Part shown: one piece after another, positions 1-64,000 of the stretch
Numbering within the stretch: position 1 is the stretch's first letter
How the letters are laid out: each line of letters begins with the position of its first letter
Virus record (IMG/VR): IMGVR_UViG_3300037504_001229
Span: 26,580 to 90,579 of that record
DNA length: 64,000 bases
Direction: 5' to 3' (one strand)
Source: a virus
Translations under genes and position numbers: made by a program
The notes under the pieces: model-generated
What the model was told of the DNA's origin: nothing
Databases searched by the model: none
Seen by the model: the letters and a program-made list of their open reading frames with translations, nothing else

Positions 1-928
1 CTATCGAAACTATGAAATACATAAAGAGAAAACTCATCAAGTAGGTCTTAAAACTATTGTTACTGGAGGAATACAAGGATTTCTGAAGTCTTTTGAAAAA
101 TGGAAAAGAGATTTTACTCATGAGGATACTATTTTTTATTTTCTTTTTGATAACGCTACTACAAAGTCGAACCTTCGACAACAGATGATCGATCCTGCTT
201 ACAAGGAAAATAGAAAACAAAGACCTAAGTCTTTTTATAGAAGTATAGACTACTTAAGATTGATTTTAGAAAACTATGATAATAACTTATATTGTATATA
301 TGGAACAGGGTACGAAGCTGACGATATAGTCCCTTATGTCTTAAAAAATATCCCAAAAGATAGCAATAAACTTCTTATAAGTGAAGATTTAGATTGGAGT
401 AGACTTATATCAAAAAATATTCATCAGTACATGAAAAAAGAAATATTTGACGATAAAAGATTTCTTCAAAAATACGGATTTAAACCTACACTAGATAAAA
501 TAGTACTTTATAAAACAATAAAAGGAGATTCTTCCGATGGAATTCCTATAGGAGTAGAACGGTTTCCTACAAAGAAACTCATTAGGCTTGTAGATGATTA
601 TAAAGATATTTATGATGTATTTGATAACTTAAATATAATAGATTATTTAAATGAAACTTGGAAAAATAAGTTTAAAGAGAAAAAAAATAGATTAATATTA
701 AATTATCAACTTGTGTCTTTTTTTAAGTTAGATGAAAAATTTGTAAAAGAATGTACTAGTAAAGGACAATATAGACCAGAACAACTTAAAATAATCTATA
801 AATCTTTAGGATTTAAACTTGATGAAATAGATAAAAGAGTATATACTTATTTAAAAGAAAAGGAGGCTAAGAAAAAAGGCTATAACGGATTTCTAAAGCC
901 ACCAGAAGTATACTTAAAAAGGAAATAG
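1..928 (+). CDS. 5'-3' exonuclease (PolA 5' nuclease / T4 RNase H family), 5'-truncated by window edge
   Basis: Frame is open from nt 2 (..FLFDNATTKSNLRQQMIDPAYKENR); motifs YKENR, EADD, SEDLD, GDSSDGIPIG. Confidence 0.85.
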   Translation, partial: YRNYEIHKEKTHQVGLKTIVTGGIQGFLKSFEKWKRDFTHEDTIFYFLFDNATTKSNLRQQMIDPAYKENRKQRPKSFYRSIDYLRLILENYDNNLYCIYGTGYEADDIVPYVLKNIPKDSNKLLISEDLDWSRLISKNIHQYMKKEIFDDKRFLQKYGFKPTLDKIVLYKTIKGDSSDGIPIGVERFPTKKLIRLVDDYKDIYDVFDNLNIIDYLNETWKNKFKEKKNRLILNYQLVSFFKLDEKFVKECTSKGQYRPEQLKIIYKSLGFKLDEIDKRVYTYLKEKEAKKKGYNGFLKPPEVYLKRK

Positions 929-930
929 AA

Positions 931-2796
931 ATGTGGGAAGTAAATATTATTGAAAATGAAATAGAAGTATCTTTTTCAGGAGAAAATTTCGATGACTATA
1001 AATCCATTATGAAAAGTAATGGATTAATATTCAATAGTAGGAAAAAAGTATGGACTACATCTTCTCCTAAACTATTTAAAGATAAAGTTTTACCTATACT
1101 CCAAAGTATTGAACCAGGAAAAGTAAATGTTAATAAATTAAGCAAACTTGCAGAAAAAGAAGAATTAGAGTTAGATCAAACTTATTTTTTTAGAAATAAA
1201 CTTGATTTAGATAGTGTCAAACTTCCTTCTATAAAAGGGAAACCTCCTTACGAAGATTTTCAAATAGACTGTATCAAAAAAGGTATATGTCAAAATAGAT
1301 ACGGATTATTTTTGCAGATGGGTACAGGTAAGACGTTCATCGTAGTTTCCATATTAAATCAACTTTTTAAACAAAATAAAATAAATAAAGTTTTAGTTGT
1401 TTGTCCTGGTGAAGCTCTTTACAACTGGAGAAGAGAACTAAAAAGGTTTTCTACTTTTGCTGAAGATAACGAAAGTATCCTAATATCAACTGCAAATAAA
1501 AACAGAGATCCCTTACAAGATTTAGAAAAACCTGTATATGTTATGACATATCGTCATTTTCTAACTTTGTCGGATGATTATTATCAAAAAAAGAATAATA
1601 GAAAATCAACAAAATATATTAAACCAACTATTCCTTGGAATGAGTGGGGAACTAGTAGAGCTATAATACTTGACGAAAGTCACAATGCAAAGAACCCGCA
1701 GGCAAGACAAACAAAAGTTCTTTCTCTTCATAAAAAATATTTTGAATATAGATATCTTTTAACTGGTACACCTACTCCTAATGAATTTGGAGAAATATAT
1801 TCCCAGATTAGATTTTTAGATGAAAAAGTTATTCCTGAAAAAAGTTATTATCATTGGATAGGAAAAGTAGCACATATTGGAAATAGATTTAGCGCTTATG
1901 CTGTTAATAAAGAAAAGGGAGATAATGGATACAAAAGTGAAGAAGTAGAGGAAGAGCAAAAAAAGATAAGCCCTTTAGTTACTAGATACAAGTCTAACGA
2001 AGTTTTAGAACTTCCTGATCTAATGATTAAACCATATTATACAGAACTTACTGATATTCAAAAAGAAATATATCAACATATTGTTAATTATGTTATTTAT
2101 AAAGTAAAAGAGGAGAATGAAGGCAGACTTGTTCCTAAAAAAGTTTTTAACCAGTTTGCTTTTATAGTTCAAGCATATGAAAACGCTTGTTTGCTAAAAG
2201 GGAAAGTAGATCCTGTATATTCTTCTAAACTAAACAAGCTTATTGAAAAATTTAAATTTGACAATAAGCATCATGCTAAACTTAGTATAGTAGATAGTCT
2301 TTTAGAGGAATATCTAAATGAACAAAAAAAGAAAGTGGCTATAATGGATTACCATCCGTTAACTATCGAACAGATAGTAGAACGATATAAAAAATATAAT
2401 CCAGTTTTTATTCATGGGGGAAGTACTCCAAAAGAAAAAAGTAAAGACGAACATAGAGATCAAACTATAGAAAAGTTTAAACATGATAAAAATTGTAACT
2501 TGCTTGTAGGATCTTCTATGGTCCTTTCTACTGCTATTAACTTAACAGAATGTACAAGAGTTATTTATTTTTCTAGAAACTTTTCTTACTTAGATTGGAG
2601 TCAGTCTATAAAAAGATTTCACAGAATAGGAAGTTCAGAACCAGTTATAATAAATCCAATAATAAGTGAAAATACACTAGAGGAAAGGGTTGAAACTGCT
2701 TTACGGAATAAAAAAGACCTAGACGATACTATCTTTAGCAAAGATTATCTAACACAAGAGGAGTGGAAGAAAATATTCACTGGCAACTCTTTATGA
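931..2796 (+). CDS. SNF2-family helicase
   Basis: MGTGKT Walker A, ILDESH, LTGTP, QSIKRFHRIG motif VI. Confidence 0.9.
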   Translation: MWEVNIIENEIEVSFSGENFDDYKSIMKSNGLIFNSRKKVWTTSSPKLFKDKVLPILQSIEPGKVNVNKLSKLAEKEELELDQTYFFRNKLDLDSVKLPSIKGKPPYEDFQIDCIKKGICQNRYGLFLQMGTGKTFIVVSILNQLFKQNKINKVLVVCPGEALYNWRRELKRFSTFAEDNESILISTANKNRDPLQDLEKPVYVMTYRHFLTLSDDYYQKKNNRKSTKYIKPTIPWNEWGTSRAIILDESHNAKNPQARQTKVLSLHKKYFEYRYLLTGTPTPNEFGEIYSQIRFLDEKVIPEKSYYHWIGKVAHIGNRFSAYAVNKEKGDNGYKSEEVEEEQKKISPLVTRYKSNEVLELPDLMIKPYYTELTDIQKEIYQHIVNYVIYKVKEENEGRLVPKKVFNQFAFIVQAYENACLLKGKVDPVYSSKLNKLIEKFKFDNKHHAKLSIVDSLLEEYLNEQKKKVAIMDYHPLTIEQIVERYKKYNPVFIHGGSTPKEKSKDEHRDQTIEKFKHDKNCNLLVGSSMVLSTAINLTECTRVIYFSRNFSYLDWSQSIKRFHRIGSSEPVIINPIISENTLEERVETALRNKKDLDDTIFSKDYLTQEEWKKIFTGNSL

Positions 2797-2847
2797 AATT
2801 CTGTAAGTAGTATATAATATTAAAAATATATTTCGAAGGAGAAAAAA

Positions 2848-3108
2848 ATGAAAACAATTAAGGTTTTGTCAAAAAAGTATGGTGATTTTGAAGTTAGACT
2901 TAGTAGAGAAGATTATTCTAAAGTAAAAGGTCTTCCTATTGGAGTAAAGACAGAGGGCGGAACAAAAAGAACTTTAGTTCCGTATCTTTACGAAAAGGGT
3001 AAACAGAAGCAACTTTCTTCCTACCTTTTTGGAAACAAAGGTAGAGTTATTAGTTACAAGGACGGAGATCATTTTAATCTTACAAGATCTAACGTAAAGG
3101 TTGTATAA
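2848..3108 (+). CDS. small protein with degenerate HNH-like C-terminus
   Basis: VISYKDGDHFNLTRSNVKVV resembles the HNH_3 pattern but lacks the catalytic His; RBS and promoter upstream. Confidence 0.45.
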   Translation: MKTIKVLSKKYGDFEVRLSREDYSKVKGLPIGVKTEGGTKRTLVPYLYEKGKQKQLSSYLFGNKGRVISYKDGDHFNLTRSNVKVV

Positions 3109-3114
3109 GTAAAT

Positions 3115-3546
3115 ATGAAAAAGACAAGTGCTGGAGTAGTTCTAAGTGATGGAAGTTATGTCCTTATAGGACATGCTTCCGGAAAGCCAGAAAGAAACGG
3201 CTACGATATTTTTAAAGGCTGGGTTATGTTTGGAGTGGAAAATCCAGTTAAGGCCGCTCTTCGTGAATTAGAGGAGGAGAGTGGCATAGTTTTACTTCCT
3301 GATGAGATTGAAGAGTTAGGAAAGTTTAAATATCAGCCTAAAAAGGATCTAAAACTTTATCTTTATAGAAGTGAAAACTTGAAAAGAGAGTTTAAAATTG
3401 AGGATTTAAGATGTACATCTTTTATCCCTTTTAAAGGTATACCTGAAATAAATGGATATAAATTTTGTCCTATTAACAAACTTTCATATTTTCTATATAA
3501 TTCTCTTCATCCTATAGTTAATAAAATTATAAAGGAGAAATTTTAA
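3115..3546 (+). CDS. Nudix hydrolase (T4 NudE-like)
   Basis: Nudix box ..ENPVKAALRELEEESGI. Confidence 0.85.
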   Translation: MKKTSAGVVLSDGSYVLIGHASGKPERNGYDIFKGWVMFGVENPVKAALRELEEESGIVLLPDEIEELGKFKYQPKKDLKLYLYRSENLKREFKIEDLRCTSFIPFKGIPEINGYKFCPINKLSYFLYNSLHPIVNKIIKEKF

Positions 3547-4142
3547 TGATAGAATTTAATAGAACAAAATATACAAATTGTAAAGATTGTCCTTTAAATT
3601 CTATGAATAAAGTATTTGGAAGGGGTGACGAAGATAGAAATTTTAATAGTGGTATTATCTTTTTAGGAGAAGCACCTGGAGTAGAGGAAGACAGGCAGAA
3701 AAAACCTTTTGTAGGACAATCGGGAAAGCTTTTAGATTTAGTATTACATGAGGTTGGAATACATAGAGATTACTGTTGGATTACAAATAGAATTATTTGT
3801 AGACCACCTCAAAATAACTTTAATGCAGATGGTTTACCTGAAGCAATAAGTTTATGTTCTCATGGGTTATTTCAAGAGTTTAAATATTTAAGAGAAGAAG
3901 CTGGATATAAAATTATTGTTCCTCTTGGAGCTAATGCTTTAGGAGCTTTTAAACTTAAAGGAATAAAAAGATATAAAGGGCAAGTTATAAATGATATAGA
4001 TTTAGATATGAAAGTTATTCCAACATATCATCCTTCGTATCTAGTAAGAAACGGAGGTAAAATTTTAAAAGAAGAAAATAATGAACTTTGGGAAAGTTGG
4101 AAAAAGGATTTTGAACTAGTAAAGGAGATTAGTAATGCCTGA
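3546..4142 (+). CDS. uracil-DNA glycosylase family 4
   Basis: CxxCPL, GEAPG, PFVGQSG, CRPP, TYHPS. Confidence 0.9.
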   Translation: MIEFNRTKYTNCKDCPLNSMNKVFGRGDEDRNFNSGIIFLGEAPGVEEDRQKKPFVGQSGKLLDLVLHEVGIHRDYCWITNRIICRPPQNNFNADGLPEAISLCSHGLFQEFKYLREEAGYKIIVPLGANALGAFKLKGIKRYKGQVINDIDLDMKVIPTYHPSYLVRNGGKILKEENNELWESWKKDFELVKEISNA

Positions 4143-4515
4143 AAATAAAATTATACTTCATACAGAAACTGTTATAGATTCAGCACATAAGTTAGAACTC
4201 TATAATGGGGCATGCTCACGTATCCATGGCCACTCGTGGCTTGTAAAAGTTTGGATTAAAGGAACACCAGAAGATCAAGACAAAGTAGGTATTATTTTTG
4301 ATTTTGGAAAAGTAAAGGATATTAAAGAAAAACTTGATCATAGATATATTAATGACGTTGTTAACTTTAATCCTACAGCTGAAAACTTAGTTATGTTTAT
4401 TTATGATTTGCTAAAAAGAGATTACCCAAGTTTAGAGTTTTGTGTTAGAATATACGAAACAGCAGTAGGGAAAGAAACTTGGGCACAATATGGAGATTTT
4501 GAATGGGTAAGTTAG
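4135..4515 (+). CDS. queD: 6-carboxy-5,6,7,8-tetrahydropterin synthase
   Basis: SAHKL, CSRIHGHSW, LDHRYIN, NPTAEN, YET. Confidence 0.93.
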   Translation: MPENKIILHTETVIDSAHKLELYNGACSRIHGHSWLVKVWIKGTPEDQDKVGIIFDFGKVKDIKEKLDHRYINDVVNFNPTAENLVMFIYDLLKRDYPSLEFCVRIYETAVGKETWAQYGDFEWVS

Positions 4516-5174
4516 TTAGATTAGCAGAAGAACCTTTTTATGGATTTCAAGGGGAGGGTTCAACTCAAGGGAAGCTTTCTCTTTTCATTCGTTTTTCGGG
4601 GTGCAATTTGTCATGTACTCTATGTGATTCTACTTTTGCAAGTAGGCAACATGAGGAACATATTTTTGAGCTAGGTTATTTAAAAAGAGTAGTAGAAGAA
4701 AGGAATAGTAATATTGTATTTACTGGTGGAGAGCCTTTTCTTTATATAGATAAACTATATGATTTTATTTGCTCAATAGAAAATACTGTTGAGATAGAAA
4801 CAAACGGAACTATTGTTCCAGATGAATTGTACGGATTTATGCATGGAGGGGTACAGTTTAATATTTCCCCCAAAGAAAATATAAAACAAGATTCTATTAT
4901 AGATACAAAACCTCATCTTTTAAGAGAGCTAAAAAGGTATGATAGATATTGTGTCAAGTTTCTTTTACAAGATGATAGTGATATTGATTATGTTAAAGAT
5001 GTTCAAAGTAGATATAATATTCCAGATGAGAAAGTTTATATACAACCTGTAGGAACTCATCGAGAAGCTCTTTATAAAATTGTAGAAAAGTATTATAATA
5101 CTATTATAGGTAACAAATGGAACTTGAGTGCAAGGCTTCATGTTCTATTTTTTAATGATAAGAGAGGAGTTTAA
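4503..5174 (+). CDS. queE: 7-carboxy-7-deazaguanine synthase (radical SAM)
   Basis: FQGEG, FIRFSGCNLSCTLCDS, TGGEP, IETNGT, SPK. Confidence 0.93.
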   Translation: MGKLVRLAEEPFYGFQGEGSTQGKLSLFIRFSGCNLSCTLCDSTFASRQHEEHIFELGYLKRVVEERNSNIVFTGGEPFLYIDKLYDFICSIENTVEIETNGTIVPDELYGFMHGGVQFNISPKENIKQDSIIDTKPHLLRELKRYDRYCVKFLLQDDSDIDYVKDVQSRYNIPDEKVYIQPVGTHREALYKIVEKYYNTIIGNKWNLSARLHVLFFNDKRGV

Positions 5175-5783
5175 ATGATACCTAGTAATGGTAATAAAGT
5201 TATTAATAATGTAAGTAGAAGTAATATGATTCGTATGGTTTCAGAAAAATTTAAAGAAATTCTTGATATAATGAGCTTTGATTTAGAAGATCAACAAATT
5301 AAAGATACTCCTAACCGTTGGGCAAAAATGATGATTAATGAACTATTGTCTGGATGTTATACAGAAGAACCTAAAATGACTGTTTTTAAAAATACAAAGA
5401 AGTACGACGAAATAATATTTTTAGGACCAATACAAATTAAAAGTCTTTGTTCGCATCATGTTGTTCCGTTTCGAGGAAAGGCGTATTTAGCTTACATTCC
5501 TGGAGATTATGTTTGTGGGATTTCTAAGCTTTCTCGGATTGTTAATTGGTTTATGCGAAGACCTCAAATACAAGAGGAACTAACAAAACAAATTGCTGAC
5601 TATATGGAAGATAAACTGAAACCAAAAGGATGTGCAGTTTATATTGAAGCTCAACATGAGTGTATGATTATTAGAGGAGTAGAAGAAAGTGATAGTTGGA
5701 TGAAGACAAGTGATATGAGAGGTGGGTTTAAGAAAAAGTCTTCTACAAGAAAAGAATTTTTTGATATGGTAAATAAAAGCTAA
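5175..5783 (+). CDS. folE: GTP cyclohydrolase I
   Basis: DTPNRWAK, SLCSHH, GISKLSR, QIQEELT, HECMIIRGV. Confidence 0.95.
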   Translation: MIPSNGNKVINNVSRSNMIRMVSEKFKEILDIMSFDLEDQQIKDTPNRWAKMMINELLSGCYTEEPKMTVFKNTKKYDEIIFLGPIQIKSLCSHHVVPFRGKAYLAYIPGDYVCGISKLSRIVNWFMRRPQIQEELTKQIADYMEDKLKPKGCAVYIEAQHECMIIRGVEESDSWMKTSDMRGGFKKKSSTRKEFFDMVNKS

Positions 5784-6118
5784 TGAAAAAATTTATTTGG
5801 ATAACTACTCAGTTCGAAGGGACTCATTATTACCCTTATGCTCCAGAAGAAGTTGCATTTCTAAGAAATGAACATAGACATATATTTCATTTAAAAGTAC
5901 GGATAGAAGTTTTTTCGAATGATAGAGAAATAGAATTTATACTTTTTAAAAGGTTTATAAATTCTTTAATATCATCAAGAAATTTTAACCATAGATCTTG
6001 TGAAATGATTAGTGATGATCTATATAATCTTATAAGAAAAGAGTATCCTAATAGAGAAATTAGAATTGAAGTATCAGAAGATAATGAGAACGGGAGTTAT
6101 ATAGAATATGGAAAATAA
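5783..6118 (+). CDS. QueD-like T-fold protein, putative CDG decarboxylase (DpdL-type)
   Basis: LxxxHRHxF signature (LRNEHRHIF), SCEMI, VSEDNENG; lies within the deazaguanine operon. Confidence 0.65.
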   Translation: MKKFIWITTQFEGTHYYPYAPEEVAFLRNEHRHIFHLKVRIEVFSNDREIEFILFKRFINSLISSRNFNHRSCEMISDDLYNLIRKEYPNREIRIEVSEDNENGSYIEYGK

Positions 6119-7049
6119 GTATTTTGAAGACTTAGATAACTTTATGTCTAATGTTGAATATCCTTATATATATCAAATTGAAGTTACAGAAAGATGTAAC
6201 TTACAATGTCCTATGTGCCTTAATAAAGAAATGACTAATAAACAAGATCTTAAAATGGATCTTTTAGATATAATAATAGAGAATGATTATTTAAGGGATA
6301 CTCCTTATACTGAGTTACAAATGTCAGGAGAGCCTATTCTACATCCTAATCTACTTGAAATAATCTATAAAATTCGAAGTACAGGAACTATGGTAGGTAT
6401 GTCTTCTAACTTAGCTAAAAAAATAGATAGTAAGTTATTAAAAACATATAACAGTTTAGATAGCCTTACTATATCCTTTGATGTGTTTGATAAGGAGTTA
6501 TACGAAGTTTCTAGATATCCTAATAAGTGGGAAAGTTTTTTATCTAACTTTGAATTTTTGATGGAACATGTTTCTCCTAATGTTTTAGTATTTGTACAAT
6601 TATTATACTCAGATTGGACTAAAGAAAAATTTAAAGAAAGTAAAGATAAGCTATATGATTTTTTAATAAAAAATGATTTTCTTAAAGATAATATTATTAT
6701 AAGGTATGTGGATGACTGTTTTATAGAACAAAGAGAGGATAGTAGTTCTTTTTACGTAGGGAAGAAGGGATTTTGTATTAATCCATTTTTATCGGTCTCG
6801 ATTAAAGCTGATGGAATAGTTGTACCTTGTTGTTTTGATTTTAAAAAGGAACTACCTTTAGGTAACTTATATAATACTAAATTAGAAGATATTTGGAACG
6901 GAGATAAAATGCAACTATTAAGAGATCAACATTTAGGGAAAGAATTTTTACCTGAAAAATGTAGAAAATGTTATTATAGATCACCGATAAGATTGATTTA
7001 TTCTTTCTTATCTGATTTAATTAAGTTTAAAAATACAGGGAGTTTATAA
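6108..7049 (+). CDS. radical SAM protein with SPASM/twitch domain
   Basis: CNLQCPMC, SGEP, C-terminal CINPF..DGIVVPCC..CRKC. Confidence 0.88.
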   Translation: MENKYFEDLDNFMSNVEYPYIYQIEVTERCNLQCPMCLNKEMTNKQDLKMDLLDIIIENDYLRDTPYTELQMSGEPILHPNLLEIIYKIRSTGTMVGMSSNLAKKIDSKLLKTYNSLDSLTISFDVFDKELYEVSRYPNKWESFLSNFEFLMEHVSPNVLVFVQLLYSDWTKEKFKESKDKLYDFLIKNDFLKDNIIIRYVDDCFIEQREDSSSFYVGKKGFCINPFLSVSIKADGIVVPCCFDFKKELPLGNLYNTKLEDIWNGDKMQLLRDQHLGKEFLPEKCRKCYYRSPIRLIYSFLSDLIKFKNTGSL

Positions 7050-7050
7050 T

Positions 7051-8094
7051 ATGAAAGTTTATTTAATAACTTTAGAATCCATTGAAACAAGATATACTGG
7101 ACAATGGAAAAGGTGGATTAAAGATTATTTTGATAAGAAAGGAGTAGCTACAGTACAAATAGATGGAGATACTCTATCTGCTGGTAACTTGAATAATAAA
7201 AATTTTTTAGATGTATGTAAAACAAATATTTGGAAGTCTGAACAAATTATTAAAGTAAGTAAACTTTTTCATAATAATAAAGTTAAAGACGGAGATATTT
7301 TTTTATTTTATGATGCATGGCATTATGGATCAGTAGCTATTAAATATATGTTAGACCTTAATAATATACAGGGTAAAATTTATGGAATTTGGCACGCAGG
7401 AAGTTATGATCCTAACGATCTTTTAGGTGATTATTATGATCATTTTAGAACATTTGAAAAGAGTTTATTTGAAGATATTTATGATAAATCTTTCGTAGCT
7501 ACTAACTATCATAAAGAGCTAATCGAAGAAAACCTTTTTATTGAGTATCCTAAAAGGATTAAAGTAACTGGATTCCCTTATGAGTTTAATCATTTACAAA
7601 AGTTTGAAAAAGAAAAGAAAGAAGATTTAGTAGTTTTTCCTCATAGATTGTCTCGAGAAAAACAACCGGAAATTTTAAAAGATTTAGCTTCTAACTTAAG
7701 TGAAGAGGGAATAAAAGTAATATTCTGTCAAGAGAGAAAACTATCTAAGGAGGAATATCATAAGATATTAGCAAAGTCTAAAATAGTTTTTTCTGCTAAC
7801 TTACAAGAAACTTGGGGGATCGGAACTTTCGAAGGACTTTATTTAAATTGTATTCCTGTTATTCCCGATAGGTTAAGCTACAAAGAAATGTATTATAATA
7901 CATTTAAATATCCTTCGGACTGGACAAAATCTTTCGAATCGTATAAACTACATAAAAGTGAGTTATTAAACTTTTTGATCGAAAAAGTTAAAAACTATAA
8001 TGCTTATAAGGAAAGCATGTATGAAAATATAAACTTTCTTCAAGAAGTTTATTGTACATTCGATAATATTTATAAGGGAGTGACAAATGATTAA
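7051..8094 (+). CDS. GT-B (GT4-like) glycosyltransferase
   Basis: VFPHRLSREKQ, ETWGIGTFEG (ExFG..E-type motif), WHAGSYDP. Confidence 0.75.
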   Translation: MKVYLITLESIETRYTGQWKRWIKDYFDKKGVATVQIDGDTLSAGNLNNKNFLDVCKTNIWKSEQIIKVSKLFHNNKVKDGDIFLFYDAWHYGSVAIKYMLDLNNIQGKIYGIWHAGSYDPNDLLGDYYDHFRTFEKSLFEDIYDKSFVATNYHKELIEENLFIEYPKRIKVTGFPYEFNHLQKFEKEKKEDLVVFPHRLSREKQPEILKDLASNLSEEGIKVIFCQERKLSKEEYHKILAKSKIVFSANLQETWGIGTFEGLYLNCIPVIPDRLSYKEMYYNTFKYPSDWTKSFESYKLHKSELLNFLIEKVKNYNAYKESMYENINFLQEVYCTFDNIYKGVTND

Positions 8095-9340
8095 GGATGA
8101 GTTTTTTAAAAACAGAAAATCAATATATCTACCTGCTCTTTCAGCCTCAGCAGCAGAAGGGTTGATGAAAGATAGGAAAAGTTTTAATGGTCAATCTTAT
8201 AGATTTTATAACTCTAGTCCGGATAGTGAGGATTTTTATAATGCTCTTTTAGTATCTTCGGGTCATTATTATAAAAAATTAGATACTACAAAAAAGATGG
8301 GAATAGATCTAGATAAAACTTTTGTAATGGGAGATAGCGGAGGATATCAACTAGCAACAGGGTATTTAACTTTTTCTAACGATATAGTTGAGAAAATTTT
8401 TAACTGGCTCGAGCATAATTCAAACTATGCTATGAACCTAGATCTTCCTCCCTATGTTTCTAGAGAAAATAAGAAAAGAATATCCGAGGATTTTTTTAAT
8501 AAAAGATTAGAGCAGAGTGTAAAGAACTTTGAATATTTTATGAAAAATAGAACTGGTAAAGTAAGATATTTAAATGTACTTCATGGAAGGAAAAAGGAGC
8601 ACTTAACAACATGGTATAATGCGGTTAAGGATTTTGATTTTGACGGGGGGTGGTCTTTAGGGTCAGTTAGTTCTAACTTGTTTTATATTTTACAAAGTTT
8701 TTTCCTTTTAAAAGAAAAGGGTGAGTTTGAAAGACTAAACAAAAAGAAAACTCCTACTATTATTCATATTTTAGGATTCTCAAAAGTATATAATCTTTAC
8801 TATGTAAGTTACTTACAAAAGAAGTTAAAAGATTATGGTTACGATAATATTACAATAACTTACGATTCTTCTTCTCCTGCATTAACAGCTGCTTATGGAA
8901 GATATATATTTTCTTCAGTATTAAGAACATTTAAGTATTTAGTTTTTTCGAATAAGTACGATTACAAGGATGTTCCAAAAGGTGTACCTTTACCTTGTGA
9001 ATGTCCTTTTTGTAGGAATGTAACTTTTGATACACTTTTTACTGAAGGTCTAAATAGTAAAGGGGGATTTTCTACTCAACTATATAATCTAATATGTTTT
9101 CATAATCTGTATAAAGTATTAGAACTTAAAAAGAAGATTGATAGAATAGTAGATTTTGATAACTACGATCTTCAAAAACAGTTCTTCGGAGAAACTGATG
9201 CTTTAATCTTTGAAGCTATAAGTGAAGCATTTAAAAAAGATAAACCTTTTGAATTTATTAGAAACATGTATAGCAATATTACAAACGGATATGGCAATAT
9301 TAAGATAGGTGATGCAGAAATGCCTACATTTTTCGGTTAA
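8087..9340 (+). CDS. dpdA: DpdA/TGT-fold base-exchange transglycosylase
   Basis: GDSGGYQ, NLDLPP, VLHG, IHILG, YDSSSP, Zn site CECPFC...HN; adjacent to folE/queD/queE. Confidence 0.8.
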   Translation: MIKDEFFKNRKSIYLPALSASAAEGLMKDRKSFNGQSYRFYNSSPDSEDFYNALLVSSGHYYKKLDTTKKMGIDLDKTFVMGDSGGYQLATGYLTFSNDIVEKIFNWLEHNSNYAMNLDLPPYVSRENKKRISEDFFNKRLEQSVKNFEYFMKNRTGKVRYLNVLHGRKKEHLTTWYNAVKDFDFDGGWSLGSVSSNLFYILQSFFLLKEKGEFERLNKKKTPTIIHILGFSKVYNLYYVSYLQKKLKDYGYDNITITYDSSSPALTAAYGRYIFSSVLRTFKYLVFSNKYDYKDVPKGVPLPCECPFCRNVTFDTLFTEGLNSKGGFSTQLYNLICFHNLYKVLELKKKIDRIVDFDNYDLQKQFFGETDALIFEAISEAFKKDKPFEFIRNMYSNITNGYGNIKIGDAEMPTFFG

Positions 9341-9342
9341 TT

Positions 9343-10293
9343 ATGATTTTACTAACACATAATGTAGATTTAGATGGTCTCGGAAGTGTAATTCTATCAA
9401 AGTTTGCTCATATTGAATATGATAAAATACTAATGAGTTCTTACGAGGAGAATGATTATGAACTTCTTGCTCCTCACGGAGATAAAGAACAAACTTTGAT
9501 TGCTACTGACTATCGAGTTTCTCAAGAGTTATTTAGTTTTTTCAGTAAAGATTTTAAGGATTTTCTTGCATTTGATCATCACGAAGAAACATTACAGTTT
9601 AAAGATGATGAAAGAGTATTTGTTGATATAACTAAATGTGGAACAAGACTATTTTACGAGAACTTCGTAGTAGATGAAATTAAAAATAAAACAAGTGATT
9701 ATTTAGTTACTCTAATAGATACATACGATATGTGGAGAAAAGAGTCTGAACATTGGGAGGAGGCAAACAACTTAAATAGAGTTCTTTGGTCTACTATGAA
9801 CTATACAGTTCCAGATAGAGATATAAATAAATACAACTTTTTTCTTAATCTTCAACTAGAAAAGTTAAGGAGAGATGAATTTCGATGGACTAACTACGAG
9901 TTAGATAAAATAAGTTATGCAAAAATGAAGGAAGATCAAGCTTTTGAAAAAGCTTTAAGTATGTTAAAAATAAGGGAAGATAGAAAAGGGCGAAAGTTTG
10001 GTATCTGGTGGGGTAGAAATAAGATTAGTCAAGTTTGTAGTAGGTTGATGGAAGAGATAGAAGATTTAGATTATGTTATTAGTATAAATACTTTTCAACC
10101 TAGAGGGAAAAAAGATGCTGTAAATGGAAAAGTCTCTGTTAGGGCAAACGAAAAAAGTGATTTTAGTGTTAGAGATTTAGTAGGGATAGAAGGACATAAA
10201 GGCGCAGGAGGTGGAGAGTTCTCAGTACCCTTCTTGATAAATTTATGGAACGGATATATAATGCAGATACCTTATCAAAGGAGTTCCTCTTAA
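9343..10293 (+). CDS. DHH family phosphoesterase
   Basis: THNVDLDG, FDHH, GHKGAGG. Confidence 0.85.
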   Translation: MILLTHNVDLDGLGSVILSKFAHIEYDKILMSSYEENDYELLAPHGDKEQTLIATDYRVSQELFSFFSKDFKDFLAFDHHEETLQFKDDERVFVDITKCGTRLFYENFVVDEIKNKTSDYLVTLIDTYDMWRKESEHWEEANNLNRVLWSTMNYTVPDRDINKYNFFLNLQLEKLRRDEFRWTNYELDKISYAKMKEDQAFEKALSMLKIREDRKGRKFGIWWGRNKISQVCSRLMEEIEDLDYVISINTFQPRGKKDAVNGKVSVRANEKSDFSVRDLVGIEGHKGAGGGEFSVPFLINLWNGYIMQIPYQRSSS

Positions 10294-13098
10294 ATGGATT
10301 TTTTCAGTGGACCAGTACCTAAAGATGTAGATATAAAAAGAAGTGAAGATGTAATAAAAGATAATATTTTATACGAAGACAAAGATTATAATGTAACTAT
10401 TCTTTTAGATTTATATTACAACAAGTCTATAATAAATCAAATAGTAAAAGATATTAAAGTATGGAATAATCAAGTAAAGCCAAGAGTCGTATATCCTTTC
10501 AACTTTAAGATAAAAGATAGTGATATAAAAAGTAATGTAGCTAAATTTTATTTTGATAAAATATTAGATTTAAAAAAGTTTTGTTCTCCAAAAGAAAAAG
10601 TTATAGCTGTTGGAAGAACATTATATGGAATAATAGGTTCTGATGATTTAGATTTATTTGGATTTTATGACTACATTTTAAATAAAACTTATTTTTATGA
10701 TCCGTATAACCAAATATATGTTTACCCTACTGATTCTTTAAAGACATTATTTAACAAAGAATTTTTAAAGGATACATGGGAGAGATACTTTTTCCATCAA
10801 CAAGTAAAGAGTTGTTTAGTAGATAAAGATACTTTTTATAAAAATCAAAGGATTAAAAAAATCATTTTAGAGTCAAAAGAGAAAGTTGATTCTTTTTTGG
10901 ATTGCTGGAAAGATAATAATGTTTTAATGGCATGTGATATTGAAACAAAGTTTTTAGATCCTTGGAATCTTGAAAGTGAAATATTAGAAGTTACTATTTC
11001 TTTCGATGGGAAAACAGGATATTTACTTCCAAGTGAGTTTGTAGATAAAAAATTCTTTGCAGAATTTATTAAAGGTAAAAAACTTATTATGCATAATGGA
11101 AAGTATGATACTAAGTTTTTTATTTTAAGATGGGGAGTACCGAGAGATAATATTTATATATTCCATGATACTTGGGCGGGAAGTCATCAAATAAACGAAA
11201 TGCAAAAAAATAGTTTAAAATCAGATGCTTGGCTTTATACAGTATATGGAGGATATGATAGAGAACTAGATGAATACTTAGAAAAATATCCCGAATGTAA
11301 AAAAGACTTTAGTAAAATACCAAAAAATATTCGTTATTCATATGCAATAATGGATGCTATAGTTACATATCAAATATATGAAAGGCAGTTAGAAGTTTTC
11401 GATAAAATAGATAGTAAACTAAAGTTAGATAATAACTGGAATACTTTTAGATATTTTTATGAAGTAAGAATGTTATCAGTTAATACATTTCTAGATGTAG
11501 AACTTAATGGAATGTATATTGATTGGGACTTGCTGAAAAAGTATTCAAGCGATTTACAAAAACAAATAGATAACTTAGAAAAAGAAGTTTTAGATTACTT
11601 TGGATTAAAGAAAGGCGAACTATCATTAACAAGTGGTAATGAGTTAGGGGCTTTATTAGAAGTAAAAGATTGGAAAGACCACGGAAGGTCTAAAAATAAA
11701 CCTACAAAGAATATTGTTTCTTTTTTAAAGAAAAAGTTTGGGGTTAACTTAACTAGGAAGAACGGAGTTTATCTTACAGGTGATGATCAACTAGAAAAAT
11801 GGAAAAAAGATGGATATAAAGATATTGTAAACAAAATTCTTAAGCATAGGGAACTATGTACTTTAATGAAAACTTTTATAGGAGGAAAAGTTGATAATAA
11901 AAATATAGATAGAGGCAACTTAGTCTCTACTTTTGATTGGGGGTTATCTCAAGAAAATGATAACGAAGATATAGAAAAAGGTTTTTTTCAATACAAGAAA
12001 AGTGATGGGAAAATACATAGTACCTTCGGACCTATGATGACTAAGTCTCAAAGAAACTGGAGTAAGGCACCTAATGGTCAAAATATACCGAAACATGGAG
12101 ATCTTGCAAAGTGGTATAGAAAGATATTTATTCCACCTTCTGAAGATTATTATATAGTTGAACAAGATGCTGCTGGGTTTCAGTTAAGAATAGGAGCTAT
12201 ATATAGTGGCGATAAAGAAATGAAAAAAGTATTCACTGAGTTAGGTGGAGATATGCATTCTATGACAGCACAAGCTGTATTAAAAAGAGATATTTCTCTT
12301 AACGAATTTTTTAAGTTAAAGGCTGAAGGAAACGAAGAAATAAAAGAGATAAGATTTAAAGCTAAGGCTGTAAATTTTGGTTTCTTATTCGGGACAGTTG
12401 CTTATTCTTTTGCACTAGGTCTTGAAAAGGAATGGCCTTACAAAGATATAGTTGAGTATGTTAGAAGATATAATCTTCAAGAAAGGGTAAAGTTCTTTCT
12501 TAGAATTTTAAAAGGGGATAGAATAGGTGAAGATAAAGATAAAGCCTTTGATGGAGATAAGGGAGAATTTTTTGCAAATATAGACGATAAGAGAAAGTTT
12601 GCTAATGTTTGGGCGGTAGCAGCTGATATAAGAAAGAAGTTTTTTGAAAGATATCCTGGTTTAGAGGAATGGATTAAAAGACAATCTAGTGAGGCTGAAG
12701 AAAAAGGATATGTTGTTTCACCTTTTGGGGCGGTAAGAAGACTTCCTCAACTAACTTATCAAGGGAAACATGATCTAAAAGGCAAGGTTAAAAACTGGAA
12801 AAATATTGCTCTTAACTCTCCTGTACAAAATTTTGAGTCAGTATATATGAATATATTAATGGGTGAACAAAATAAATATATCAAAAAGAATAACTTAGAA
12901 ACTCACCTTTGTGGAAATGTTCATGATGCAAATATATCCTATGTTCATAAAGACGAGTTAAAAGAGTTTTTAGAGATATCTAAAGAAATATTTGAAAGAG
13001 ATAGACCCGAAAATAAGGGAATTCCTCAAGAGCTTGAGTCTAATGTAGCAGATTATTACGGAAAAGGGGAAGTTTGGGGGTTTGGTACTGAAATTTAG
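10294..13098 (+). CDS. polA: family A DNA polymerase with 3'-5' exonuclease
   Basis: ExoI CDIET, ExoII HNGKYD, ExoIII YAIMD, motif A DAAGFQLR, motif B RFKAKAVNFG, motif C VHD. Confidence 0.93.
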   Translation: MDFFSGPVPKDVDIKRSEDVIKDNILYEDKDYNVTILLDLYYNKSIINQIVKDIKVWNNQVKPRVVYPFNFKIKDSDIKSNVAKFYFDKILDLKKFCSPKEKVIAVGRTLYGIIGSDDLDLFGFYDYILNKTYFYDPYNQIYVYPTDSLKTLFNKEFLKDTWERYFFHQQVKSCLVDKDTFYKNQRIKKIILESKEKVDSFLDCWKDNNVLMACDIETKFLDPWNLESEILEVTISFDGKTGYLLPSEFVDKKFFAEFIKGKKLIMHNGKYDTKFFILRWGVPRDNIYIFHDTWAGSHQINEMQKNSLKSDAWLYTVYGGYDRELDEYLEKYPECKKDFSKIPKNIRYSYAIMDAIVTYQIYERQLEVFDKIDSKLKLDNNWNTFRYFYEVRMLSVNTFLDVELNGMYIDWDLLKKYSSDLQKQIDNLEKEVLDYFGLKKGELSLTSGNELGALLEVKDWKDHGRSKNKPTKNIVSFLKKKFGVNLTRKNGVYLTGDDQLEKWKKDGYKDIVNKILKHRELCTLMKTFIGGKVDNKNIDRGNLVSTFDWGLSQENDNEDIEKGFFQYKKSDGKIHSTFGPMMTKSQRNWSKAPNGQNIPKHGDLAKWYRKIFIPPSEDYYIVEQDAAGFQLRIGAIYSGDKEMKKVFTELGGDMHSMTAQAVLKRDISLNEFFKLKAEGNEEIKEIRFKAKAVNFGFLFGTVAYSFALGLEKEWPYKDIVEYVRRYNLQERVKFFLRILKGDRIGEDKDKAFDGDKGEFFANIDDKRKFANVWAVAADIRKKFFERYPGLEEWIKRQSSEAEEKGYVVSPFGAVRRLPQLTYQGKHDLKGKVKNWKNIALNSPVQNFESVYMNILMGEQNKYIKKNNLETHLCGNVHDANISYVHKDELKEFLEISKEIFERDRPENKGIPQELESNVADYYGKGEVWGFGTEI

Positions 13099-13099
13099 C

Positions 13100-13156
13100 A
13101 AAAAAGTAAATTTTTTTAAAAAAGCCCTTGATTTTTCTATAAAGATAATATATAAT
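13100..13156 (+). promoter_or_regulatory. sigma70-type promoter with A/T-tract UP element (class B)
   Basis: TTGATT(13128-33)-17 nt-TATAAT(13151-56); same upstream block recurs at 53985-54042. Confidence 0.75.
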
Positions 13157-13186
13157 ATTAATATCTTAAGTAAATAGGAGTAGAAA

Positions 13187-13423
13187 ATGGTAGGAACAAA
13201 ACCACAAGAAGACAAAAGATCAGAAATCAAAAAGGCAGCTGATGATGTGAAAGAGGAATTCAGAAAAATAACTTCTAACTTGTCTTTCGATTCGGTTCGG
13301 AGTATGATTAACCCAAGGGGAACCGCATATTTCGATTACTTGCACATCATTAGTGGTAGTAAAACCGCAAAGGAGGTAGCAGAAGAAGTAAAACTTGAAG
13401 CTAAAAAATTAGGAATTTTGTAA
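13187..13423 (+). CDS. hypothetical protein
   Basis: AGGAG RBS, promoter upstream, terminator downstream. Confidence 0.7.
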   Translation: MVGTKPQEDKRSEIKKAADDVKEEFRKITSNLSFDSVRSMINPRGTAYFDYLHIISGSKTAKEVAEEVKLEAKKLGIL

Positions 13424-13429
13424 AATAGT

Positions 13430-13464
13430 AAGGCTCAGTATAAAAAATATACTGAGCCTTTTTT
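13430..13464 (+). terminator. intrinsic terminator
   Basis: aaggctcagtata/tatactgagcctt stem followed by T run. Confidence 0.85.
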
Positions 13465-13492
13465 GTTATTTTTAAGTAAGTAGGAGAAGAAA

Positions 13493-13630
13493 ATGTTCGA
13501 AGGAAACAAAAACAAAGAAAAAGAATATGAAGAACTGGAAAGGAACGGTTCTCTTGTCTATGTAGAAGATAGGGATACAGGAGAAAGGGATTGGGTCGAT
13601 AGTCGTGATGTAGACGGCTGGAATTGTTGA
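13493..13630 (+). CDS. small hypothetical protein (45 aa, not in ORF track)
   Basis: AGGAG RBS; MFEGNKNKEKEYEELERNGSLVYVEDRDTGERDWVDSRDVDGWNC*. Confidence 0.6.
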   Translation: MFEGNKNKEKEYEELERNGSLVYVEDRDTGERDWVDSRDVDGWNC

Positions 13631-13640
13631 GGAGGTAAAT

Positions 13641-13844
13641 ATGAAAGTTTATGTTGGATATACTGAAATGTACCCTGTTCTATTATGCATAAGGGAAACC
13701 CAAATGTACGAAGGAGAAAGTTCACTTCTTGACATTCCTGATGACTTAGTACATAATTATCAGGAAGCTGAAAAGAACCTTAAATTAGCAAAGAAAAATA
13801 TTGAAATTTATGCTAAAAATAAAGGATATAAAATAGAGGGATAA
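13641..13844 (+). CDS. hypothetical protein
   Basis: GGAGG RBS, tight gene packing. Confidence 0.6.
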   Translation: MKVYVGYTEMYPVLLCIRETQMYEGESSLLDIPDDLVHNYQEAEKNLKLAKKNIEIYAKNKGYKIEG

Positions 13845-13848
13845 GAAA

Positions 13849-14043
13849 ATGAAAAAAGGGACTTTTGAAGATTTTATGTTAGAAATAGATAATCTTTGTA
13901 TGACTCATATCGGACTATCTAGTGAAAATTTACAGGATTTTTGTTATAAAGACTTCTACAACGAAGGACTTGATCCTATGGATGTATTCAAAGAAATCAT
14001 GCTTCCAGAAATGGGTCTAGAAGACTTGATGTATAGTATATAG
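13849..14043 (+). CDS. hypothetical protein
   Basis: ORF packed within operon. Confidence 0.6.
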   Translation: MKKGTFEDFMLEIDNLCMTHIGLSSENLQDFCYKDFYNEGLDPMDVFKEIMLPEMGLEDLMYSI

Positions 14044-14053
14044 GAAGAGATAA

Positions 14054-14860
14054 ATGCAGAAAAAGGAAATGCAGAAGAAATGTGACTACGATTTAATAGC
14101 TATTTATCAAAATGGAGACGATCAAGAAAAAAAAGATGCTCTCGAAGTTATGTATATGAGATATCAACCTCTTATACGTAAGATAGCTGGAAAATATTGT
14201 CAATACACAGGAGTCTCTAACTTCGAGGATTTTCAACAGGAAGCTTTCTTTGAGCTTGTACGAGTTTTTGATCAAGCTGATCTTGACAGAATAACTCCTT
14301 CTTGGAAAATCGTTTGGGTTTATAAACATAGACTTAAAAATCTTATGGGCCTTATGAAAAGACACGAAGACTTACAAACAAGTCATTTGAACTATTATTG
14401 TAAAGGAAATAAAAATCAAAGAGAAGTAAAAAAAGTAAAAGTTAAAAGTAGTCCATATGTACCTTCTTCGGACGAAGATAATAAATACGAATATCAAATT
14501 GATTACATTCAACAATGTTACGAAGATGATAGAATTTCTAAAGAAGAAAAAGAATACAACCATAACTTAGTTATGAAGTTCATTAGTAAATTAGATAAAC
14601 CGTGGTTAAGAGAAGCCCTTGTATTATTAATGAGCGGTAATGTAAAAAAAGGTGAAGCTTGTGAAGCAGTTGAAGTTGCAAACCCAAGATTTCATCAAGT
14701 AGTCCACGGAACAAGACAAGTGCATTTGTTAGATGAAAATGGCAATAAAATTAAAAACGAAAAAGGAAGGCCTCAATCTAAAGTTATTTATGATTATAAA
14801 CGAAGCCTTAAATATGAATATCATAAATTTCTTGAAAGAGATAAGGATGTTATATACTAA
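14054..14860 (+). CDS. phage RNA polymerase sigma factor-like protein
   Basis: sigma region 2-like DALEVMYMRYQPLIRKIAGKY...FEDFQQEAFFEL; possible C-terminal HTH. Confidence 0.7.
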   Translation: MQKKEMQKKCDYDLIAIYQNGDDQEKKDALEVMYMRYQPLIRKIAGKYCQYTGVSNFEDFQQEAFFELVRVFDQADLDRITPSWKIVWVYKHRLKNLMGLMKRHEDLQTSHLNYYCKGNKNQREVKKVKVKSSPYVPSSDEDNKYEYQIDYIQQCYEDDRISKEEKEYNHNLVMKFISKLDKPWLREALVLLMSGNVKKGEACEAVEVANPRFHQVVHGTRQVHLLDENGNKIKNEKGRPQSKVIYDYKRSLKYEYHKFLERDKDVIY

Positions 14861-14881
14861 TAAACTATATAGGAGGAAACT

Positions 14882-15685
14882 ATGAAAATGAAAAAATTTA
14901 GTAAAGTATGGTTTATTGTTTACTTCCTTCTTTGGCTTTTTATAGATACTGGAGTTTATTATACAAATAAACTAGATGAACAAGAACAAAAATATAGAGA
15001 AGCTTTAGAAAATAGAAATACTCGAATTGTAAAACTTACTGAAAGAACTAACTCTAGTGAAAAAGAATATAGGGAAACATTAAATCATATTGTTCTTTCC
15101 CTTTGTGAGAAAGAAAGGTATCAAACAGGCGGAGTAAATATCAACCAAGTTAGGGCAGAGGAAATTGATCATCTTATTGAAGCTATACAAAATCAAACAG
15201 AAGACTTTAATCAATACTTGCAGTATGTAGAAAACTTTTTTAGTACAAGAGCTATTATTAAGGAAAGTATACCATGTATCTTCCCAGTTGAGTATCATGA
15301 AAATGTAAGAATAACTTCTCCTTATGGAGTTAGATATTATCCTTTGACAAACAAGTTACTATTTCATGATGGGATAGATATATCTGGAGATGCAGATACT
15401 GAAATTTTATCTACTGCTAAAGGAAAAGTTTGTGAAGTATGGGCAAGACATCCTATCTACGGAAAAATGGTTAAGATAGATCATGGAAACGGATATATAA
15501 CAATGTATGCTCATTTAAAAGGTATTTACTGTTGGTGTAAAAAAGACATTAAGCAAGGAGAAGTGATAGGTGTCATGGGGAGTACAGGCCGATCTTCTGG
15601 ACGACATCTTCATTATGAAATACAATATAATGGAAAACCTGTTAATCCTATTGATTATCTAAATTCTAACTTTATAAAATTTTAA
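14882..15685 (+). CDS. M23 family peptidase with N-terminal membrane anchor and coiled coil
   Basis: HDGID, YAHL, GRSSGRHLHYEI. Confidence 0.92.
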   Translation: MKMKKFSKVWFIVYFLLWLFIDTGVYYTNKLDEQEQKYREALENRNTRIVKLTERTNSSEKEYRETLNHIVLSLCEKERYQTGGVNINQVRAEEIDHLIEAIQNQTEDFNQYLQYVENFFSTRAIIKESIPCIFPVEYHENVRITSPYGVRYYPLTNKLLFHDGIDISGDADTEILSTAKGKVCEVWARHPIYGKMVKIDHGNGYITMYAHLKGIYCWCKKDIKQGEVIGVMGSTGRSSGRHLHYEIQYNGKPVNPIDYLNSNFIKF

Positions 15686-15695
15686 GGAGCTTTTA

Positions 15696-16133
15696 ATGAA
15701 GAAAATGATTTTTGTAACTATATTACTATTTATTTCTTCTTTGCTTTTTGCTACTTCTTACTATGACTTTGTAGATCAAAAATGTAAAGAACTGGGGATT
15801 CCTACTGATATAGTAATAAGTATTATAGAAGTAGAATCTAACTGGAGAAATATAAAAGGAATAACAGGTGATATAGGATTTATGCAACTCAATCCTTTGT
15901 ATATAAGTTACTATGAACAAAAGTTTTGGAAATATCAACAATCCTTTGACCCTTGGAATCCTTACCATAATCTAGAAGTAGGGATCAATTATATCTATTG
16001 GTTATATTGTTATTTTAAGGATTGGGAACTTACAATCAAAGCCTATAATATAGGTATTAACAGAGTAAAAGAAAATAGATTTGTAGGGGAAAGATATTAT
16101 TTCAAAGTAGTTAGAACTCTATCAAGTTTATAA
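15696..16133 (+). CDS. lytic transglycosylase (SLT domain) with signal peptide
   Basis: IEVES, GFMQL, AYNIG. Confidence 0.88.
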   Translation: MKKMIFVTILLFISSLLFATSYYDFVDQKCKELGIPTDIVISIIEVESNWRNIKGITGDIGFMQLNPLYISYYEQKFWKYQQSFDPWNPYHNLEVGINYIYWLYCYFKDWELTIKAYNIGINRVKENRFVGERYYFKVVRTLSSL

Positions 16134-16194
16134 ATTTTTAAAGTTATTCAACCCTACTAATATAATAATAAAAAAGTATTGGTAGGGTATTTTT

Positions 16195-17040
16195 ATGATT
16201 AATGTCATTGGAGAAGTGGGAATCAATTATGCTTTTGGAAATAATAAAGATAAATTCATTTCAAATGCTCAAAAACTTATTTCCTTAGCAAGTGTTGCAG
16301 GATGTAACTATGTTAAGTTTCAAAAAAGAAATCCAGATATAGCTGTACCAGATGCTCAAAAAACAAAACCTAAAAAAGTCCCTTGGAGAAAAGAAGAAAC
16401 CACATACTTACAATATAAAGAGGATATCGAATTTAGTTTTGAACAATATCAATATATTGTACATTTTTGTCAAGAAAATGAAATAGATAGTTTTGTTTCT
16501 GTATGGGATATTGATTCTGCCCAAGAAATGAGTAAACTTTATACCTTAACTAAAATACCCTCTGCTAAACTAACAGACTGGGAACTGTTAGAAACTGTAA
16601 GGGATCTTTATGATGTTAAGATACTATCAACTGGAATGTCATTTGAAGAGGAAATAGATAAGGCTGTAGATATTCTTCAACCTCAAATAATAATGCATAC
16701 AAATTCAGTTTATCCTACTCCAATAGAAGACTTATATTTAAAGTACATTAAGTGGTTAAAAGAAAAATATCCTAAAAAAGAAATAGGGTATAGTTCACAT
16801 TACTATGGAATAAAAGATGTATTTCCTGCAGTAGCATTAGATATTCAATGGATAGAAAAACATATTACTCTTAACCATGAGAACTGGGGTAGTGATCAAA
16901 AAGCTTCGGTAGAACCTCATGGATTATTCGAACTTGTAAAAGGAATAAGAGATATTGAACTAGGGCTTGCTAAAGGATATGAAAAAAGAACTTTATATCC
17001 TGGAGAAGAAATAAAAAGAGAAAGTTTAAGAGGAAAATAG
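16195..17040 (+). CDS. neuB: nonulosonate (sialic acid/KDN-9-P) synthase, NeuB family, without C-terminal SAF domain
   Basis: GEVGIN, VKFQKR, KIPSA, LSTGMS, GYSSH, IEKHITL, GSDQKAS. Confidence 0.92.
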   Translation: MINVIGEVGINYAFGNNKDKFISNAQKLISLASVAGCNYVKFQKRNPDIAVPDAQKTKPKKVPWRKEETTYLQYKEDIEFSFEQYQYIVHFCQENEIDSFVSVWDIDSAQEMSKLYTLTKIPSAKLTDWELLETVRDLYDVKILSTGMSFEEEIDKAVDILQPQIIMHTNSVYPTPIEDLYLKYIKWLKEKYPKKEIGYSSHYYGIKDVFPAVALDIQWIEKHITLNHENWGSDQKASVEPHGLFELVKGIRDIELGLAKGYEKRTLYPGEEIKRESLRGK

Positions 17041-17041
17041 G

Positions 17042-17293
17042 ATGTGGAAAGAATATCGTAAGAAACCAGTAGTTATTAAAGCAATACAATGGACAGGAGA
17101 AAACTTAGAGGAAGTGAAAGAACTATGTGAATTTCATAGTCATCTATCTTATGAGTCTAGTGATACTTTAGTCATAAAAACTCTAGAAGGTGATATGAAA
17201 TGTCAAAAAAGGGACTATATAATAATAGGAGTGAACGGAGAATATTATCCTTGTAAACCAGATATATTTGAAAAAACATATGAGGAAGTATAA
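17042..17293 (+). CDS. conserved phage protein
   Basis: YRKKPVVIKAIQW...TLEG...GEYYPCKPDIFEKTYE, a widespread phage family. Confidence 0.75.
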   Translation: MWKEYRKKPVVIKAIQWTGENLEEVKELCEFHSHLSYESSDTLVIKTLEGDMKCQKRDYIIIGVNGEYYPCKPDIFEKTYEEV

Positions 17294-18070
17294 GTGAAGA
17301 TTATTTTATGCTCAATGATCGATGATTTTTTTATGGTTGGATTTGAAGTTTTTATGAAGTCACTTCTTAAAACTAATCCTTGGTTTGATCTACCTTTTCG
17401 TTTAATAGATGTAGGACTTAATAAAAAGAATAAAGAAAAATGTTTAGAAATATATTCTAACATTGAGTTTGTTAAACCTAAAAAGGAAAACTATAAAAAA
17501 ATAAGTTTTGAAAAAACTCATGAAATACTTTGGAATACTTATTATAAGTTAGATATTTTTTCATATGATGATGTAGATAGACTTGTATTTCTTGATTTAG
17601 ATATGATAGTATTAGAGGATATTAAAAAACTGTTTGAGTTTACTGTTACTATAGGAGGGTGTAAAGGATATTCTCAAGGTAATGATAGTTTAAGAAAAGA
17701 TATGAATACTGGATGTATTGTTCTTAATAAACCAGTTTTGAATAATAGTATCTATAAAAACATACTAGATTATACAGCTAAAGCAGGTGGATTTAGTATG
17801 CCAGATCAAAAAGCAATAGGTCAGTTTTTTAAAAATAAAATAGCATTTATTCCAAAGGAGTTTGATTGTGAAAAAAGACTTTGGAAGGGAGATAAGTTTA
17901 AACTTTTTTTTAATGATAAAAATGAACTAATGTATAAAGAAGGGAAGAAGATTTCTAAGTGTAAGATTCTTCACTATGTGAGCGAGAAGCCATGGCAAGA
18001 GAAAAAGGATAAAATAAACTTTGGGTATGAAGAACTTGAAAAACTCTGGTGGAATGTAAAGAATGAGTAG
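17294..18070 (+). CDS. glycosyltransferase family 8
   Basis: YYKLDIF, FLDLD (DxD), NTG, DQ, LHY..KPW. Confidence 0.85.
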   Translation: MKIILCSMIDDFFMVGFEVFMKSLLKTNPWFDLPFRLIDVGLNKKNKEKCLEIYSNIEFVKPKKENYKKISFEKTHEILWNTYYKLDIFSYDDVDRLVFLDLDMIVLEDIKKLFEFTVTIGGCKGYSQGNDSLRKDMNTGCIVLNKPVLNNSIYKNILDYTAKAGGFSMPDQKAIGQFFKNKIAFIPKEFDCEKRLWKGDKFKLFFNDKNELMYKEGKKISKCKILHYVSEKPWQEKKDKINFGYEELEKLWWNVKNE

Positions 18071-18407
18071 AGAATTATTATTTTCTGTTACAAAAAAAGA
18101 TTTAGAAATTACTTGGTTTTCAGGAAAAGGAGCAGGTGGTCAACATAGAAATAAACATCAAAACTGTTGCAGAATTAAACATCCGGAAAGTGGAGTTATT
18201 GTAACTGGACAGGAAGAAAAAAGTAGAGATAAAAACTTAAGAAATGCTTTTAAAAGACTAACTGAAAATAAAAAATTTAAAACTTGGTTAAAAATAAAAA
18301 CTTCTGAGCTAATGAATGATTCATATAGTATTGAGGAACAAGTTAATAACGCTATGAGAGAAGAAAATTTAAAGGTGGAATATGGAAAAGATATCGATTC
18401 GCAATAG
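18063..18407 (+). CDS. peptidyl-tRNA hydrolase, release factor domain 3 only (ArfB/PrfH-like)
   Basis: SGKGAGGQHRNK GGQ motif, 114 aa. Confidence 0.85.
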   Translation: MSRELLFSVTKKDLEITWFSGKGAGGQHRNKHQNCCRIKHPESGVIVTGQEEKSRDKNLRNAFKRLTENKKFKTWLKIKTSELMNDSYSIEEQVNNAMREENLKVEYGKDIDSQ

Positions 18408-18927
18408 TAAAAATGCAAAAATCGGCCTCAAACAGATGATTGAATATGTAAAAAAGAACTCAGATTTTCCTATAGAAAAAGTAGTCGAAATAGGATCTTA
18501 TGTAGGAGATTCTTCAGAAATATTTGCTCAACATTTTAATCAAGTTATTTGTATCGATCCATTCATTAATGGATATGATAAAAATGATGCTGCTTCTTAT
18601 CAATATCGTATGAGAATAATAGAAAATCAGTTTGACGAATTGTGTAGTAGATATAGTAATATAAGAAAACTTAAAATGAAATCGAATGAGGCAGTTAATC
18701 TTTTTGAAGATAAGTCTATAGCTATAGCTTATATAGATGCAATTCATACACGTGAGGGGGTCAAAAATGATATTAAACTTTGGCTACCAAAAATTAAAAA
18801 AGGTGGGTTTATAACTGGACACGACTATCAAGGAAAATTTCCTGGAGTTATTAAAGCAGTAAACGAATTACTAGGCGAACCTGATAAAATATTTCCTGAT
18901 ACAAGTTGGGTAAAAAAGGTTAAGTAA
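18382..18927 (+). CDS. class I SAM methyltransferase (Methyltransf_24-like)
   Basis: VEIGSYVG, YIDAIH, GGFITGHDY. Confidence 0.85.
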   Translation: MEKISIRNSKNAKIGLKQMIEYVKKNSDFPIEKVVEIGSYVGDSSEIFAQHFNQVICIDPFINGYDKNDAASYQYRMRIIENQFDELCSRYSNIRKLKMKSNEAVNLFEDKSIAIAYIDAIHTREGVKNDIKLWLPKIKKGGFITGHDYQGKFPGVIKAVNELLGEPDKIFPDTSWVKKVK

Positions 18928-19697
18928 TGGATATTGAAGAAAAATATAAGAATCTTATCGAAGGTAAAAAAGTTATATTTGTTGGACCAGCCCCTACTCT
19001 AAAAGATCAAAATAAAGGTAGATGGATAGATGAAGAATTTGATTTAGTTGTAAGAACTAATGGAGCTTCTCTTTTACTTAAAAATAAAGAGTTTAAAAAA
19101 GATTATGGCTCTAAAATGGATATTCTATATTGTAATGTTCAGTTCCATAGAGAGATGAGACCTTTACCCTTAGAAAGATGGAAAATAGATCATGGATTAC
19201 AATTTGTTAACTTTAAAGTATTGAAAGAATCCTATGAGAAAATTTATTCTAAGGCTGTACCTGTAAGGGGAATAAGTACTCTTATAAAGAAACTACAACA
19301 TACTGTTCCTAGTGTTTTAATGGGCCCTATTATATTAAAAGATATTTTACAATTTAATCCTGAAAGACTATATTTTACGGGAATGGATTTTTATATAGAT
19401 AAACCCGATATGTTTATTCCAGGAGATTATAGAGAATATTATCCAGGATATCTTCCTAAAAAAATAGTTAAAAAAGCAGATGTCGATAACATAGGAAAAA
19501 TAGATAATCATGAACAATATGAAAACTGTAGAATAGTTTATAACCTTTACAAAAATGGAGAAGTAGAAACTGATAAACAAATAGTAAAAATAATGGAAAC
19601 TATTATATCTGATCCTCTCTATTATTCAGTAAAAGGGAGAAGAAAAAGAATTAAAGATGCTAACTTGAAAAAACAACTTAAGAGGACAGTGATTTGA
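18927..19697 (+). CDS. sialyltransferase-like protein (GT29-like)
   Basis: sialylmotif-L-like VIFVGPAP..IDEEFDLVVRTN..DYGSK; later GMDFY. Confidence 0.6.
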   Translation: MDIEEKYKNLIEGKKVIFVGPAPTLKDQNKGRWIDEEFDLVVRTNGASLLLKNKEFKKDYGSKMDILYCNVQFHREMRPLPLERWKIDHGLQFVNFKVLKESYEKIYSKAVPVRGISTLIKKLQHTVPSVLMGPIILKDILQFNPERLYFTGMDFYIDKPDMFIPGDYREYYPGYLPKKIVKKADVDNIGKIDNHEQYENCRIVYNLYKNGEVETDKQIVKIMETIISDPLYYSVKGRRKRIKDANLKKQLKRTVI

Positions 19698-20392
19698 AAG
19701 TAAAAAATAAAAATAAGCCAAAGGAAGAACTTAAAAGTATTTTACAAATTCCTAAAGATCCAACTCCTGTTATTTTAATAGGGTGCGGAGAAAGTATTGA
19801 TAATTTAAATTTAGGAGCTTTGAATAGACAAGAAAAATACAATACTTGTACTATTTCTGATGCTATTAAAGTTTTAAAACAACCAACATATGCTTTTCAA
19901 TATCATTGGAGAGGTGCTTGGCGGTGTCATCAAGAATTAGATAAAGCAAAATATCTTATAACTACATATAAGGTTTTAAATGATTTTAAAAGAGTAGGGA
20001 AAGAGGAATGGTATAATATAATTAAGGAGCAAGAAAATGCTTATTTTTTTCAATCTAACCATGTAAAATGGGATGTAATAAGAGAAGGTAAATTTGATTT
20101 ACAAATATCAGAACCGAAGCTTCAAAATCACGAAGGATCAGTAGTAGGAGTTATACATTTTCTATGTGGGTATTTAGGAGTTAGAAATATTAAATACATA
20201 GGATTTGACGGAGGAGTTAATCCAGGAAAAACTAGTTATGGATCTAAAGTACATCATGGAAGAAAGCCTTCTAAAATACAAGGAGCAGCTAAAGATTATG
20301 AAAAAAGTTGGCAAGCTGTTCTTAAAATGCTCGAATATTATCCTCATGTTATGTTTAAGCCTTTAGACGAATTTTTAAGAAAGGGAAAATAA
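19694..20392 (+). CDS. Maf/DUF115-like nonulosonate transferase-like protein
   Basis: VILIGCGESI ... LGVRNIKYIGFD. Confidence 0.5.
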   Translation: MKVKNKNKPKEELKSILQIPKDPTPVILIGCGESIDNLNLGALNRQEKYNTCTISDAIKVLKQPTYAFQYHWRGAWRCHQELDKAKYLITTYKVLNDFKRVGKEEWYNIIKEQENAYFFQSNHVKWDVIREGKFDLQISEPKLQNHEGSVVGVIHFLCGYLGVRNIKYIGFDGGVNPGKTSYGSKVHHGRKPSKIQGAAKDYEKSWQAVLKMLEYYPHVMFKPLDEFLRKGK

Positions 20393-20396
20393 ATTT

Positions 20397-21434
20397 ATGA
20401 AAGCTCTTCACTTAGCTATCTTCGATAGAAATATTGGAGACAATGCTCTTAACTATGTAATAGACAACATGTTCAAAGATAAGTTTGATACTTATAAGAC
20501 ATATAATATATATAAGAAAACTTTAATAGATAAAAATACTATTGATTACTTAAATAGTTTTGATGTCTTAATTATAGGAGGAGGTGGTTTATTATCTTCT
20601 CATGTACCGGGGAAGAAAATAACAAAGTGGGGTACTGCAATAAGAATACCTTTAGATAAAGTTAAAAGTAAAAAAGTCTTTTATTCCTTGGGTTATAATA
20701 ACTTTTATCCTGACATAGCCCCTGCTGGGAAGTTAGTAAATCAGCTAGATTATATTATTAATGATAAGAACTCTTATATAAGTCTAAGAAATGACGGGTC
20801 AAAAGAAAGGCTACAAGATTATATAGATAGTAACAAAATAAGAACAATACCTGATGCCGGGACTTTTTTCAATATTAAAAAAGAATTTCCTGAGTATATA
20901 CTTATAAATATTGCTATGGATTCAATACCTGTTCGATATGGGAGTATAGAAAAACCTTTAAAAATTCTAGAGAAGGTTTTGAAACCATACGAAAAAGAAA
21001 AAATTATGTTTGCTTTCCATACTCCCGACGATGTTAGAATAACAAAAGTAGATTATTTTAAAATATTACAAAATAAATTTAATATAAGTATTTATCCTTT
21101 TGATAATAATTATAAGAATACAATTACTTCTTGGGCAGTATATTCTAAAGCTAAATTTGTTATAGGCACAAGAGGACATTCACAGATTTTATGTGCTGGG
21201 AATTCTATCCCTTGTTTTTCTATCGATTCTCATCCTAAAATTAGAGATTATGCAAGATTAAATAACTTGGGATCCTTTTGCTCTAATATAGACGATAAAG
21301 ATATTTTTAAGAAATTTGCCTATTTTACTGAGAATATAGAAGAGTATTTAAAGAAGTGTTTGAAGTTAAAAACTATCTGGGATGAACAAATATGTAATTA
21401 TAATAAGGAACTATTGAATGAACTTTATAATTAA
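20397..21434 (+). CDS. polysaccharide pyruvyl transferase
   Basis: NIGDNA, IIGGGGL, SLRNDGS, PDA, IGTRGHS. Confidence 0.85.
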   Translation: MKALHLAIFDRNIGDNALNYVIDNMFKDKFDTYKTYNIYKKTLIDKNTIDYLNSFDVLIIGGGGLLSSHVPGKKITKWGTAIRIPLDKVKSKKVFYSLGYNNFYPDIAPAGKLVNQLDYIINDKNSYISLRNDGSKERLQDYIDSNKIRTIPDAGTFFNIKKEFPEYILINIAMDSIPVRYGSIEKPLKILEKVLKPYEKEKIMFAFHTPDDVRITKVDYFKILQNKFNISIYPFDNNYKNTITSWAVYSKAKFVIGTRGHSQILCAGNSIPCFSIDSHPKIRDYARLNNLGSFCSNIDDKDIFKKFAYFTENIEEYLKKCLKLKTIWDEQICNYNKELLNELYN

Positions 21435-22359
21435 AAATGAGTATGTAATGAATAAATATGATGTCTATTTTTCTTTACTTAAAAATGATAAAGAAATATT
21501 TGTATTTCATAGAAGTGATGTTGTAGGCAAAAAAGCAAAAACAAATAAACTGACTATAAAAGATAATAAAATAGTTAGTAAGGAAATTGTATTAAAAGAA
21601 CCTTGTTTATCTCATAACTTTAGCATTCCTCCAGATTTCAACTTTGCCATAGCAGGTTTAGAATTTCCCAAATTTAAAAAATCTAAATACAATAATAGAT
21701 TATATACTATAGACTTTAAAACTTTTGATATTAAAGAAGAACTTCCTATACATGTAGATATGGAGAACTTTGTTAAACCTAAACTTGAAAATAAAAATGA
21801 AAAAATTATTATGAGTAACTTCGATAGTATGATTTCTTTACTTAAATATCAAGATACTTATTATCTTTATACAAGAGCTAATGTCAAACAGGGCGTTAGA
21901 AATCTTCAATACTTTACTTCTAGTGATTTTAAAACTTGGGAAGCGAAGGGATTAGTTAAATTTAATCATCACATTACTTCAAATGATAGTTATTATAGCC
22001 CTTACTTTTTTAAACATCCTACTAGAGATTTATATATAGGGTGGTTAACATTTTTAGAAAAGAAAAGTAGATATAGTAGTATTAGAGTATATATATCTAG
22101 AGATTGTGAAACTTGGGAATATAAAAATGAGATTTTTAATGATAGAAGAGCTAACTTTTTAGTTAAAAGTAAAGATGTAGGTAAGATACCAGCAAACTTA
22201 AAGTCTTATTACTTTCCTGTTTACGGTTATTGGGTAGAAGATAACAAATTTAACTTTATGATTCATCATAATTATTTTGGTTTAATAAAATCAGAAGATG
22301 TTAAAATAGTTCATTATCAAATTAAATTAGAGGAACTCGATGAAATGCTTAATTTGTAA
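21418..22359 (+). CDS. beta-propeller glycoside hydrolase-like protein
   Basis: Asp-box-like TSSDFKTW and ISRDCETW; YLYTRAN. Confidence 0.5.
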   Translation: MNFIIKNEYVMNKYDVYFSLLKNDKEIFVFHRSDVVGKKAKTNKLTIKDNKIVSKEIVLKEPCLSHNFSIPPDFNFAIAGLEFPKFKKSKYNNRLYTIDFKTFDIKEELPIHVDMENFVKPKLENKNEKIIMSNFDSMISLLKYQDTYYLYTRANVKQGVRNLQYFTSSDFKTWEAKGLVKFNHHITSNDSYYSPYFFKHPTRDLYIGWLTFLEKKSRYSSIRVYISRDCETWEYKNEIFNDRRANFLVKSKDVGKIPANLKSYYFPVYGYWVEDNKFNFMIHHNYFGLIKSEDVKIVHYQIKLEELDEMLNL

Positions 22360-23032
22360 TAGCAAAAACATACAGAAAAGTAAAAATATAGTTAGATGTT
22401 TATCTTGCGGACATCAATACAAAGAAATTCAGGAAGCTAAAAATATAGAATTTCAAAGTAAGTATCATCTTAGGTCTAGATGCCGAACTTTAACTTTAGT
22501 AAATAACCAAGTACCTAAAACTTTTCATAATGAAAGATATGGAATATGTAAAAGTAGAGTAAATAAAATAAAAGGAATATTAAAAGAGGAATATACTTTA
22601 CTTGATGTAGGAGGCAGTTGTGGAACTTTTGGAGTTCATATAAAACCTTATGTCAAAGAGATAGAAATAACAGATTTAGCTAACTATCAAAAAAAGGAAA
22701 GTGAAAGACTTGGGTTTAAGTTTTATCAAGGAAATTTTTTAACTCTTAATATTGATAAAAAATATGATATTGTTACAGCCTGGCATGTACTAGAACATAT
22801 AAATGATGTAAATAAATTTATTGAAAAATGCAAAAGTTTAAGTAAAAAATACATTGTTATAGAAGTTCCTACCGAGCGAAAAATTCAACAAAATATAGAA
22901 AGTGACGGACATATTCATTATTTTACTTCTTCCTCTTTTAAAGTTTTACTTGATAAATTTTTTAAAACATATACTTTGCAAAAAGGAGTTCAAAAACCAG
23001 CTTTACTAGCTATTATAAAGAAGGGTATTTAA
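22340..23032 (+). CDS. class I SAM methyltransferase with N-terminal Zn finger
   Basis: CLIC..CLSC, LLDVGG, WHVLEH, IEVP. Confidence 0.85.
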   Translation: MKCLICNSKNIQKSKNIVRCLSCGHQYKEIQEAKNIEFQSKYHLRSRCRTLTLVNNQVPKTFHNERYGICKSRVNKIKGILKEEYTLLDVGGSCGTFGVHIKPYVKEIEITDLANYQKKESERLGFKFYQGNFLTLNIDKKYDIVTAWHVLEHINDVNKFIEKCKSLSKKYIVIEVPTERKIQQNIESDGHIHYFTSSSFKVLLDKFFKTYTLQKGVQKPALLAIIKKGI

Positions 23033-23033
23033 A

Positions 23034-23654
23034 ATGGCTATAATGAGAGAATATAAAGTATTTTTTATCCATATTCCGAGAACAGGAGGACATACTATAG
23101 ATGCTCTTTTTGGACATAGAAGAAACAAACAAAAAGATAGAGTAAAAAGACATGCATATCCAAAAGATTATAAAAATATATTTCCAAAGGAGTGGAAAGA
23201 ATATTTTAAATTTACTTTTGTAAGAAATCCTTGGGATAGAGTAGTATCAGCTTGGACAAGATCTAGAGGTTCTAGGAATTATTTAGTCGAGGATAAAAAA
23301 AATATACATGATGATAAGTGGTTTTCTCAAAATATTCGAAATTCTTTTAATGCATTTATAGAAAATGAACTTAATAATGTTTTAGTTTCTGGGCACTTTA
23401 TTCCCCAAAGTAAATGGCTTTTAAAAAGTAATAAAAAACCTTATAAATATAACTTTATAGGTAGATTCGAATACTTTGAAAGAGATCTTGGTATTCTCTT
23501 AGATAATTTAGATATAGACTATTCTCAAATACCTGTTATGAATGTTTCGAATAAAAGACCGTATATAGAATACTACAATAATAAAACACTAAAAATAGTG
23601 AAAGAACTTTATAAAGAAGAGATAGAATATTTAGGATATGAGTATGGAGAATAA
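23034..23654 (+). CDS. sulfotransferase family 2
   Basis: 5'-PSB FIHIPRTGG, 3'-PB FVRNPWDRVVS, HFIPQ. Confidence 0.88.
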   Translation: MAIMREYKVFFIHIPRTGGHTIDALFGHRRNKQKDRVKRHAYPKDYKNIFPKEWKEYFKFTFVRNPWDRVVSAWTRSRGSRNYLVEDKKNIHDDKWFSQNIRNSFNAFIENELNNVLVSGHFIPQSKWLLKSNKKPYKYNFIGRFEYFERDLGILLDNLDIDYSQIPVMNVSNKRPYIEYYNNKTLKIVKELYKEEIEYLGYEYGE

Positions 23655-24240
23655 TTTTAATTATAAAAAGTTATATGAAAATTTATACAAAATAGGGTAT
23701 CAGAAAAATGTAAATATTGGAGTATCTTATGTTGAAAGTATTTGTAATAATTATGAGTTTAATACTTTGTTAGAAATAGGATGTTCCCAAGGATACGCCT
23801 TACTAGAATTTGAAAAATACGGAAAAAAAGTTAAAGGAATCGATATTTCTAAAACTGCTGTTTCTTATTGTAAAAGTAAAGGATTGAAATGTAAAGTAAA
23901 TTCTGCCACTGATATTAAATATAGAGATAATAGTTTTGATGCTATTTTTTCTTCGGATGTTTTAGAGCATTTAATAGAGGAGGATACTTTCAAAGCTTTA
24001 AAGGAAATAGACAGGGTAACAAGAAAGTGGGTATTTCTAAAAGTTTCAAAATATAAAGAGGGTAATAGGGAGTGGATAAACAAGCTTCATAATAACAGTG
24101 AGTATTTAGAAATAGAAAATTTACACCAAACTCTATGGGATTATAAAACCTGGATAAAAAATATTAGAGAAACAACTTCCTTAAAGTTTGTCGAGAGAAA
24201 GAATAGAATATTAGTTTTTGAAAAAAGGAGTGACTCTTGA
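23638..24240 (+). CDS. class I SAM methyltransferase (type 11)
   Basis: LEIGCSQG, GIDIS, FDAIFSSDVLEH. Confidence 0.88.
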   Translation: MSMENNFNYKKLYENLYKIGYQKNVNIGVSYVESICNNYEFNTLLEIGCSQGYALLEFEKYGKKVKGIDISKTAVSYCKSKGLKCKVNSATDIKYRDNSFDAIFSSDVLEHLIEEDTFKALKEIDRVTRKWVFLKVSKYKEGNREWINKLHNNSEYLEIENLHQTLWDYKTWIKNIRETTSLKFVERKNRILVFEKRSDS

Positions 24241-24845
24241 TAAAGTATTTTTTTCTCCATGTACCTAAGTGCGCAGGTGTTAGTATTATGCATTCTTTAT
24301 GGGAACTACTAGGTAGTAAAAAAGAAATTAGAGAAATACATCATCACCCTCAAAAAACTATTGCAAGATTTGAGGAAGTTCTAGATAAATCTTTTATATT
24401 TATTTTTTCTAGGAATCCTTGGGATCGATTTATTTCTTCTTTTTTTTATAGTGTTAAAAGATATAATCCTAATAAGCCGCATTCTATCAGAAAAGTTTGT
24501 TTTAATTTTAAAGAGGATGTCAATCTTTTTATTAATAAAATGAAAGATAGTAAAAAGTTCGAAAAGAAAGTTATAAAATCTTTCCATTTTAGACCCCAAG
24601 TAAATTGGTTATATAAAAAGATCGATTTCTATGGAAAATACGAAACTTTAGAAAGAGATTTTAAAAAAGTATCAAGAATTATAAAACCGGGATCAAAAAA
24701 TATTGAACTTAAATCTTTAAATATTTCTGAAAATAGAAATAGAGAATTGCCTTATCAAAGTTATTTTTCAGAAGAAAATATTAAATATATTGGAGAATTA
24801 TATAAAGAAGATATTGATTATTTTAACTATACTTTTAACAACTAA
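24237..24845 (+). CDS. sulfotransferase family 2
   Basis: FLHVPKCAG, RNPWDRFIS, HFRPQ. Confidence 0.88.
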   Translation: MIKYFFLHVPKCAGVSIMHSLWELLGSKKEIREIHHHPQKTIARFEEVLDKSFIFIFSRNPWDRFISSFFYSVKRYNPNKPHSIRKVCFNFKEDVNLFINKMKDSKKFEKKVIKSFHFRPQVNWLYKKIDFYGKYETLERDFKKVSRIIKPGSKNIELKSLNISENRNRELPYQSYFSEENIKYIGELYKEDIDYFNYTFNN

Positions 24846-24869
24846 TATATAAAAGGAGAAGTAAACTTA

Positions 24870-26126
24870 ATGCCTTTCGAACTTAAAACAGTAGCATTTT
24901 TACCAATGAGAAGCGGAAGTAAATCTATTCCTGATAAAAATATAAAACAAATAGCAGGGAAACCTCTTTTTTATTGGACGTTAAACCCTTTAGTAAATGC
25001 TAAACTTTTAGATAAAATAGTTGTAGCAGTAGATAGTGAAAAATATGCCCTCTTAATAAAAGAATATTTTAATAATCCAAAAATTGAGATATATTTTAGG
25101 GATCAAGTAAATTCCCAAGATGGAAGTTCAACTGAAGCTGTTATTTTAGAATATATAGAAAAGTTTAGATCCCAGTTAAATACAAGAGATAATCTTCTTC
25201 TAACTCAAGCTACTAATTCCTTTATAGGAAGAAATGATGTAGATAATATTATTAACGATTTTAATAATAAAAAAGGAATTTATGATTCAATCTTAAGTGT
25301 AGCTAGTTTAGATGACAAGTTTCTTTGGACTACTGTTAACGGGGACGGCCCTAAAGTAGGAATGTCTATTAACTATGAATATTTAAAAAGACCTAGAAGA
25401 CAAGAATTTGAAAGTAATTTTTATGTAGAAAATGGAGCTATGTATATCTCTACTATAGAAAATATTCTAAAATATCAAAATAGATTAGCAGATAAAGTAG
25501 GATTATATGTTATGCCCAGTTATACAATGCATGAGTTAGACGAACCTGAGGATTATGATGTTATAGAAATGCTTCTTTTAAAGTATAAGTCTTCCGATTT
25601 TTTTAATAACGGAGAAAATTTAAAATATGTGAAGCTATTTGTATGTGATATTGATGGGACTCTTACAGATGGTAAGTTATATATTGATGAAAAAGGACAA
25701 GAACAAATAGTAGCGTTTAACAAAAGGGACGGGAAGGGATTTGAAATTCTTAGAAGTTTAAATCTTAAAACTATTTGGATTACTTCAGAGAAAAATACTT
25801 CTAAAAGTTTGGAGCAAAGAGCTAATAAGTTAAAAATAGATCGATTGTTTACTGGTGTAGATGATAAAGTAAAAGTTATAGATGATTTTTGTAAAGAAAA
25901 TAATATAAATATAAAAACTGAAGTAGCTTATATAGGAGATGATATTAACTGTAAAGATATTTTGAGTACTGTAAAATATTCTTTTTGCCCAGGTGATGCA
26001 GAAGATGAGATTAAAAAAATTCCTAATATCTATATATGCAACAAGGAAGGTGGAAAAGGATGTGTTCGAGAAGTAATAAACTTGATAAGGAATGCACATG
26101 AGCAGAAAAGTTTTAATAGTAGGTAA
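24870..26126 (+). CDS. neuA: CMP-nonulosonate synthetase fused to KdsC-like HAD phosphatase
   Basis: PMRSGSKSIPDKN, RPRRQ, ENGA; C-terminal DIDGTLTDG, YIGDDIN, GGKGCVRE. Confidence 0.92.
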   Translation: MPFELKTVAFLPMRSGSKSIPDKNIKQIAGKPLFYWTLNPLVNAKLLDKIVVAVDSEKYALLIKEYFNNPKIEIYFRDQVNSQDGSSTEAVILEYIEKFRSQLNTRDNLLLTQATNSFIGRNDVDNIINDFNNKKGIYDSILSVASLDDKFLWTTVNGDGPKVGMSINYEYLKRPRRQEFESNFYVENGAMYISTIENILKYQNRLADKVGLYVMPSYTMHELDEPEDYDVIEMLLLKYKSSDFFNNGENLKYVKLFVCDIDGTLTDGKLYIDEKGQEQIVAFNKRDGKGFEILRSLNLKTIWITSEKNTSKSLEQRANKLKIDRLFTGVDDKVKVIDDFCKENNINIKTEVAYIGDDINCKDILSTVKYSFCPGDAEDEIKKIPNIYICNKEGGKGCVREVINLIRNAHEQKSFNSR

Positions 26127-27192
26127 TGGAATTTCTAGACTAAATCATAGAGAGTTTATTCAAAAATGGAAAGATGAAATATGGGCTTGCAACTCAGCTT
26201 ATTTAGAATACTATTCTGGTGATATACCAAGACTCGATGTATTACTCGCTGATTATAATTGTTTAAAAGAAATAGTTCCGTATAAACAGAAACATGGAGG
26301 AAAATATAAACTCTTCGGTAAAAATCATAAAGCAAAAGAACTTCCTGGAGTACAACTTATTGATATGGACAGGAAATTTGTTAATGATTCTGGAAGTACT
26401 TTAGTAGCAAGAGCATTAGATAAAGGGTACGATGAAATATATGTAGTTGGATTTGATTTAGGCGGAAGGGATCTTTATGTAAAAGGGCATGAAAATAGAA
26501 ATAAAGAAAAGTGGATAAGAAACTGGAGAAAAATAGCTGGGACTTGGGGGTTACATAAAGTACATTTTATTGGATATGATCATAAAAATTTCATTCTTAG
26601 TAACAATGATAGTAAAACATATGCTGAACTTTACATGAATGGATATAATCATGTAGAATATCTTCAAGGACAAGGATTAACTTCCATTGTTAAAAATTCT
26701 AAAGTGCTTATTCTTGGGAATGGAAAATCAAGAAAGAATGAACCTATTGTTAAAAGAATAAAAGATTGGGATGGAGAAATATGGGTATGTAATGAAGCAT
26801 ATAGAGAGTATAAAAAACTTCCTAGAATAGATAGAGTTGGAACTGTTCATAACGATATAGCAAAAAGGATTGTGGATTTTAAAGAAGAAAAAGAACTAGA
26901 TTTTGATATCTACATAAGAGATATTATGACAGATAAGGATTATAAGAATAAAGTAAAATATTTCAAAGATAAGAGAGGATGGAGCACTGGAAACTTAATG
27001 ATTATTCAAGCTATATTAGATGAATATAAAGAGATAAATTTAGCTGGATATGATTTTGGAGGACCAGATTTGTATCAAGAAACCGAAAGACCTGGAAAAA
27101 ACTTTAGTAAACAATTTAAAGCGATACAAAAAGAATTTGGATATTTTAAAGGTTTTAGATTTTGGGGAAATCAACCAGATTTTTTGATTTAG
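26092..27192 (+). CDS. tandem-duplicated Maf/GT-like domain protein
   Basis: two copies of KVLI(V/L)GNGxSR..W(A/V)CNxAY..G(F/Y)D(L/F)GG; start may be 26098. Confidence 0.55.
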   Translation: MHMSRKVLIVGNGISRLNHREFIQKWKDEIWACNSAYLEYYSGDIPRLDVLLADYNCLKEIVPYKQKHGGKYKLFGKNHKAKELPGVQLIDMDRKFVNDSGSTLVARALDKGYDEIYVVGFDLGGRDLYVKGHENRNKEKWIRNWRKIAGTWGLHKVHFIGYDHKNFILSNNDSKTYAELYMNGYNHVEYLQGQGLTSIVKNSKVLILGNGKSRKNEPIVKRIKDWDGEIWVCNEAYREYKKLPRIDRVGTVHNDIAKRIVDFKEEKELDFDIYIRDIMTDKDYKNKVKYFKDKRGWSTGNLMIIQAILDEYKEINLAGYDFGGPDLYQETERPGKNFSKQFKAIQKEFGYFKGFRFWGNQPDFLI

Positions 27193-27230
27193 TTCTTTAT
27201 ATTTTGATGTAACTAGTATATAATAAAAAT

Positions 27231-27413
27231 ATGAAAACTATAGTAGAGATAGAAAAGGTTGCTCGGGATAGGTATAGTGTTTATGTAAACGAGAATGGAA
27301 AAATGTCTTATTATCCTTGTCAACACTATTCACTTAATAATAACGGGAATCTTATACTTGATAAGGAGAAAGTTATAAGATTCGACGAAATAAATATTAA
27401 GAATGTTAAGTAA
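27231..27413 (+). CDS. hypothetical protein
   Basis: ORF directly after a TTTATA-17-TATAAT promoter. Confidence 0.5.
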   Translation: MKTIVEIEKVARDRYSVYVNENGKMSYYPCQHYSLNNNGNLILDKEKVIRFDEINIKNVK

Positions 27414-27415
27414 AT

Positions 27416-27461
27416 TTTTCCAGAAAAAATACTTTAAATTTTGGACAAAAAAGTATATATT
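27416..27461 (+). promoter_or_regulatory. repeated phage promoter, class A
   Basis: TACTTTAAA..AAAAAGTATATAWT; TTTAAA(27433)-17-TATATT. Confidence 0.75.
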
Positions 27462-27473
27462 AATACTATAAAA

Positions 27474-27612
27474 AGGTTATGAGTTAACCTACAAAACTCT
27501 TTGGCGGAAGGGATATGATATATTGTCACTCCTCCAGTTCACGATAATCTATAAATCGTGTATTATTCAAACAAGTTCTCCTGGCCGGGGGAGAGTTCCC
27601 GGCTATTATTTT
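27474..27612 (+). ncRNA. candidate structured leader or small RNA upstream of RNA ligase
   Basis: non-coding; hairpins aggtta/taacct, tggcgga/tcctcca, cacgat/atcgtg, gccggg/cccggc. Confidence 0.4.
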
Positions 27613-27626
27613 AATAGAGGTAGAAG

Positions 27627-28763
27627 ATGAGTAATGAACTCCAAAAACTTCTTAGAGAAAATGATAGATACTGGTTGAAAGAACTAACAAAACCTCCATA
27701 TAACTTATCTATTAAAAATGATGGAAATCTTTATATATTTAAGTATAATCAAATCAATAGCGATTTTTCTAATAAAATAGTTCAAGAGGCAAGAGGAATC
27801 ATTTTCGATAGAGATGATAACTGGAGATGTGTATGTCGAGCATTTGATAAATTTTTTAATCTGGGAGAATCAAATGCTCATCCTATTAACTGGATGAAAG
27901 CAACTGCTCAGGAAAAAATAGATGGCAGTATAGTTAAAATCTGGAACTATAAAGGAAAAGAAGTTATTTCCACTAACGGAACTATTGATGCTAACGATGC
28001 TCAGTTACAAGTTTCTTTTGTTGATGAAGAAACCGGATTAGAAATAGATAACTATTTTCAACTAGTTCTTTTTACTCTTAAGAAAATGTATTGGTCAGAA
28101 AGAATGGGAGAGCTTTTTTCTAAACTTGATTCTAAGGCTACTCAAATGTTTGAACTTTGTACTCCATATAATAAAGTAGTTGTTCCACATAAAGATTTTA
28201 AACTATATTATTTAGGAAGTAGAGAAAATGAAAGTGGAATAGAATATTATAATATTGATATAGCTCAAATGATGCCTACCCCTAAACAGTATGCTTTTTT
28301 TACGAAAGACGAAGTTATCGAAAGGGCAAGCAACCTTCCATATGATCAAGAGGGATATGTAGTAGTAGATGATAAATACAATAGAATAAAAGTAAAGAGT
28401 CCAGCATATGTAGCAATACATCATCTTCGTGGAGAGGGAGTACCAAGTGAAAAAAGAATACTTGATTTAGTAAGAAGTGGGGAAGATGAAGAATTTCTAC
28501 AATATTTTCCTGAATATGAAGATTTATATAGGAGAGTTAAAAAGAAATGGTCGAATCTTCAAAGTAGAATCTTTGCAGATGTTAGGACTTATAAAGGGCT
28601 GTACGAAAAAGCTGATAGAAAAGATTTAGCTCTTTGGGCTACACATAACTGTTTAATACCTGCCATTATTTTTTCTCTTAAAGATGGAAAAATAAAAAAT
28701 AGTTATGAGTTCTTAGAACAACAATCAAGTGAAAAACTATTAAAATGGATGAAGGGGTTATAA
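27627..28763 (+). CDS. RNA ligase 1 (T4 Rnl1 family)
   Basis: EARGI, FDKFFN, EKIDGS, FEL, EGYVV, RIKVKS. Confidence 0.9.
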   Translation: MSNELQKLLRENDRYWLKELTKPPYNLSIKNDGNLYIFKYNQINSDFSNKIVQEARGIIFDRDDNWRCVCRAFDKFFNLGESNAHPINWMKATAQEKIDGSIVKIWNYKGKEVISTNGTIDANDAQLQVSFVDEETGLEIDNYFQLVLFTLKKMYWSERMGELFSKLDSKATQMFELCTPYNKVVVPHKDFKLYYLGSRENESGIEYYNIDIAQMMPTPKQYAFFTKDEVIERASNLPYDQEGYVVVDDKYNRIKVKSPAYVAIHHLRGEGVPSEKRILDLVRSGEDEEFLQYFPEYEDLYRRVKKKWSNLQSRIFADVRTYKGLYEKADRKDLALWATHNCLIPAIIFSLKDGKIKNSYEFLEQQSSEKLLKWMKGL

Positions 28764-28766
28764 AGA

Positions 28767-29039
28767 ATGGGATCAAGAGAATTTGATAAACCGTTTGTTT
28801 CAAAAATAAAATTCGAATTTACTCAAGAAGGAAATACTTTAGGAACTACTCATGATTTTGAGAATTTAGTTGTTTATGTAGAAAGTCAGTGTGGTAATAT
28901 AGAAGAAAAAGAAGACGACCCCTTCTATGTAATAAAAACTAGTACTGGATGGTCTATTGATTCTATTCCAGAGTTAGATGAAGTATTAAGAACAGTAAAA
29001 GAAACAGTTGAGGATCTAAGAAGGAAAAAAGATGTATGA
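28767..29039 (+). CDS. hypothetical protein
   Basis: ORF packed within operon. Confidence 0.6.
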   Translation: MGSREFDKPFVSKIKFEFTQEGNTLGTTHDFENLVVYVESQCGNIEEKEDDPFYVIKTSTGWSIDSIPELDEVLRTVKETVEDLRRKKDV

Positions 29040-29805
29040 GATTATCTATAATGAGGAAGAGTTAAAAAAGTTCTTTGATATTCTCCCTCCTCTGAAATCT
29101 ACAGAAGTATTTTTTGTTTCTCTATCTGCTCGTAACAAATATTTAATAAAAGAACTTCAGACATATTATGGACTTGGAAGAACAGAAATGTTTGAAAAAA
29201 GAATAGTTAGATATAGAGATTGGGAAAGGCTTCTTCGTACTTTAAGAAAGTTTGAAACAGCAGCTGGAAGTTATCTAACTAAGAAAGGATTAAATATTCC
29301 TAATGAATGCATTACTTGTTATATAAATATAAATCCTAGTGATACTTTAAAAGCATATAAAGAATTTAATCAAACTATGACAGAATATATGTATGAACTT
29401 GCTCATTGTGTTACTGATAATAGAGAACTTGATAATATTTCTAAGAGAATAAATAAAATGGATAATCTTCTAATGACTTGCTATCAAAAAAATAGAGGTA
29501 CAAAACATTTTATTGATATAGATTTCGATATTCCGAAAAGCGATAAAGTATTTTGGGAGTTCATTTCTAATTTTACATATCACTTAGATGATAATAATGT
29601 AAAATATTATGTTATAGATACACATTCTGGATATCATGTTCTTTTAGAAAGAAATACGGTAAAGTTTAACTTTACAGAACTATTAAAACCTCTTAATAAA
29701 AAAGCAAAAAATCTATATGATAGTGAAGTAATATTGAACAAAAATGAAATGATCCCTATTCCGGGAACACTTCAAGGAAATTACGAAGTGAGGTTTATTG
29801 AATGA
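29032..29805 (+). CDS. hypothetical protein with AEP/primase-like motifs
   Basis: IDIDFD and THSGYHVL resemble AEP motifs I and II. Confidence 0.45.
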   Translation: MYEIIYNEEELKKFFDILPPLKSTEVFFVSLSARNKYLIKELQTYYGLGRTEMFEKRIVRYRDWERLLRTLRKFETAAGSYLTKKGLNIPNECITCYININPSDTLKAYKEFNQTMTEYMYELAHCVTDNRELDNISKRINKMDNLLMTCYQKNRGTKHFIDIDFDIPKSDKVFWEFISNFTYHLDDNNVKYYVIDTHSGYHVLLERNTVKFNFTELLKPLNKKAKNLYDSEVILNKNEMIPIPGTLQGNYEVRFIE

Positions 29806-30542
29806 TCGAAATTAAAAATACAAAAGTATTCGGACTAGAAGATTCAATGGTAAGAAGTGGATATCCTCATTCTGTAGGGCAACCTTTAGATCTAGACGGA
29901 GTTCTTCAACTTGAAGGTTCAACAGACAGGAAAAGGTCTATGTATTTAGGTCATGCAGAAACTGGATCAGGACATGACTGTTTTCTTAAAGGAATTTTAG
30001 TTACCTTTGATATTAAATATTCTTTATATTTTACTAAACAACTTCAGCGATATCATTTTATAGATTTTATATCAAGTCAGTCAACAATGCATTCTATTAC
30101 AAAAATGGATATAGAAGTCTCCTACAATAAATATGTAGAATCTAAAGTTATAGAAGTAGTTAAATATTGGGTAGATTTATATAACAGATTTGATGAAATA
30201 GCTGTAGAACAAAAAGATTGTCCTATCGATTCTTTTATGAAAGAAGCTTTTAATATGGAAAAACCTAAAGTGATAAAATATGTTAAGTATAATGAGGGAG
30301 AAGAACTACTTACTAAATATGATATCTATATGAAAATAATATCTAATCTTCCTGCAGGATTTGAGTATTGGGCAGGGATGACTACCAACTACTTACAACT
30401 AAAAACTATCTACAAACAAAGAAAAAATCATAAACTAAAAGAAGATTGGGGATATTTCTGTCATTGGATAGAAGGTCTTCCGATGTTTAAAGAACTTGTA
30501 TTAGGAGAGAAAAATGAACAAGGAAATAAAAAACAAAAATGA
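29802..30542 (+). CDS. ThyX-like (flavin-dependent thymidylate synthase-related) protein
   Basis: GHDCFLK, QLQRYHF..SSQSTMH, NYLQLKTIYKQRKNHKL..W. Confidence 0.65.
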   Translation: MIEIKNTKVFGLEDSMVRSGYPHSVGQPLDLDGVLQLEGSTDRKRSMYLGHAETGSGHDCFLKGILVTFDIKYSLYFTKQLQRYHFIDFISSQSTMHSITKMDIEVSYNKYVESKVIEVVKYWVDLYNRFDEIAVEQKDCPIDSFMKEAFNMEKPKVIKYVKYNEGEELLTKYDIYMKIISNLPAGFEYWAGMTTNYLQLKTIYKQRKNHKLKEDWGYFCHWIEGLPMFKELVLGEKNEQGNKKQK

Positions 30543-31662
30543 AAAAAATAGAATTTTAGAAAGACAAAATGGCGTATGTATTATATGTTTTGCTCCTTTA
30601 TTTCTAAAACTTTCGAATTTTCAAATTCATCATTTCTTTACATTATTACATTTAGAGGAATTTAAAGTAGCTGTTTGTACTTGTTGTCATTCTATTGCAG
30701 AGAAACTATCTATTAGTGATACTATTAAAGCAATTAAAAAAGCAAGAGAAGTAGGAAGGGGAGAAAATACAAATCCAGTCCAAAAGAAATATAACTCTTT
30801 TATGCCTAACACTTCTCAATTTTTTGATATTTCCATTCCAGCTCTAGAATATCTTATAGATAAAAATGAAATAGATATTTTATATGAATATATATTTGCT
30901 TATAATCAAGTATTTAACTCAAAGGATACATTTATTCAAATTCCGTTTTTTGTTTACTCCTGCCCAAACTTTAGATTAAAAAGATTTGCAGATAAAAATG
31001 TTTTTGTTTTCGGGAGTAATGATATTATTAAGCAAAAAGATTCTTCTTTTGTTTTAATTAATCGTAATATTTTAACTAAACTAGATTACAAAATTTTAAA
31101 AAGTTATTTTACTATGACTATTATAAGTTTAACTTCTAGATACTTTTCCTATCAAAATAAAAAAATCGAAGTAGAAAGATTTATTAAAGATGCTACAGCT
31201 CTTCTCCCTAGTAATTCTACTATTAGTAACTTTAAAATTGAGAATATTTATAATTATTTTAAGCAAGAAAATGCAAGGCTTAAGAAAACTCTTGCTAATC
31301 TAATACCTGTACCTGCAAAACCAACTTTACTTTATTCTCCTGAGGGAGGATTTTTTATTAATTCTAAATGTGAGTCTATTTTAGTAGGTAGTTTTTCCTC
31401 TAGTATAGATGTTGTTTATCCAGGATATAATATAAATAGTTCTAATTATGGAACTAAATATAAACAAACAAAAGATTTATGTAGTGAGGCATTATATGCA
31501 GATAAGTTTGGTCAAAACCAAGCTAAAAACTATTTTAAAGAAATAGTTAAAAATACATCCTATAGGAAAATTTATCAAAACGGAATTTGGAGAAGAGACT
31601 ACTTTGATCATACTAAAAATAATATTAAGTATCCTGAATCAAATAAATTTTTTATATTTTAA
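30514..31662 (+). CDS. protein with N-terminal Zn-binding HNH endonuclease-like domain
   Basis: RQNGVCIIC..QIHH..VCTCCH. Confidence 0.55.
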   Translation: MNKEIKNKNEKNRILERQNGVCIICFAPLFLKLSNFQIHHFFTLLHLEEFKVAVCTCCHSIAEKLSISDTIKAIKKAREVGRGENTNPVQKKYNSFMPNTSQFFDISIPALEYLIDKNEIDILYEYIFAYNQVFNSKDTFIQIPFFVYSCPNFRLKRFADKNVFVFGSNDIIKQKDSSFVLINRNILTKLDYKILKSYFTMTIISLTSRYFSYQNKKIEVERFIKDATALLPSNSTISNFKIENIYNYFKQENARLKKTLANLIPVPAKPTLLYSPEGGFFINSKCESILVGSFSSSIDVVYPGYNINSSNYGTKYKQTKDLCSEALYADKFGQNQAKNYFKEIVKNTSYRKIYQNGIWRRDYFDHTKNNIKYPESNKFFIF

Positions 31663-31681
31663 CATAAAGGAGTGAAATGTA

Positions 31682-31879
31682 ATGAGAAAAACAGTAATTT
31701 ATTTTGTAATGCTTTTACTTATGGCAATATTTAGTTTTATTTTTATTGCTTTAAAAGCTTTTATGGATGTTGACTTTACTTGGGGTCAATGTATGATGCC
31801 TGTATGGATAGGAATGCCTGTTATTACCGGGGTTAAGTTTCTCTTTTATATTATGTACGAGATTATGTACGAGAGGTAA
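31682..31879 (+). CDS. small membrane protein
   Basis: two hydrophobic segments; RBS. Confidence 0.6.
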   Translation: MRKTVIYFVMLLLMAIFSFIFIALKAFMDVDFTWGQCMMPVWIGMPVITGVKFLFYIMYEIMYER

Positions 31880-31880
31880 G

Positions 31881-32177
31881 ATGTTACGGATTATTTGTGC
31901 AGTTAATAACTCTACTATAGATGAAGTAAGAGTAGTTAATACAGGACATCAAGAAAATGGAAAACATCTTTATAGAATACAAGAACCTGCAAAGTATAAC
32001 TACTTAGAAGTTTATCATGACCGTAAAGATCCTTGGCATGTATTGGCAGAAAGAGTTCTTGCTACTTTAAATAGAGCAGGATATAATCAAAGAAAAGAGT
32101 ATCAAGATAAAATAGCTCTAGAATATTATCACATGATGGAAAGAGAGAGATTAGAAAGTGAAGGGAATAGTAGGTAA
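31881..32177 (+). CDS. hypothetical protein
   Basis: ORF with GAGG RBS. Confidence 0.6.
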   Translation: MLRIICAVNNSTIDEVRVVNTGHQENGKHLYRIQEPAKYNYLEVYHDRKDPWHVLAERVLATLNRAGYNQRKEYQDKIALEYYHMMERERLESEGNSR

Positions 32178-32688
32178 GATTTTCGTTTTATTGATCCTTT
32201 TTACTCCTCCCCTTTTTTCAGAATCAAACTATTGGCACTATTATCAACTTAACTTTAATGGATTAGGAAATTGCGGACCCGCTTGTGTTGCAATGGTATA
32301 TACTTATCACACAGGTAATCCTATTCATTTAGACAAAGTAAATAGATATATTACATATAGAGAAGAAGATGGATCTACTACATTATATATGCTACACAAA
32401 GCATTACAGAAGTTAGATATTCCTAATGAAATAGTTGAAAAAAAGGTCTTTATATTTTCCGAATACTTGTATATAATAAATATAGATACTGAATATATTC
32501 TTAATAGAGAATATGATTATTCAGGAGGACATTATATTGTTTTATTTGATTATTTCGATGGATGGTATAAAGTAAATGATCCTCTTCATCATAAAAAAGA
32601 ATTTGTTTGGTATTATGAAAAGGATATAGAAATGGCAGTGCAACATAATAGAGTTATTCGAGTAGAAAAATGGAAGAGTAATAAATGA
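32158..32688 (+). CDS. C39-like cysteine peptidase with signal peptide
   Basis: Q...NCGPACVAM, GHYIVL, VNDP. Confidence 0.8.
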   Translation: MKGIVGKIFVLLILFTPPLFSESNYWHYYQLNFNGLGNCGPACVAMVYTYHTGNPIHLDKVNRYITYREEDGSTTLYMLHKALQKLDIPNEIVEKKVFIFSEYLYIINIDTEYILNREYDYSGGHYIVLFDYFDGWYKVNDPLHHKKEFVWYYEKDIEMAVQHNRVIRVEKWKSNK

Positions 32689-33233
32689 GAAAGATTAGAA
32701 ACTTTATGGAGAGTTATCAAAAAGATCTCGAAAAAACTCTTGAAAAAATAAAGAAACTATTCGATCAATATGATATTGATTTTTGTTTTATAGGAGGTAT
32801 TGCTGTTAACTACTATGGTCATCAAAGAACTACAGACGATGTAGATCTTCTTGTAGATAGACATGATAAAGAAAAAATACAAAAAATACCTATAGGATTT
32901 ATGAGAGATATAACAGGTAATGGTAAGATATTTAACTTTCATAATCCTTCTACAAGACTTGAAATTTTATATAGCGGGGAACATGCAGGAAATAAAGATG
33001 GGCCGGAGTATGTAGATCCAGCTTTAGTAAAAAAAGATGATAGGTTTATTAACTTAAAATTTTTAGTTTTTTATAAAGTAGCCTCAGGTTTTTATGGTAA
33101 AAGATACCAAGATTGGGGAGATGTACAAAATCTTATTAAAAAGAATGCCTTACAAAAAGATTTTTTAGATAAGTTTGATATACAATATCCTATGGTTGTA
33201 AAAAAATATAAGGAGATATGGAGTGAAAGTTAA
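32685..33233 (+). CDS. nucleotidyltransferase-like protein (AbiEii/DUF6036-type fold)
   Basis: IGGIAV..G..RTTDDVDLL; C-terminal R..D..D. Confidence 0.7.
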   Translation: MRKIRNFMESYQKDLEKTLEKIKKLFDQYDIDFCFIGGIAVNYYGHQRTTDDVDLLVDRHDKEKIQKIPIGFMRDITGNGKIFNFHNPSTRLEILYSGEHAGNKDGPEYVDPALVKKDDRFINLKFLVFYKVASGFYGKRYQDWGDVQNLIKKNALQKDFLDKFDIQYPMVVKKYKEIWSES

Positions 33234-33801
33234 CATCTTAAAGATTATTAGATATAGAATTTTAGGAAAAATAAGTACCTTTCCTAGAAATATTAAATGG
33301 GGACTTCAAAGATTATTTAGAGGATATAGTGATAGGTATCTTTGGGGATTTTATTATATGGTTTCTAAAGATATATATCCTAAATTTAAAGCATTCAGAG
33401 ATATGGAAAAACACGGATTAGCATCTTGTTATTTTGATGATCCTAATAAAATAGATCATACAGATGAAGACTTTGAAAAAGCCTTTGAAAACTTTAATAC
33501 TATTTTAGATAAAATTCTTTTCGCCTTTGAATATACAATATATGAGGATGGATGCGGAAATAAAAAGTTTAGAAAATACTTCGAAGAAAAATATGGAAAT
33601 CCTTACGAAGAAATAGAAGAGAATAGAAAAGAACCTCTTATATATTTTGTAGAAGATGAAAAAACAGGAGAGAGAAGAGAAGAAACTCTTTTTGATGGAA
33701 AACCTATTTATTATAATAATAAGATGCTTGAAGAGTTTAGTAAAAGACAACAAGAAGGATTTGAACTCTTTGGAAAATATTTATTAAGTTTTTGGGATTA
33801 A
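33223..33801 (+). CDS. hypothetical phage protein
   Basis: C-terminal EGFELFGKYLLSFWD typical of a phage family. Confidence 0.6.
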   Translation: MKVNILKIIRYRILGKISTFPRNIKWGLQRLFRGYSDRYLWGFYYMVSKDIYPKFKAFRDMEKHGLASCYFDDPNKIDHTDEDFEKAFENFNTILDKILFAFEYTIYEDGCGNKKFRKYFEEKYGNPYEEIEENRKEPLIYFVEDEKTGERREETLFDGKPIYYNNKMLEEFSKRQQEGFELFGKYLLSFWD

Positions 33802-33805
33802 GATT

Positions 33806-34222
33806 ATGAATTTATACAAATTAACAAATAACTTAGGTGAATGGTATGTGATAGCTGAAGATCCTACTAAAGCACAAAGAGCTTTAGAGTATAGACTTAG
33901 ACAAGAAGGTTATGGGTTTGATAACTACAGAAAAGTTTTTAAAATAGAAAAGATTACTGAGATGGTAAAACCAGCTCTTAATAGTAAATGGTTTTTTAGT
34001 AGTGGTAATAAACTTGTTGTACCAGAACTAGAAAAAGTTGAGTTATTAAACAAGTTACTAAATTTAAAAAATGAATATATAAAACTATTAGGAAATGAGG
34101 TAGATAAGTTTGCAGAAGTATCATATATGCATGGAGTATATTCTTCTCAAGAAGATATAGATAAAGGAAAAGAACTAAGAGAGGAGATGAAAAAGATCAA
34201 GGAAGAACTAAAGGAGATATAA
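33806..34222 (+). CDS. hypothetical protein
   Basis: ORF packed within operon. Confidence 0.6.
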   Translation: MNLYKLTNNLGEWYVIAEDPTKAQRALEYRLRQEGYGFDNYRKVFKIEKITEMVKPALNSKWFFSSGNKLVVPELEKVELLNKLLNLKNEYIKLLGNEVDKFAEVSYMHGVYSSQEDIDKGKELREEMKKIKEELKEI

Positions 34223-34223
34223 A

Positions 34224-34661
34224 ATGACAGAAGAAAAAACAAGAAAGCTATTTGAAAGATTTAAATTTTTTCACCCTGAAAGATCTCTAAATGAAAGTCT
34301 TATGGGATTCGGGTTTGAATGTAGTGATGGCTGGTTTAACATTATATGGGATCTATGTGAAAAGATAGAAAAGGAACTTAATGAACATGGAAATGATCCA
34401 GATTTTCCGTTCGAAGTCCTTCAAGTAAAAGAAAAGTTTGGGGGACTACGATTTTATACTAACTGGGAAACTAAAGAAATAGGCGATTTAATAAATGAAG
34501 CAGAGGAAAAAAGTTATAAAACTTGTGAAGTATGCGGGAAGGAGGGAGAACTAATGACTAAAGGTTATTGGTTACAAACTCTATGTCCTAAACATGCAAA
34601 AGAAGAAAATTTTATGACTATGAAAGAATACGAAGAAAAAGCAAAGGAGATAGAAGGATGA
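34224..34661 (+). CDS. conserved phage protein with C-terminal Zn finger
   Basis: DGW, QVKEKFGGLRFY, TCEVCG..TLC..H. Confidence 0.7.
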   Translation: MTEEKTRKLFERFKFFHPERSLNESLMGFGFECSDGWFNIIWDLCEKIEKELNEHGNDPDFPFEVLQVKEKFGGLRFYTNWETKEIGDLINEAEEKSYKTCEVCGKEGELMTKGYWLQTLCPKHAKEENFMTMKEYEEKAKEIEG

Positions 34662-35107
34662 AATTAGCTGAAACCCTAATGGAAAGAAAAGATGTTATTA
34701 AAGCTATTAAAAAATTAGAGGAGGAAATTCTCAATAACCTTATCCATCTTGACGAAGATAAAGCAGATGCAGAGGGGAAGGTTATACAATATCAATTAGA
34801 TACAGAATATTCTAACCTTATTGAGGAGTTAGCAGGGTTAAACCTAAAGATAGAACACGCTAACAAACCTATAATACATAAGATCAAACTTATGCAAGTT
34901 ATTGATAGGGAAATTTCCTTTTACAACCAAATTAGGAAAAAAATTCTTAATAAGTTTAGTGAATCATTTCTCTATAGAGAGGTAAAAGAACTCTATGGGG
35001 CAATGACCATTGAAACTATTAATGAGTTTATTAAAGAAAAAGAACAAGAAAGAAGAGCTCTTGATAAGCAAATTCAAGAGTTTAACTGGATTACTGAAGT
35101 TGATTAA
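34658..35107 (+). CDS. DIP1984-family coiled-coil protein
   Basis: N-terminal MKLAETLMERKD and C-terminal LDKQIQEFNWITEV match family ends (MKLAEAL..R / D..IQ..NW..E). Confidence 0.75.
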   Translation: MKLAETLMERKDVIKAIKKLEEEILNNLIHLDEDKADAEGKVIQYQLDTEYSNLIEELAGLNLKIEHANKPIIHKIKLMQVIDREISFYNQIRKKILNKFSESFLYREVKELYGAMTIETINEFIKEKEQERRALDKQIQEFNWITEVD

Positions 35108-35108
35108 T

Positions 35109-35319
35109 AGCGTATAGGGCTAAGATAGATTTTACAAGTTACCTTTGAGGGGATAATATCTCCCTATCATAGAAGAGGTAGTATAAATGGGAAAGAAAAG
35201 AATTATAAAAAAGAATTTTACTCCTAATAAAGAATACTTGCTTCTTCCTAAAAGATTCAAGATTAAAGATTCATTCTGTTTACTTGGAAGTTTATTCTAT
35301 AGCCTCTATACGCTTTTTT
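35109..35319 (+). ncRNA. candidate structured ncRNA directly downstream of the DIP1984-family gene
   Basis: closing helix agcgtatagggcta(35109-22)/tagcctctatacgct(35300-14) extended by atagattttacaagt/acttggaagtttat; internal hairpins; 3x AAGATT(C/A); U tail. Confidence 0.65.
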
Positions 35320-35339
35320 ATTTTTAAAGGAGAGAAAAA

Positions 35340-35606
35340 ATGATTATTCAGTATGTAAGAGACAAAGAAAGAAATCCTATTGGAACAGTAGTAGCTCTAA
35401 GTCCTAAAAGTATCGGGGCTTCCCTATGTAGTCCTAAGGATAAATGGAATAGAAAGATCGGCATTGAGATTGCTAAAGGAAGGGCTAAACAATACCATTT
35501 AGAAGAACTAGAGGATTTTTTAGCAAAAGTCCCAGAAAGTAAAAAACTAAGTTTAAAAGCAACTTTAGATGTAGTAATCGAAAGAGCTAGAAAGTATTAT
35601 AAATGA
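35340..35606 (+). CDS. conserved phage hypothetical protein
   Basis: CSPKDKWNRKIGIEIA; RBS. Confidence 0.65.
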   Translation: MIIQYVRDKERNPIGTVVALSPKSIGASLCSPKDKWNRKIGIEIAKGRAKQYHLEELEDFLAKVPESKKLSLKATLDVVIERARKYYK

Positions 35607-35625
35607 GTCTAAAAATTTCCTTAAA

Positions 35626-35671
35626 CTTTTTTCAAAAAATACTTTAAATTTTAGACAAAAAAGTATATAAT
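35626..35671 (+). promoter_or_regulatory. repeated phage promoter, class A
   Basis: TTTAAA(35643)-17-TATAAT(35666). Confidence 0.8.
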
Positions 35672-35714
35672 ATAAATAGAAAGTAAATAAATTATTTAAC
35701 TAAGGAGTTAGAAA

Positions 35715-36740
35715 ATGCAAAGTCAAATAAAAGTTAAATTAGATCAACTTGAACCTAACCCATTTAAACCAAGTTCCTCTATTATAGAGGAACATAGAGT
35801 TGAGTTTGTAATTAAAACTATTCAAGAAACAGGGGGATATTGGGATAATATTCTAGTACGACCTCATCCTAAAAAGAAAAATAAGTTTCAAATTATTTGT
35901 GGTCATCATCGAGCAGAAGCTTTAAAAAGACTTAACATAACAGAATTTAATGTTATAAAAAGTGAAAAATCAGATATCGAAACTATTTTAGCTATGGCTG
36001 GTGAGAATGCGAATATGGAGCTTACTCCATTAGTTATTAATGAAACAGTATTAACAGTAAAAACTTTTTTAGAGTCTAAGTTTAAAACTTACGAAGTATT
36101 CGAAGAATATGAAAAGTCAGAACTTTACAAGTTTTTAAAAGGAGACTCTAAAGAGTTTGAAATTATTAAAAAGGATGGAATATCTTTAAGACATATTTTT
36201 AAAATGATTGGAAATACTTTAGACTCCAGTATTAAAAATTATAATAATGTTGGATGGTCTAAAAGTAAAATTAGTGAGGCTCTAAAAGAATTAGATCCTA
36301 ATGACGAAGTTGATACTAGGGTCAAGAAGTTACTTCCTAATCAAAGAAGTATTAAAGAATTTCGTAGAATAGTTAAAGACAGAGGAATAAGCAAAAAGGA
36401 TCAGGTAAAAATTATTAATAATATTTTTAAAAATGGGAAGCCTGGCTCAAGACAACTAGCAGATCTAGTTGCAGAGCAAATAAATAAAAGATCATCTTCT
36501 AAACCGTTTAACTATGAAGATCACAATATTCACTATTTAGAATTACTAGAAATTAGTATTAGAGATGTAACTACACTCAATTGCTCTTTAAATAAAATAA
36601 TAGATAATATAGATGTAGTAAATCATGAAAGATTTCGTGATTTAATGTTTTATTTGAAAAGAACATTTACTAAGTTAATAGAAGCTTATAATAGAGAAAA
36701 CAATAGGCAAGAAGTAGATATTAAACTAATTGATTATTAA
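35715..36740 (+). CDS. ParB/Srx N-terminal domain protein
   Basis: LEPNPF, ILVRP, IICGHHRAEA, EN. Confidence 0.8.
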   Translation: MQSQIKVKLDQLEPNPFKPSSSIIEEHRVEFVIKTIQETGGYWDNILVRPHPKKKNKFQIICGHHRAEALKRLNITEFNVIKSEKSDIETILAMAGENANMELTPLVINETVLTVKTFLESKFKTYEVFEEYEKSELYKFLKGDSKEFEIIKKDGISLRHIFKMIGNTLDSSIKNYNNVGWSKSKISEALKELDPNDEVDTRVKKLLPNQRSIKEFRRIVKDRGISKKDQVKIINNIFKNGKPGSRQLADLVAEQINKRSSSKPFNYEDHNIHYLELLEISIRDVTTLNCSLNKIIDNIDVVNHERFRDLMFYLKRTFTKLIEAYNRENNRQEVDIKLIDY

Positions 36741-36779
36741 AAAATCAGTTAGTTAAAAAAATATTAAGGAGTAAATATT

Positions 36780-37292
36780 ATGTCTAAGAAATTTTTCGAG
36801 AGAAAAGGTTGGGATCAGTTATCAGGTGACTATCTTTTAACTGAGAAAGGATCAAGTGAAGTTGCTTACCGTCTTTCTACAAGACATGGAAAAGGGTCAC
36901 TGTATCTTCTCTTCTGCGATAAACTAGGTAGGCCAGACTTGGATAAAGAGTTTACAGTAGATCAAGTGATAGATGAACTCGGATTTATGAAAGGATGGCA
37001 GGAATTACCAAAGGGCCCTATTAAAAATGGTTATAGAGACAAAGTTTCACAGTCACTTCACAATTTAAAAGATTCTCAACAAAAAGTTAATATAGCTTTC
37101 GGGTCTAAAGATCATGCTAAGTTTACGAATCTAGCAGTTTGGAAGTTTGCTAAAAATATAGAAGATTTGATTGCAATGAAAGATAGGGAACAATCAAGAA
37201 AAGAGATGAATAATCGTATTAGTGATAGTAGAATATTATTTTTAGAAAACAAAACTTCGGAGTTTAGATTGCGATTTCCTAAATCTAAGTAA
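36780..37292 (+). CDS. hypothetical protein
   Basis: AAGGAG RBS. Confidence 0.65.
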   Translation: MSKKFFERKGWDQLSGDYLLTEKGSSEVAYRLSTRHGKGSLYLLFCDKLGRPDLDKEFTVDQVIDELGFMKGWQELPKGPIKNGYRDKVSQSLHNLKDSQQKVNIAFGSKDHAKFTNLAVWKFAKNIEDLIAMKDREQSRKEMNNRISDSRILFLENKTSEFRLRFPKSK

Positions 37293-37316
37293 ATCTAAGT
37301 AAATTTAAGTAAATTT
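37281..37316 (+). repeat. 10-bp tandem repeat AAATCTAAGT x3 (last copy degenerate)
   Basis: aaatctaagt aaatctaagt aaatttaagt aaattt. Confidence 0.8.
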
Positions 37317-37322
37317 TTATTT

Positions 37323-37351
37323 TAAAAGCCCCTATTCGTAGGGGCTTTTTT
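37323..37351 (+). terminator. intrinsic terminator (possibly bidirectional)
   Basis: aaaagcccta-like stem with ttcg loop and T run: aaaagcccctattcgtaggggctttttt. Confidence 0.88.
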
Positions 37352-37369
37352 AATTACTAATATTATGAC

Positions 37370-39397
37370 ATGACCGATATCTTAGAGACTTTTAAACAAT
37401 TTGATAATAATGTTATTCAGCAACTAACTGATCGGTATCCTCTAGTTTTTAGCCAAGAAAGAATTCTAACTCTTATTAAAAAAATAGTCCTTAACCCTGC
37501 CTTATCAAATGCAGAAAAAATACATAAACTTAAAAATATATGGACAGAAGTATATGTATACGAACCACCTTCTATCGAAGAATTCCTTACCCCTAAATGG
37601 ATAGGAGCAACAGCTGATAAAATATATCCTCATGTAAAAGAAGTAATGCAGGAATTTTTAAATCCAGCAAGTGGAAGGCGGGTGTTGGCCTTGTCGACCT
37701 GCATCGGCTGGGGCAAAAGTTCCCTAACTACTTTAATAGCTATTTATATAGTAGTCCATTTATGTTATATGAAAGATCCTAAAGCTTCTTTTAATCTAAG
37801 TGCCATGGGATCTATTGTAATAGCTCTAATGTCCTTTACACAACAAAAAGTAAACCAAGTTCTTTTACAACCTTTTGCTAATCTTCTAAGAGATTCTCCT
37901 ATGTTCGAAAGGGTAAGACAAGAAGAAAGACTTGAACCTAAACAAAAAGAGCTAGAGAAAAAAGGTGAAGGAAAAATAGCATATACTTCAGCTGGAAGAA
38001 TGGGAAGTTTTCAGTTTATAAAAGATATTCATATTACAATAAGTAGTGATAGAGCAAGTCTTTTAGGTTTAAATATTATTTTAGGAATAGTATCTGAGAT
38101 TTCTTTTTGGATTAAAAAAGGTATTTCTGTTAATGAAATATGGGGTGCTTTTTCTGATATGCGAGAAAGGGTAAACTCAAGGTTTGCTCATAAATATTTG
38201 TCAGGAGTTATATTAGATAGTTCTCCTTTAGATCTTTCCTTATCTCCTATAGATAAATGGATATATGAGGGGGATGCAAGAGATGATCCAGAAGTAATGG
38301 TAGTGAATGCAAAACACTGGGAAGTATTTCCTGAAAAATATCCTAAATGGTTACATACAGGAGAAACAATACCAGTATTTAGAGGAGACGGATCAAGACC
38401 ACCTAAAGTACTTTATCGGAACGAAATAAATGAATATAGACCTGGAGAAGTATATTATTTTCCTATAGATACGGAACAGTCTTTAAAAAATACTTTTGAA
38501 CTTAAAAAAATAGTAGCAGACTTAGCAGGATGGCCAGCAGGAGGACTTGCAAAACTTATAGAAGACTCAACAGTACTAGAAAGTATGTTTACCGATTCTC
38601 TTAATAATATATATACAAGTATTACTGCTCCAGAAGAACAAGAACCAGAAAAACTTATATGGAATAAAGTAAGAGATATATTTTTTATTCAAGTAGGGAA
38701 AAGATATGAATTTTATAGAGCTCCTTTAGCTCCAAGGACTCTTCATATTGACTTAGCAGAAAGTGGAGATATGGCTTCTCTTGCTATGAACCATTTAGAA
38801 ATAGATAAAAGAACTGGGGATAATGTTATAGTAAATGATTTTACTATTGCTATATCTCCAGAGGCTTCTAGAATAAATATAGATGCTGTTTGTAACTTTA
38901 TTATTGATTTAAAAAGACTTGGAAGTATTAACTTTTATAAAATAACGGCTGACCAATATCAAAGCTCTGCTCTATTACAAAGACTAAAAAGAAGTAACTT
39001 AGAAGTAGATAAGTTATCAGTTGATAGAGACAATACTCCATATAGAGTAGTACTTTCTTGGATATTAAATGAAAAAGTAAAATGTGGAAAAAATATATTT
39101 CTTAAAAACAATCTTCTTTCTCTTGTTGAAACTAAAAATGATAAAAATGATAAAATAAAAATAGATCATACAAAGGGTCAACTTGTATATACTGATCATG
39201 GAGACTGGAGAACATCTCAGATGGGTATACATGCAAAAGACGTTTCAGATGCTTTTACAGGAAGTGCATATGTCCTTATTACAGAACTGGATAGTAAAGT
39301 TCCGAGATATACATGGAAAGAGGCGGCATCTGAGGAAGAAAAAATGCAAGATATAATGGACGAACTAATGGATAGATTTACCGTAAAGATAAATTAA
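37370..39397 (+). CDS. terL: terminase large subunit
   Basis: Walker A CIGWGKS, Walker B-like IVSEI, nuclease HIDLA..D, ADQYQS, KIDH, KDVSDA. Confidence 0.8.
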   Translation: MTDILETFKQFDNNVIQQLTDRYPLVFSQERILTLIKKIVLNPALSNAEKIHKLKNIWTEVYVYEPPSIEEFLTPKWIGATADKIYPHVKEVMQEFLNPASGRRVLALSTCIGWGKSSLTTLIAIYIVVHLCYMKDPKASFNLSAMGSIVIALMSFTQQKVNQVLLQPFANLLRDSPMFERVRQEERLEPKQKELEKKGEGKIAYTSAGRMGSFQFIKDIHITISSDRASLLGLNIILGIVSEISFWIKKGISVNEIWGAFSDMRERVNSRFAHKYLSGVILDSSPLDLSLSPIDKWIYEGDARDDPEVMVVNAKHWEVFPEKYPKWLHTGETIPVFRGDGSRPPKVLYRNEINEYRPGEVYYFPIDTEQSLKNTFELKKIVADLAGWPAGGLAKLIEDSTVLESMFTDSLNNIYTSITAPEEQEPEKLIWNKVRDIFFIQVGKRYEFYRAPLAPRTLHIDLAESGDMASLAMNHLEIDKRTGDNVIVNDFTIAISPEASRINIDAVCNFIIDLKRLGSINFYKITADQYQSSALLQRLKRSNLEVDKLSVDRDNTPYRVVLSWILNEKVKCGKNIFLKNNLLSLVETKNDKNDKIKIDHTKGQLVYTDHGDWRTSQMGIHAKDVSDAFTGSAYVLITELDSKVPRYTWKEAASEEEKMQDIMDELMDRFTVKIN

Positions 39398-39457
39398 AGG
39401 CTCTTTATATTTTTAAGAAAATACTATATAATAATATTGTAGAAATTTAAAAACAAA

Positions 39458-39832
39458 ATGGAGGAAGAGTTGAAAACTAATAATAAAGGTAAGGAAACTA
39501 TCGAAAGAATACATCTTATTAGTGGAAATAAAAAGGACGATACAAAGAATTTTTTTGAAGCATTAGCTATTTATATTGTAATGAACTATTATGGAAAAGA
39601 TGAAATATATCTTCCATATATAGGGAAACTTTATTTTAAATACTTAGGAGACCAATATCAAGAAGATAAAAAAAGAGCAAAAGTTGAGTTAGAATTTGAA
39701 CCAGATGATTTCCTTCTACGGAATATCGGTCAAATAGAAGACGGGGACGAACCAGATATAACTAAGTTTTTTACCTCTCGTATACAAGCAACACTTGGAG
39801 AATACTTAGGCGATTCTCTTTATGATAATTAA
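39458..39832 (+). CDS. hypothetical protein, weak HU/IHF-like pattern
   Basis: FFEAL...DEIYLPYIGKL...FEPDDFL. Confidence 0.4.
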   Translation: MEEELKTNNKGKETIERIHLISGNKKDDTKNFFEALAIYIVMNYYGKDEIYLPYIGKLYFKYLGDQYQEDKKRAKVELEFEPDDFLLRNIGQIEDGDEPDITKFFTSRIQATLGEYLGDSLYDN

Positions 39833-39853
39833 ATAATAGTATATAATAATATT

Positions 39854-40588
39854 ATGCGGAAACCAGTTTTTATTTCCTGTGGTAAATGTAATAATGGATA
39901 TATCTATTCTTACGAAGATGGATATGAAAAAGTAACAAAATGTGACTGTCTTCTAAAATATCAAATACATGTTTATTTACAAACATATCTAAAAAAATCT
40001 AATATTCCCCTCTCAATTTTAAAATATTCTATAGATACTTATATAGGCCCAGATAAAGAAAATAACATTCCTAAACTTAAAAATATAGTAGAAAACTTTA
40101 AAAATGTATATAGTGATAAACTAATCTATTTTTACGGATCTACTGGAACTCAAAAAACTACTCTTGCCTGGTGGTTAGGAAGAGAACTTTTAAAAAAGAG
40201 AGTATCAGTATATTATTGTTTTATGAATGAACTTATCGAAGATCTAACAGAAGATAGATTTAGTGATGAGTCAAAACTAAGTAAATATAATGTAGATTGT
40301 TTAATAATAGATAGAGCATTCGATAAAGATCAAATGACTGTTTATAAAAGTGGATATCAACTTCCTTTTCTAGACAACTTTTTAAGAAAAAGAGTAGAAG
40401 TAGAGGAAAGATGTACAGTACTTGTATCTAATGTTCAAATTGATACAATAGCAGATCATAAAATGAATACAGACATAGAAGATTTTGTAAGGAGGAAAGT
40501 AATTCCATATAAAGATACATATTTTCATTTTAAAGACCATTATTCTCTTAAAGAAGACTTTGATAAACTTGAAATGTGGAGTCAATAA
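39854..40588 (+). CDS. DnaC/IstB-like helicase loader
   Basis: CGKC..CDC Zn site, GSTGTQKT, LIID; adjacent to helicase. Confidence 0.75.
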   Translation: MRKPVFISCGKCNNGYIYSYEDGYEKVTKCDCLLKYQIHVYLQTYLKKSNIPLSILKYSIDTYIGPDKENNIPKLKNIVENFKNVYSDKLIYFYGSTGTQKTTLAWWLGRELLKKRVSVYYCFMNELIEDLTEDRFSDESKLSKYNVDCLIIDRAFDKDQMTVYKSGYQLPFLDNFLRKRVEVEERCTVLVSNVQIDTIADHKMNTDIEDFVRRKVIPYKDTYFHFKDHYSLKEDFDKLEMWSQ

Positions 40589-40594
40589 CTAAGT

Positions 40595-42013
40595 ATGGGA
40601 GTAGAACAAGCACTAGTAACTCAAGAGCAGAATGTACTTGCAAGTTGTTTGAAAAACAGAGAATATATTTTAGATATAGATAAGAAGTATTTTGTTTCAG
40701 ACGAAGCAGAAGTACTATTTACTGATCTAAAAAATTTATCTCTTTCTGAACATTTTCAAAATAGAAAAATAACTGCAAGGGATCTATTTGTAGAAGTTAA
40801 CAAAAGAGGATACGATATAACTCTATCTCTTATTGAAAATCTATATAAACTAGATATAGAAGTTGACGAGAAAAGCTTTGAAAGATACTATAAAGAGTTA
40901 AAAACTCTATGGTTTCAGTTTGAAGTTAGTGAAAAAACTTTTAAGTCTGTTTTAGAGGAAACAAATAAAACTACTTCCTTTGATATAAATAAAGTAAAAG
41001 ATACTATAAGTAATATTAATGCATGTATAGAAGAAATAGAGGAAGAGTGTAGTGATGTTTATAACTTAAATAGACTCTTTGATTTCTATTGTGAAGAGTT
41101 GGAAAATAGAAATTCAAGACAACCATATGGAACTGGATGTGGCCATTTAGATAAGGAACTAACAGAGGGATTTGCCCCTGGATATATAACTATAATATTT
41201 GGTCCTTCGGGAGTAGGAAAGTCAGCATATGGATTATATCTTGTAAACAAACAAATAAATAAAATGATTCCTAACTTATATTTTAGTTTAGAAATGGGGC
41301 CAATATCAAATATGGATAGACTATGTGCTCAACGATTAGGAATAGACTATAAATACTTTTATCCAGATTATCATAATGACAAACCTATTCCAGATCATAT
41401 TGTAAACATGGTAAAAGAAGAAGCAGAAAAGTTAAAAAACTATAAACATTTTTATTACTTTGATTTGAGTAGTCCAACTTTAAGTGAAATAGAGTCATAT
41501 ATAATGAAGTATAAAAATAAAATGAATGTTGATAATCTTGTTGTTACAATAGATCTTCTGACAATGATATATGACTTTAATAAAAATACAGGAAATAGTC
41601 AGGCGTCAGTATATGAAAAAGCAATGAACGAAGTACACTTTATTGCAAAAAGAACTAATGCTCATATTGTAGGAGTAGTACAAGCAAGAAGACCTCAAGA
41701 AAAAGTAAAGATAAGATCTATAGATCAACTATTAAGATTTAGACCTGGAAAAGAGGAGTTAAAAAACTCAGGATCTATGGAAGAAAGGTCAAGGATTATT
41801 TTGGGAATATTCCGTCCTAAACACTTTGCAAATGTTTATCTCCCAGATTCACCAGAAACTCAAATACTAAGTGATACTATGGAAGTATCTGTACTTAAAC
41901 AAAATATGGGGGCTTTAAATAGAATAGAGTATTTATTTGATCCTAATAGATATAAACTAACTCCATATGAACGACCTGAAGAAGACCTATATCAAAGTGA
42001 AGAAGAAGAGTAA
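40595..42013 (+). CDS. DnaB-like replicative helicase
   Basis: GPSGVGKS, FSLEM, IDLL, VVQARR, KNSGSMEE. Confidence 0.88.
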   Translation: MGVEQALVTQEQNVLASCLKNREYILDIDKKYFVSDEAEVLFTDLKNLSLSEHFQNRKITARDLFVEVNKRGYDITLSLIENLYKLDIEVDEKSFERYYKELKTLWFQFEVSEKTFKSVLEETNKTTSFDINKVKDTISNINACIEEIEEECSDVYNLNRLFDFYCEELENRNSRQPYGTGCGHLDKELTEGFAPGYITIIFGPSGVGKSAYGLYLVNKQINKMIPNLYFSLEMGPISNMDRLCAQRLGIDYKYFYPDYHNDKPIPDHIVNMVKEEAEKLKNYKHFYYFDLSSPTLSEIESYIMKYKNKMNVDNLVVTIDLLTMIYDFNKNTGNSQASVYEKAMNEVHFIAKRTNAHIVGVVQARRPQEKVKIRSIDQLLRFRPGKEELKNSGSMEERSRIILGIFRPKHFANVYLPDSPETQILSDTMEVSVLKQNMGALNRIEYLFDPNRYKLTPYERPEEDLYQSEEEE

Positions 42014-42014
42014 A

Positions 42015-42060
42015 CTTTTTTCAAAAAATACTTTAAATTTTGAGCAAAAAAGTATATAAT
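42015..42060 (+). promoter_or_regulatory. repeated phage promoter, class A
   Basis: TTTAAA(42032)-17-TATAAT(42055). Confidence 0.8.
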
Positions 42061-42104
42061 AATAATAAATAGAAAAGAAAATCTTAAATATTGGGGGAAA
42101 TATT

Positions 42105-42959
42105 ATGCAAGATTTCAGTTCAGTTCAAGCAGTATCGGTTGCAGATGCTATTAAAGATGCATCTTTTCCGGTAGAACGAAGGCCTCTTATCACTCAGTCA
42201 GGACATCATTCAACAGAATATTCTATTGTACATCGTATTGATGAAAATATTGATTTAGGCCTTGTAAAAAAGACTCGACCTGAGATCAAACATGACAGTT
42301 TGATTAAATGGTTGATTCAAGATTTTGAAGATGCAGGACTCGATTATAAGCTTCGGGATTCTGTAGTTATGTCAAAAGGTGATCTTTATCAAGAATACAT
42401 CTTTGATCGAAAAGTAGACACTCCAGACAATAGTGATATGGCTCCTATGGCTTTAGTAAAGGCATCATATGTAGATGTTCCGCTGGAAGTATTCTTTGGA
42501 ACTTACAGGTTTGTTTGTTCTAATGGAGTTATTGTGGGGGAAACAATCAACAAGATTCGTGTAGCGCCTAATACACAAAACCTTCTTCAGTCAAGCATCA
42601 AAGATGAGATTAAGACTCGCCTTAGTGAGTTTAGTGAAGTCTCTAACTTGTATAAGAAGTTGGAAGACGAATCTTTTAATCCTTATCTTGACTTGTATCT
42701 TGCCGAAGTTTATCTTTCAGCAGGGTATAAAAAAGCAGTACTTCATGAACTTGAGAGGAATGGAAATATCGAAGTTTTGAAAGACAAGCTTCGAAACCCA
42801 GACTTTCAAGGTGATGTGTCAAAACTTTACAATGTACTTGACGAAATCACAGCATGGGAATTCTACAATATCGTAACTAATATTTTGACAATGAAGGCTC
42901 GTAGTGTTGGAGCAAGAAGTAGTGTATATCATACTGCTTCTAAGATCTTTGGCATCTAA
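42105..42959 (+). CDS. DUF932/DUF945-family protein
   Basis: YRFVCSNG motif, TAWEFYN. Confidence 0.7.
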   Translation: MQDFSSVQAVSVADAIKDASFPVERRPLITQSGHHSTEYSIVHRIDENIDLGLVKKTRPEIKHDSLIKWLIQDFEDAGLDYKLRDSVVMSKGDLYQEYIFDRKVDTPDNSDMAPMALVKASYVDVPLEVFFGTYRFVCSNGVIVGETINKIRVAPNTQNLLQSSIKDEIKTRLSEFSEVSNLYKKLEDESFNPYLDLYLAEVYLSAGYKKAVLHELERNGNIEVLKDKLRNPDFQGDVSKLYNVLDEITAWEFYNIVTNILTMKARSVGARSSVYHTASKIFGI

Positions 42960-42977
42960 TAGAGAAGGATAAAGAGT

Positions 42978-43050
42978 GGGGCTATACGTATAATGGCTAG
43001 TACATCTGACTTTCGATCAGAAGATCCCGGTTCGATTCCGGGTAGCCCTA
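42978..43050 (+). tRNA. tRNA-Glu(TTC)
   Basis: anticodon arm tctga-ctTTCga-tcaga, T arm cccgg-ttcgatt-ccggg. Confidence 0.9.
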
Positions 43051-43057
43051 TAGAAAA

Positions 43058-43102
43058 TTTTTTCAAAAAATACTTTAAATTTTATTCAAAAAAGTATATA
43101 AT
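43058..43102 (+). promoter_or_regulatory. repeated phage promoter, class A
   Basis: TTTAAA(43074)-17-TATAAT(43097). Confidence 0.8.
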
Positions 43103-43122
43103 ATATATAGAGGAGAAAGAAA

Positions 43123-43275
43123 ATGATAAAAATAAGTAGAGCAGTATCAGGGCGTAATATACCGGGGTTTAAAGACTATTGGAGACCAAAGTTGTTAAAT
43201 TCCATATCTAGAAAAGCAACTGATCCAAAAATCTATGCTTGGCTATGGTGGAACATACTAATAAAGAGGGGATGA
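43123..43275 (+). CDS. small hypothetical protein (50 aa, not in ORF track)
   Basis: GAGGAG RBS; MIKISRAVSGRNIPG...WLWWNILIKRG*. Confidence 0.55.
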   Translation: MIKISRAVSGRNIPGFKDYWRPKLLNSISRKATDPKIYAWLWWNILIKRG

Positions 43276-43348
43276 GAGTGGCTTCGACTTTTTCTAAGAC
43301 CCGCAAAGGGTACGAGAAAGGAACTGGGTTCGACCCCCAGCATCTCCA
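43268..43348 (+). ncRNA. mini-tmRNA: tRNA-like domain only
   Basis: GGGGATG/CATCTCC acceptor stem with G3.U70 and A73, stemless D loop ending TTCGAC, T arm ctggg-ttcgacc-cccag; P2 capped by a short hairpin. Confidence 0.75.
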
Positions 43349-43398
43349 AAGGCTACGTTGTAGCTGGCAAATATTTTATTTAAATGGAGGACATTATT

Positions 43399-43800
43399 AT
43401 GTCTAACAAAATTGATTTCATTAGTGCACGGGCTGAAAGTATCTGCAAGGGAAAGGGTCGTGTCCATGGAGATTTCTACTTTCAGTATTCTACCAAGTCC
43501 CCAAAAAATAGGAACGGGGTTATGAATGTTTATATGAGCCCCGCTATTGCTAAAGCAGCTGATCTTAGGGAAAATGATATGGTAGATTGTGGCTTTCACC
43601 CTAAGACTGGAAAAGTTGTAGTAGCAAGGATTACTGACAAAAATCAGAGGCATTCACTTCTTAGGTATACTCCTAACAATAAGAGACTACGGTTTTCCTT
43701 TACACCGAGTGAGGAGTTTGTTAAAAGATTGTTTCCTAACGGTGAAACAATTTATGAACCTTCTAAGGTTCAGCCTAATCATGAGTTTATTCTCATTTAG
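43399..43800 (+). CDS. hypothetical protein
   Basis: GGAGG RBS favours start at 43399 rather than 43384. Confidence 0.65.
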   Translation: MSNKIDFISARAESICKGKGRVHGDFYFQYSTKSPKNRNGVMNVYMSPAIAKAADLRENDMVDCGFHPKTGKVVVARITDKNQRHSLLRYTPNNKRLRFSFTPSEEFVKRLFPNGETIYEPSKVQPNHEFILI

Positions 43801-43818
43801 GAAATAGGTTATTATGCG

Positions 43819-43973
43819 GCAGGATTCCACGGAGGAAGGTCGGGGCATTGATGCCCTAATATGTGCGACCCACTTCAGATACAGTGGAGCGGAGGCGAAA
43901 GCAAAGATGTGACGAAGCTGTATACAGTGAAACCCTTCGATAGTTTATAGTAGTTTATTTCTTGGGATCCTGC
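43819..43973 (+). ncRNA. unclassified structured RNA in tRNA cluster
   Basis: closing stem gcaggattcc/gggatcctgc; internal ggtcg/cgacc, gggca/tgccc, ccact/agtgg, gaagg/ccttc. Confidence 0.55.
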
Positions 43974-43982
43974 TTTATTATT

Positions 43983-44055
43983 TGGTCTGTAGCTGAGTTG
44001 GTACAGCACCTGACTGTTAATCAGGAGATCGATAGTTCGAGTCTATCCAGACCAG
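43983..44055 (+). tRNA. tRNA-Asn(GTT)
   Basis: cctga-ctGTTaa-tcagg; acceptor tggtctg/cagacca. Confidence 0.92.
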
Positions 44056-44072
44056 ATAGGAGTTTTTCATGA

Positions 44073-44474
44073 ATGAAAAAACTTATTGAATGGATAAAAA
44101 ATGCACCTTTAGAAGAACTTACAAAAGAATTAGAATCATGTGGAGTTGAATTTATGGAAGAAAAAAAATATGTAACGATTACTTTAAACTTAGAGTTAAA
44201 ACTTATACATCAATTGTATGGATTTGCTATTGCATACAACACTACAATAGATGAAGTAATAAATATGATGCTAAAAGAATATATAGAAAAGCATCCTATA
44301 AAAGGAGAAGTTAATAAAAAAGGAATAGAAATTTGTGAATGGAAATGGGATGAGTCATTACGTAGAGGATATGGGGGGTATAAAACTTCTTGTGGGGTTA
44401 TTTCTTCCCATTCAAATTTTCCTTCTTATAATTGTAGGTTTTGTGGTAGAGAAAAAAGGGAAATAGAAAATTAG
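44073..44474 (+). CDS. hypothetical protein (possible RHH-like middle, Zn finger end)
   Basis: C-terminal CRFCG. Confidence 0.55.
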   Translation: MKKLIEWIKNAPLEELTKELESCGVEFMEEKKYVTITLNLELKLIHQLYGFAIAYNTTIDEVINMMLKEYIEKHPIKGEVNKKGIEICEWKWDESLRRGYGGYKTSCGVISSHSNFPSYNCRFCGREKREIEN

Positions 44475-44550
44475 GCCCCATAGCTCAGTGGAATTAAAGA
44501 GCAGTTGACTTCTAATCAACAGGTCGAAGGTTCGAGTCCTTCTGGGGTCG
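44474..44550 (+). tRNA. tRNA-Arg(TCT)
   Basis: gttga-ctTCTaa-tcaac; acceptor ggcccca/tggggtc. Confidence 0.92.
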
Positions 44551-44738
44551 AAAAAGAATAAAAATATAGATTATTTAAAATAATAGAGGTTAAAAAATTA
44601 TGTTACATAAAAAGATTACAATTGAAGAAATAAGAAAATCAATAGAAAATCAACTTGAAGAAATCATTGAGATGCATAAGAAAATACGTGCTGGCACATA
44701 CAAACCAGAGTCAAAAGTCGATGTGATAGGAGAAAAAA

Positions 44739-44951
44739 ATGTTACATGAGAAAATGACGAGAGAGGAAGTTTATAAAAATGGAGATTTAATTATTGAAAG
44801 AATTGCTGATGTAATTTTTAATCCTAAATATGATACAGAGGATTCAGATTATGCAGTACAACTATTTTTTGAATATATTATAAATTTTCAGGATAGTTAT
44901 ACAAAAGATGATCTTAAACTAGCATTATATAGTCTTTGGAATAAATACTAA
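44739..44951 (+). CDS. hypothetical protein
   Basis: AGGAG RBS. Confidence 0.55.
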   Translation: MLHEKMTREEVYKNGDLIIERIADVIFNPKYDTEDSDYAVQLFFEYIINFQDSYTKDDLKLALYSLWNKY

Positions 44952-44963
44952 TGAATAATTTTA

Positions 44964-45173
44964 ATGGAGGAAAAAATGAAAGAACAAATTGATCAAGTAA
45001 TTCAATTTGCTAATTTAGCAGCAGAATCTGCTATAACTAATAAGATACCTAGTGTAACTGCAAAACTTGCTAAAGAGTATTTTAAAGAGTTTAAGGAAGT
45101 TGGGTTTAACGAGAAACAAGCATTTATTATGGTTAAGGAACTTATAAGCCAAGGAATTTTTCCTAGGGAGTAA
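44964..45173 (+). CDS. hypothetical protein
   Basis: ORF; start may be the second Met after GGAGG. Confidence 0.55.
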   Translation: MEEKMKEQIDQVIQFANLAAESAITNKIPSVTAKLAKEYFKEFKEVGFNEKQAFIMVKELISQGIFPRE

Positions 45174-45180
45174 ACGATAT

Positions 45181-45267
45181 GCCCAAGTGATGGAATGGGA
45201 TACATGCCAGACTTAAAATCTGGTGCTCATAATATAGAGATTGGGGGTTCAAATCCCTCCTTGGGCA
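45181..45267 (+). tRNA. tRNA-Leu(TAA)
   Basis: ccaga-ctTAAaa-tctgg; long variable arm. Confidence 0.92.
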
Positions 45268-45277
45268 ATAAGTGTAA

Positions 45278-45349
45278 GGATCATTAGTTCAGAAGTTAGA
45301 ACAGAGGATTGTCGATCCTCAGACACGAGTTCGATTCTCGTATGGTCCG
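45278..45349 (+). tRNA. tRNA-Asp(GTC)
   Basis: gagga-ttGTCga-tcctc. Confidence 0.9.
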
Positions 45350-45353
45350 ATAA

Positions 45354-45438
45354 GGGAAGTTGGCAGAGTGGTCAATTGCACCAGACTGTAAATCTGGCGT
45401 CCTAACGGGCTACGAAGGTTCGAATCCTTCACTTCCCA
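45354..45438 (+). tRNA. tRNA-Tyr(GTA)
   Basis: ccaga-ctGTAaa-tctgg; long variable arm. Confidence 0.93.
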
Positions 45439-45466
45439 ATAAAAAATTTTTATAAGGAGAAAGAAA

Positions 45467-45643
45467 ATGGATACGGAAGTTTCGTTGGAAGTAGAACTTA
45501 CAGATGGAACCGAAAGGAGCTACAGTAGTGTGAAAGGTTTTAAGATCGAGTATACAGGATCGTTATTGTCTTTCAAGTTTAACGGAATAACTTATTACAT
45601 TCCTACTTGTAATATAGTTTGTTTTAAAACAGAAAAAGTTTAA
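45467..45643 (+). CDS. small hypothetical protein (58 aa, not in ORF track)
   Basis: AAGGAG RBS; MDTEVSLEVELTDG...FKTEKV*. Confidence 0.6.
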   Translation: MDTEVSLEVELTDGTERSYSSVKGFKIEYTGSLLSFKFNGITYYIPTCNIVCFKTEKV

Positions 45644-45649
45644 AAAGTT

Positions 45650-45720
45650 TGACCTATCGTATAATGGTAGTACACAGGGTTTTGGTCCCTGAGGTGGTGG
45701 TTCGATTCCATCTAGGTCAG
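45650..45720 (+). tRNA. tRNA-Gln(TTG)
   Basis: caggg-ttTTGgt-ccctg; U1-A72. Confidence 0.92.
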
Positions 45721-45844
45721 TATTTGCATAGATAATACCTAGGCAATTTTATTTATGTAGATAATGCTTATAGTACCGAGGGGAATATGGGCGGTAGGGA
45801 ATGGAGAGGTAGCTCCTTTCGAGTAGGTACTATATAGTATTTTT

Positions 45845-45919
45845 GGGCATTTAGCTCAGTATGGTAGTAGCAACGCCCTTTTAAGGCGTAGGTCCTAGGT
45901 TCAAATCCTAGAGTGCTCA
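45845..45919 (+). tRNA. tRNA-Lys(TTT)
   Basis: acgcc-ctTTTaa-ggcgt. Confidence 0.92.
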
Positions 45920-45923
45920 ATAT

Positions 45924-45994
45924 CTCCTGATAACCAAGTGGTAAGGTGATAGATTGCAAATCTATTTTCGTAGGTTCAATTCCTACTCAGGAGT
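45924..45994 (+). tRNA. tRNA-Cys(GCA)
   Basis: ataga-ttGCAaa-tctat; U73. Confidence 0.9.
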
Positions 45995-46067
45995 TTAATG
46001 TAACATTATAAATTGTAATGTAACATCTATGATGTTAATAAGTAAAAAATAATGTTAAGGAGGAAAT

Positions 46068-46427
46068 ATGGGATTAAATATTTTTGGTTCTAATTGCAAA
46101 TGTAATTCGGTACCTTTTACAACTGTGGACAAAATTTCTAATGTAACAGGTAATCCTAATCCTAGAAACTTTGAGATTATTAAACTTAAAGAAATAGGAA
46201 AGTTTACTATAGCAGAAATTAAATACCCTGATTGTAATAATTATGAAGGACACAAAATATTATTATTTTATAATGTTAGAGAAGAGACAATTAGAAACTA
46301 TGATTTTTTAGACCCTCATTTTTGTGATAATAAAAAACATCTTTCTCCTATTGCAAGATTTGATCCTGAAATAGGTTGGAAGATGGCAAAGTTTTTTGCA
46401 GAGAAATTTATGGAAGAGTTAAACTAA
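46068..46427 (+). CDS. conserved phage hypothetical protein
   Basis: NPNPRNF, YPDCNNYEG, LDPHF, SPIARF. Confidence 0.65.
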   Translation: MGLNIFGSNCKCNSVPFTTVDKISNVTGNPNPRNFEIIKLKEIGKFTIAEIKYPDCNNYEGHKILLFYNVREETIRNYDFLDPHFCDNKKHLSPIARFDPEIGWKMAKFFAEKFMEELN

Positions 46428-46435
46428 TATATTAT

Positions 46436-46508
46436 GCCCCTTTCGTATAATGGCTATTATAAGGGATTTCCAATCCAAAGATATCAGTTCAATTCCTACT
46501 CAGGAGTT
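46436..46508 (+). pseudogene. chimeric pseudo-tRNA (Gly-TCC 5' part + tRNA-Cys 3' end)
   Basis: D arm and TCC loop present, but 46487-46508 is identical to tRNA-Cys 45974-45995; acceptor and T stems do not pair. Confidence 0.75.
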
Positions 46509-46522
46509 AAAGGAGAACAAAA

Positions 46523-46666
46523 ATGAATAGAGAAGAAAAGAAATCTAAATATTTTTGTAGTACTTGTAGAAGAGAAGTAGATGATCCTCATAAAGATGTT
46601 AATGGAAAGGTTATTATTTTCCGTTGTCCTTTATGTGGGGAAGAAGTGGGGAGAAGAATGAAATGA
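46523..46666 (+). CDS. small Zn-ribbon protein (47 aa, not in ORF track)
   Basis: AGGAG RBS; CSTC...CPLCG. Confidence 0.6.
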   Translation: MNREEKKSKYFCSTCRREVDDPHKDVNGKVIIFRCPLCGEEVGRRMK

Positions 46667-47109
46667 AACTTGTTAAACCAATAGAAGTAGAATATATAGA
46701 TTGTAAACCTGTATCTTCTGCTGATGCTAAACGAATACTAGAATATGATGTTCCAGATATGATTAAAATTGCAGAAGAACATGAGGGAGTAGGATTGGCT
46801 GCACCTCAAGTAGGAATAAGGAAAAGATTTTTTGTAATGAAATTTAACGAAGAGTGGAGAACTTTTTTTAATCCCACTTTAGTAAAAATAGATAATACTA
46901 AAATAAAGGATAAGGAAGGATGTCTTAACTACGAAAAAGGAAAAAAGTTTGTAGAAGTTAAGAGATTTAAAAGAGTTATGCTTATATATGAAGAATGGAG
47001 TAGTGTAAAAGAAACACTAGTAAAAAGAAAGGGAACCTTTTTTGATTTTGATGCAAGAGTAGTTCAACATGAGGTAGATCATTTAAATGGGAAAACTATA
47101 TTTGTATAA
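46663..47109 (+). CDS. def: peptide deformylase
   Basis: GVGLAAPQVG, EGCL, QHEVDH; ATG at 46663 overlaps the upstream stop. Confidence 0.93.
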   Translation: MKLVKPIEVEYIDCKPVSSADAKRILEYDVPDMIKIAEEHEGVGLAAPQVGIRKRFFVMKFNEEWRTFFNPTLVKIDNTKIKDKEGCLNYEKGKKFVEVKRFKRVMLIYEEWSSVKETLVKRKGTFFDFDARVVQHEVDHLNGKTIFV

Positions 47110-47180
47110 GTCAGTATGGTGTAATGGTAACATTAGAGATTTCCAATCTCAAGCTGAGGGTTCAATTCCCTCTACTGACT
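47110..47180 (+). tRNA. tRNA-Gly(TCC)
   Basis: gaga-ttTCCaa-tctc; acceptor gtcagta/tactgac. Confidence 0.88.
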
Positions 47181-47181
47181 T

Positions 47182-47253
47182 TGTAGGGTAGAGCAGTGGT
47201 AGCTTATCGGTCTCATAAGCCGATGGTCGCTGGTTCGAATCCAGCCCCTGCAA
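47182..47253 (+). tRNA. tRNA-Met(CAT), initiator-like
   Basis: tcggt-ctCATaa-gccga; overall similarity to tRNA-fMet. Confidence 0.85.
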
Positions 47254-47254
47254 A

Positions 47255-47373
47255 AGAGTAGTTTTTGAGGTTTGCATGTTTCCGTGAGTAAAACCGGGTT
47301 TCACCTAAAGGGTAGCCTAAAGCTTGATCAACTTTAGGAAAAAGACATGAACCTAAAGTACCCTAACTACTCT
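47255..47373 (+). ncRNA. unclassified structured RNA between tRNA-Met and tRNA-Thr
   Basis: agagtagtt/aactactct, aggtt+catgttt/agacatg+aacct, cctaaag/ctttagg. Confidence 0.55.
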
Positions 47374-47378
47374 TATAT

Positions 47379-47450
47379 GCCCTTTAAGCATAAATGGTAA
47401 TGCACTGGACTTGTAATCCTGGTAAGGGGGTTCGATTCCCTCAAAGGGCT
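47379..47450 (+). tRNA. tRNA-Thr(TGT)
   Basis: ctgga-ctTGTaa-tcctg; acceptor gcccttt/aaagggc. Confidence 0.88.
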
Positions 47451-47452
47451 CT

Positions 47453-47525
47453 GTGACCATAGCTCAGGCGGAAGAGCAGAAGATTGTGATTCTTCAGGTC
47501 GGGGGTTCGATTCCCCTTGGTCACC
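47453..47525 (+). tRNA. tRNA-His(GTG)
   Basis: gaaga-ttGTGat-tcttc; C73. Confidence 0.9.
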
Positions 47526-47541
47526 TAAAAAATTTTTTGTT

Positions 47542-47573
47542 TACTTTAAAACTAATAGAAAAAAGTATATAAT
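47542..47573 (+). promoter_or_regulatory. repeated phage promoter, class A
   Basis: TTTAAA(47545)-17-TATAAT(47568). Confidence 0.75.
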
Positions 47574-47595
47574 ATAAATAGGAGGATGAGTAAAT

Positions 47596-48075
47596 ATGCA
47601 GACTTTTTTTCCAGAAGAGGATATAAACAAGACAGTAAGATGTTTAGATAATAAAAGACTCGGAAAGCAGCGAGTTGAAACGATACAAATACTTAATATT
47701 TTACTAGGTATATCTCCAAATTCTTCATGGAAAAATCATCCTGCTGTTAAAATGTGGAAGGGATACGAGCCTTATTTAGTAAAAGTATACCTTAAAAAAG
47801 TTTTAGAAGAATGGGAAAGAAGAGGGTTCAGAAATACTAAATGTAAAAAACACTGGATTAATTTTATGTTAAATTCCAAAATAAGAGGGGAAAACGCTTT
47901 TAAGCCCCTTTGGATAAATAAAGAATTTTGTGAAGCTCATAAATCAAACTTAGTACGTAAAGATCCTGAACATTATAAAAAGTGGTTTCCTAATGTTTTA
48001 GATACTTTAAATTATAAATGGCCTGGAGGTACCAAAAATGAAGAAGAAAATAGAAAAGAAGGAGAGTTGTTTTAG
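47596..48075 (+). CDS. pyrimidine-dimer DNA glycosylase-like protein (DenV/MSMEG_6728 family)
   Basis: MQTF, LDNKRLGKQRVE, HPAVKMW, HKSNLVRKDPEHY. Confidence 0.85.
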   Translation: MQTFFPEEDINKTVRCLDNKRLGKQRVETIQILNILLGISPNSSWKNHPAVKMWKGYEPYLVKVYLKKVLEEWERRGFRNTKCKKHWINFMLNSKIRGENAFKPLWINKEFCEAHKSNLVRKDPEHYKKWFPNVLDTLNYKWPGGTKNEEENRKEGELF

Positions 48076-48271
48076 GGTAACTGATCATGCTATTCTTCGG
48101 TATCTGGAAAGAGTAAGAGGAATAGATATTGAGGAAGTAAGATCTTACTTAGAAAATAGTGAAAATGAAAAAATGAAAAAACAAGTAAAGATTCTTGGAG
48201 AAGGGTATTTTCCAATGGAGGATTGTAAGATTTATATTCAAAACAATACTGTAATTACAGTATTTGCATAG
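48038..48271 (+). CDS. hypothetical protein
   Basis: VTDHAILRYLER...VITV pattern. Confidence 0.6.
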   Translation: MKKKIEKKESCFRVTDHAILRYLERVRGIDIEEVRSYLENSENEKMKKQVKILGEGYFPMEDCKIYIQNNTVITVFA

Positions 48272-48293
48272 ATAGATTACTAATATTATAAGG

Positions 48294-48674
48294 ATGAGTG
48301 AGTTGAGACTTATTATAGCAGGAAGTAGAGACTGGAATAATTATAATATCCTCAGAGATATTACCAATGAAATACTAACAGATATTTATTTCAAGTCTCC
48401 ATTTACTTCAGTTCAAGTTATTTCAGGTACTGCTAGAGGAGCAGATCTACTGGGGGAGCAGTATGCAAAAGAATATAACTTTGATATAAAAAGATTTCCC
48501 GCTGACTGGGAAAAGTACGGTAAAAAAGCCGGGTTTCTTAGAAACATAGAAATGGCTAAAAATGCTGATGCTTGTATTGTATTTTGGGATGGAAAATCTA
48601 AGGGTTCAAGACATATGATAGATATAGCAGAGGAAAATAACTTATCCTTATATATAGTAAAGGAGAAAGAGTGA
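48294..48674 (+). CDS. SLOG family (DUF2493/YspA-like) protein
   Basis: IIAGSR, SGTARGAD, ADW..GKKAG..RN, FWDGKSKGS. Confidence 0.85.
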   Translation: MSELRLIIAGSRDWNNYNILRDITNEILTDIYFKSPFTSVQVISGTARGADLLGEQYAKEYNFDIKRFPADWEKYGKKAGFLRNIEMAKNADACIVFWDGKSKGSRHMIDIAEENNLSLYIVKEKE

Positions 48675-48865
48675 GAGAGATTTACAGGGTTAGCACTGTT
48701 TATGGAGCATTTGAGATTGAAACAGAATATGATAAAGTTATTAGATGTTCCCCTATTGCAGGATGGATGCTTGGAAAAAATATTAAGACTATAAAGCAAT
48801 GGGTAAAAAATAGAAACGGTGTTATTAGAAGACTAAATTTAGTGGAGGAAATAAGTGCAAGATAA
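48671..48865 (+). CDS. hypothetical protein
   Basis: ORF packed within operon. Confidence 0.55.
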   Translation: MREIYRVSTVYGAFEIETEYDKVIRCSPIAGWMLGKNIKTIKQWVKNRNGVIRRLNLVEEISAR

Positions 48866-49212
48866 AAAGGTTATTTTAAACGAAAAAGAAGTTTCTCAAG
48901 ATGAACTTGAAGAAAAGAAAAAGCAAGTTGAAGAGATGAAAGATGCAGAACTTGTTGAAGTAGAAAAAGATAACTACAAAATAAGAATGCTTGATTAAAA
49001 TGAAACTTTAATATATAAATATAAGGAGTAAATATTATATGGAATATACTAAGCCTTTCACCTATTCTTCTGGTAGTCATAAAGATACAGATGCAACATC
49101 TATTTTAGCTTCGGATCCTTCGTACTGGGATGTTCCTACATACATGAGATTATCAGAAAATGGATATACAAGAATGTTTAATAATCATCAAAGACTTAGA
49201 AAGGAAGAATAA

Positions 49213-49929
49213 ATGAAAAAACTAAAACTAGCCCTTGATATGGATAATACAATAAATAAACTTTCTCCATCTTTCCTGCAGTATGTAGAATATGGACTTT
49301 GGGGAGAAAATAAAGATAATAAGCCTTCTTTTGCTACAGGATTTTTAGATCTTTTAAATGGGAATAAAATAGAAAATTATGAAGATGCTATTATTGCAAA
49401 AGAATGGGAAACATTTGAAAATAACTCTTATAAATACTATGAGTTAGAAAAGTATTTTCCTTTTATACCAGAGGAAGTCTTTAAAGAAATTTACTATAAA
49501 GTTTTCGATAGTTATGACTTTTGGATTAATGTTCCCCCAATGGAAAGAGTAAAAGAAGAAATATCAATATTAGATGAAATATTTGATCTTTATATTGTTA
49601 CTTATCCATATAGATTTTTGCAAAATTCTATTAAAGGGAAATTAGATTGGGTTAAAAAACACCTTCCTTTTATAAGGAGATATCAGATTATATTTGAGGA
49701 TAAAAAATATTCTAAGGAACTAAACTATGATATTATTATAGATGATAATCCTGATATACTTAAAAAAGCATATGAACAAGATATATTTACAGTTAAGTTT
49801 AACCATTTCTATAATATAGATTCTCCTTGTCATGATGAACTACAAAGTTGGGTCAACGGAAAAATCTATAGAGTTATACAAAATATAAAAAAATACTTTA
49901 AAAGTGATAGAAAAAAGTATATAATATAA
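49213..49929 (+). CDS. 5'(3')-deoxyribonucleotidase (NT5C-like HAD)
   Basis: LDMDNT, IVT, K..W, IIDDNP. Confidence 0.82.
   Translation: MKKLKLALDMDNTINKLSPSFLQYVEYGLWGENKDNKPSFATGFLDLLNGNKIENYEDAIIAKEWETFENNSYKYYELEKYFPFIPEEVFKEIYYKVFDSYDFWINVPPMERVKEEISILDEIFDLYIVTYPYRFLQNSIKGKLDWVKKHLPFIRRYQIIFEDKKYSKELNYDIIIDDNPDILKKAYEQDIFTVKFNHFYNIDSPCHDELQSWVNGKIYRVIQNIKKYFKSDRKKYII
49894..49925 (+). promoter_or_regulatory. repeated phage promoter, class A (inside 3' end of upstream CDS)
   Basis: TTTAAA(49897)-17-TATAAT(49920). Confidence 0.7.
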
Positions 49930-49943
49930 ATAGGAGTAAAAAA

Positions 49944-50444
49944 ATGATTGAATTAGATAAATGGGATTCACAATTTGTATATCTTGCTAAAAATCACTTT
50001 ACTCATGAGCAGAATATACCTAGAGAGCTTGAAGATTTCGCTATTATTGAAATAGCAAAATGTATTTGGGCAGATAGATGTGGACTTGAATATAAATATG
50101 TTAAGATAGGAAATATAACAGCAGGGTTACTTAAAATTTGTTATGAAACCGGAGCAGTTGATACCTTACATAAATTTTATGACTTTATTGAAAGATGTTC
50201 ACCTTTTTCGAAGTATGATTTTTTTAGTAGCAATGATAACGATAAAATAGTAACTAGAAAAAGTCATATAATAGACGTATTTAAAGCAAGTCTTAGTTAT
50301 CTAAGTATGTTACAGATATACAATGACGGTATGTATCCAATAATAAAATTAAAACCAAAAGAAGAAAGATACAATTGGAAAAATGTTAATAAAATATTAA
50401 AAGAAATAAATAAAAAGGAAGGAAAAAATGACTATCAGGTTTAA
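49944..50444 (+). CDS. hypothetical protein
   Basis: RBS and promoter. Confidence 0.65.
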   Translation: MIELDKWDSQFVYLAKNHFTHEQNIPRELEDFAIIEIAKCIWADRCGLEYKYVKIGNITAGLLKICYETGAVDTLHKFYDFIERCSPFSKYDFFSSNDNDKIVTRKSHIIDVFKASLSYLSMLQIYNDGMYPIIKLKPKEERYNWKNVNKILKEINKKEGKNDYQV

Positions 50445-50602
50445 ATGGAGAGGGAGAATATTTAATGTAACTATAGGGAGAACTCTCCCTTGGTCAAGAT
50501 CATTATATTGGATATCTATTATAGAAGAGTTTTATGGACCAATGTGTCAAGTTGAACATGCTACTTGGATTAAAGGTTTTTTTGAAAAGAGAGTAAATAA
50601 AT

Positions 50603-51580
50603 ATGGTAGATAAAGGAATTAAAAAACATCTTCAGTACAAAATCAATGATTGGATTAGTCACTTAGAAAAAAGAGACCCCAATCTTGCTAAAAAAGTAGC
50701 AAAGGAAGTTATTGTAACTGGGGGAGCTATTGTTAATCTTTTTCAAAATGAAAAACCAAAGGATTATGATATTTATCTAAAAACTAAAGAAACAGTAAAA
50801 GAGCTTGCTGAATTTTATGTTAACTGGCACAATGAAATTATTAAAGAGGGATCAGTTAAAGGAATAGTTTTAGATGGTGCTGATCCTGAAGTACAAAAAG
50901 CATGGAGTGATCATAATGGACATAGTCCAATGTTCTACTGTCAACCAGGGCGTATCAAAATTGTATTTCCTTCTAACGGGGTATCATCAGCTGAAAGAGA
51001 GGATATACTAGAAGAGCCTTTTGAAGATTATTTTGATGCAGTATCTCAAGTAGACGAAGTATCTTCAGAAGAAGTAGAAAATAAAGAAGAGGGAAAAGAA
51101 AAATATCGTCCTGTTTTTATGAGTTCTAATGCAATAACTCTTTCTAATAAAATACAGATTGTTATTAGATTCTACGGAGAGGCGGAAGATATACATGAAA
51201 CATATGATTTCCTTCATTGTACCGCATGGTATGATTACTATAAGAATCAACTAAACTATACAAAAGAAGTTCTTCGATCTATCATGGATAAAAGACTTGT
51301 TTATAGAGGATCAGAGTATCCAGTATGCTCTATTATTCGACTACGAAAGTTTATTAGTAGAGGGTGGCATGTAAATGCTGGACAAATTCTCAAAGCTCTT
51401 TTTCAAGTTTCAGAGCTAGATCTAAAAGATATAAATGTTTTAGAGGACCAGCTTGTGGGCGTTGATTCGGCATATTTTGAACAACTTGTTGCAGCAATAA
51501 ATACGAAACAAGAAAAGGATGAAAACTTTGTTTTAACATCTGGATATCTTGCCTCTATTATTGATAAAATATTTAGTTAA
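50603..51580 (+). CDS. Pol-beta superfamily nucleotidyltransferase-like protein
   Basis: VTGGAI...PKDYDIY, YDF, RLRKFISRGW. Confidence 0.65.
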   Translation: MVDKGIKKHLQYKINDWISHLEKRDPNLAKKVAKEVIVTGGAIVNLFQNEKPKDYDIYLKTKETVKELAEFYVNWHNEIIKEGSVKGIVLDGADPEVQKAWSDHNGHSPMFYCQPGRIKIVFPSNGVSSAEREDILEEPFEDYFDAVSQVDEVSSEEVENKEEGKEKYRPVFMSSNAITLSNKIQIVIRFYGEAEDIHETYDFLHCTAWYDYYKNQLNYTKEVLRSIMDKRLVYRGSEYPVCSIIRLRKFISRGWHVNAGQILKALFQVSELDLKDINVLEDQLVGVDSAYFEQLVAAINTKQEKDENFVLTSGYLASIIDKIFS

Positions 51581-51915
51581 GGAGAAGTTACATGAGTGAA
51601 AATTCAGGGAAGTCAAAGTCAAGAGAAAATCCTACAGGAGTTCGAAGAAAGTCTGGAGGAAAAGAACTTGCCCCGAAAAGTCTTCGAAGAAAATTTAAGA
51701 AGAAGTTTGTTTCTGAGTTTACTACTGAACAGATAGAGAAGGCATTAAAAGGATGAAAAGAATAATAGTCCAAGGTATTATTTGCTTTATTGTAGGATGT
51801 CTCATAGGATACATTTTCATTCCTATATTTGGAATAGTCAAGTCTCTTATACTTGCTTTTGGAGTAGGACTTGTTATTAGTATTTTATTCGATTGGAAGA
51901 AATAGAGGTTAGAGA

Positions 51916-52464
51916 ATGAATAAAAAACAATTAGATTTAGAATTTGATATTGAAGATCTTATAGAATGGCAGGATCTTAAAGATGTGATTAATGAATATC
52001 CTTATAAAGATATTATTAAAAAAAATCTTTTTATATATAATAAGAAGTTTATACTAAATCAAATAAAAAAAGGTGTTACTATTGAAAGGAGATTTTATAC
52101 TTTAGACGATTATGAGGGATTTAGTTATAAGTTTATTCAAGAATGTATAAAAGAAATACGTAATGAATTTCAAGATCAAATTCTTGAATCAGAGGATATC
52201 GTAATATCTATTTCATACGACGATAATAGATATAGCGTAGGGGAATCTGTATTTACTTTTCACGTAAGTTTAAAACCTACAAAAGAAAACTGTAAAGAAG
52301 TTATTCAATCTTACATAGAAAGAATTAAAAAAGAAGGTACTTTAGATAAGAATAACTGTTTAAATCTATTAAGAAAACTAAAATTTGATTATATTAATAA
52401 TATTATGGGTCAAGTAAAAGAAGAAATAGAGGAAATAAAAAATGATAATAGGGTTAATCGGTAA
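51916..52464 (+). CDS. hypothetical protein
   Basis: GAGG RBS. Confidence 0.6.
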   Translation: MNKKQLDLEFDIEDLIEWQDLKDVINEYPYKDIIKKNLFIYNKKFILNQIKKGVTIERRFYTLDDYEGFSYKFIQECIKEIRNEFQDQILESEDIVISISYDDNRYSVGESVFTFHVSLKPTKENCKEVIQSYIERIKKEGTLDKNNCLNLLRKLKFDYINNIMGQVKEEIEEIKNDNRVNR

Positions 52465-53026
52465 AAAACGGAGCGGGAAGGACACTGTAGCAGAATATCT
52501 TGTTCAAGAACACGGATATAAACGATATGGATTTGCAGATCCTATGAAAGAAATGCTTAAAGAAGCATTTCTTTGGAACGAAGAAAGTGTAAATGGAAGG
52601 TATAAAGAAATAGTAGATCCAAGATGGGGGATAAGCCCAAGACAAGCACTTCAACATATTGGAACAGAATGGGCACAAATAGGATTATCAGAATCTTTTC
52701 CAAAGTTTAAAGAACTAACTGGGAGGAATCTTTGGGTAAAAAGATTCATTTTTTTAACAATGGAAAGTGATCCAAATACTAACTGGGTTATTTCTGATGT
52801 TCGATTCCCTCATGAGATTAGTTTACTTAAAGGATCTATTGTTCTCTCTCATATTAAAAAAGTATTTATAAGAGTAAGAAGACCAGAAGCAGAATCCATT
52901 AAAGATAAACATGAATCTGAAAAGTATACAAATGAACTTGAATGTGATTATGAAATATGGAATGATAAATCAATAGAAGATTTATATGCTACAGTTTCTA
53001 ATATTCTTTTTACAGGAGTAGAATAA
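52442..53026 (+). CDS. deoxynucleoside monophosphate kinase
   Basis: IGLIGKKRSGKDT, FADPMK, PRQALQHIGTE, SDVRFPHE, HESE. Confidence 0.9.
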   Translation: MIIGLIGKKRSGKDTVAEYLVQEHGYKRYGFADPMKEMLKEAFLWNEESVNGRYKEIVDPRWGISPRQALQHIGTEWAQIGLSESFPKFKELTGRNLWVKRFIFLTMESDPNTNWVISDVRFPHEISLLKGSIVLSHIKKVFIRVRRPEAESIKDKHESEKYTNELECDYEIWNDKSIEDLYATVSNILFTGVE

Positions 53027-53027
53027 A

Positions 53028-53234
53028 ATGGTTAAATCTTGTAAACATTGTTCTGGTTCAGGTAAGTATATAGCATATGGAGGTCCAGTTGAAATGACTA
53101 CGGCTGGATTTTCTAAAGGAGGAGCAATAGTAGTAAATTGTAAATATTGTAATGGAACAGGACAGATAGATGAGGAAGAAATAATATCAGTTCCAAGAAA
53201 GTATGTAAAGGACGAATATTTTGAACAAGGGTAA
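53028..53234 (+). CDS. DnaJ-type Zn finger small protein
   Basis: CKHCSGSG, CKYCNGTG. Confidence 0.7.
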   Translation: MVKSCKHCSGSGKYIAYGGPVEMTTAGFSKGGAIVVNCKYCNGTGQIDEEEIISVPRKYVKDEYFEQG

Positions 53235-53799
53235 ATGTTTTTCAATGGCAAATATGGGGCAAAGAAAAAAATCAGATTTCTATCAAACTCCGTATTCTAT
53301 GACTCAACATCTTCTTGATAGAGAAAAGTTTGAAGGAAGTATTTTAGAACCAGCTTCAGGAGACGGAGCTATTGTAAAGGTTTTAAGAGATAATGAATAC
53401 GAAATTGAACATTTTGATATCAACAAAAGTGGAGTTGATTTTTTAGAGTTAGACGAAGATGTTAAATACGATAATATTATAACTAATCCTCCATTTTCTC
53501 TTGCTTTTGAATTTATACAAAAAGCTAAAAAAATATATAATAAAACAATATGTATGTTACTTCCTCTTTCTTATCTTCATGGTCAACATAGATATGAAAA
53601 TAGAATTTTTGAGAAACTAAAAACAGTATATGTATTTACTCGATATCCTCTTTTAACTGATACAGTAAGAGAAGATGGAAAATATAATACTGGAATGATG
53701 GTATATGCTTGGTTTGTATGGAAATGGCCTTGGAAAGGTAAACCATATATAGAATGGATAAACAATAACAATGATATAATAAGGAAAAATAATGGCTAA
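53221..53799 (+). CDS. DNA amino-methyltransferase (N6-adenine type)
   Basis: DFYQTP, LEPASGDG, ITNPPF, YAWFVW. Confidence 0.85.
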   Translation: MNKGKCFSMANMGQRKKSDFYQTPYSMTQHLLDREKFEGSILEPASGDGAIVKVLRDNEYEIEHFDINKSGVDFLELDEDVKYDNIITNPPFSLAFEFIQKAKKIYNKTICMLLPLSYLHGQHRYENRIFEKLKTVYVFTRYPLLTDTVREDGKYNTGMMVYAWFVWKWPWKGKPYIEWINNNNDIIRKNNG

Positions 53800-53986
53800 A
53801 AAGAAAAAAGAGGAATCATCTTCTCTTAAACCAAAACTCTCCAGTTTCTTAGATAAAAAGGTAGACGATATAAGTTTTGAAAACGAAGAACTATGTATCT
53901 ACTTTCATAACGGGTATGCTATAGTAATAAAAGGGTCTAATATCTCTATTAGTGTACAGGAGAAGAAGAGACCCGAAAAAACATAA
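53792..53986 (+). CDS. hypothetical protein
   Basis: ORF packed within operon. Confidence 0.55.
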   Translation: MAKKKKEESSSLKPKLSSFLDKKVDDISFENEELCIYFHNGYAIVIKGSNISISVQEKKRPEKT

Positions 53987-54042
53987 AAAAAGTAAATTTT
54001 TTTAAAAAAACTCTTGATTTTTCTGCTACTATCCTATATAAT
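53985..54042 (+). promoter_or_regulatory. sigma70-type promoter with UP element (class B)
   Basis: TTGATT(54014)-17-TATAAT(54037). Confidence 0.75.
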
Positions 54043-54085
54043 ATAAGTGTAAATAGGTTAAATAAATAGTAAATAGGAGGAGCAA

Positions 54086-54385
54086 ATGTTAGGATTAAAA
54101 ATTAAGAAGGGAACAGTAGCAGTAGCAGTAAAATTTTATGGCGATAAAAAATATCGCTATAAACAAATTCTTACCAAAAAAGATAATGTCTTTATAAGAG
54201 AAGATATTATTCTTGATCCAATAGGTAAACTTACAGATACCTCAAAAGAAAATGGTGGACCATTAGTTCTATCATTTTTGTTTGGGAATGAGCCCGTATA
54301 TGGATTTCGTAAGTTAAATTTTGATACTGGAGAAAGATCAAATTGGGCTCTCATAGTAAGATCCAGAGATGTAGAAACTGGATAG
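54086..54385 (+). CDS. hypothetical protein
   Basis: AGGAGG RBS. Confidence 0.65.
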   Translation: MLGLKIKKGTVAVAVKFYGDKKYRYKQILTKKDNVFIREDIILDPIGKLTDTSKENGGPLVLSFLFGNEPVYGFRKLNFDTGERSNWALIVRSRDVETG

Positions 54386-54411
54386 GTAAATATAACTGTA
54401 GGAGGTTATAA

Positions 54412-56730
54412 ATGAAACTGAGGGAAGAAAAAAGACAAATACAAAGCAATCTAGTAGGGGATCAGTCTTTCAAAATAAAGGCCGATGCAAAGGCCTTTCG
54501 TATCCTATCTGACAAGCTTTACTCAAATAAGATTAAGGCTATTATAAGGGAACTGTCAACTAATGCTTATGATAGCCATGTAGACTCGGAACAACCTGAC
54601 CGTCCATTTATAATACAACTTCCGAATAATCTTGAACCTACTTTCGCAGTAGAAGATTTCGGGACTGGGATGGACGAAGAAAAGATTCTTAACCTTTATA
54701 GTACCTATTTTGATTCGGATAAGATCGAGTCTAATACAGCGGTAGGTGCTCTTGGACTAGGAAGTAAAAGTCCTTTTGCTTATACTGATACATTTACAGT
54801 AATATCAAAACATAAAGGAACAAAATCAATCTATACATGTTTTCTTAATGAAGAAGAAGTTCCGTCGATTCTTAAAATAGGAAGTGAACCTACTAGAGAA
54901 GAAAATGGACTTCGAGTTGAGTTTGCTGTAGAGGAAAAACATTTTCATAGATTCGAAGAGGAGGCTGCAATAGTATTAGCGCCTTTTAAAGTAAAACCTA
55001 TTATTAAAGGGGCGGAAATAGAAATAAAAGAATATCCCGATATTATTATTGAGGGAGAGGGATGGAAGTTACTTCAGCAACGAGGATATAGTTATAGATA
55101 TAGATTTTTTGACTCAATAGCTATTCAGGGGAATATTGAATATCCTATTAAAATCGACGAAGTAAAAAAGGATCAAGAAAGACTTACTAAAAAATATAAA
55201 GTAAGTAACGAAAAGTTCAACGAAGTTTTAACTATCTTTGACAGAAATGCTTTTGTAATAGAGTTCCCTCTTGGATCACTTGGGTTTGCCCCAAGCAGAG
55301 AGCATCTGGAATATAATAAGTTTACAAATGATGCAATCTTTACTCGATGTTGGAATGTATATCAAGAGTTGCAAGATAAGATAGTAGAAACTTTAAGTAG
55401 TATTGAAAATGTTGTAGATCTAAGTCTCAAATATCATCAAATAGAAAATTATGTTTCTATTAAAGATTCAGAATTTCTTGAACTTGAAATAGATAATAAA
55501 GGCACAACATTATATGACTATATTGCTGTTCAAGAATATGAATATGATAAAGATTATGAAGTATATGATTATGAGGCATATCCTGGTTTTTCTAACGAAG
55601 TTAAGTGTGTAAAACTAAAAAAGAGACATGGATATAAACAAAATGGTAACTTTTATGATTTTCTTTCTTCTAGTAACAATAGATCAAATGTTAGAGTTAT
55701 TTATCACGACGAACAGTATGACGACTCTAAAAAAAGATCGGGTATGTATAGGGTTAAACAACATATAAGAGCCCATGAGTTTAAAGCTATTATTATTTAC
55801 AACAAAAATCTTCTAGGCCGCCTTAAAGAAAAAGATTATGAGTTAATTTCTTCTTACGAATATCTCAAAAAGCCTGGGAGGAAAGGGTCTAATGGTTCTT
55901 CTAGCTCTACTGATACTGATATTGTATATGTACATAAAGCTATAATAGAACAGCAGGGAATAAAGTTTAAATCAGAAAGCATAGAGGTAAAAGATCTTAT
56001 TCAAGATCCTGAGTTTCTAAAAGATCCTCATAAAGCATTTGCTACTGACTTTTATAGTAGATATAAATGTACTGATATAAATGGAGAAGACAAGGAAATT
56101 GAAAGGTATGAAATTAAAGAAAGGATACATTGGCTTTTTGGATTAGAAAGATATGCCGATTTCCAGCATAAAATAGGAGATGAGTTTTTTCGGTTTTATA
56201 CAATGAAAAGAAGTCATCTTGGAAAAAGTGAATTAAAGGAATTAAACTGGAATTCAATACAACATGTTTTTAAGGATCGGTTTCATAAAGTATTTGCAAA
56301 TGAAAATGTTAAAAAAGCAATACAAAATATGCTCCGCCTGAATCAATATACAAATATCCCCAGAGAAATAAAAAATATTGTAGGAATAGTAAACAAAACA
56401 AAACTAAAAGATTATGAAAAAAGATTATATTATCTAACATCTAAAATAGATAGTGTACAAATCTATGAGGAAGATCAAAGAAATATTGGATTACCTAAGT
56501 ATGAAATTAAAGGTCTTTTTTATGAATACGATGTAAACTTTATTAAAGGAATTGAAAAAAATCTTAGTGAAAAACTTTATAAATTGATCAAAAAAGTATA
56601 TAATAATATTATAAAGAAGAGGTATCCGATGATAAAGGTTGTGTCATTAAATGATATTTTTTGGATCGAAGATTTCTTAGATAAACATAAAAAAAATATT
56701 AACTCTTATATAGAGTTAGTAAATAAATAA
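54412..56730 (+). CDS. rIIA: rIIA-like protein (GHKL ATPase N-terminus)
   Basis: LYSNKIKAIIRELSTNAYDSH, DFGTG, GLGSKSPFAYTDTF. Confidence 0.9.
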   Translation: MKLREEKRQIQSNLVGDQSFKIKADAKAFRILSDKLYSNKIKAIIRELSTNAYDSHVDSEQPDRPFIIQLPNNLEPTFAVEDFGTGMDEEKILNLYSTYFDSDKIESNTAVGALGLGSKSPFAYTDTFTVISKHKGTKSIYTCFLNEEEVPSILKIGSEPTREENGLRVEFAVEEKHFHRFEEEAAIVLAPFKVKPIIKGAEIEIKEYPDIIIEGEGWKLLQQRGYSYRYRFFDSIAIQGNIEYPIKIDEVKKDQERLTKKYKVSNEKFNEVLTIFDRNAFVIEFPLGSLGFAPSREHLEYNKFTNDAIFTRCWNVYQELQDKIVETLSSIENVVDLSLKYHQIENYVSIKDSEFLELEIDNKGTTLYDYIAVQEYEYDKDYEVYDYEAYPGFSNEVKCVKLKKRHGYKQNGNFYDFLSSSNNRSNVRVIYHDEQYDDSKKRSGMYRVKQHIRAHEFKAIIIYNKNLLGRLKEKDYELISSYEYLKKPGRKGSNGSSSSTDTDIVYVHKAIIEQQGIKFKSESIEVKDLIQDPEFLKDPHKAFATDFYSRYKCTDINGEDKEIERYEIKERIHWLFGLERYADFQHKIGDEFFRFYTMKRSHLGKSELKELNWNSIQHVFKDRFHKVFANENVKKAIQNMLRLNQYTNIPREIKNIVGIVNKTKLKDYEKRLYYLTSKIDSVQIYEEDQRNIGLPKYEIKGLFYEYDVNFIKGIEKNLSEKLYKLIKKVYNNIIKKRYPMIKVVSLNDIFWIEDFLDKHKKNINSYIELVNK

Positions 56731-56756
56731 ATCTTATTTGTCATAGGAGGTTAAAA

Positions 56757-57983
56757 ATGACAGAAAAGAAAATGCAATACATTATTACAGGAAATAGCAT
56801 AACGCTATTTGTAGACGGAAAGTCGTACAGCACAACAAAAGATAATGCAGAATGGGATAAGATCAAACATCTTCTTACAGAAGTTAAGGAAGAAGATGTA
56901 GATAAAGATGAGTTAATTGATCTTATGTCACCTAAAAACAAAATCCTTAGATACTTAGATAGCAAAAAAATTCCTATTGTTATCGAAGGTGGGCTCCTTA
57001 AGTACAAGGATTATGTTGTTAAAACTTCCTTAGTTGAAAGAATTCAGGAAACAGTAGAAAGGGCAGGAGATGTTCAACCATTTCTAAACTTTATCGAAAA
57101 TCTTTTTACTAATCCTTCGATGCAGTCAGTAAATGAGTTGTACTTATTCTTAAGGCAAAATAATCTTCCTATTACTGATGATGGACACTTCCTTGCCTAC
57201 AAAAAGGTAGCAGTAGTTGAAGAAGGTAAAAGGTTCGTTGACATTTATACTGGAAAAGTAGATAACTCTCCTGGGGCAGAAGTATATATGTATAGAGAGG
57301 AAGTTGACGACGAAAGAGAGAGAACATGTTCACATGGACTTCATGTTTGCTCAAAAGAATATCTTTCAGTTTACGGAAGTAATAACCCTCAGGAAGCAAC
57401 AGTAGTAGTTGTAAAAGTAAATCCAAGAGATGTTGTTAGCGTACCGAATGATTATGATAATGCAAAGATGAGAGTTTGTCGGTATACAGTAGTAAAGGAA
57501 CTTCCTGAGTATAGGGAAAAGAAACTTCCTGATTTCTATGCAGAAGAGAACTTCGAAGAAGAGGATGAGATGGTTGACATGTCAGAACCCGAAGAAAGGC
57601 TTTGTGAAATCTGCGGTCAACCATTGGAGGATTGGGAAATTAATGTATGTGATGATTGTGAGGCAGATAATATGTCTTGGACAAATAATAACACTGAAGA
57701 TCTCAAAGAGGAGCTTAGTTCTTATTATAAATATACTTATACACATGCAGGGTATACATACGACGGATTTGTAATAGGTGTAGTAAACCCAGGAGAAAAA
57801 CCGAAGGATGTACTTAAAAGAGAAAAAGAAGACGACATTCAAGTTGATATGGTGTTTGAAAACTTTGATATTGATACAAAAATCAAAAATCAAACAAAGG
57901 ATTATGATCGATATCTAATGATTACCCTTTATAAAGACGCTAAAATGTTAGATAAGGCAAAGTTAATGGTGCCCAAAATATAA
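56757..57983 (+). CDS. rIIB: rIIB-like protein
   Basis: NPS, ITDDGHFLAYK, TCSHGLH, VKVNPRDVVSVP.DY..KMRVCRY. Confidence 0.92.
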   Translation: MTEKKMQYIITGNSITLFVDGKSYSTTKDNAEWDKIKHLLTEVKEEDVDKDELIDLMSPKNKILRYLDSKKIPIVIEGGLLKYKDYVVKTSLVERIQETVERAGDVQPFLNFIENLFTNPSMQSVNELYLFLRQNNLPITDDGHFLAYKKVAVVEEGKRFVDIYTGKVDNSPGAEVYMYREEVDDERERTCSHGLHVCSKEYLSVYGSNNPQEATVVVVKVNPRDVVSVPNDYDNAKMRVCRYTVVKELPEYREKKLPDFYAEENFEEEDEMVDMSEPEERLCEICGQPLEDWEINVCDDCEADNMSWTNNNTEDLKEELSSYYKYTYTHAGYTYDGFVIGVVNPGEKPKDVLKREKEDDIQVDMVFENFDIDTKIKNQTKDYDRYLMITLYKDAKMLDKAKLMVPKI

Positions 57984-57999
57984 CCTCCTATTTACACCT

Positions 58000-58031
58000 G
58001 GGCTGGCTCTTAGTAGTCAGCCCTCTTTTTT
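58000..58031 (+). terminator. intrinsic terminator
   Basis: gggctggct/agtcagccc stem followed by T run. Confidence 0.8.
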
Positions 58032-58094
58032 AAGATATATATAACTAAAACAATATATATCTGAAAAGAGAGTACAAGAATAGGAGGAATAAGA

Positions 58095-58277
58095 ATGAGA
58101 AACTTACTTCAAATCGAAAAGTGTTTAAATGATATTTATAATATTTCAGATCCTAAAAATGAAAGTTTAACCGAAGAGGAAAAACTTAAAAGAATTTGGG
58201 TAGTATCTATCGAAGCTTTAGAAGTATTCGAAGGACTAAGAAAAGATATTAAGAAATTTTCTGAAAAGTTATATTAA
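58095..58277 (+). CDS. hypothetical protein
   Basis: AGGAGG RBS. Confidence 0.55.
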   Translation: MRNLLQIEKCLNDIYNISDPKNESLTEEEKLKRIWVVSIEALEVFEGLRKDIKKFSEKLY

Positions 58278-58320
58278 AGAAATACTACTACTTTTATATA
58301 ATAGATAATAAGGAGATTAA

Positions 58321-59487
58321 ATGTTTACGCTAGATAAGAGACCACAAGTATTAGCAGAAGTAATTGGAAATAAAAGTACTATTCAAGAAATTAAAAATAG
58401 AAGTGCAGATATTAACTTTAGTCCTTATAATATCTTTTATGGACCTACAGGAACAGGAAAAAGTACTGTAGTATTTATTATGGCCAAACTCCTTAACTGT
58501 AAGAGTCCTGTTAAAAATGAAGAGGGCTATTATGACCCATGTAATAAATGTGAAGCTTGTATAGATATTATTGAGGGAGGATACAATAGAGATATACATT
58601 ATCTTGATGCTTCTAAAATGGGCAAAGAAGAAGTTAATAAACTTGGTCAACTTATTTCTAGATATGCAATGTTTGATAAAAATAAGATAGTTATTATCGA
58701 CGAAGCTCACCTTCTTGCATCTAAAGAAGCAAAAGCAGCTATGCTTCTCATAACAGAAAGAATAAGAAAAAATGCATATTTGTTTATGTGTACTACTCAA
58801 CCAAAAAAGATTCCTAAAGACTTAATGAGTAGATTTGAACAATATAAATTTAAAAAACCTCCTATTCAAGAAATTGTAGCTCATCTTTTAGATTTTCTTA
58901 ATAAAAATGAAGATGTTATGGAAAAAATTCCAGACGGTTCAGGATTTGATGAGGAAGCTCTTACATCTATCGCTTACAACTCTAATGGATCAGTTAGGCA
59001 GGCTCTACGGATACTTGAACGATGTATCTATTCAGGATCTTTTTCGAAAGAACAGATTAGAAGTGAACTTGGATTCTTAGATGAGGCAGTACAAAAAGAT
59101 GCTTTATTTGCTTTACTTCAATGTGATAATAGTTTTTTCCGTTATTTTTATGAAGCAAAAGAGGAGAATAACTTAGAAGATCTTTTTACTTATATGTTAT
59201 TTCTAACCAATAAAGCCCTTATATATAAGCTTACAAAAGACTCAGGAGTAGAAGTAATACAAGAATGGGAAAATAACTATTATAACTTAGAATGGATTAT
59301 TAAGCAGGAAACACTTCAACCTTTACATGATATTCTTCTTAAAATAGAAGATAAAAGAAATGGATTTTATTTTAGCTCTTCTTATTTTTTAAGTCTTATT
59401 GTTTCTTATATAAATAAATATAATATACCAAAACTTCATAAATTAAAGGAAGAAGAAAAACCAAAAAGGAGAAAACCAGTAAGTTAA
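58321..59487 (+). CDS. dnaX: clamp loader ATPase (DnaX gamma/tau-like)
   Basis: RPQ, GPTGTGKS, LNC..PCNKCEAC, IIDEAH, SR, GSVRQAL. Confidence 0.85.
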   Translation: MFTLDKRPQVLAEVIGNKSTIQEIKNRSADINFSPYNIFYGPTGTGKSTVVFIMAKLLNCKSPVKNEEGYYDPCNKCEACIDIIEGGYNRDIHYLDASKMGKEEVNKLGQLISRYAMFDKNKIVIIDEAHLLASKEAKAAMLLITERIRKNAYLFMCTTQPKKIPKDLMSRFEQYKFKKPPIQEIVAHLLDFLNKNEDVMEKIPDGSGFDEEALTSIAYNSNGSVRQALRILERCIYSGSFSKEQIRSELGFLDEAVQKDALFALLQCDNSFFRYFYEAKEENNLEDLFTYMLFLTNKALIYKLTKDSGVEVIQEWENNYYNLEWIIKQETLQPLHDILLKIEDKRNGFYFSSSYFLSLIVSYINKYNIPKLHKLKEEEKPKRRKPVS

Positions 59488-59488
59488 A

Positions 59489-60487
59489 ATGACTCCTAAA
59501 GAAATAATGGATCTTATTAATCAAACAGGACTCAAATATACCGATCATGGAGACTATATAAAGTTCAGGTGTATTAATCCGGGGCATACTGATAAAAACC
59601 CTTCTATGACAATGTTAAAGGTAAATGGGTATGCAAGATGTTGGGCATGTGGAATAAGTTATTCTTTTGCTCAATTATACGAAAAACTAACGGGAAAAAA
59701 AATACAAACTAAACAATCTCCTTTTTATCTAGGACTTACTGATATTATGGATTATTATCATGGGAGTTTATTTAAACAAAGAAAACAAGTAAAGTATAGA
59801 GCAGAAAAAGGAGAACTATATAATCCTAAAATAAGTCCTACAGTAATGAAATATCTTTCCTCAATATATGTAGACGAAGAAACAATAGAATATTTTGATA
59901 TTAAATTTACAAATAAAATAAGAATAGGATTTAATCCTAATCAAGATACTACATTTATTAAAGATAGAATATGTATTCCTATAGTAGAAAATAGTGAACT
60001 TGTAAATATGGAGTGTAGAGACTTCACTGATGCTCAAGTATTAAAAGTTATTTATCCAAAGGGATCTAAAGCAGACGTTCTCTTTAACTGCGATAGTTTG
60101 AGTAGGAAAGAGCCTTTAATAGTAGTAGAAGGTATTAAAAGCGCTTTAAGAATATGGAGATATATATCAAGGAATGTAACAGCTACTCTTGGTAGTGCGA
60201 TAGGACGAGAACAAAGAGAGAAACTAAATACTTTTAAAGATGTTATTCTTTTTCCTGATAACGATAGAGCGGGAAAGGAAATGATAGAACAGTTCGAAAC
60301 TTTTTACGAAGGAGACTATCAGTATACATTTATGAAGGAGGAAGGGTATGATCCAGCAGATGGAACATTGAGAGATCTTAGAGAAGCCCTAGAGAATCTT
60401 CAACCCTCTACTCGATATCGTGTAAAAGAAGTTGTTCCAGAACTTTACAAAAAAAATACTAAAGTTTCTTGGGAAAGTTGCCAATAA
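59489..60487 (+). CDS. DNA primase (Zn finger + TOPRIM)
   Basis: CINPGH.DKNPS..CWACG, VVEG, FPDNDRAG, DP. Confidence 0.88.
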   Translation: MTPKEIMDLINQTGLKYTDHGDYIKFRCINPGHTDKNPSMTMLKVNGYARCWACGISYSFAQLYEKLTGKKIQTKQSPFYLGLTDIMDYYHGSLFKQRKQVKYRAEKGELYNPKISPTVMKYLSSIYVDEETIEYFDIKFTNKIRIGFNPNQDTTFIKDRICIPIVENSELVNMECRDFTDAQVLKVIYPKGSKADVLFNCDSLSRKEPLIVVEGIKSALRIWRYISRNVTATLGSAIGREQREKLNTFKDVILFPDNDRAGKEMIEQFETFYEGDYQYTFMKEEGYDPADGTLRDLREALENLQPSTRYRVKEVVPELYKKNTKVSWESCQ

Positions 60488-60618
60488 TATAAATATAAGG
60501 AGGTTAGAAAATGAAAAGGAATAAATGGAATTTAACTTGGTTGGAAATAGTATTTTGTTCCACTATTATGATTCTTTGTTTAGTATTTTTAAGGGTATGT
60601 TTTTAAAGGAGGAAGAAA

Positions 60619-61128
60619 ATGAATTGGATAGAAAAACTTATAGCTTTTTTAATATGTATCACATCTATAGCTTTTATAACATTCGTTGCAATAAAATTTA
60701 GATGGATATTATCTAATATAGAATATATATCTGCCTATGTAAAAGAATATATAATCAGTATTTTAGCAGTGAAAGAAAAAGAATATAATAAATACAAAGA
60801 AAAACTAGTAAGGGAAGTTAAGTTATCTTGTGCAATATATTCTCTAGTTGTCGAAGAGGAATCTGTTTATAATAAGTACCAAAAAGAAAAGGTTGAAGAA
60901 TTTGATAAAAAACTACAGCAAAAAATAAAAGACCTAGAGTTTGAAAAATATCCACCTATGGTAGACGAGGAATATAAAAAAGTAGTTAAAACACCTTTAT
61001 TAAAAATATACGCTAAAACTATATTTGGAAATGTAAAAAGTTTTGATGAGTTTATTAATAAAGAACATTTTGATTTCATTAAAGACCAAACAGAAAAAAA
61101 TAGGAGTATAGTAAATGATCAATGTTAG
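60619..61128 (+). CDS. hypothetical membrane-anchored protein
   Basis: N-terminal hydrophobic helix. Confidence 0.6.
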   Translation: MNWIEKLIAFLICITSIAFITFVAIKFRWILSNIEYISAYVKEYIISILAVKEKEYNKYKEKLVREVKLSCAIYSLVVEEESVYNKYQKEKVEEFDKKLQQKIKDLEFEKYPPMVDEEYKKVVKTPLLKIYAKTIFGNVKSFDEFINKEHFDFIKDQTEKNRSIVNDQC

Positions 61129-61579
61129 ATTTAAAAAGTTAAAAGAATGTGCTACTATTCCAACTCAAAGTAATCCTACAGATGCAGGAATAGATTTTTA
61201 TAGTGCAGAAGAAAAGGAAATATATCCAGGGAAAAAAGCTCTAGTATCTACAGGAGTAGCATGGGAACCAGAATTTGATCAAATGTTACTTGATAATAGA
61301 ATAGACAATTGGTTTAAGGTTTACATGAAACTTTTTAGTAGAAGTGGATATGCTTCTAAGTACGGTATTGAAGTTGGGGCTGGAGTTATTGATCAAGAAT
61401 ATAGAGGAGAAATAAAAGTTCTTCTTTATAACTTTGGAAAAAAATCTTTATTTATTAACAAAGGATCAAAGATAGCTCAAGGAATAGTATATGTTGTTCC
61501 TAATATAAAGATATTTGAAACAGATGATCTGACTATGACAGTTAGAAATACTAATGGATTCGGAAGTTCAGGAGGATGA
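61115..61579 (+). CDS. dut: dUTPase (trimeric)
   Basis: DAGIDF, SRSG, GVIDQEYRGEI, IAQ, RNTNGFGSSG. Confidence 0.95.
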   Translation: MINVRFKKLKECATIPTQSNPTDAGIDFYSAEEKEIYPGKKALVSTGVAWEPEFDQMLLDNRIDNWFKVYMKLFSRSGYASKYGIEVGAGVIDQEYRGEIKVLLYNFGKKSLFINKGSKIAQGIVYVVPNIKIFETDDLTMTVRNTNGFGSSGG

Positions 61580-61757
61580 CATAGTGGGAAAACAAGTTAG
61601 TAAGAATGCAAGAAAAGAGTCTAGATCTGATAAAATACATTGTGCTTGTGGTGGAGAGATTAAAATGATAACACGATTTATAAACGGTAAAAAGAAACAC
61701 TTAGCACAATGTCAATCATGTAAAAAAGAATCAAGAAAACCTAAAGATTTACTTTAA
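61554..61757 (+). CDS. small Zn-ribbon protein
   Basis: CACGG...CQSC. Confidence 0.5.
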   Translation: MDSEVQEDDIVGKQVSKNARKESRSDKIHCACGGEIKMITRFINGKKKHLAQCQSCKKESRKPKDLL

Positions 61758-61781
61758 ATTTAGAGTAAAAAAGTATATAAT
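61750..61781 (+). promoter_or_regulatory. repeated phage promoter, class A
   Basis: TTTAAA(61753)-17-TATAAT(61776). Confidence 0.75.
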
Positions 61782-61805
61782 AAGTATATATAAGGAAGGA
61801 AGAAA

Positions 61806-62159
61806 ATGTTAGTATGTTATAAGTTTATGGTAATGGGAGGTTTAGGAGTAATAATATTTTTTCTAACTATAGTTATATTAAATGACAATAATATTTCAAA
61901 ACGTTGGATAAATGCATTACTTGTTATCGCTATTTTAGGATCTTTTATATTTTTTATATATGGGGTGGTTAGTGAAAGAAAATATCAAGTAAAATATATA
62001 AATAACTATTTTCAAACTAATTATGACACAAAAGATTTTAAAAAAGAGGATATAGATAAACTATACGAAAAAATAAAAAAGAAAATAAAAGAAAAAGAAC
62101 AACTTCTTAAAAATCAAAACGCTAAGGAAATAAATAATTTGATAGAGGAGAAAATGTAG
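61806..62159 (+). CDS. hypothetical membrane protein
   Basis: two predicted TM segments. Confidence 0.6.
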   Translation: MLVCYKFMVMGGLGVIIFFLTIVILNDNNISKRWINALLVIAILGSFIFFIYGVVSERKYQVKYINNYFQTNYDTKDFKKEDIDKLYEKIKKKIKEKEQLLKNQNAKEINNLIEEKM

Positions 62160-62428
62160 TGTGCTCAAAGTGTAATAGTGAAAATATTTTAGTTTATTGG
62201 GATGTTAATGGTAAAACAAAATATATGTGTCATAATTGTAAACATACCTGGGAGGAATAAATTAATGATAACTGATCGTCAAAAACTTAAAGCTTTACTT
62301 GAAATCATGAATGGTAAAGACAATGTTTATAGCAAAGGAAAGAGTCTTATTGTTTGTGATAAAGAAAAATGGATGTTTAACAATGAAGAGGAACTTACAA
62401 ATATAGTTAAGTTTAAGGAATAAGAATT

Positions 62429-62686
62429 ATGGATAAGGCAGAATTAAATAAAGAAATAGCAAAGTATTTCGGATGGAACGAATTTCCAGATCGTTATAAT
62501 TATTTTAACGGACGATCACAATGGAAGGGTCCTGTTGAGGGTCCTACCAAACAGTACTCACAACCAAACTTTGTAATACCTGACTTTTTACAAATACTGG
62601 ATAATTCATTAAGATTTTTAACTGAAAATGTAGATGGAGTGTTACCAACAGGTGAACCAGATTGTTGGAAAAATGAATACTATTAA
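62429..62686 (+). CDS. hypothetical protein
   Basis: ORF packed within operon. Confidence 0.55.
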   Translation: MDKAELNKEIAKYFGWNEFPDRYNYFNGRSQWKGPVEGPTKQYSQPNFVIPDFLQILDNSLRFLTENVDGVLPTGEPDCWKNEYY

Positions 62687-62801
62687 TTTTGTTGATTACC
62701 GCAGACGGGCGGGAAACTGACCGGCTGATCACCGGGAAAGAATTGTAAGGGCGGGAAGAACGCTACCCCTGCCCCGATGCGGTTTATTTTAGGAGGTAAA
62801 T

Positions 62802-63773
62802 ATGATTATTGACAAAGATTTTGCTGGGTTGGTGGACTGTGGAAACTATTATAAGTATGACGGCGATATTGTCACGACTGGCATACTAGATATACGAGTG
62901 CCGTTGTTTGTAACGGGGTTGATAAAAGCTGGCAAATGGATACAAGCTAGAGAGTGGATAAACGCTGGCAAATGGATAGAAGCTAGAGAGTGGATACAAG
63001 CTAGAGAGTGGATAGAAGCTGGCGTGTCGATAAAAGCTGGCGGGCAGATAGAAGCTGGCAAATGGATAGAAGCTGGCGGGCAGATAGAAGCTAGAGAGTG
63101 GATAAACGCTGACGAGTGGATAGAAGCTGGCGTGTCGATAAAAGCTGGCGGGCAGATAGAAGCTGGCAAATGGATAGAAGCTGGCGGGCAGATAGAAGCT
63201 AGAGAGTGGATAAACGCTGACGAGTGGATAAAAGCTATCGAGTGGATAAAAGCTGGCCTGTGGATAAACGCTGGCGGACGGATAGAAGCTAGAGAGTGGA
63301 TAGAAGCTGGCGTGTCGATAAAAGCTGGCGGACGGATAGAAGCTAGAGAGTGGATAGAAGCTGTCGAGTGGATACAAGCTATCGAGTGGATAAAAGCTGG
63401 CGAGTGGATAAAAGCTGGCAAATGGATACAAGCTAGAGAGTGGATAAAAGCTGGCCGGTGGATAGAAGCTAGCGAGTCGATAGAAGCTAGCGAGTGGATA
63501 CAAGCTGGCGAGTCGATAAAAGCTGGCCTGTGGATAAACGCTGGCGGGCGGATAAACGCTGGCGGGCAGATAGAAATGTACGGCATAAGAACTAAAACAC
63601 TAAAAATAATAACTGGCATGGTGCATGTCATCTGGATTTTGGATACACACATAAAAATAGGTTGTGAGATGCAAACTAAAGAAGCGTGGGCACAGATTAC
63701 CAAGGAGCAAGCAAAAGAGATGGGAGACGATGGCAGTATTTGGGCGATACGAGACGCTTTGCTGTTGATGTAG
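62802..63773 (+). CDS. hexapeptide-repeat (beta-helix-like) protein
   Basis: more than 30 copies of x-I-[EKQN]-A-x-x (18-bp DNA repeat); C-terminal IKIGCE..W; AGGAGG RBS. Confidence 0.8.
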   Translation: MIIDKDFAGLVDCGNYYKYDGDIVTTGILDIRVPLFVTGLIKAGKWIQAREWINAGKWIEAREWIQAREWIEAGVSIKAGGQIEAGKWIEAGGQIEAREWINADEWIEAGVSIKAGGQIEAGKWIEAGGQIEAREWINADEWIKAIEWIKAGLWINAGGRIEAREWIEAGVSIKAGGRIEAREWIEAVEWIQAIEWIKAGEWIKAGKWIQAREWIKAGRWIEASESIEASEWIQAGESIKAGLWINAGGRINAGGQIEMYGIRTKTLKIITGMVHVIWILDTHIKIGCEMQTKEAWAQITKEQAKEMGDDGSIWAIRDALLLM

Positions 63774-63784
63774 GAGGTAGATAG

Positions 63785-64000
63785 ATGGATATAGAGGAAG
63801 CGTTTGATAAGTTATGGCAATATGGCTCCGAGCTTATGGCGAGTATGTGTAATGGTGATATCAAAATTTTTGCTAAATGGTTTTACGATGCAGGTTACAA
63901 AGCCGGAGCCGAGGCGATGAAAGCAGAAAACGCCCGGCTGAAAGAGACGATTAAAAATCTTAAAAGCAATATAACAAAACTAAAGGGGCCGGAAATTGCA
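63785..64000 (+). CDS. hypothetical protein, 3'-truncated by window edge
   Basis: AGGAGG RBS; MDIEEAFDKLWQYG... open to the end. Confidence 0.6.
   Translation, partial: MDIEEAFDKLWQYGSELMASMCNGDIKIFAKWFYDAGYKAGAEAMKAENARLKETIKNLKSNITKLKGPEIA

Follow-up and report, generated by a model that had tools for sequence, protein, structure and literature searches.

Ro60 (Rsr) and the bacterial Y RNAs (YrlA) form a pair in which the protein gene adjoins an RNA of ~100-200 nt whose 5' and 3' ends pair in a long stem. In type III toxin-antitoxin systems such as ToxIN, the toxin is an endoribonuclease that cuts the RNA, a tandem array of 30-40-nt units (~36 nt) located upstream of the toxin gene. Bacillus subtilis has two systems with evenly spaced RNA triplets, TRAP on the trp leader and HutP on the hut terminator RNA. 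In the hut RNA, two sites of three XAG motifs flank a stable terminator stem, and the model RNA has 4-nt spacers (PMC2425495, in part).

The locus described here lies in a stretch of 64,000 nt, referred to as the window, which covers positions 26,580 to 90,579 of the IMG/VR virus record IMGVR_UViG_3300037504_001229. Coordinates are those of the window unless record positions are named. A gene for a DIP1984/DUF6847-like protein is followed on the same strand by a structured RNA element, and the two are probably an undescribed protein-RNA module, since distant relatives show the pairing and no catalogued RNA family matches. The features of the locus are as follows:

34658-35107, + strand: DIP1984/DUF6847-like gene, 149 aa, stop TAA at 35105-35107 (open reading frame list)
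35109-35314, + strand: structured RNA element, 206 nt, with P1 helix, P2 hairpin, A-rich middle and heptad row (folds)
35109-35139, + strand: P1 closing helix, 5' arm (fold and pair comparison)
35140-35180, + strand: P2 hairpin taccttt-gagggga...tctccct-atca...gaggta (RNAfold)
35187-35327, + strand: 46-aa ORF within the element, judged spurious (frame not kept)
35252-35272, + strand: tandem heptads AAGATTC AAGATTA AAGATTC, predicted mostly unpaired, just 5' of the 3' arm (sequence)
35282-35314, + strand: P1 closing helix, 3' arm (fold and pair comparison)
35315-35326, + strand: T-run ttttttattttt directly after P1 (sequence)
35340-35606, + strand: 88-aa gene between the T-run and the next promoter-like motif, preceded by a ribosome-binding site of its own (open reading frame list)
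35637-35667, + strand: promoter-like 31-mer, marking the start of the next transcription unit (repeat matches)

The period-7 triplets of HutP-hut, with their 4-nt spacers, resemble the AAG-N4 units of the window RNA (PMC2425495, in part). A candidate hut-type 3' NAG site has three units in the window and in the relative L034 and two in L045 and L023, and a candidate 5' site occurs in the window only. The HutP and TRAP systems differ from this locus in several respects. The window protein is all-helical and related to DUF6847; its RNA, ~200 nt long with inner hairpins, follows the gene that encodes the protein instead of forming the leader of an operon under regulation; the genes behind the RNA vary from locus to locus; gene and RNA move as a cassette; and binding here is something that we infer. 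Ro60 and YrlA share with the locus a protein gene and a neighbouring RNA with a long end stem, but the window protein lacks a TROVE/Ro60 domain and the element is unmatched by the Rfam YrlA model; weak sub-threshold YrlA matches in L023 fall on tRNA genes. Type III toxin-antitoxin systems are likewise found on mobile DNA and combine a protein gene with a cis-encoded RNA that bears repeats. They differ in that the RNA of the window locus lies downstream of its gene, folds over 206 nt, and contains three 7-nt units, and a search for a tandem ~30-40-nt repeat array at the window locus found none. RAGATH-27 (RF03100) is an orphan structured RNA candidate, as is the element, but its model finds no match at record positions 61687-61918; 11 sub-threshold matches lie elsewhere in the same record (best 16.5 bits against a gathering score of 76.1). 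In phage T5, both RF03100 and PF20935 are without a match.

In the window, Rfam 15 yields nothing that reaches its gathering score, and matches up to E 10 at the element are at chance level only (best 22.5 bits against 49.9). Rfam matches are likewise lacking at the counterparts in 4 low-GC, 10 bacterial, and 3 plasmid loci. The first-pass annotation knew of no described family for this RNA, in agreement with Rfam 15; motif lists in papers' supplementary files could carry the RNA under a different name. A pattern scan of IMG/VR for the RNA motif gave at least 118 loci, which were rejected as chance matches in coding DNA from their duplex energies, with the best 10 of 118 folded; no DIP1984 gene at E up to 1 occurs among the matches listed. 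The window stretch is present in seven tidal-flat or metagenome DNA sequencing runs, and no RNA run is among those listed. One 249-nt contig, from run X7, covers 34995-35237 with five differences, and the three that are placed all fall in the gene (35056, 35086, and 35091). No difference is listed within 35108-35237, and two of the five are unplaced; the contig offers too little to weigh.

The 149-aa protein scores 29.8 bits against PF20935 (DUF6847), above the gathering cut-off of 27, with residues 10-147 aligned to positions 1-140 of a profile of length 141. The match is real but weak. NCBIfam NF038048 (DIP1984_fam) aligns over the full length with 42.4 bits (E 7.5e-11) and does not reach its curated cut-off of 70, which marks the protein as a distant, virus-type branch of the family. 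A profile of 33 relatives matches PDB 3kdq_A, a solved DIP1984 member, with E 3e-17 over positions 1-146. Pfam finds only DUF6847 and a weak DUF4600 in the protein, with no HutP, TRAP, or TROVE/Ro60 domain. The start of the gene overlaps the stop of an upstream 145-aa gene (ATGA), and the gene is present in a single copy in the phage record.

No match to the window protein was obtained by tblastn in phage and plasmid records, and no close DNA or protein relatives of the window locus were found in phage records, IMG/VR, or plasmids. A metagenome scan with the single window protein returned no relatives, and the sole relative in a word-index protein search is a 97% twin on a 2-kb contig. With the relative P0034 as the tblastn query, the family is found on 353 plasmid records, 325 of which are from Acinetobacter and others from Enterococcus, and members on Acinetobacter plasmids are labelled 'septicolysin'. 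Clusters of DIP1984-like proteins in the ESM Atlas are mostly viral. In the excerpted literature on DIP1984, DUF6847, and septicolysin, with PMC9240704 among the sources, these names appear as annotation labels only, with no functional study.

The RNA element begins one base past the stop codon and is closed by P1, in which the outer 5' arm agcgtatagggcta (35109-35122) faces the outer 3' arm tagcctctatacgct (35300-35314). The first-pass annotation had described a structured RNA after the gene with a ~28-bp interrupted end helix, an inner hairpin, tandem AAG heptads, and a U run after the helix. Its coordinates and letters are correct for an element of 206 nt; RNAfold gives P1 30 pairs including G.U and places the hairpin at 35140-35180, and both the heptads at 35252-35272 and the U run are confirmed in the sequence. 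The proposed purine/pyrimidine helix gggaaagaaaag/cttgcttcttcc would require a bulge to pair and is a weak part of the description. The element is present in a single copy in the phage record, and the T-run at 35315-35326 is likely the RNA 3' end or a leaky terminator. The gap between the DIP1984-like gene and the next ORF (35340) measures 232 nt, and its description as non-coding holds, as the frame of the 46-aa ORF is not conserved in the counterparts.

Several measures place the fold above chance. For the 206 nt of the element alone, z is -5.05 relative to mononucleotide shuffles; with flanks (241 nt) it is -2.0 relative to dinucleotide shuffles, 5 of 200 of which fold equally well. The duplex between the first 45 nt and the distal part reaches -35.5 kcal/mol, whereas shuffles average -18.5 +/- 3.3 and 0/300 reach it. 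By closing-helix strength, the gene ranks first among the 121 ORF ends of the 90.6-kb record (-32.7; mean -12.3, sd 4.3), and a duplex reaching -30 occurs at one of 1500 random places in the record. Three AAG in a row at period 7 arise in 11 of 5000 shuffles; the whole record has such runs at two places on the + strand and two on the - strand. In three elements the + strand always folds better than the - strand (-53.0/-46.1, -50.9/-36.1, and -68.8/-55.1 kcal/mol). A conserved, structured, strand-specific, and non-coding element is supported.

A degenerate scan of metagenome contigs for the C-terminal motif of the family identified 53 loci, 45 with a homologue. The low-GC close relatives are L034, L045, L023, and L049, of which L023 and L049 are near-identical and L049 ends 83 nt downstream. 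Of the three other distinct low-GC homologues whose downstream sequence is long enough, two are followed by the architecture of the window's RNA. The closing helix reaches -47.3 kcal/mol in L034 and -30.5 kcal/mol in L045, values that 0/300 shuffles attain in either case, and L023 has no closing helix (-20.0, equal to chance). A covariance model built from the window only (R2) locates the L034 element at its exact position within 74.7 kb (54.7 bits, E 1e-10) and gives L045 12.8 bits (E 0.28), which is not significant. Model R3, built from the window and L034, does not raise L045 (12.4 bits), and its 13.2 bits downstream in L023 (E 0.21) are at noise level.

The P1 pair comparison covers three independent phage-type RNAs in a structure-fitted alignment, which is biased towards that structure. 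Relative to the window, L034 has 11 pairs the same, 14 double-changed, 2 broken, and 3 gapped, and in L045, under the same bias, 10 pairs are unchanged, 4 differ on a single side, 14 are double-changed, and 2 are broken. MAFFT alignments of the phage-type RNAs are out of register at the helix and were therefore not used for pair counts. The proposal that homologues conserve a downstream structure thus survives its check, with a closing helix that covaries (14 of 30 pairs double-changed). A hairpin occurs at the place of P2 in L034 and L045 and is unalignable (14/14 pairs gapped), and T-rich tracts lie behind P1 in both.

Conserved short repeats were also part of the check that had been suggested, and AAG heptads are indeed found 102-147 nt past the stop in 4/4 low-GC loci. 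The row reads AAGAGTC AAGTCTC AAGATTC in L034, AAGATTA AAGATTC in L045, and AAGGTTT AAGGCTC in L023; the two-unit rows are within chance (535/5000 shuffles for L045 and 343/5000 for L023). In L023/L049 the heptads are kept and the helix is absent, which suggests that a gene can be retained where its RNA has decayed or is different. An A every 7 nt was considered as an all-lineage feature and rejected: it is matched by 7-18 of 500 shuffles in high-GC RNAs, but by 144-455 of 500 in the AT-rich L034, L023, and L045. The longest such run of the window (24/500 shuffles) lies elsewhere than the AAG row.

An RNA of different sequence and similar layout follows the gene in 81 of 85 high-GC bacterial loci, with covariation, so that a bacterial branch of the family is shown to carry its own RNA of like layout. 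In 45 aligned Solirubrobacterales sequences, a conserved stretch of ~215 nt starts at the stop or near it and contains 33 pairs that are 98.7% paired; 11 pairs are double-changed versus 0/500 shuffles, and slid controls are 25-44% paired. Model R1, built on the Solirubrobacterales RNA, matches 81 of 89 gene-bearing loci, 45 of these being training rows. Its eight misses are four low-GC loci and L008, L043, L025, and L066. R1 gives no match to the window's locus (L001), L034, L045, L023, or L049; being blind to the window's RNA, it does not show common descent of the two RNA types, which are alike in layout only.

Gene and RNA are the sole items common to loci with unrelated flanks, which shows that they travel together. 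The flanking proteins of five loci have nothing in common at E < 0.05, and L023 and L049 share the gene from ~12 nt before its ATG while their upstream genes differ (translations compared by eye). In phages with a 65% identical terminase, the gene and the whole block are absent. The large terminase is found 2 kb downstream of the window element, and a ParB-like gene adjoins the element. The 88-aa gene behind it has no family match, is unrelated to the genes behind the RNA in other loci, and is outside the conserved gene-RNA pair.

The promoter-like 31-mer has four matches in the window (27427, 35637, 42026, and 43068), with 0 expected by chance. It is absent between 27457 and 35637, and the suggested co-transcription of gene and RNA is plausible. 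The 88-aa gene follows the T-run without a promoter-like motif, so that the T-run cannot act as a tight terminator and the RNA may never be a free molecule. A simple terminator scan makes no call at the T-run because the 'loop' of 144 nt far exceeds its limit, and a sigma-70 promoter scan is uninformative (34 sites versus 30.9 expected).

It is proposed that the locus is a two-part accessory cassette in a large AT-rich phage from a tidal-flat metagenome, consisting of a gene for a DIP1984/DUF6847-like helical protein and a same-strand RNA of ~206 nt. The gene's transcript would supply the RNA as its 3' portion, which would end at the T-run. A ribosome that terminates at the stop codon, where the helix begins, would open the base of this helix, so that folding and translation are probably coupled. 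Several copies of the protein may then occupy the exposed 7-nt units, one subunit or dimer on each, comparable to the spaced triplets of HutP and TRAP, and the protein-bound repeats would form a small ribonucleoprotein particle. The cassette appears dispensable to the phage and probably serves host takeover or conflict with the host. A genuine conserved RNA tied to the DIP1984-like gene is very likely. For binding of the RNA by the protein, the chances are evenly balanced, and the explanation as a whole, including the particle, is somewhat favoured.

The alternative that survives best, although unlikely, is a cis-acting 3'-UTR device, rather than a particle component: a leaky terminator, an exonuclease shield for the DIP1984 mRNA, or a HutP-like read-through switch. 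In such a switch, protein on the spaced triplets at either side of the stem would open the stem, and transcription would continue into the following gene. The T-run stands immediately behind P1 in the window, L045, and L034, and a gene with a ribosome-binding site and without a promoter-like motif starts 13 nt past the T-run, similarly in L045, as such a device would have it. The 5' arm in the window reads UAG, UAG, AAG, -, AAG at period 7, so that together with the 3' heptads NAG triplets flank the stem, like the two XAG sites of hut (PMC2425495, in part). This 5' triplet row, however, is found in the window only, with two units in L034 and none in L045, and the genes behind the RNA are unrelated between loci. 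The next ORF in many bacterial loci, as called by a crude finder, is on the opposite strand, which argues against a common downstream target. Furthermore, a plain terminator requires neither conserved inner hairpins nor ~200 nt, and ordinary short terminators are present elsewhere in the same phage (record positions 40003-40219).

A toxin-antitoxin-like or counter-defence pair is more doubtful still. Its protein would be harmful or an effector, and its RNA a restraint or a defence decoy. Such a pair could account for a compact mobile cassette that occurs in phages and plasmids in variable context and is missing from the closest phages, and for the viral character of most ESM Atlas clusters. 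Nonetheless, PADLOC models match neither the 149-aa protein nor its four neighbours, and an RNA downstream of the gene, the lack of a tandem array, and an all-helical DUF protein are all unlike type III systems.

Coding of a small protein by the gap, with the end pairing incidental, is highly improbable. The 46-aa ORF at 35187-35327 has a ribosome-binding-like GAGG 8 nt before its ATG, and its predicted product is basic at the head and hydrophobic at the tail, but L045 keeps only a 10-codon remnant, none of the three L034 frames encodes anything similar (several stops interrupt two of them), conservation tracks base pairing rather than codons, and there is no NCBIfam match. Equally improbable is a DNA-level element, whether an inverted-repeat mobile element, an iteron origin, or, close to the terminase genes, a packaging site. 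Long terminal inverted repeats, short direct repeats, the large terminase 2 kb downstream, and the adjoining ParB-like gene could speak for it, but it sits poorly with a single copy in the record, with arms that contain G.U pairs and a + strand 7-15 kcal/mol more stable in three elements, and with arms that diverge yet stay complementary across loci without a terminase nearby.

The cassette of a DIP1984-like gene with its own RNA may extend well beyond this phage. In a broader reading, to which we assign slightly less than an even chance, DIP1984/DUF6847 would be a widespread, undescribed RNA-binding class with its own scaffold RNA, in which the protein would align along a row of 7-nt units that a long closing helix exposes. 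This ribonucleoprotein cassette would move among phages, plasmids (small Acinetobacter ones included), and chromosomes, and the window would carry its minimal, three-unit phage version. The phage, three metagenomic relatives, and 81 of 85 high-GC bacterial loci show the pairing, and there are hints of it on plasmids from cultured bacteria.

If the proposal is true, a DUF family whose structure is solved and whose 'septicolysin' label misleads gains a defining partner, a cis-encoded structured RNA, and a new RNA class joins the few protein-plus-own-RNA cassettes known on mobile DNA. As an accessory cassette missing in close phage relatives, it has a possible role in host takeover or conflict that is worth testing, and the pairing of gene and RNA makes the function of the family directly testable.

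The IMG/VR virus record is 90,579 bases long (G+C 29.6%, judged 62% complete), and the window is its 3' 64 kb, a stretch also contained in tidal-flat metagenome DNA runs. The DIP1984-like gene encodes a 149-residue protein that scores just above the cut-off for Pfam DUF6847 (29.8 bits, cut-off 27) and below that for NCBIfam DIP1984_fam (42.4 bits, cut-off 70). A profile built from 33 relatives matched 3KDQ, an uncharacterised structure, at E 3e-17, and a literature search on the DIP1984/DUF6847 family found no paper on function. The stop codon of the gene has its last base at 35107, and 35340 is the start of the next ORF. Features of the window are as follows.

Features of the window
34658-35107, + strand: DIP1984-like gene, product of 149 residues
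35109-35314, + strand: structured element, 206 nt, predicted fold with closing helix (P1), T-run after it
35140-35180, + strand: hairpin P2, inside the closing helix
35252-35272, + strand: heptads AAGATTC-AAGATTA-AAGATTC, mostly unpaired in the predicted fold
37370-39397: large terminase
27427-27457, 35637-35667, 42026-42056 and 43068-43098, + strand: promoter-like motif, 31 nt
43268-43349, + strand: match to the tmRNA model, 82 nt, 50.3 bits (gathering score 47)
43801-44072 (genome 70380-70651): second strongest long-range duplex of any ORF end in the record, -29.9 kcal/mol

The first-pass annotation had placed a structured RNA with paired ends behind this gene. Its coordinates all agree with the sequence, and a closing helix of 30 pairs, G.U included, is predicted for 35109-35314, with an A-rich middle part in the interior. 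The first 45 nt pair with the distal part in a duplex of -35.5 kcal/mol, against -18.5 +/- 3.3 in shuffles, none of which (0/300) was as strong. Among the 121 ORF ends of the record, the DIP1984-like gene ranks first for duplex strength (-32.7; mean -12.3, sd 4.3), and a duplex of -30 is attained at 1 of 1500 random places. Three AAG triplets at period 7 arise in 11 of 5000 shuffles and occur at only four places in the record, both strands counted. A fold test on 241 nt including flanks gave a weaker result, z -2.0, with equally good folding in 5 of 200 dinucleotide shuffles. A 46-aa ORF inside the element has no counterpart in the elements of relatives.

Close relatives are rare; searches of phage records, plasmids and IMG/VR found none, and an exhaustive search of representative proteins returned 35 homologues, all metagenomic. 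A degenerate pattern based on the family's conserved C-terminal motif, scanned against metagenome contigs, gave 53 loci, 45 of which encode a homologue; the same motif in species genomes gave 51 loci with a homologue in 44, nearly all Solirubrobacterales. Four low-GC loci are close to the window's gene (L034, L045, L023 and L049; 132-147 bits), and L049 is nearly identical to L023, its sequence stopping 83 nt past the stop codon.

The expected conservation of structure downstream of homologues is borne out in L034 and L045, where the window's layout recurs: inner hairpins within the helix, a heptad row just 5' of the 3' arm and, past the helix, a T-rich tract. The closing helix starts 8 nt past the stop in L034 (-47.3 kcal/mol) and 5 nt past it in L045 (-30.5 kcal/mol), with 0/300 shuffles as strong in each case. 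In all three elements the + strand is more stable than the - strand by 7-15 kcal/mol. A covariance model built from the window sequence with P1 and P2 alone, run with filters off over 74.7 kb, recovered the L034 element at its exact position (54.7 bits, E 1e-10); it placed L045 correctly, yet at 12.8 bits and E 0.28. In the model-fitted alignment, which is biased towards the structure, 14 of the 30 P1 pairs are altered on both sides with pairing kept in L034 (2 broken, 3 gapped) and likewise 14 in L045 (2 broken). L023, a phage-like 9.6-kb metagenome contig with 14 tRNA genes, keeps two heptads and has no closing helix above chance, so its RNA may be decayed or divergent.

The Solirubrobacterales homologues are followed by a strongly conserved stretch of about 215 nt directly 3' of the stop codon, or after 20-96 nt in a few loci. 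In 45 aligned sequences its ends pair in a long interrupted helix (33 pairs, 98.7% paired; slid controls 25-44%), with changes on both sides in 11 pairs against 0/500 shuffles. Invariant A's recur at 7-nt spacing in two places: the 5' end carries a row of five NAG units, and a row of six GCA-type units stands just 5' of the 3' arm. Within the closing helix, a large asymmetric internal loop has as its unpaired side a nearly invariant G-rich stretch, GAGGGUGGGUAAGGGGACUG (alignment A4 columns 212-226). Of 89 loci bearing the gene, the bacterial model matches 81, which comprise 45 training rows and 36 further loci, some of them duplicates of training rows. It misses the four low-GC loci and L008, L043, L025 and L066. 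Downstream regions of these last four (GC 0.51-0.58 in L008 and L043) match neither RNA model; other RNA types may be present there, or none at all. ORFs called crudely just past the bacterial gene, with a 4-nt overlap, lie on the RNA and are probably spurious.

The bacterial model does not match the window's RNA; the two types are therefore alike in layout and position, not in detectable sequence. Starting at the first base past the stop, the 5' arm of the window's closing helix (35109-35143) reads UAG, UAG, AAG, (AUU), AAG at period 7, a row that resembles the five bacterial NAG units. The full row is present in the window only, with two units in L034 and none in L045.

The family is also present in 353 plasmid records (325 from Acinetobacter), annotated as 'DIP1984 family protein' or 'septicolysin', the latter appearing in Acinetobacter papers as a label within plasmid tables (PMC9240704). 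Three plasmid records from cultured bacteria hold 316-622 unannotated nt directly 3' of the gene.

Unannotated regions downstream of plasmid genes
1663-2157: L238, A. baumannii pAC12
1651-1966: L239, E. faecium plasmid
1672-2293: L240, Streptomyces plasmid

In the Acinetobacter region a long-range helix reaches -27.0, against -16.2 +/- 2.9 in shuffles. Runs of three or four NCA units at period 7 occur in two of the three regions, Acinetobacter and Streptomyces, both beginning 142 nt downstream of the stop codon's first base. The crude tests used detected neither helix nor NCA run in the Enterococcus region.

Flanking proteins are unrelated across the window and the four low-GC loci. As read from translations, L023 and L049 have the gene in common, beginning roughly 12 nt ahead of its start, with different upstream genes. 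The nearest phages (L002-L005, about 140 kb, from IMG/VR, terminase 65% identical; two complete with terminal repeats) include no DIP1984 homologue in any of the four. In L002, the single one read, three window genes (192 aa, 145 aa and 98 aa) have homologues adjoining the terminase, and the window's intervening ParB-like, 170-aa and 88-aa genes are missing. A single small gene separates the 145-aa homologue from the terminase, so the window carries an inserted block of the DIP1984 gene, RNA, 88-aa gene, ParB-like gene and 170-aa gene.

The record has other regulatory and structural features. The promoter-like motif is AAATACTTTAAATTTT.GACAAAAAAGTATA with a TATAAT-like box after it; it occurs four times against none expected by chance, and is probably the mark of phage transcription units of one temporal class. 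In the metagenome runs, contig depth spikes at the motif because it is common to many contigs. The tmRNA match covers model positions 1-374 and sits within the window's cluster of 13 tRNA genes; ARAGORN makes no tmRNA call there. The second strongest duplex, behind the ORF at genome 69963-70379 and just before tRNA-Asn, may be another structured RNA.

The RNA is probably transcribed together with the DIP1984-like gene; the promoter-like motif is present at 27427 and 35637 and absent in between. The T-run can be no more than a leaky terminator, since what comes after it is an 88-aa gene that has a ribosome-binding site and lacks the promoter-like motif. The helix begins one base past the stop, and a terminating ribosome would therefore open its base. 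Among known mechanisms the nearest is that of HutP, whose multimer reads two XAG-triplet sites (three triplets each, four-base spacers) on either side of a stem in the hut terminator RNA (PMC2425495). By this analogy, the heptad row is a putative landing strip on which several DIP1984-like protein copies would form a small particle. The main rival to this particle is a termination switch.

The first-pass annotation had proposed such a protein-RNA module, for example a toxin-antitoxin-like or counter-defence one, and this stands in part. PADLOC models gave no match. The fold is conserved, strand-specific and genetically tied to the DIP1984-like gene, and no Rfam 15 family matches the window, low-GC, bacterial or plasmid RNAs looked at; the RAGATH-27 model likewise has no hit at the window's element. 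The gene and its RNA are a genuine uncatalogued cassette, of which the window carries the minimal three-unit phage form.

Follow-up and report, generated by a model that had tools for sequence, protein, structure and literature searches.

Trans-translation, the main bacterial route of ribosome rescue, determines what becomes of proteins translated from broken mRNAs, which arise from nuclease-based defences and from phage-induced mRNA decay. The window analysed here, a stretch of 64,000 nucleotides from an uncultured, tidal-flat phage of 29% G+C (IMG/VR record of 90.6 kb, 62% complete), carries an 81-nt gene near the head of a tRNA array that retains only the alanine-accepting, SmpB-binding end of tmRNA, and so suggests phage tampering with trans-translation. 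Is this mini-tmRNA a genuine gene, and what would a phage do with a tmRNA that has no tag?

At the level of sequence, positions 43268-43348 on the + strand are confirmed as a complete tmRNA tRNA-like domain (TLD) and as a genuine stand-alone gene of the TLD-only, or CDS-less, kind, built from the following parts.

43268..43348, + strand: TLD-only (tag-less) tmRNA gene, 81 nt to discriminator A73; RF00023 50.3 bits; all stems kept in the family
43268-43274, + strand: acceptor stem 5′ strand GGGGAUG, paired with 43341-43347 (7/7 pairs, G3:U70)
43275-43288, + strand: D loop AGAGUGGCUUCGAC, stemless, ending UUCGAC, aligned to tmRNA model positions 8-21
43289..43319, + strand: helix 2a with its closing hairpin, occupying the place of the pseudoknots and tag frame in tmRNA
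43289-43294 with 43314-43319, + strand: helix 2a UUUUUC/GAGAAA, by segmentation of the 81 nt
43295-43313, + strand: inner loop and 4-bp hairpin ACCC-GCAAA-GGGU, closing helix 2a
43320-43323, + strand: GGAA, between helix 2a and the T arm
43324-43340, + strand: T arm CUGGG-UUCGACC-CCCAG, 5/5 pairs
43341-43347, + strand: acceptor stem 3′ strand CAUCUCC, partner of 43268-43274
43348, + strand: discriminator A73, with AAGG next and CCA not encoded

The tmRNA hallmarks listed in a first-pass annotation of this DNA (GGGG 5′ end, G3:U70, A73, a stemless D loop with UUCGAC and a T arm) stand in the letters as it quoted them, and our segmentation agrees. G3:U70 is the rule by which AlaRS recognizes an RNA for alanine charging, and SmpB contacts the TLD at the elbow of D loop and helix 2a. 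The stretch that separates the T arm from the D loop contains nothing but a helix of 6 bp and a hairpin of 4 bp; pseudoknots PK1–PK4, or replacements for them, are absent, and 43268-43348 holds no mRNA-like domain of resume codon, tag frame and stop. With no resume codon, tag frame or pseudoknots, the mini-tmRNA is therefore unable to template a degradation tag. CCA is encoded neither by the mini-tmRNA nor by the tRNA genes of the array (0/13). The stability of the fold is by itself unremarkable (MFE −28.9 kcal/mol, z = −1.77, with equal or better folding in 10 of 200 shuffles), and support for the structure comes instead from the model match and from comparison.

The tmRNA model RF00023, run with Infernal, matches the site at 50.3 bits versus a gathering score of 47 in four of six runs, with an alignment that takes in both model ends (positions 1-374), 294 positions being deleted and 6 nt standing in their stead. 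At the gathering score, the model made no call when the input was 911 nt only, and an input of 301 nt gave a truncated alignment of 12 bits; the score, just 3 bits above the cut-off, is run-dependent because of Infernal filters and banding. ARAGORN, default and relaxed, calls no tmRNA, tRNA or tag peptide at the site, the tRNA model RF00005 has no match there at E ≤ 10, the mt-tmRNA model RF02544, with 60 candidates scored across the entire record, matches nowhere at E ≤ 10, and the permuted two-piece tmRNA model RF04321 reaches 10.7 bits (E = 3.7) in an alignment cut off at the 3′ end. The first-pass description of a minimal tmRNA, TLD only and free of a tag frame, is borne out by the deletion in the RF00023 alignment and by the lack of a tag peptide in ARAGORN, and its further statement that pseudoknots and an anticodon arm are missing agrees with the same alignment and with the silence of RF00005 at the site. 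It had proposed a check by ARAGORN and by Infernal with tmRNA and mt-tmRNA models, of which the tmRNA model was positive in those four runs and the mt-tmRNA model and ARAGORN were negative. Standard annotation overlooks the gene, with ARAGORN silent and Rfam barely above its cut-off.

One detail of the earlier fold had to be revised. Its 7-bp outer helix, tttttct/agaaagg, lies two bases off the register shared by the family and the Rfam model, where C21-G53 is followed by U22-A52 and so on to C27-G47. A second, co-occurring strain, with three differences inside the RNA, favours the family register, because the natural variant G49>A turns U25.G49 into U-A, whereas in the earlier register it would break C27-G49. 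The remaining differences are G11>A, the only D-loop change, at a variable position, and C37>A, in the hairpin loop. All three changes are structure-neutral or improving, G49>A replacing a G.U of helix 2a by A-U.

Is the RNA kept beyond this phage? Our family search used the pattern GGGGNNGAN{2,4}GGNTTCGACN{20,50}GGTTCRANNCC, which demands pairing of neither the acceptor stem nor the T stem. It matches 69 viral loci in IMG/VR, giving 70 elements with that of the window, and 69 of the 70 form all seven acceptor pairs and all five T-stem pairs. Family statistics were taken from the 51 distinct passing sequences, the window's included: G3:U70 is present in 51/51 and A73 in 51/51, acceptor pairs 5-6 and T-stem pairs 1-3 covary, pairs 1-2 of helix 2a form in every sequence with six pair types each, and the anchored helix 2a run has a mean of 5.5 bp, versus 0.63 in shuffles. 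Every stem is maintained, across these 51 sequences, through compensatory changes. As a natural control, 21 of 49 pattern matches in bacterial and archaeal genomes fail on these stems.

All of the larger viral records (33/33) give a short RF00023 match above the cut-off, and no long tmRNA was found with this model in the 11 mini-tmRNA-carrying viral records that are at least 90% complete. Among 60 loci scanned with ARAGORN, five (L010, L018, L060, L053 and L064) have a call of a long 'tmRNA' that ends at the mini gene, with atypical tag peptides, and these may be true longer forms. When 17 ORFs of the window were compared by tblastn with the 69 viral loci, the search returned one weak helicase match and none adjoining the RNA; with no neighbouring protein common to the other loci, the RNA is the conserved unit. 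The presence of U70 instead of the more stable C70 in 51/51 sequences argues for selection on alanine identity, from which we infer that the mini-tmRNA is more than a passive SmpB sponge. A similar mini gene is found alongside a standard tmRNA in all four of the Poribacteria genomes (4/4), so mini-tmRNAs need not be anti-host weapons.

Mao et al. 2009 (RNA Biol 6:355) is reportedly the original report on the TLD-only tmRNA of mycobacteriophage DS6A and the source of an inhibition result, and Jacob et al. 2004 is said to be the reference for organellar (mitochondrial) tmRNA. The DS6A tmRNA is listed as 'TLD only' in a passage of PMC4131195, and a passage of PMC11915505 has the DS6A form inhibiting endogenous tmRNA in E. 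coli; in these parts both papers claim inhibition of host tmRNA for a similar molecule, in descriptions that differ slightly. The first-pass annotation had pointed to mitochondrial TLD-only RNAs; with RF02544 finding no match, these are not the closest precedent, and a phage one exists in DS6A, as presented in those passages (PMC4131195, PMC11915505). Similar to the window RNA, the DS6A RNA is phage-borne, measures ~80 nt, lacks a tag frame and has a complete acceptor stem together with G3:U70, A73 and a T arm, and its helix 2a is capped by a purine-rich loop and a short G+C hairpin followed by UAC (...CGCCG-ACGAAAA-CCGC-ACGC-GGUAC-CGGCG... in DS6A versus UUUUUC-UAAG-ACCC-GCAAA-GGGUAC-GAGAAA in the window). 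Outside the shared tmRNA core, however, the two have no sequence similarity, and the DS6A RNA differs in having the D loop GGUGGUCGAC and GCAC before the T arm and in drawing no RF00023 call at the gathering score. DS6A is an actinobacteriophage with the gene placed between gp33 and the DNA polymerase III gene, whereas the window, whose uncultured tidal-flat phage has 29% G+C and encodes rIIA/rIIB, has the gene within the tRNA array.

With bacterial one-piece tmRNA (SsrA, RF00023), the window RNA shares the alanine-identity acceptor stem, the stemless D loop GG.UUCGAC, the helix 2a register with GAC/GGA, the T arm and the discriminator A, but it is without 294 of the 374 model positions, which correspond to the pseudoknots, resume codon, tag frame and stop. 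Jakobid mitochondrial tmRNA and the ~65-bp CDS-less plastid tmRNAs, as treated in part of PMC11915505, are likewise TLDs without an mRNA-like region; such organellar RNAs are the organelle's sole tmRNA, whereas the phage copy, as a rule, acts beside the host's full tmRNA. The circularly permuted two-piece tmRNA (RF04321), known from Alphaproteobacteria as well as phages and mentioned for phage Melnitz in a passage of PMC9004378, is also phage-encoded and belongs to the trans-translation RNA family, but in the window the gene order is standard and unbroken and the coding piece is absent. No wide phage family of TLD-only tmRNAs was found in the main texts of the literature searched, where only DS6A is described for phages; the sequence tables of the 2025 tmRNA database paper may list further phage cases. 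The 51 distinct sequences from IMG/VR, which follow one strict pattern with alanine identity invariant, indicate that the window gene is part of a set much wider than DS6A.

How the mini-tmRNA could be expressed, and with what partners, depends on the elements around it.

42977..47525, + strand: array of 13 tRNA genes (ARAGORN, Rfam), the mini-tmRNA being its second RNA gene
43046..43104, + strand: repeated sigma-70-like promoter element, with TTTAAA at 43074, a 17-nt spacer and TATAAT ending at 43102
43123..43275, + strand: 50-codon ORF with a GAGGAG ribosome-binding site and a TGA stop at 43273-43275, within the acceptor 5′ strand
46624-47109, within the tRNA array region: peptide deformylase gene (Pfam PF01327, 98 bits)
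18063-18407: stand-alone GGQ (RF-1 domain) protein of 114 aa

The first-pass annotation had singled out ACTAATA, upstream of the RNA, as a candidate late-promoter motif. We find it not enriched (22 matches versus 28.3 expected, with 92 of 100 shuffles reaching 22), and the variant strain carries 43261 A>G inside the motif and 43264 A>G just after it, with the RNA intact. A better promoter candidate, by consensus match only, is TTTAAA-17-TATAAT at 43074-43102, which scores 10/12 in a sigma-70-type scan, lies 165 nt upstream of the mini-tmRNA and probably marks the start of its transcript. The promoter core AAAGTATATAATAT has four exact + strand copies, and with up to two mismatches it has 22 matches versus 7.8 expected, a number that none of 100 shuffles reaches; seven copies of the element have ~45 nt in common. 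The 50-codon ORF at 43123..43275 is a putative gene whose product drew no match in Pfam, NCBIfam or PHROGs, and in the variant strain it has three synonymous codon changes and two residue changes (I>V, K>E). SmpB, peptidyl-tRNA hydrolase, a CCA-adding enzyme and RNase P RNA were not found in the 90.6-kb record, which is 62% complete.

Two readings of the function rank first, both offered by the first-pass annotation: a competitor, or decoy, and a tag-less rescue RNA. We lean modestly towards the former, in which the mini-tmRNA would be an alanine-charged, SmpB-binding competitor of host tmRNA that lowers ssrA tagging. Its starting points are observed: the RNA anatomy, the family-wide conservation and the lack of a tag frame nearby. 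From there we infer expression, processing, charging, SmpB binding and an effect on the host, along the following lines. The sigma-70-like promoter at 43074-43102 would probably drive transcription of the RNA together with the phage tRNA array; the RNA would then be excised by host tRNA-processing enzymes, given its CCA by the host and charged with alanine by AlaRS via G3:U70 and A73. According to part of PMC3929946, aminoacylation of the TLD is enhanced by SmpB, which binds it; host SmpB would here bind the D-loop/helix-2a elbow of the mini-tmRNA, which would then most likely vie with the host's own tmRNA for SmpB and EF-Tu and for the vacant A site of ribosomes that have stalled. The outcome during infection would be less ssrA tagging and perhaps less tmRNA-linked mRNA decay.

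The invariant G3:U70 suggests that charging is under selection; if it is, a productive role on the ribosome fits the data as well as inhibition does. An alanine-charged TLD with SmpB would in that case enter stalled ribosomes, take the nascent chain and add one or several alanines without a template; the ribosome would be freed by a hydrolase or by drop-off, and phage products of damaged mRNAs would escape the host degradation tag. This we regard as possible, though on the unlikely side. Charging is what G3:U70 and A73, invariant in 51/51, point to, and SmpB with a TLD fragment yields polyalanine in vitro without mRNA, as stated in a passage of PMC3929946 citing Shimizu and Ueda 2006. The phage also invests in translation, with 13 tRNAs and a peptide deformylase, and it encodes the 114-aa GGQ protein at 18063-18407. 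That protein, however, lies 25 kb from the mini-tmRNA amid glycan genes, does not have the basic C-terminal tail expected of ArfB and scores 22 bits against an ArfB model with a cut-off of 100. None of 33 other mini-tmRNA viral records, 11 of them complete, has an RF-1 domain protein (0/33), so a dedicated release partner is not a family feature, and we rejected it as a family trait. For the DS6A-type molecule, moreover, the relevant passages of the citing papers (PMC4131195, PMC11915505) give inhibition, not rescue. A more specific proposal, which we find rather doubtful, is that the mini-tmRNA is a template-free alanine tagging and rescue device whose peptidyl-TLD would be hydrolysed by the phage GGQ protein; if so, the phage would replace the host tag-and-destroy pathway with a rescue pathway of its own, and the Poribacteria chromosomal copy beside the normal tmRNA would represent cellular tuning of trans-translation. 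The choice between the competitor reading and tag-free rescue is now a testable question: whether charging is needed, and whether the mini-tmRNA blocks tagging or performs rescue without a tag.

Explanations that depart from a self-contained TLD, or from ribosome rescue altogether, fare less well. It seems improbable that the gene is half of a split tmRNA with its tag-coding, mRNA-like part elsewhere in the phage, although the record is 62% complete and a 160-nt structured RNA of no assigned kind lies 470 nt downstream. That RNA was tried as the tag-coding partner and rejected: neither tmRNA-family nor RNase P models match it, 165 loci (1.24 Mb) contain no relative, and the variant strain shows a 1-nt deletion and insertions of 3 and 6 nt within it. 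The search for a separate coding piece that the first-pass annotation had called for found none in the incomplete 90.6-kb record, with no further tmRNA-family match at E ≤ 5 there or in the tRNA array, no tmRNA from ARAGORN even when relaxed and, on the + strand of the 90.6 kb, only two frames ending A-A/V-stop, neither tag-like. The 11 complete mini-tmRNA phage genomes are without a second RF00023 match above the cut-off, though a lone coding piece might escape the model. With helix 2 closed by the hairpin of the TLD itself, no strand is left free to pair with a partner, and both acceptor strands stand in normal order in one 81-nt unit; the gene is therefore not a permuted two-piece gene.

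We also give little credence to a role outside ribosome rescue, in which the RNA would be an RNase P/RNase Z signal at which an early transcript is cut, separating the 50-codon ORF from the gene that follows, or a decoy for host factors that bind RNA, for example RNase R or defence proteins with SmpB-like domains. The ORF stop falls inside the acceptor 5′ strand, so a cut at G1 would sever the ORF mRNA; a passage of PMC11662646 describes ~90-nt tRNA and tmRNA fragments, held by an anti-CRISPR protein, that bind RNase R, and part of PMC10542128 predicts SmpB-like domains in CoCoNuT defence systems. A processing signal alone, however, needs no G3:U70, A73, tmRNA-type D loop or helix 2a, all kept in 51/51 sequences from unrelated phages; other loci have no neighbouring protein in common, the RNA being what is conserved, and no defence or anti-defence gene is linked to the mini-tmRNA here. 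Least probable is that a host tmRNA gene, once captured, is decaying here without function, or that the RNA is a functionless fragment of an attachment site. Integration often takes place at tmRNA genes, and fragments of them occur in prophages, according to a passage of PMC9004378. An attachment site, however, comprises only the 3′ part, and the window gene has both ends, intact and paired with each other; all stems are kept through compensatory change over 51 distinct sequences and the structure is kept in the variant strain. No integrase turned up among the few window proteins scanned, in a scan not aimed at integrase.

PHROGs identify rIIA, rIIB, a clamp loader and a DnaB-like helicase among the proteins of the phage. 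For its DNA polymerase, none of the phage matches listed exceeds 25% identity. A blastn search with 1 kb of the window against 50,697 phage records and an exact 21-mer search of viral contigs gave no match, and in phage records the sole match to the 81-nt element was 25 nt of its T arm, shared with a tRNA-Arg. Neither the DnaB-like helicase nor the downstream ORF, each used singly to search for related loci, found a relative. A subfamily search in metagenomes matched 46 loci, of which eight pass the strict stem test, the lookalikes L162 (cut by a contig end) and L148 being left out of the eight; the remaining matches are chance matches in coding DNA, and none of the subfamily loci is closely related to the window phage. 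The phage was found in seven listed sequencing runs, three of which contain 76-98% of its sampled words; all seven are of DNA, six labelled tidal flat metagenome and one 'metagenome'.

The 81-nt RNA encoded at 43268–43348 (+) is very probably the product of a genuine tmRNA gene that consists of the tRNA-like domain (TLD) only. The sequence letters quoted in the first-pass annotation agree with the window, and its proposal of a tmRNA TLD without a message part is borne out by Infernal, which places RF00023 at 43268–43349 with 50.3 bits, relative to a curated cut-off of 47 bits. The alignment spans model positions 1–374, with 294 model positions represented by 6 nt, and runs in order through the acceptor 5′ strand, the D loop UGGCUUCGAC, the start of helix 2, the 6-nt stand-in, the helix 2 3′ strand, GGAA, the T arm, the acceptor 3′ strand and the discriminator A. 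The RNA has the tRNA-like half of a tmRNA as defined and lacks the message half. The same match is recovered in repeat runs, falls below the cut-off with 911 nt of input and is truncated, at 12 bits, with 301 nt; because it is lost or truncated on these shorter inputs, the call is real but marginal, and sensitive to the Infernal filters. ARAGORN makes no call at the site, even with a relaxed threshold, and the tRNA and mitochondrial tmRNA models give no match there at E ≤ 10; the model search rejects membership of the mitochondrial, permuted and tRNA families. The stability of the fold is unremarkable (z = −1.77; 10 of 200 shuffles fold equally well).

Related elements are found across viruses. 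A loose pattern, fixing only the 5′ GGGG..GA, the D-loop GG.TTCGAC, a gap of 20–50 nt and the T-loop GGTTCRA..CC, matches 69 loci in IMG/VR. The acceptor 3′ strand, T-stem pairs 1–3, the discriminator and helix 2 were left free, and the acceptor stem (7/7) and T stem (5/5) are fully paired in 69 of 70 elements, the window's included, the exception being locus L040. The 51 distinct passing sequences, 63–92 nt in length, all carry G3:U70 and A73; acceptor pairs 5 and 6 occur as 5 pair types each, T pairs 1–3 as 4–5 each, and the first two pairs of helix 2a, the stem after the D loop, are formed in 51/51 with 6 pair types each. From its GAC/GGA anchor, helix 2a runs unbroken for a mean of 5.5 bp, compared with 0.63 bp (largest 1.04) in 200 shuffles of the insert. 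As a natural control, 596 Gb of bacterial and archaeal genomes yield 49 pattern matches in 48 loci, and the stems fail in 21 of the 49. In each of the 33 viral records that reach 20 kb, a short element scores above the RF00023 cut-off (48.9–77 bits), the window's score lying at the low end of this range. The closest relatives of the window RNA are L007/L064, L017 and eight metagenome loci, which have the inner motif AAGACCC...GGGUAC in common; helix 2a is AUCUCG/CGGGAU in these relatives versus UUUUUC/GAGAAA in the window, with 4 of 6 pairs swapped on both strands and pairing kept. At five of the viral loci (L010, L018, L060, L053 and L064), ARAGORN calls a ‘tmRNA’ of 343–489 nt, with odd tag peptides, that ends exactly at the 3′ end of the mini gene; each call represents either a spurious extension or a longer form that has an additional 5′ end upstream.

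The stretch is present in DNA runs of tidal-flat metagenomes, two of which contain a second strain, represented by a 153-nt alternative contig (43194–43346) with 9 differences, 3 of them within the RNA. G11>A lies in the D loop at a site that varies, C37>A in the hairpin loop, and G49>A converts the helix 2a wobble U25·G49 into a U-A pair. In the helix register of the first-pass annotation, shared by the minimum free energy (MFE) fold, G49>A would disrupt a C-G pair; it fits the Rfam/family register instead, a weak hint because it is one substitution only.

The virus record is 90.6 kb long and 62% complete (CheckV), and the window is its final 64 kb. G+C content is 27–34% in 4-kb windows, long ORFs are almost all on the + strand, and PHROGs assigns phage genes for rIIA, rIIB, a clamp loader, a DnaB-like helicase and a family A-type DNA polymerase. 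The mini-tmRNA is placed between the first (Glu) and second (Asn) of 13 tRNA genes within 42977–47525 (ARAGORN, Rfam), with these features around it:

43123–43275, + strand: 50-codon ORF with a GAGGAG ribosome-binding site and a TGA stop inside the mini-tmRNA acceptor 5′ strand
43815–43975, + strand: G+C-rich structured RNA of 160 nt, ending directly before tRNA-Asn; MFE −51.7 kcal/mol, z = −2.0
46624–47109, + strand: peptide deformylase gene within the tRNA array; PF01327, 98 bits

The proposed unit comprises, in order, promoter, 50-codon ORF, mini-tmRNA, small hairpin, 133-aa ORF, 160-nt structured RNA and tRNA-Asn. The hairpin is not scored as a terminator in the terminator/promoter scan, and the 133-aa ORF is without a known family. 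Excision of the mini-tmRNA at G1 would deprive the mRNA of the 50-codon ORF of its stop codon; in the variant strain, the final 18 codons of this ORF show 3 synonymous and 2 replacement changes. CCA is encoded by none of the 13 tRNA genes, nor by the mini-tmRNA, and no CCA-adding enzyme, RNase P RNA, SmpB or peptidyl-tRNA hydrolase was found in the 62% complete record, so that maturation and use of the mini-tmRNA would need host factors. Some other phages also have the mini gene within a tRNA array: in L009, L023 and L056, only 0–6 nt separate it from the adjoining tRNA genes. Of 60 loci scanned, 13 contain one or more tRNA genes.

The first-pass interpretation holds only in part: the TLD without a tag frame stands, but ACTAATA, read there as a candidate late-promoter motif, is not enriched (22 matches versus 28.3 expected; 92/100 shuffles reach 22), and the variant strain carries 43261 A>G inside the motif and 43264 A>G on the first base beyond it. 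A clearer signal comes from an element of ~45 nt, ACTTTAAA...17 nt...AAAGTATATAATA, containing TTTAAA, a 17-nt spacer and TATAAT, in seven near-identical copies:

35615–35673, + strand: promoter-like element
42004–42062, + strand: promoter-like element
43046–43104, + strand: promoter-like element, the copy upstream of the 50-codon ORF and mini-tmRNA
47517–47575, + strand: promoter-like element
49869–49927, + strand: promoter-like element
56548–56606, + strand: promoter-like element
61725–61783, + strand: promoter-like element

Each copy lies 20–50 nt upstream of a gene start, and the 14-nt core has 22 matches at ≤2 mismatches versus 7.8 expected (0/100 shuffles reach 22). By its match to consensus, the element is probably the phage's early promoter for the host polymerase. 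The repeats also give rise to extra contig ends and one false ‘goes back’ joint in the assembled contigs.

Were the RNA the acceptor half of a two-piece tmRNA, as the first-pass annotation had considered, a separate coding piece would be expected. None was found in the 90.6 kb: the record and tRNA array hold no further tmRNA-family match at E ≤ 5, ARAGORN finds no tmRNA in the record, and only two + strand frames end in Ala-Ala/Val-stop, both unconvincing. Helix 2 of the TLD is closed on itself. The 160-nt structured RNA matches neither RNase P nor any other Rfam family, a search of 165 fetched loci gave no relative of it, and in the variant strain it is altered by frame-breaking indels of +3, −1 and +6 nt. 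A distant tag-coding partner is unlikely but could lie in the roughly 38% of the genome that the record lacks.

The window RNA adds to a known but barely described kind. Extracts of two Williams-group papers (PMC4131195, PMC11915505) describe TLD-only tmRNAs from one phage as well as from plastids and mitochondria, and the former lists ‘Mycobacterium phage DS6A (TLD only)’; no other description was found in the literature searched. The DS6A element has the layout of the window RNA: helix 2a is followed by a purine-rich loop, a short G+C hairpin and UAC, and then by the 3′ strand and the T arm. The window RNA thus reads as built like it and, by analogy, as working like it. New relative to that literature are the breadth in uncultured phages and the invariant alanine mark.

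For tmRNA it is established (PMC3929946) that AlaRS, EF-Tu and SmpB each bind the TLD, that SmpB protects tmRNA and enhances its charging, and that the TLD and SmpB together imitate a complete tRNA in the ribosomal A and P sites. With SmpB present, even a TLD fragment can sustain polyalanine synthesis in the absence of mRNA. The DS6A form inhibits endogenous E. coli tmRNA, according to an extract of PMC11915505. Given this inhibition, the layout shared with DS6A and the known binding partners, we lean slightly towards the view that the window RNA competes with host tmRNA. Uptake of SmpB would be one route; the charged RNA would in addition engage EF-Tu and fill the A site when ribosomes stall. 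It cannot supply a tag. U70 stands opposite G3 in 51/51 sequences although C70 pairs better, and with the invariant A73 this argues for selection on alanylation, which in turn makes action at the ribosome more probable than a passive sponge role.

The alanylation implied by G3:U70 and A73 is equally compatible with a serious rival, tag-free rescue or alanine addition by the charged TLD, and the phage encodes a protein that might fit such a role:

18063–18407, + strand: stand-alone RF-1/GGQ-domain protein, 114 aa, with a GKGAGGQHRNK motif; PF00472, 58 bits

Its gene is set among glycosyltransferase and methyltransferase genes, and the protein is without an ArfB-like basic tail (ArfB model score 22 versus a cut-off of 100). 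We discount it as a partner of the mini-tmRNA because 0/33 other viral records with a mini-tmRNA encode one.

Candidatus Poribacteria chromosomes carry a conserved TLD-only tmRNA-like gene of 82–83 nt (21 loci in L076–L120), amounting to 21 of the 28 passing matches among bacterial and archaeal genomes. This short gene co-occurs with a standard full-length tmRNA in 4/4 Poribacteria genomes searched (G034–G037), one of which has two short genes; scores are 177–198 bits for the long gene and 64–70 bits for the short. Poribacteria are a cellular, non-phage home for TLD-only RNA.
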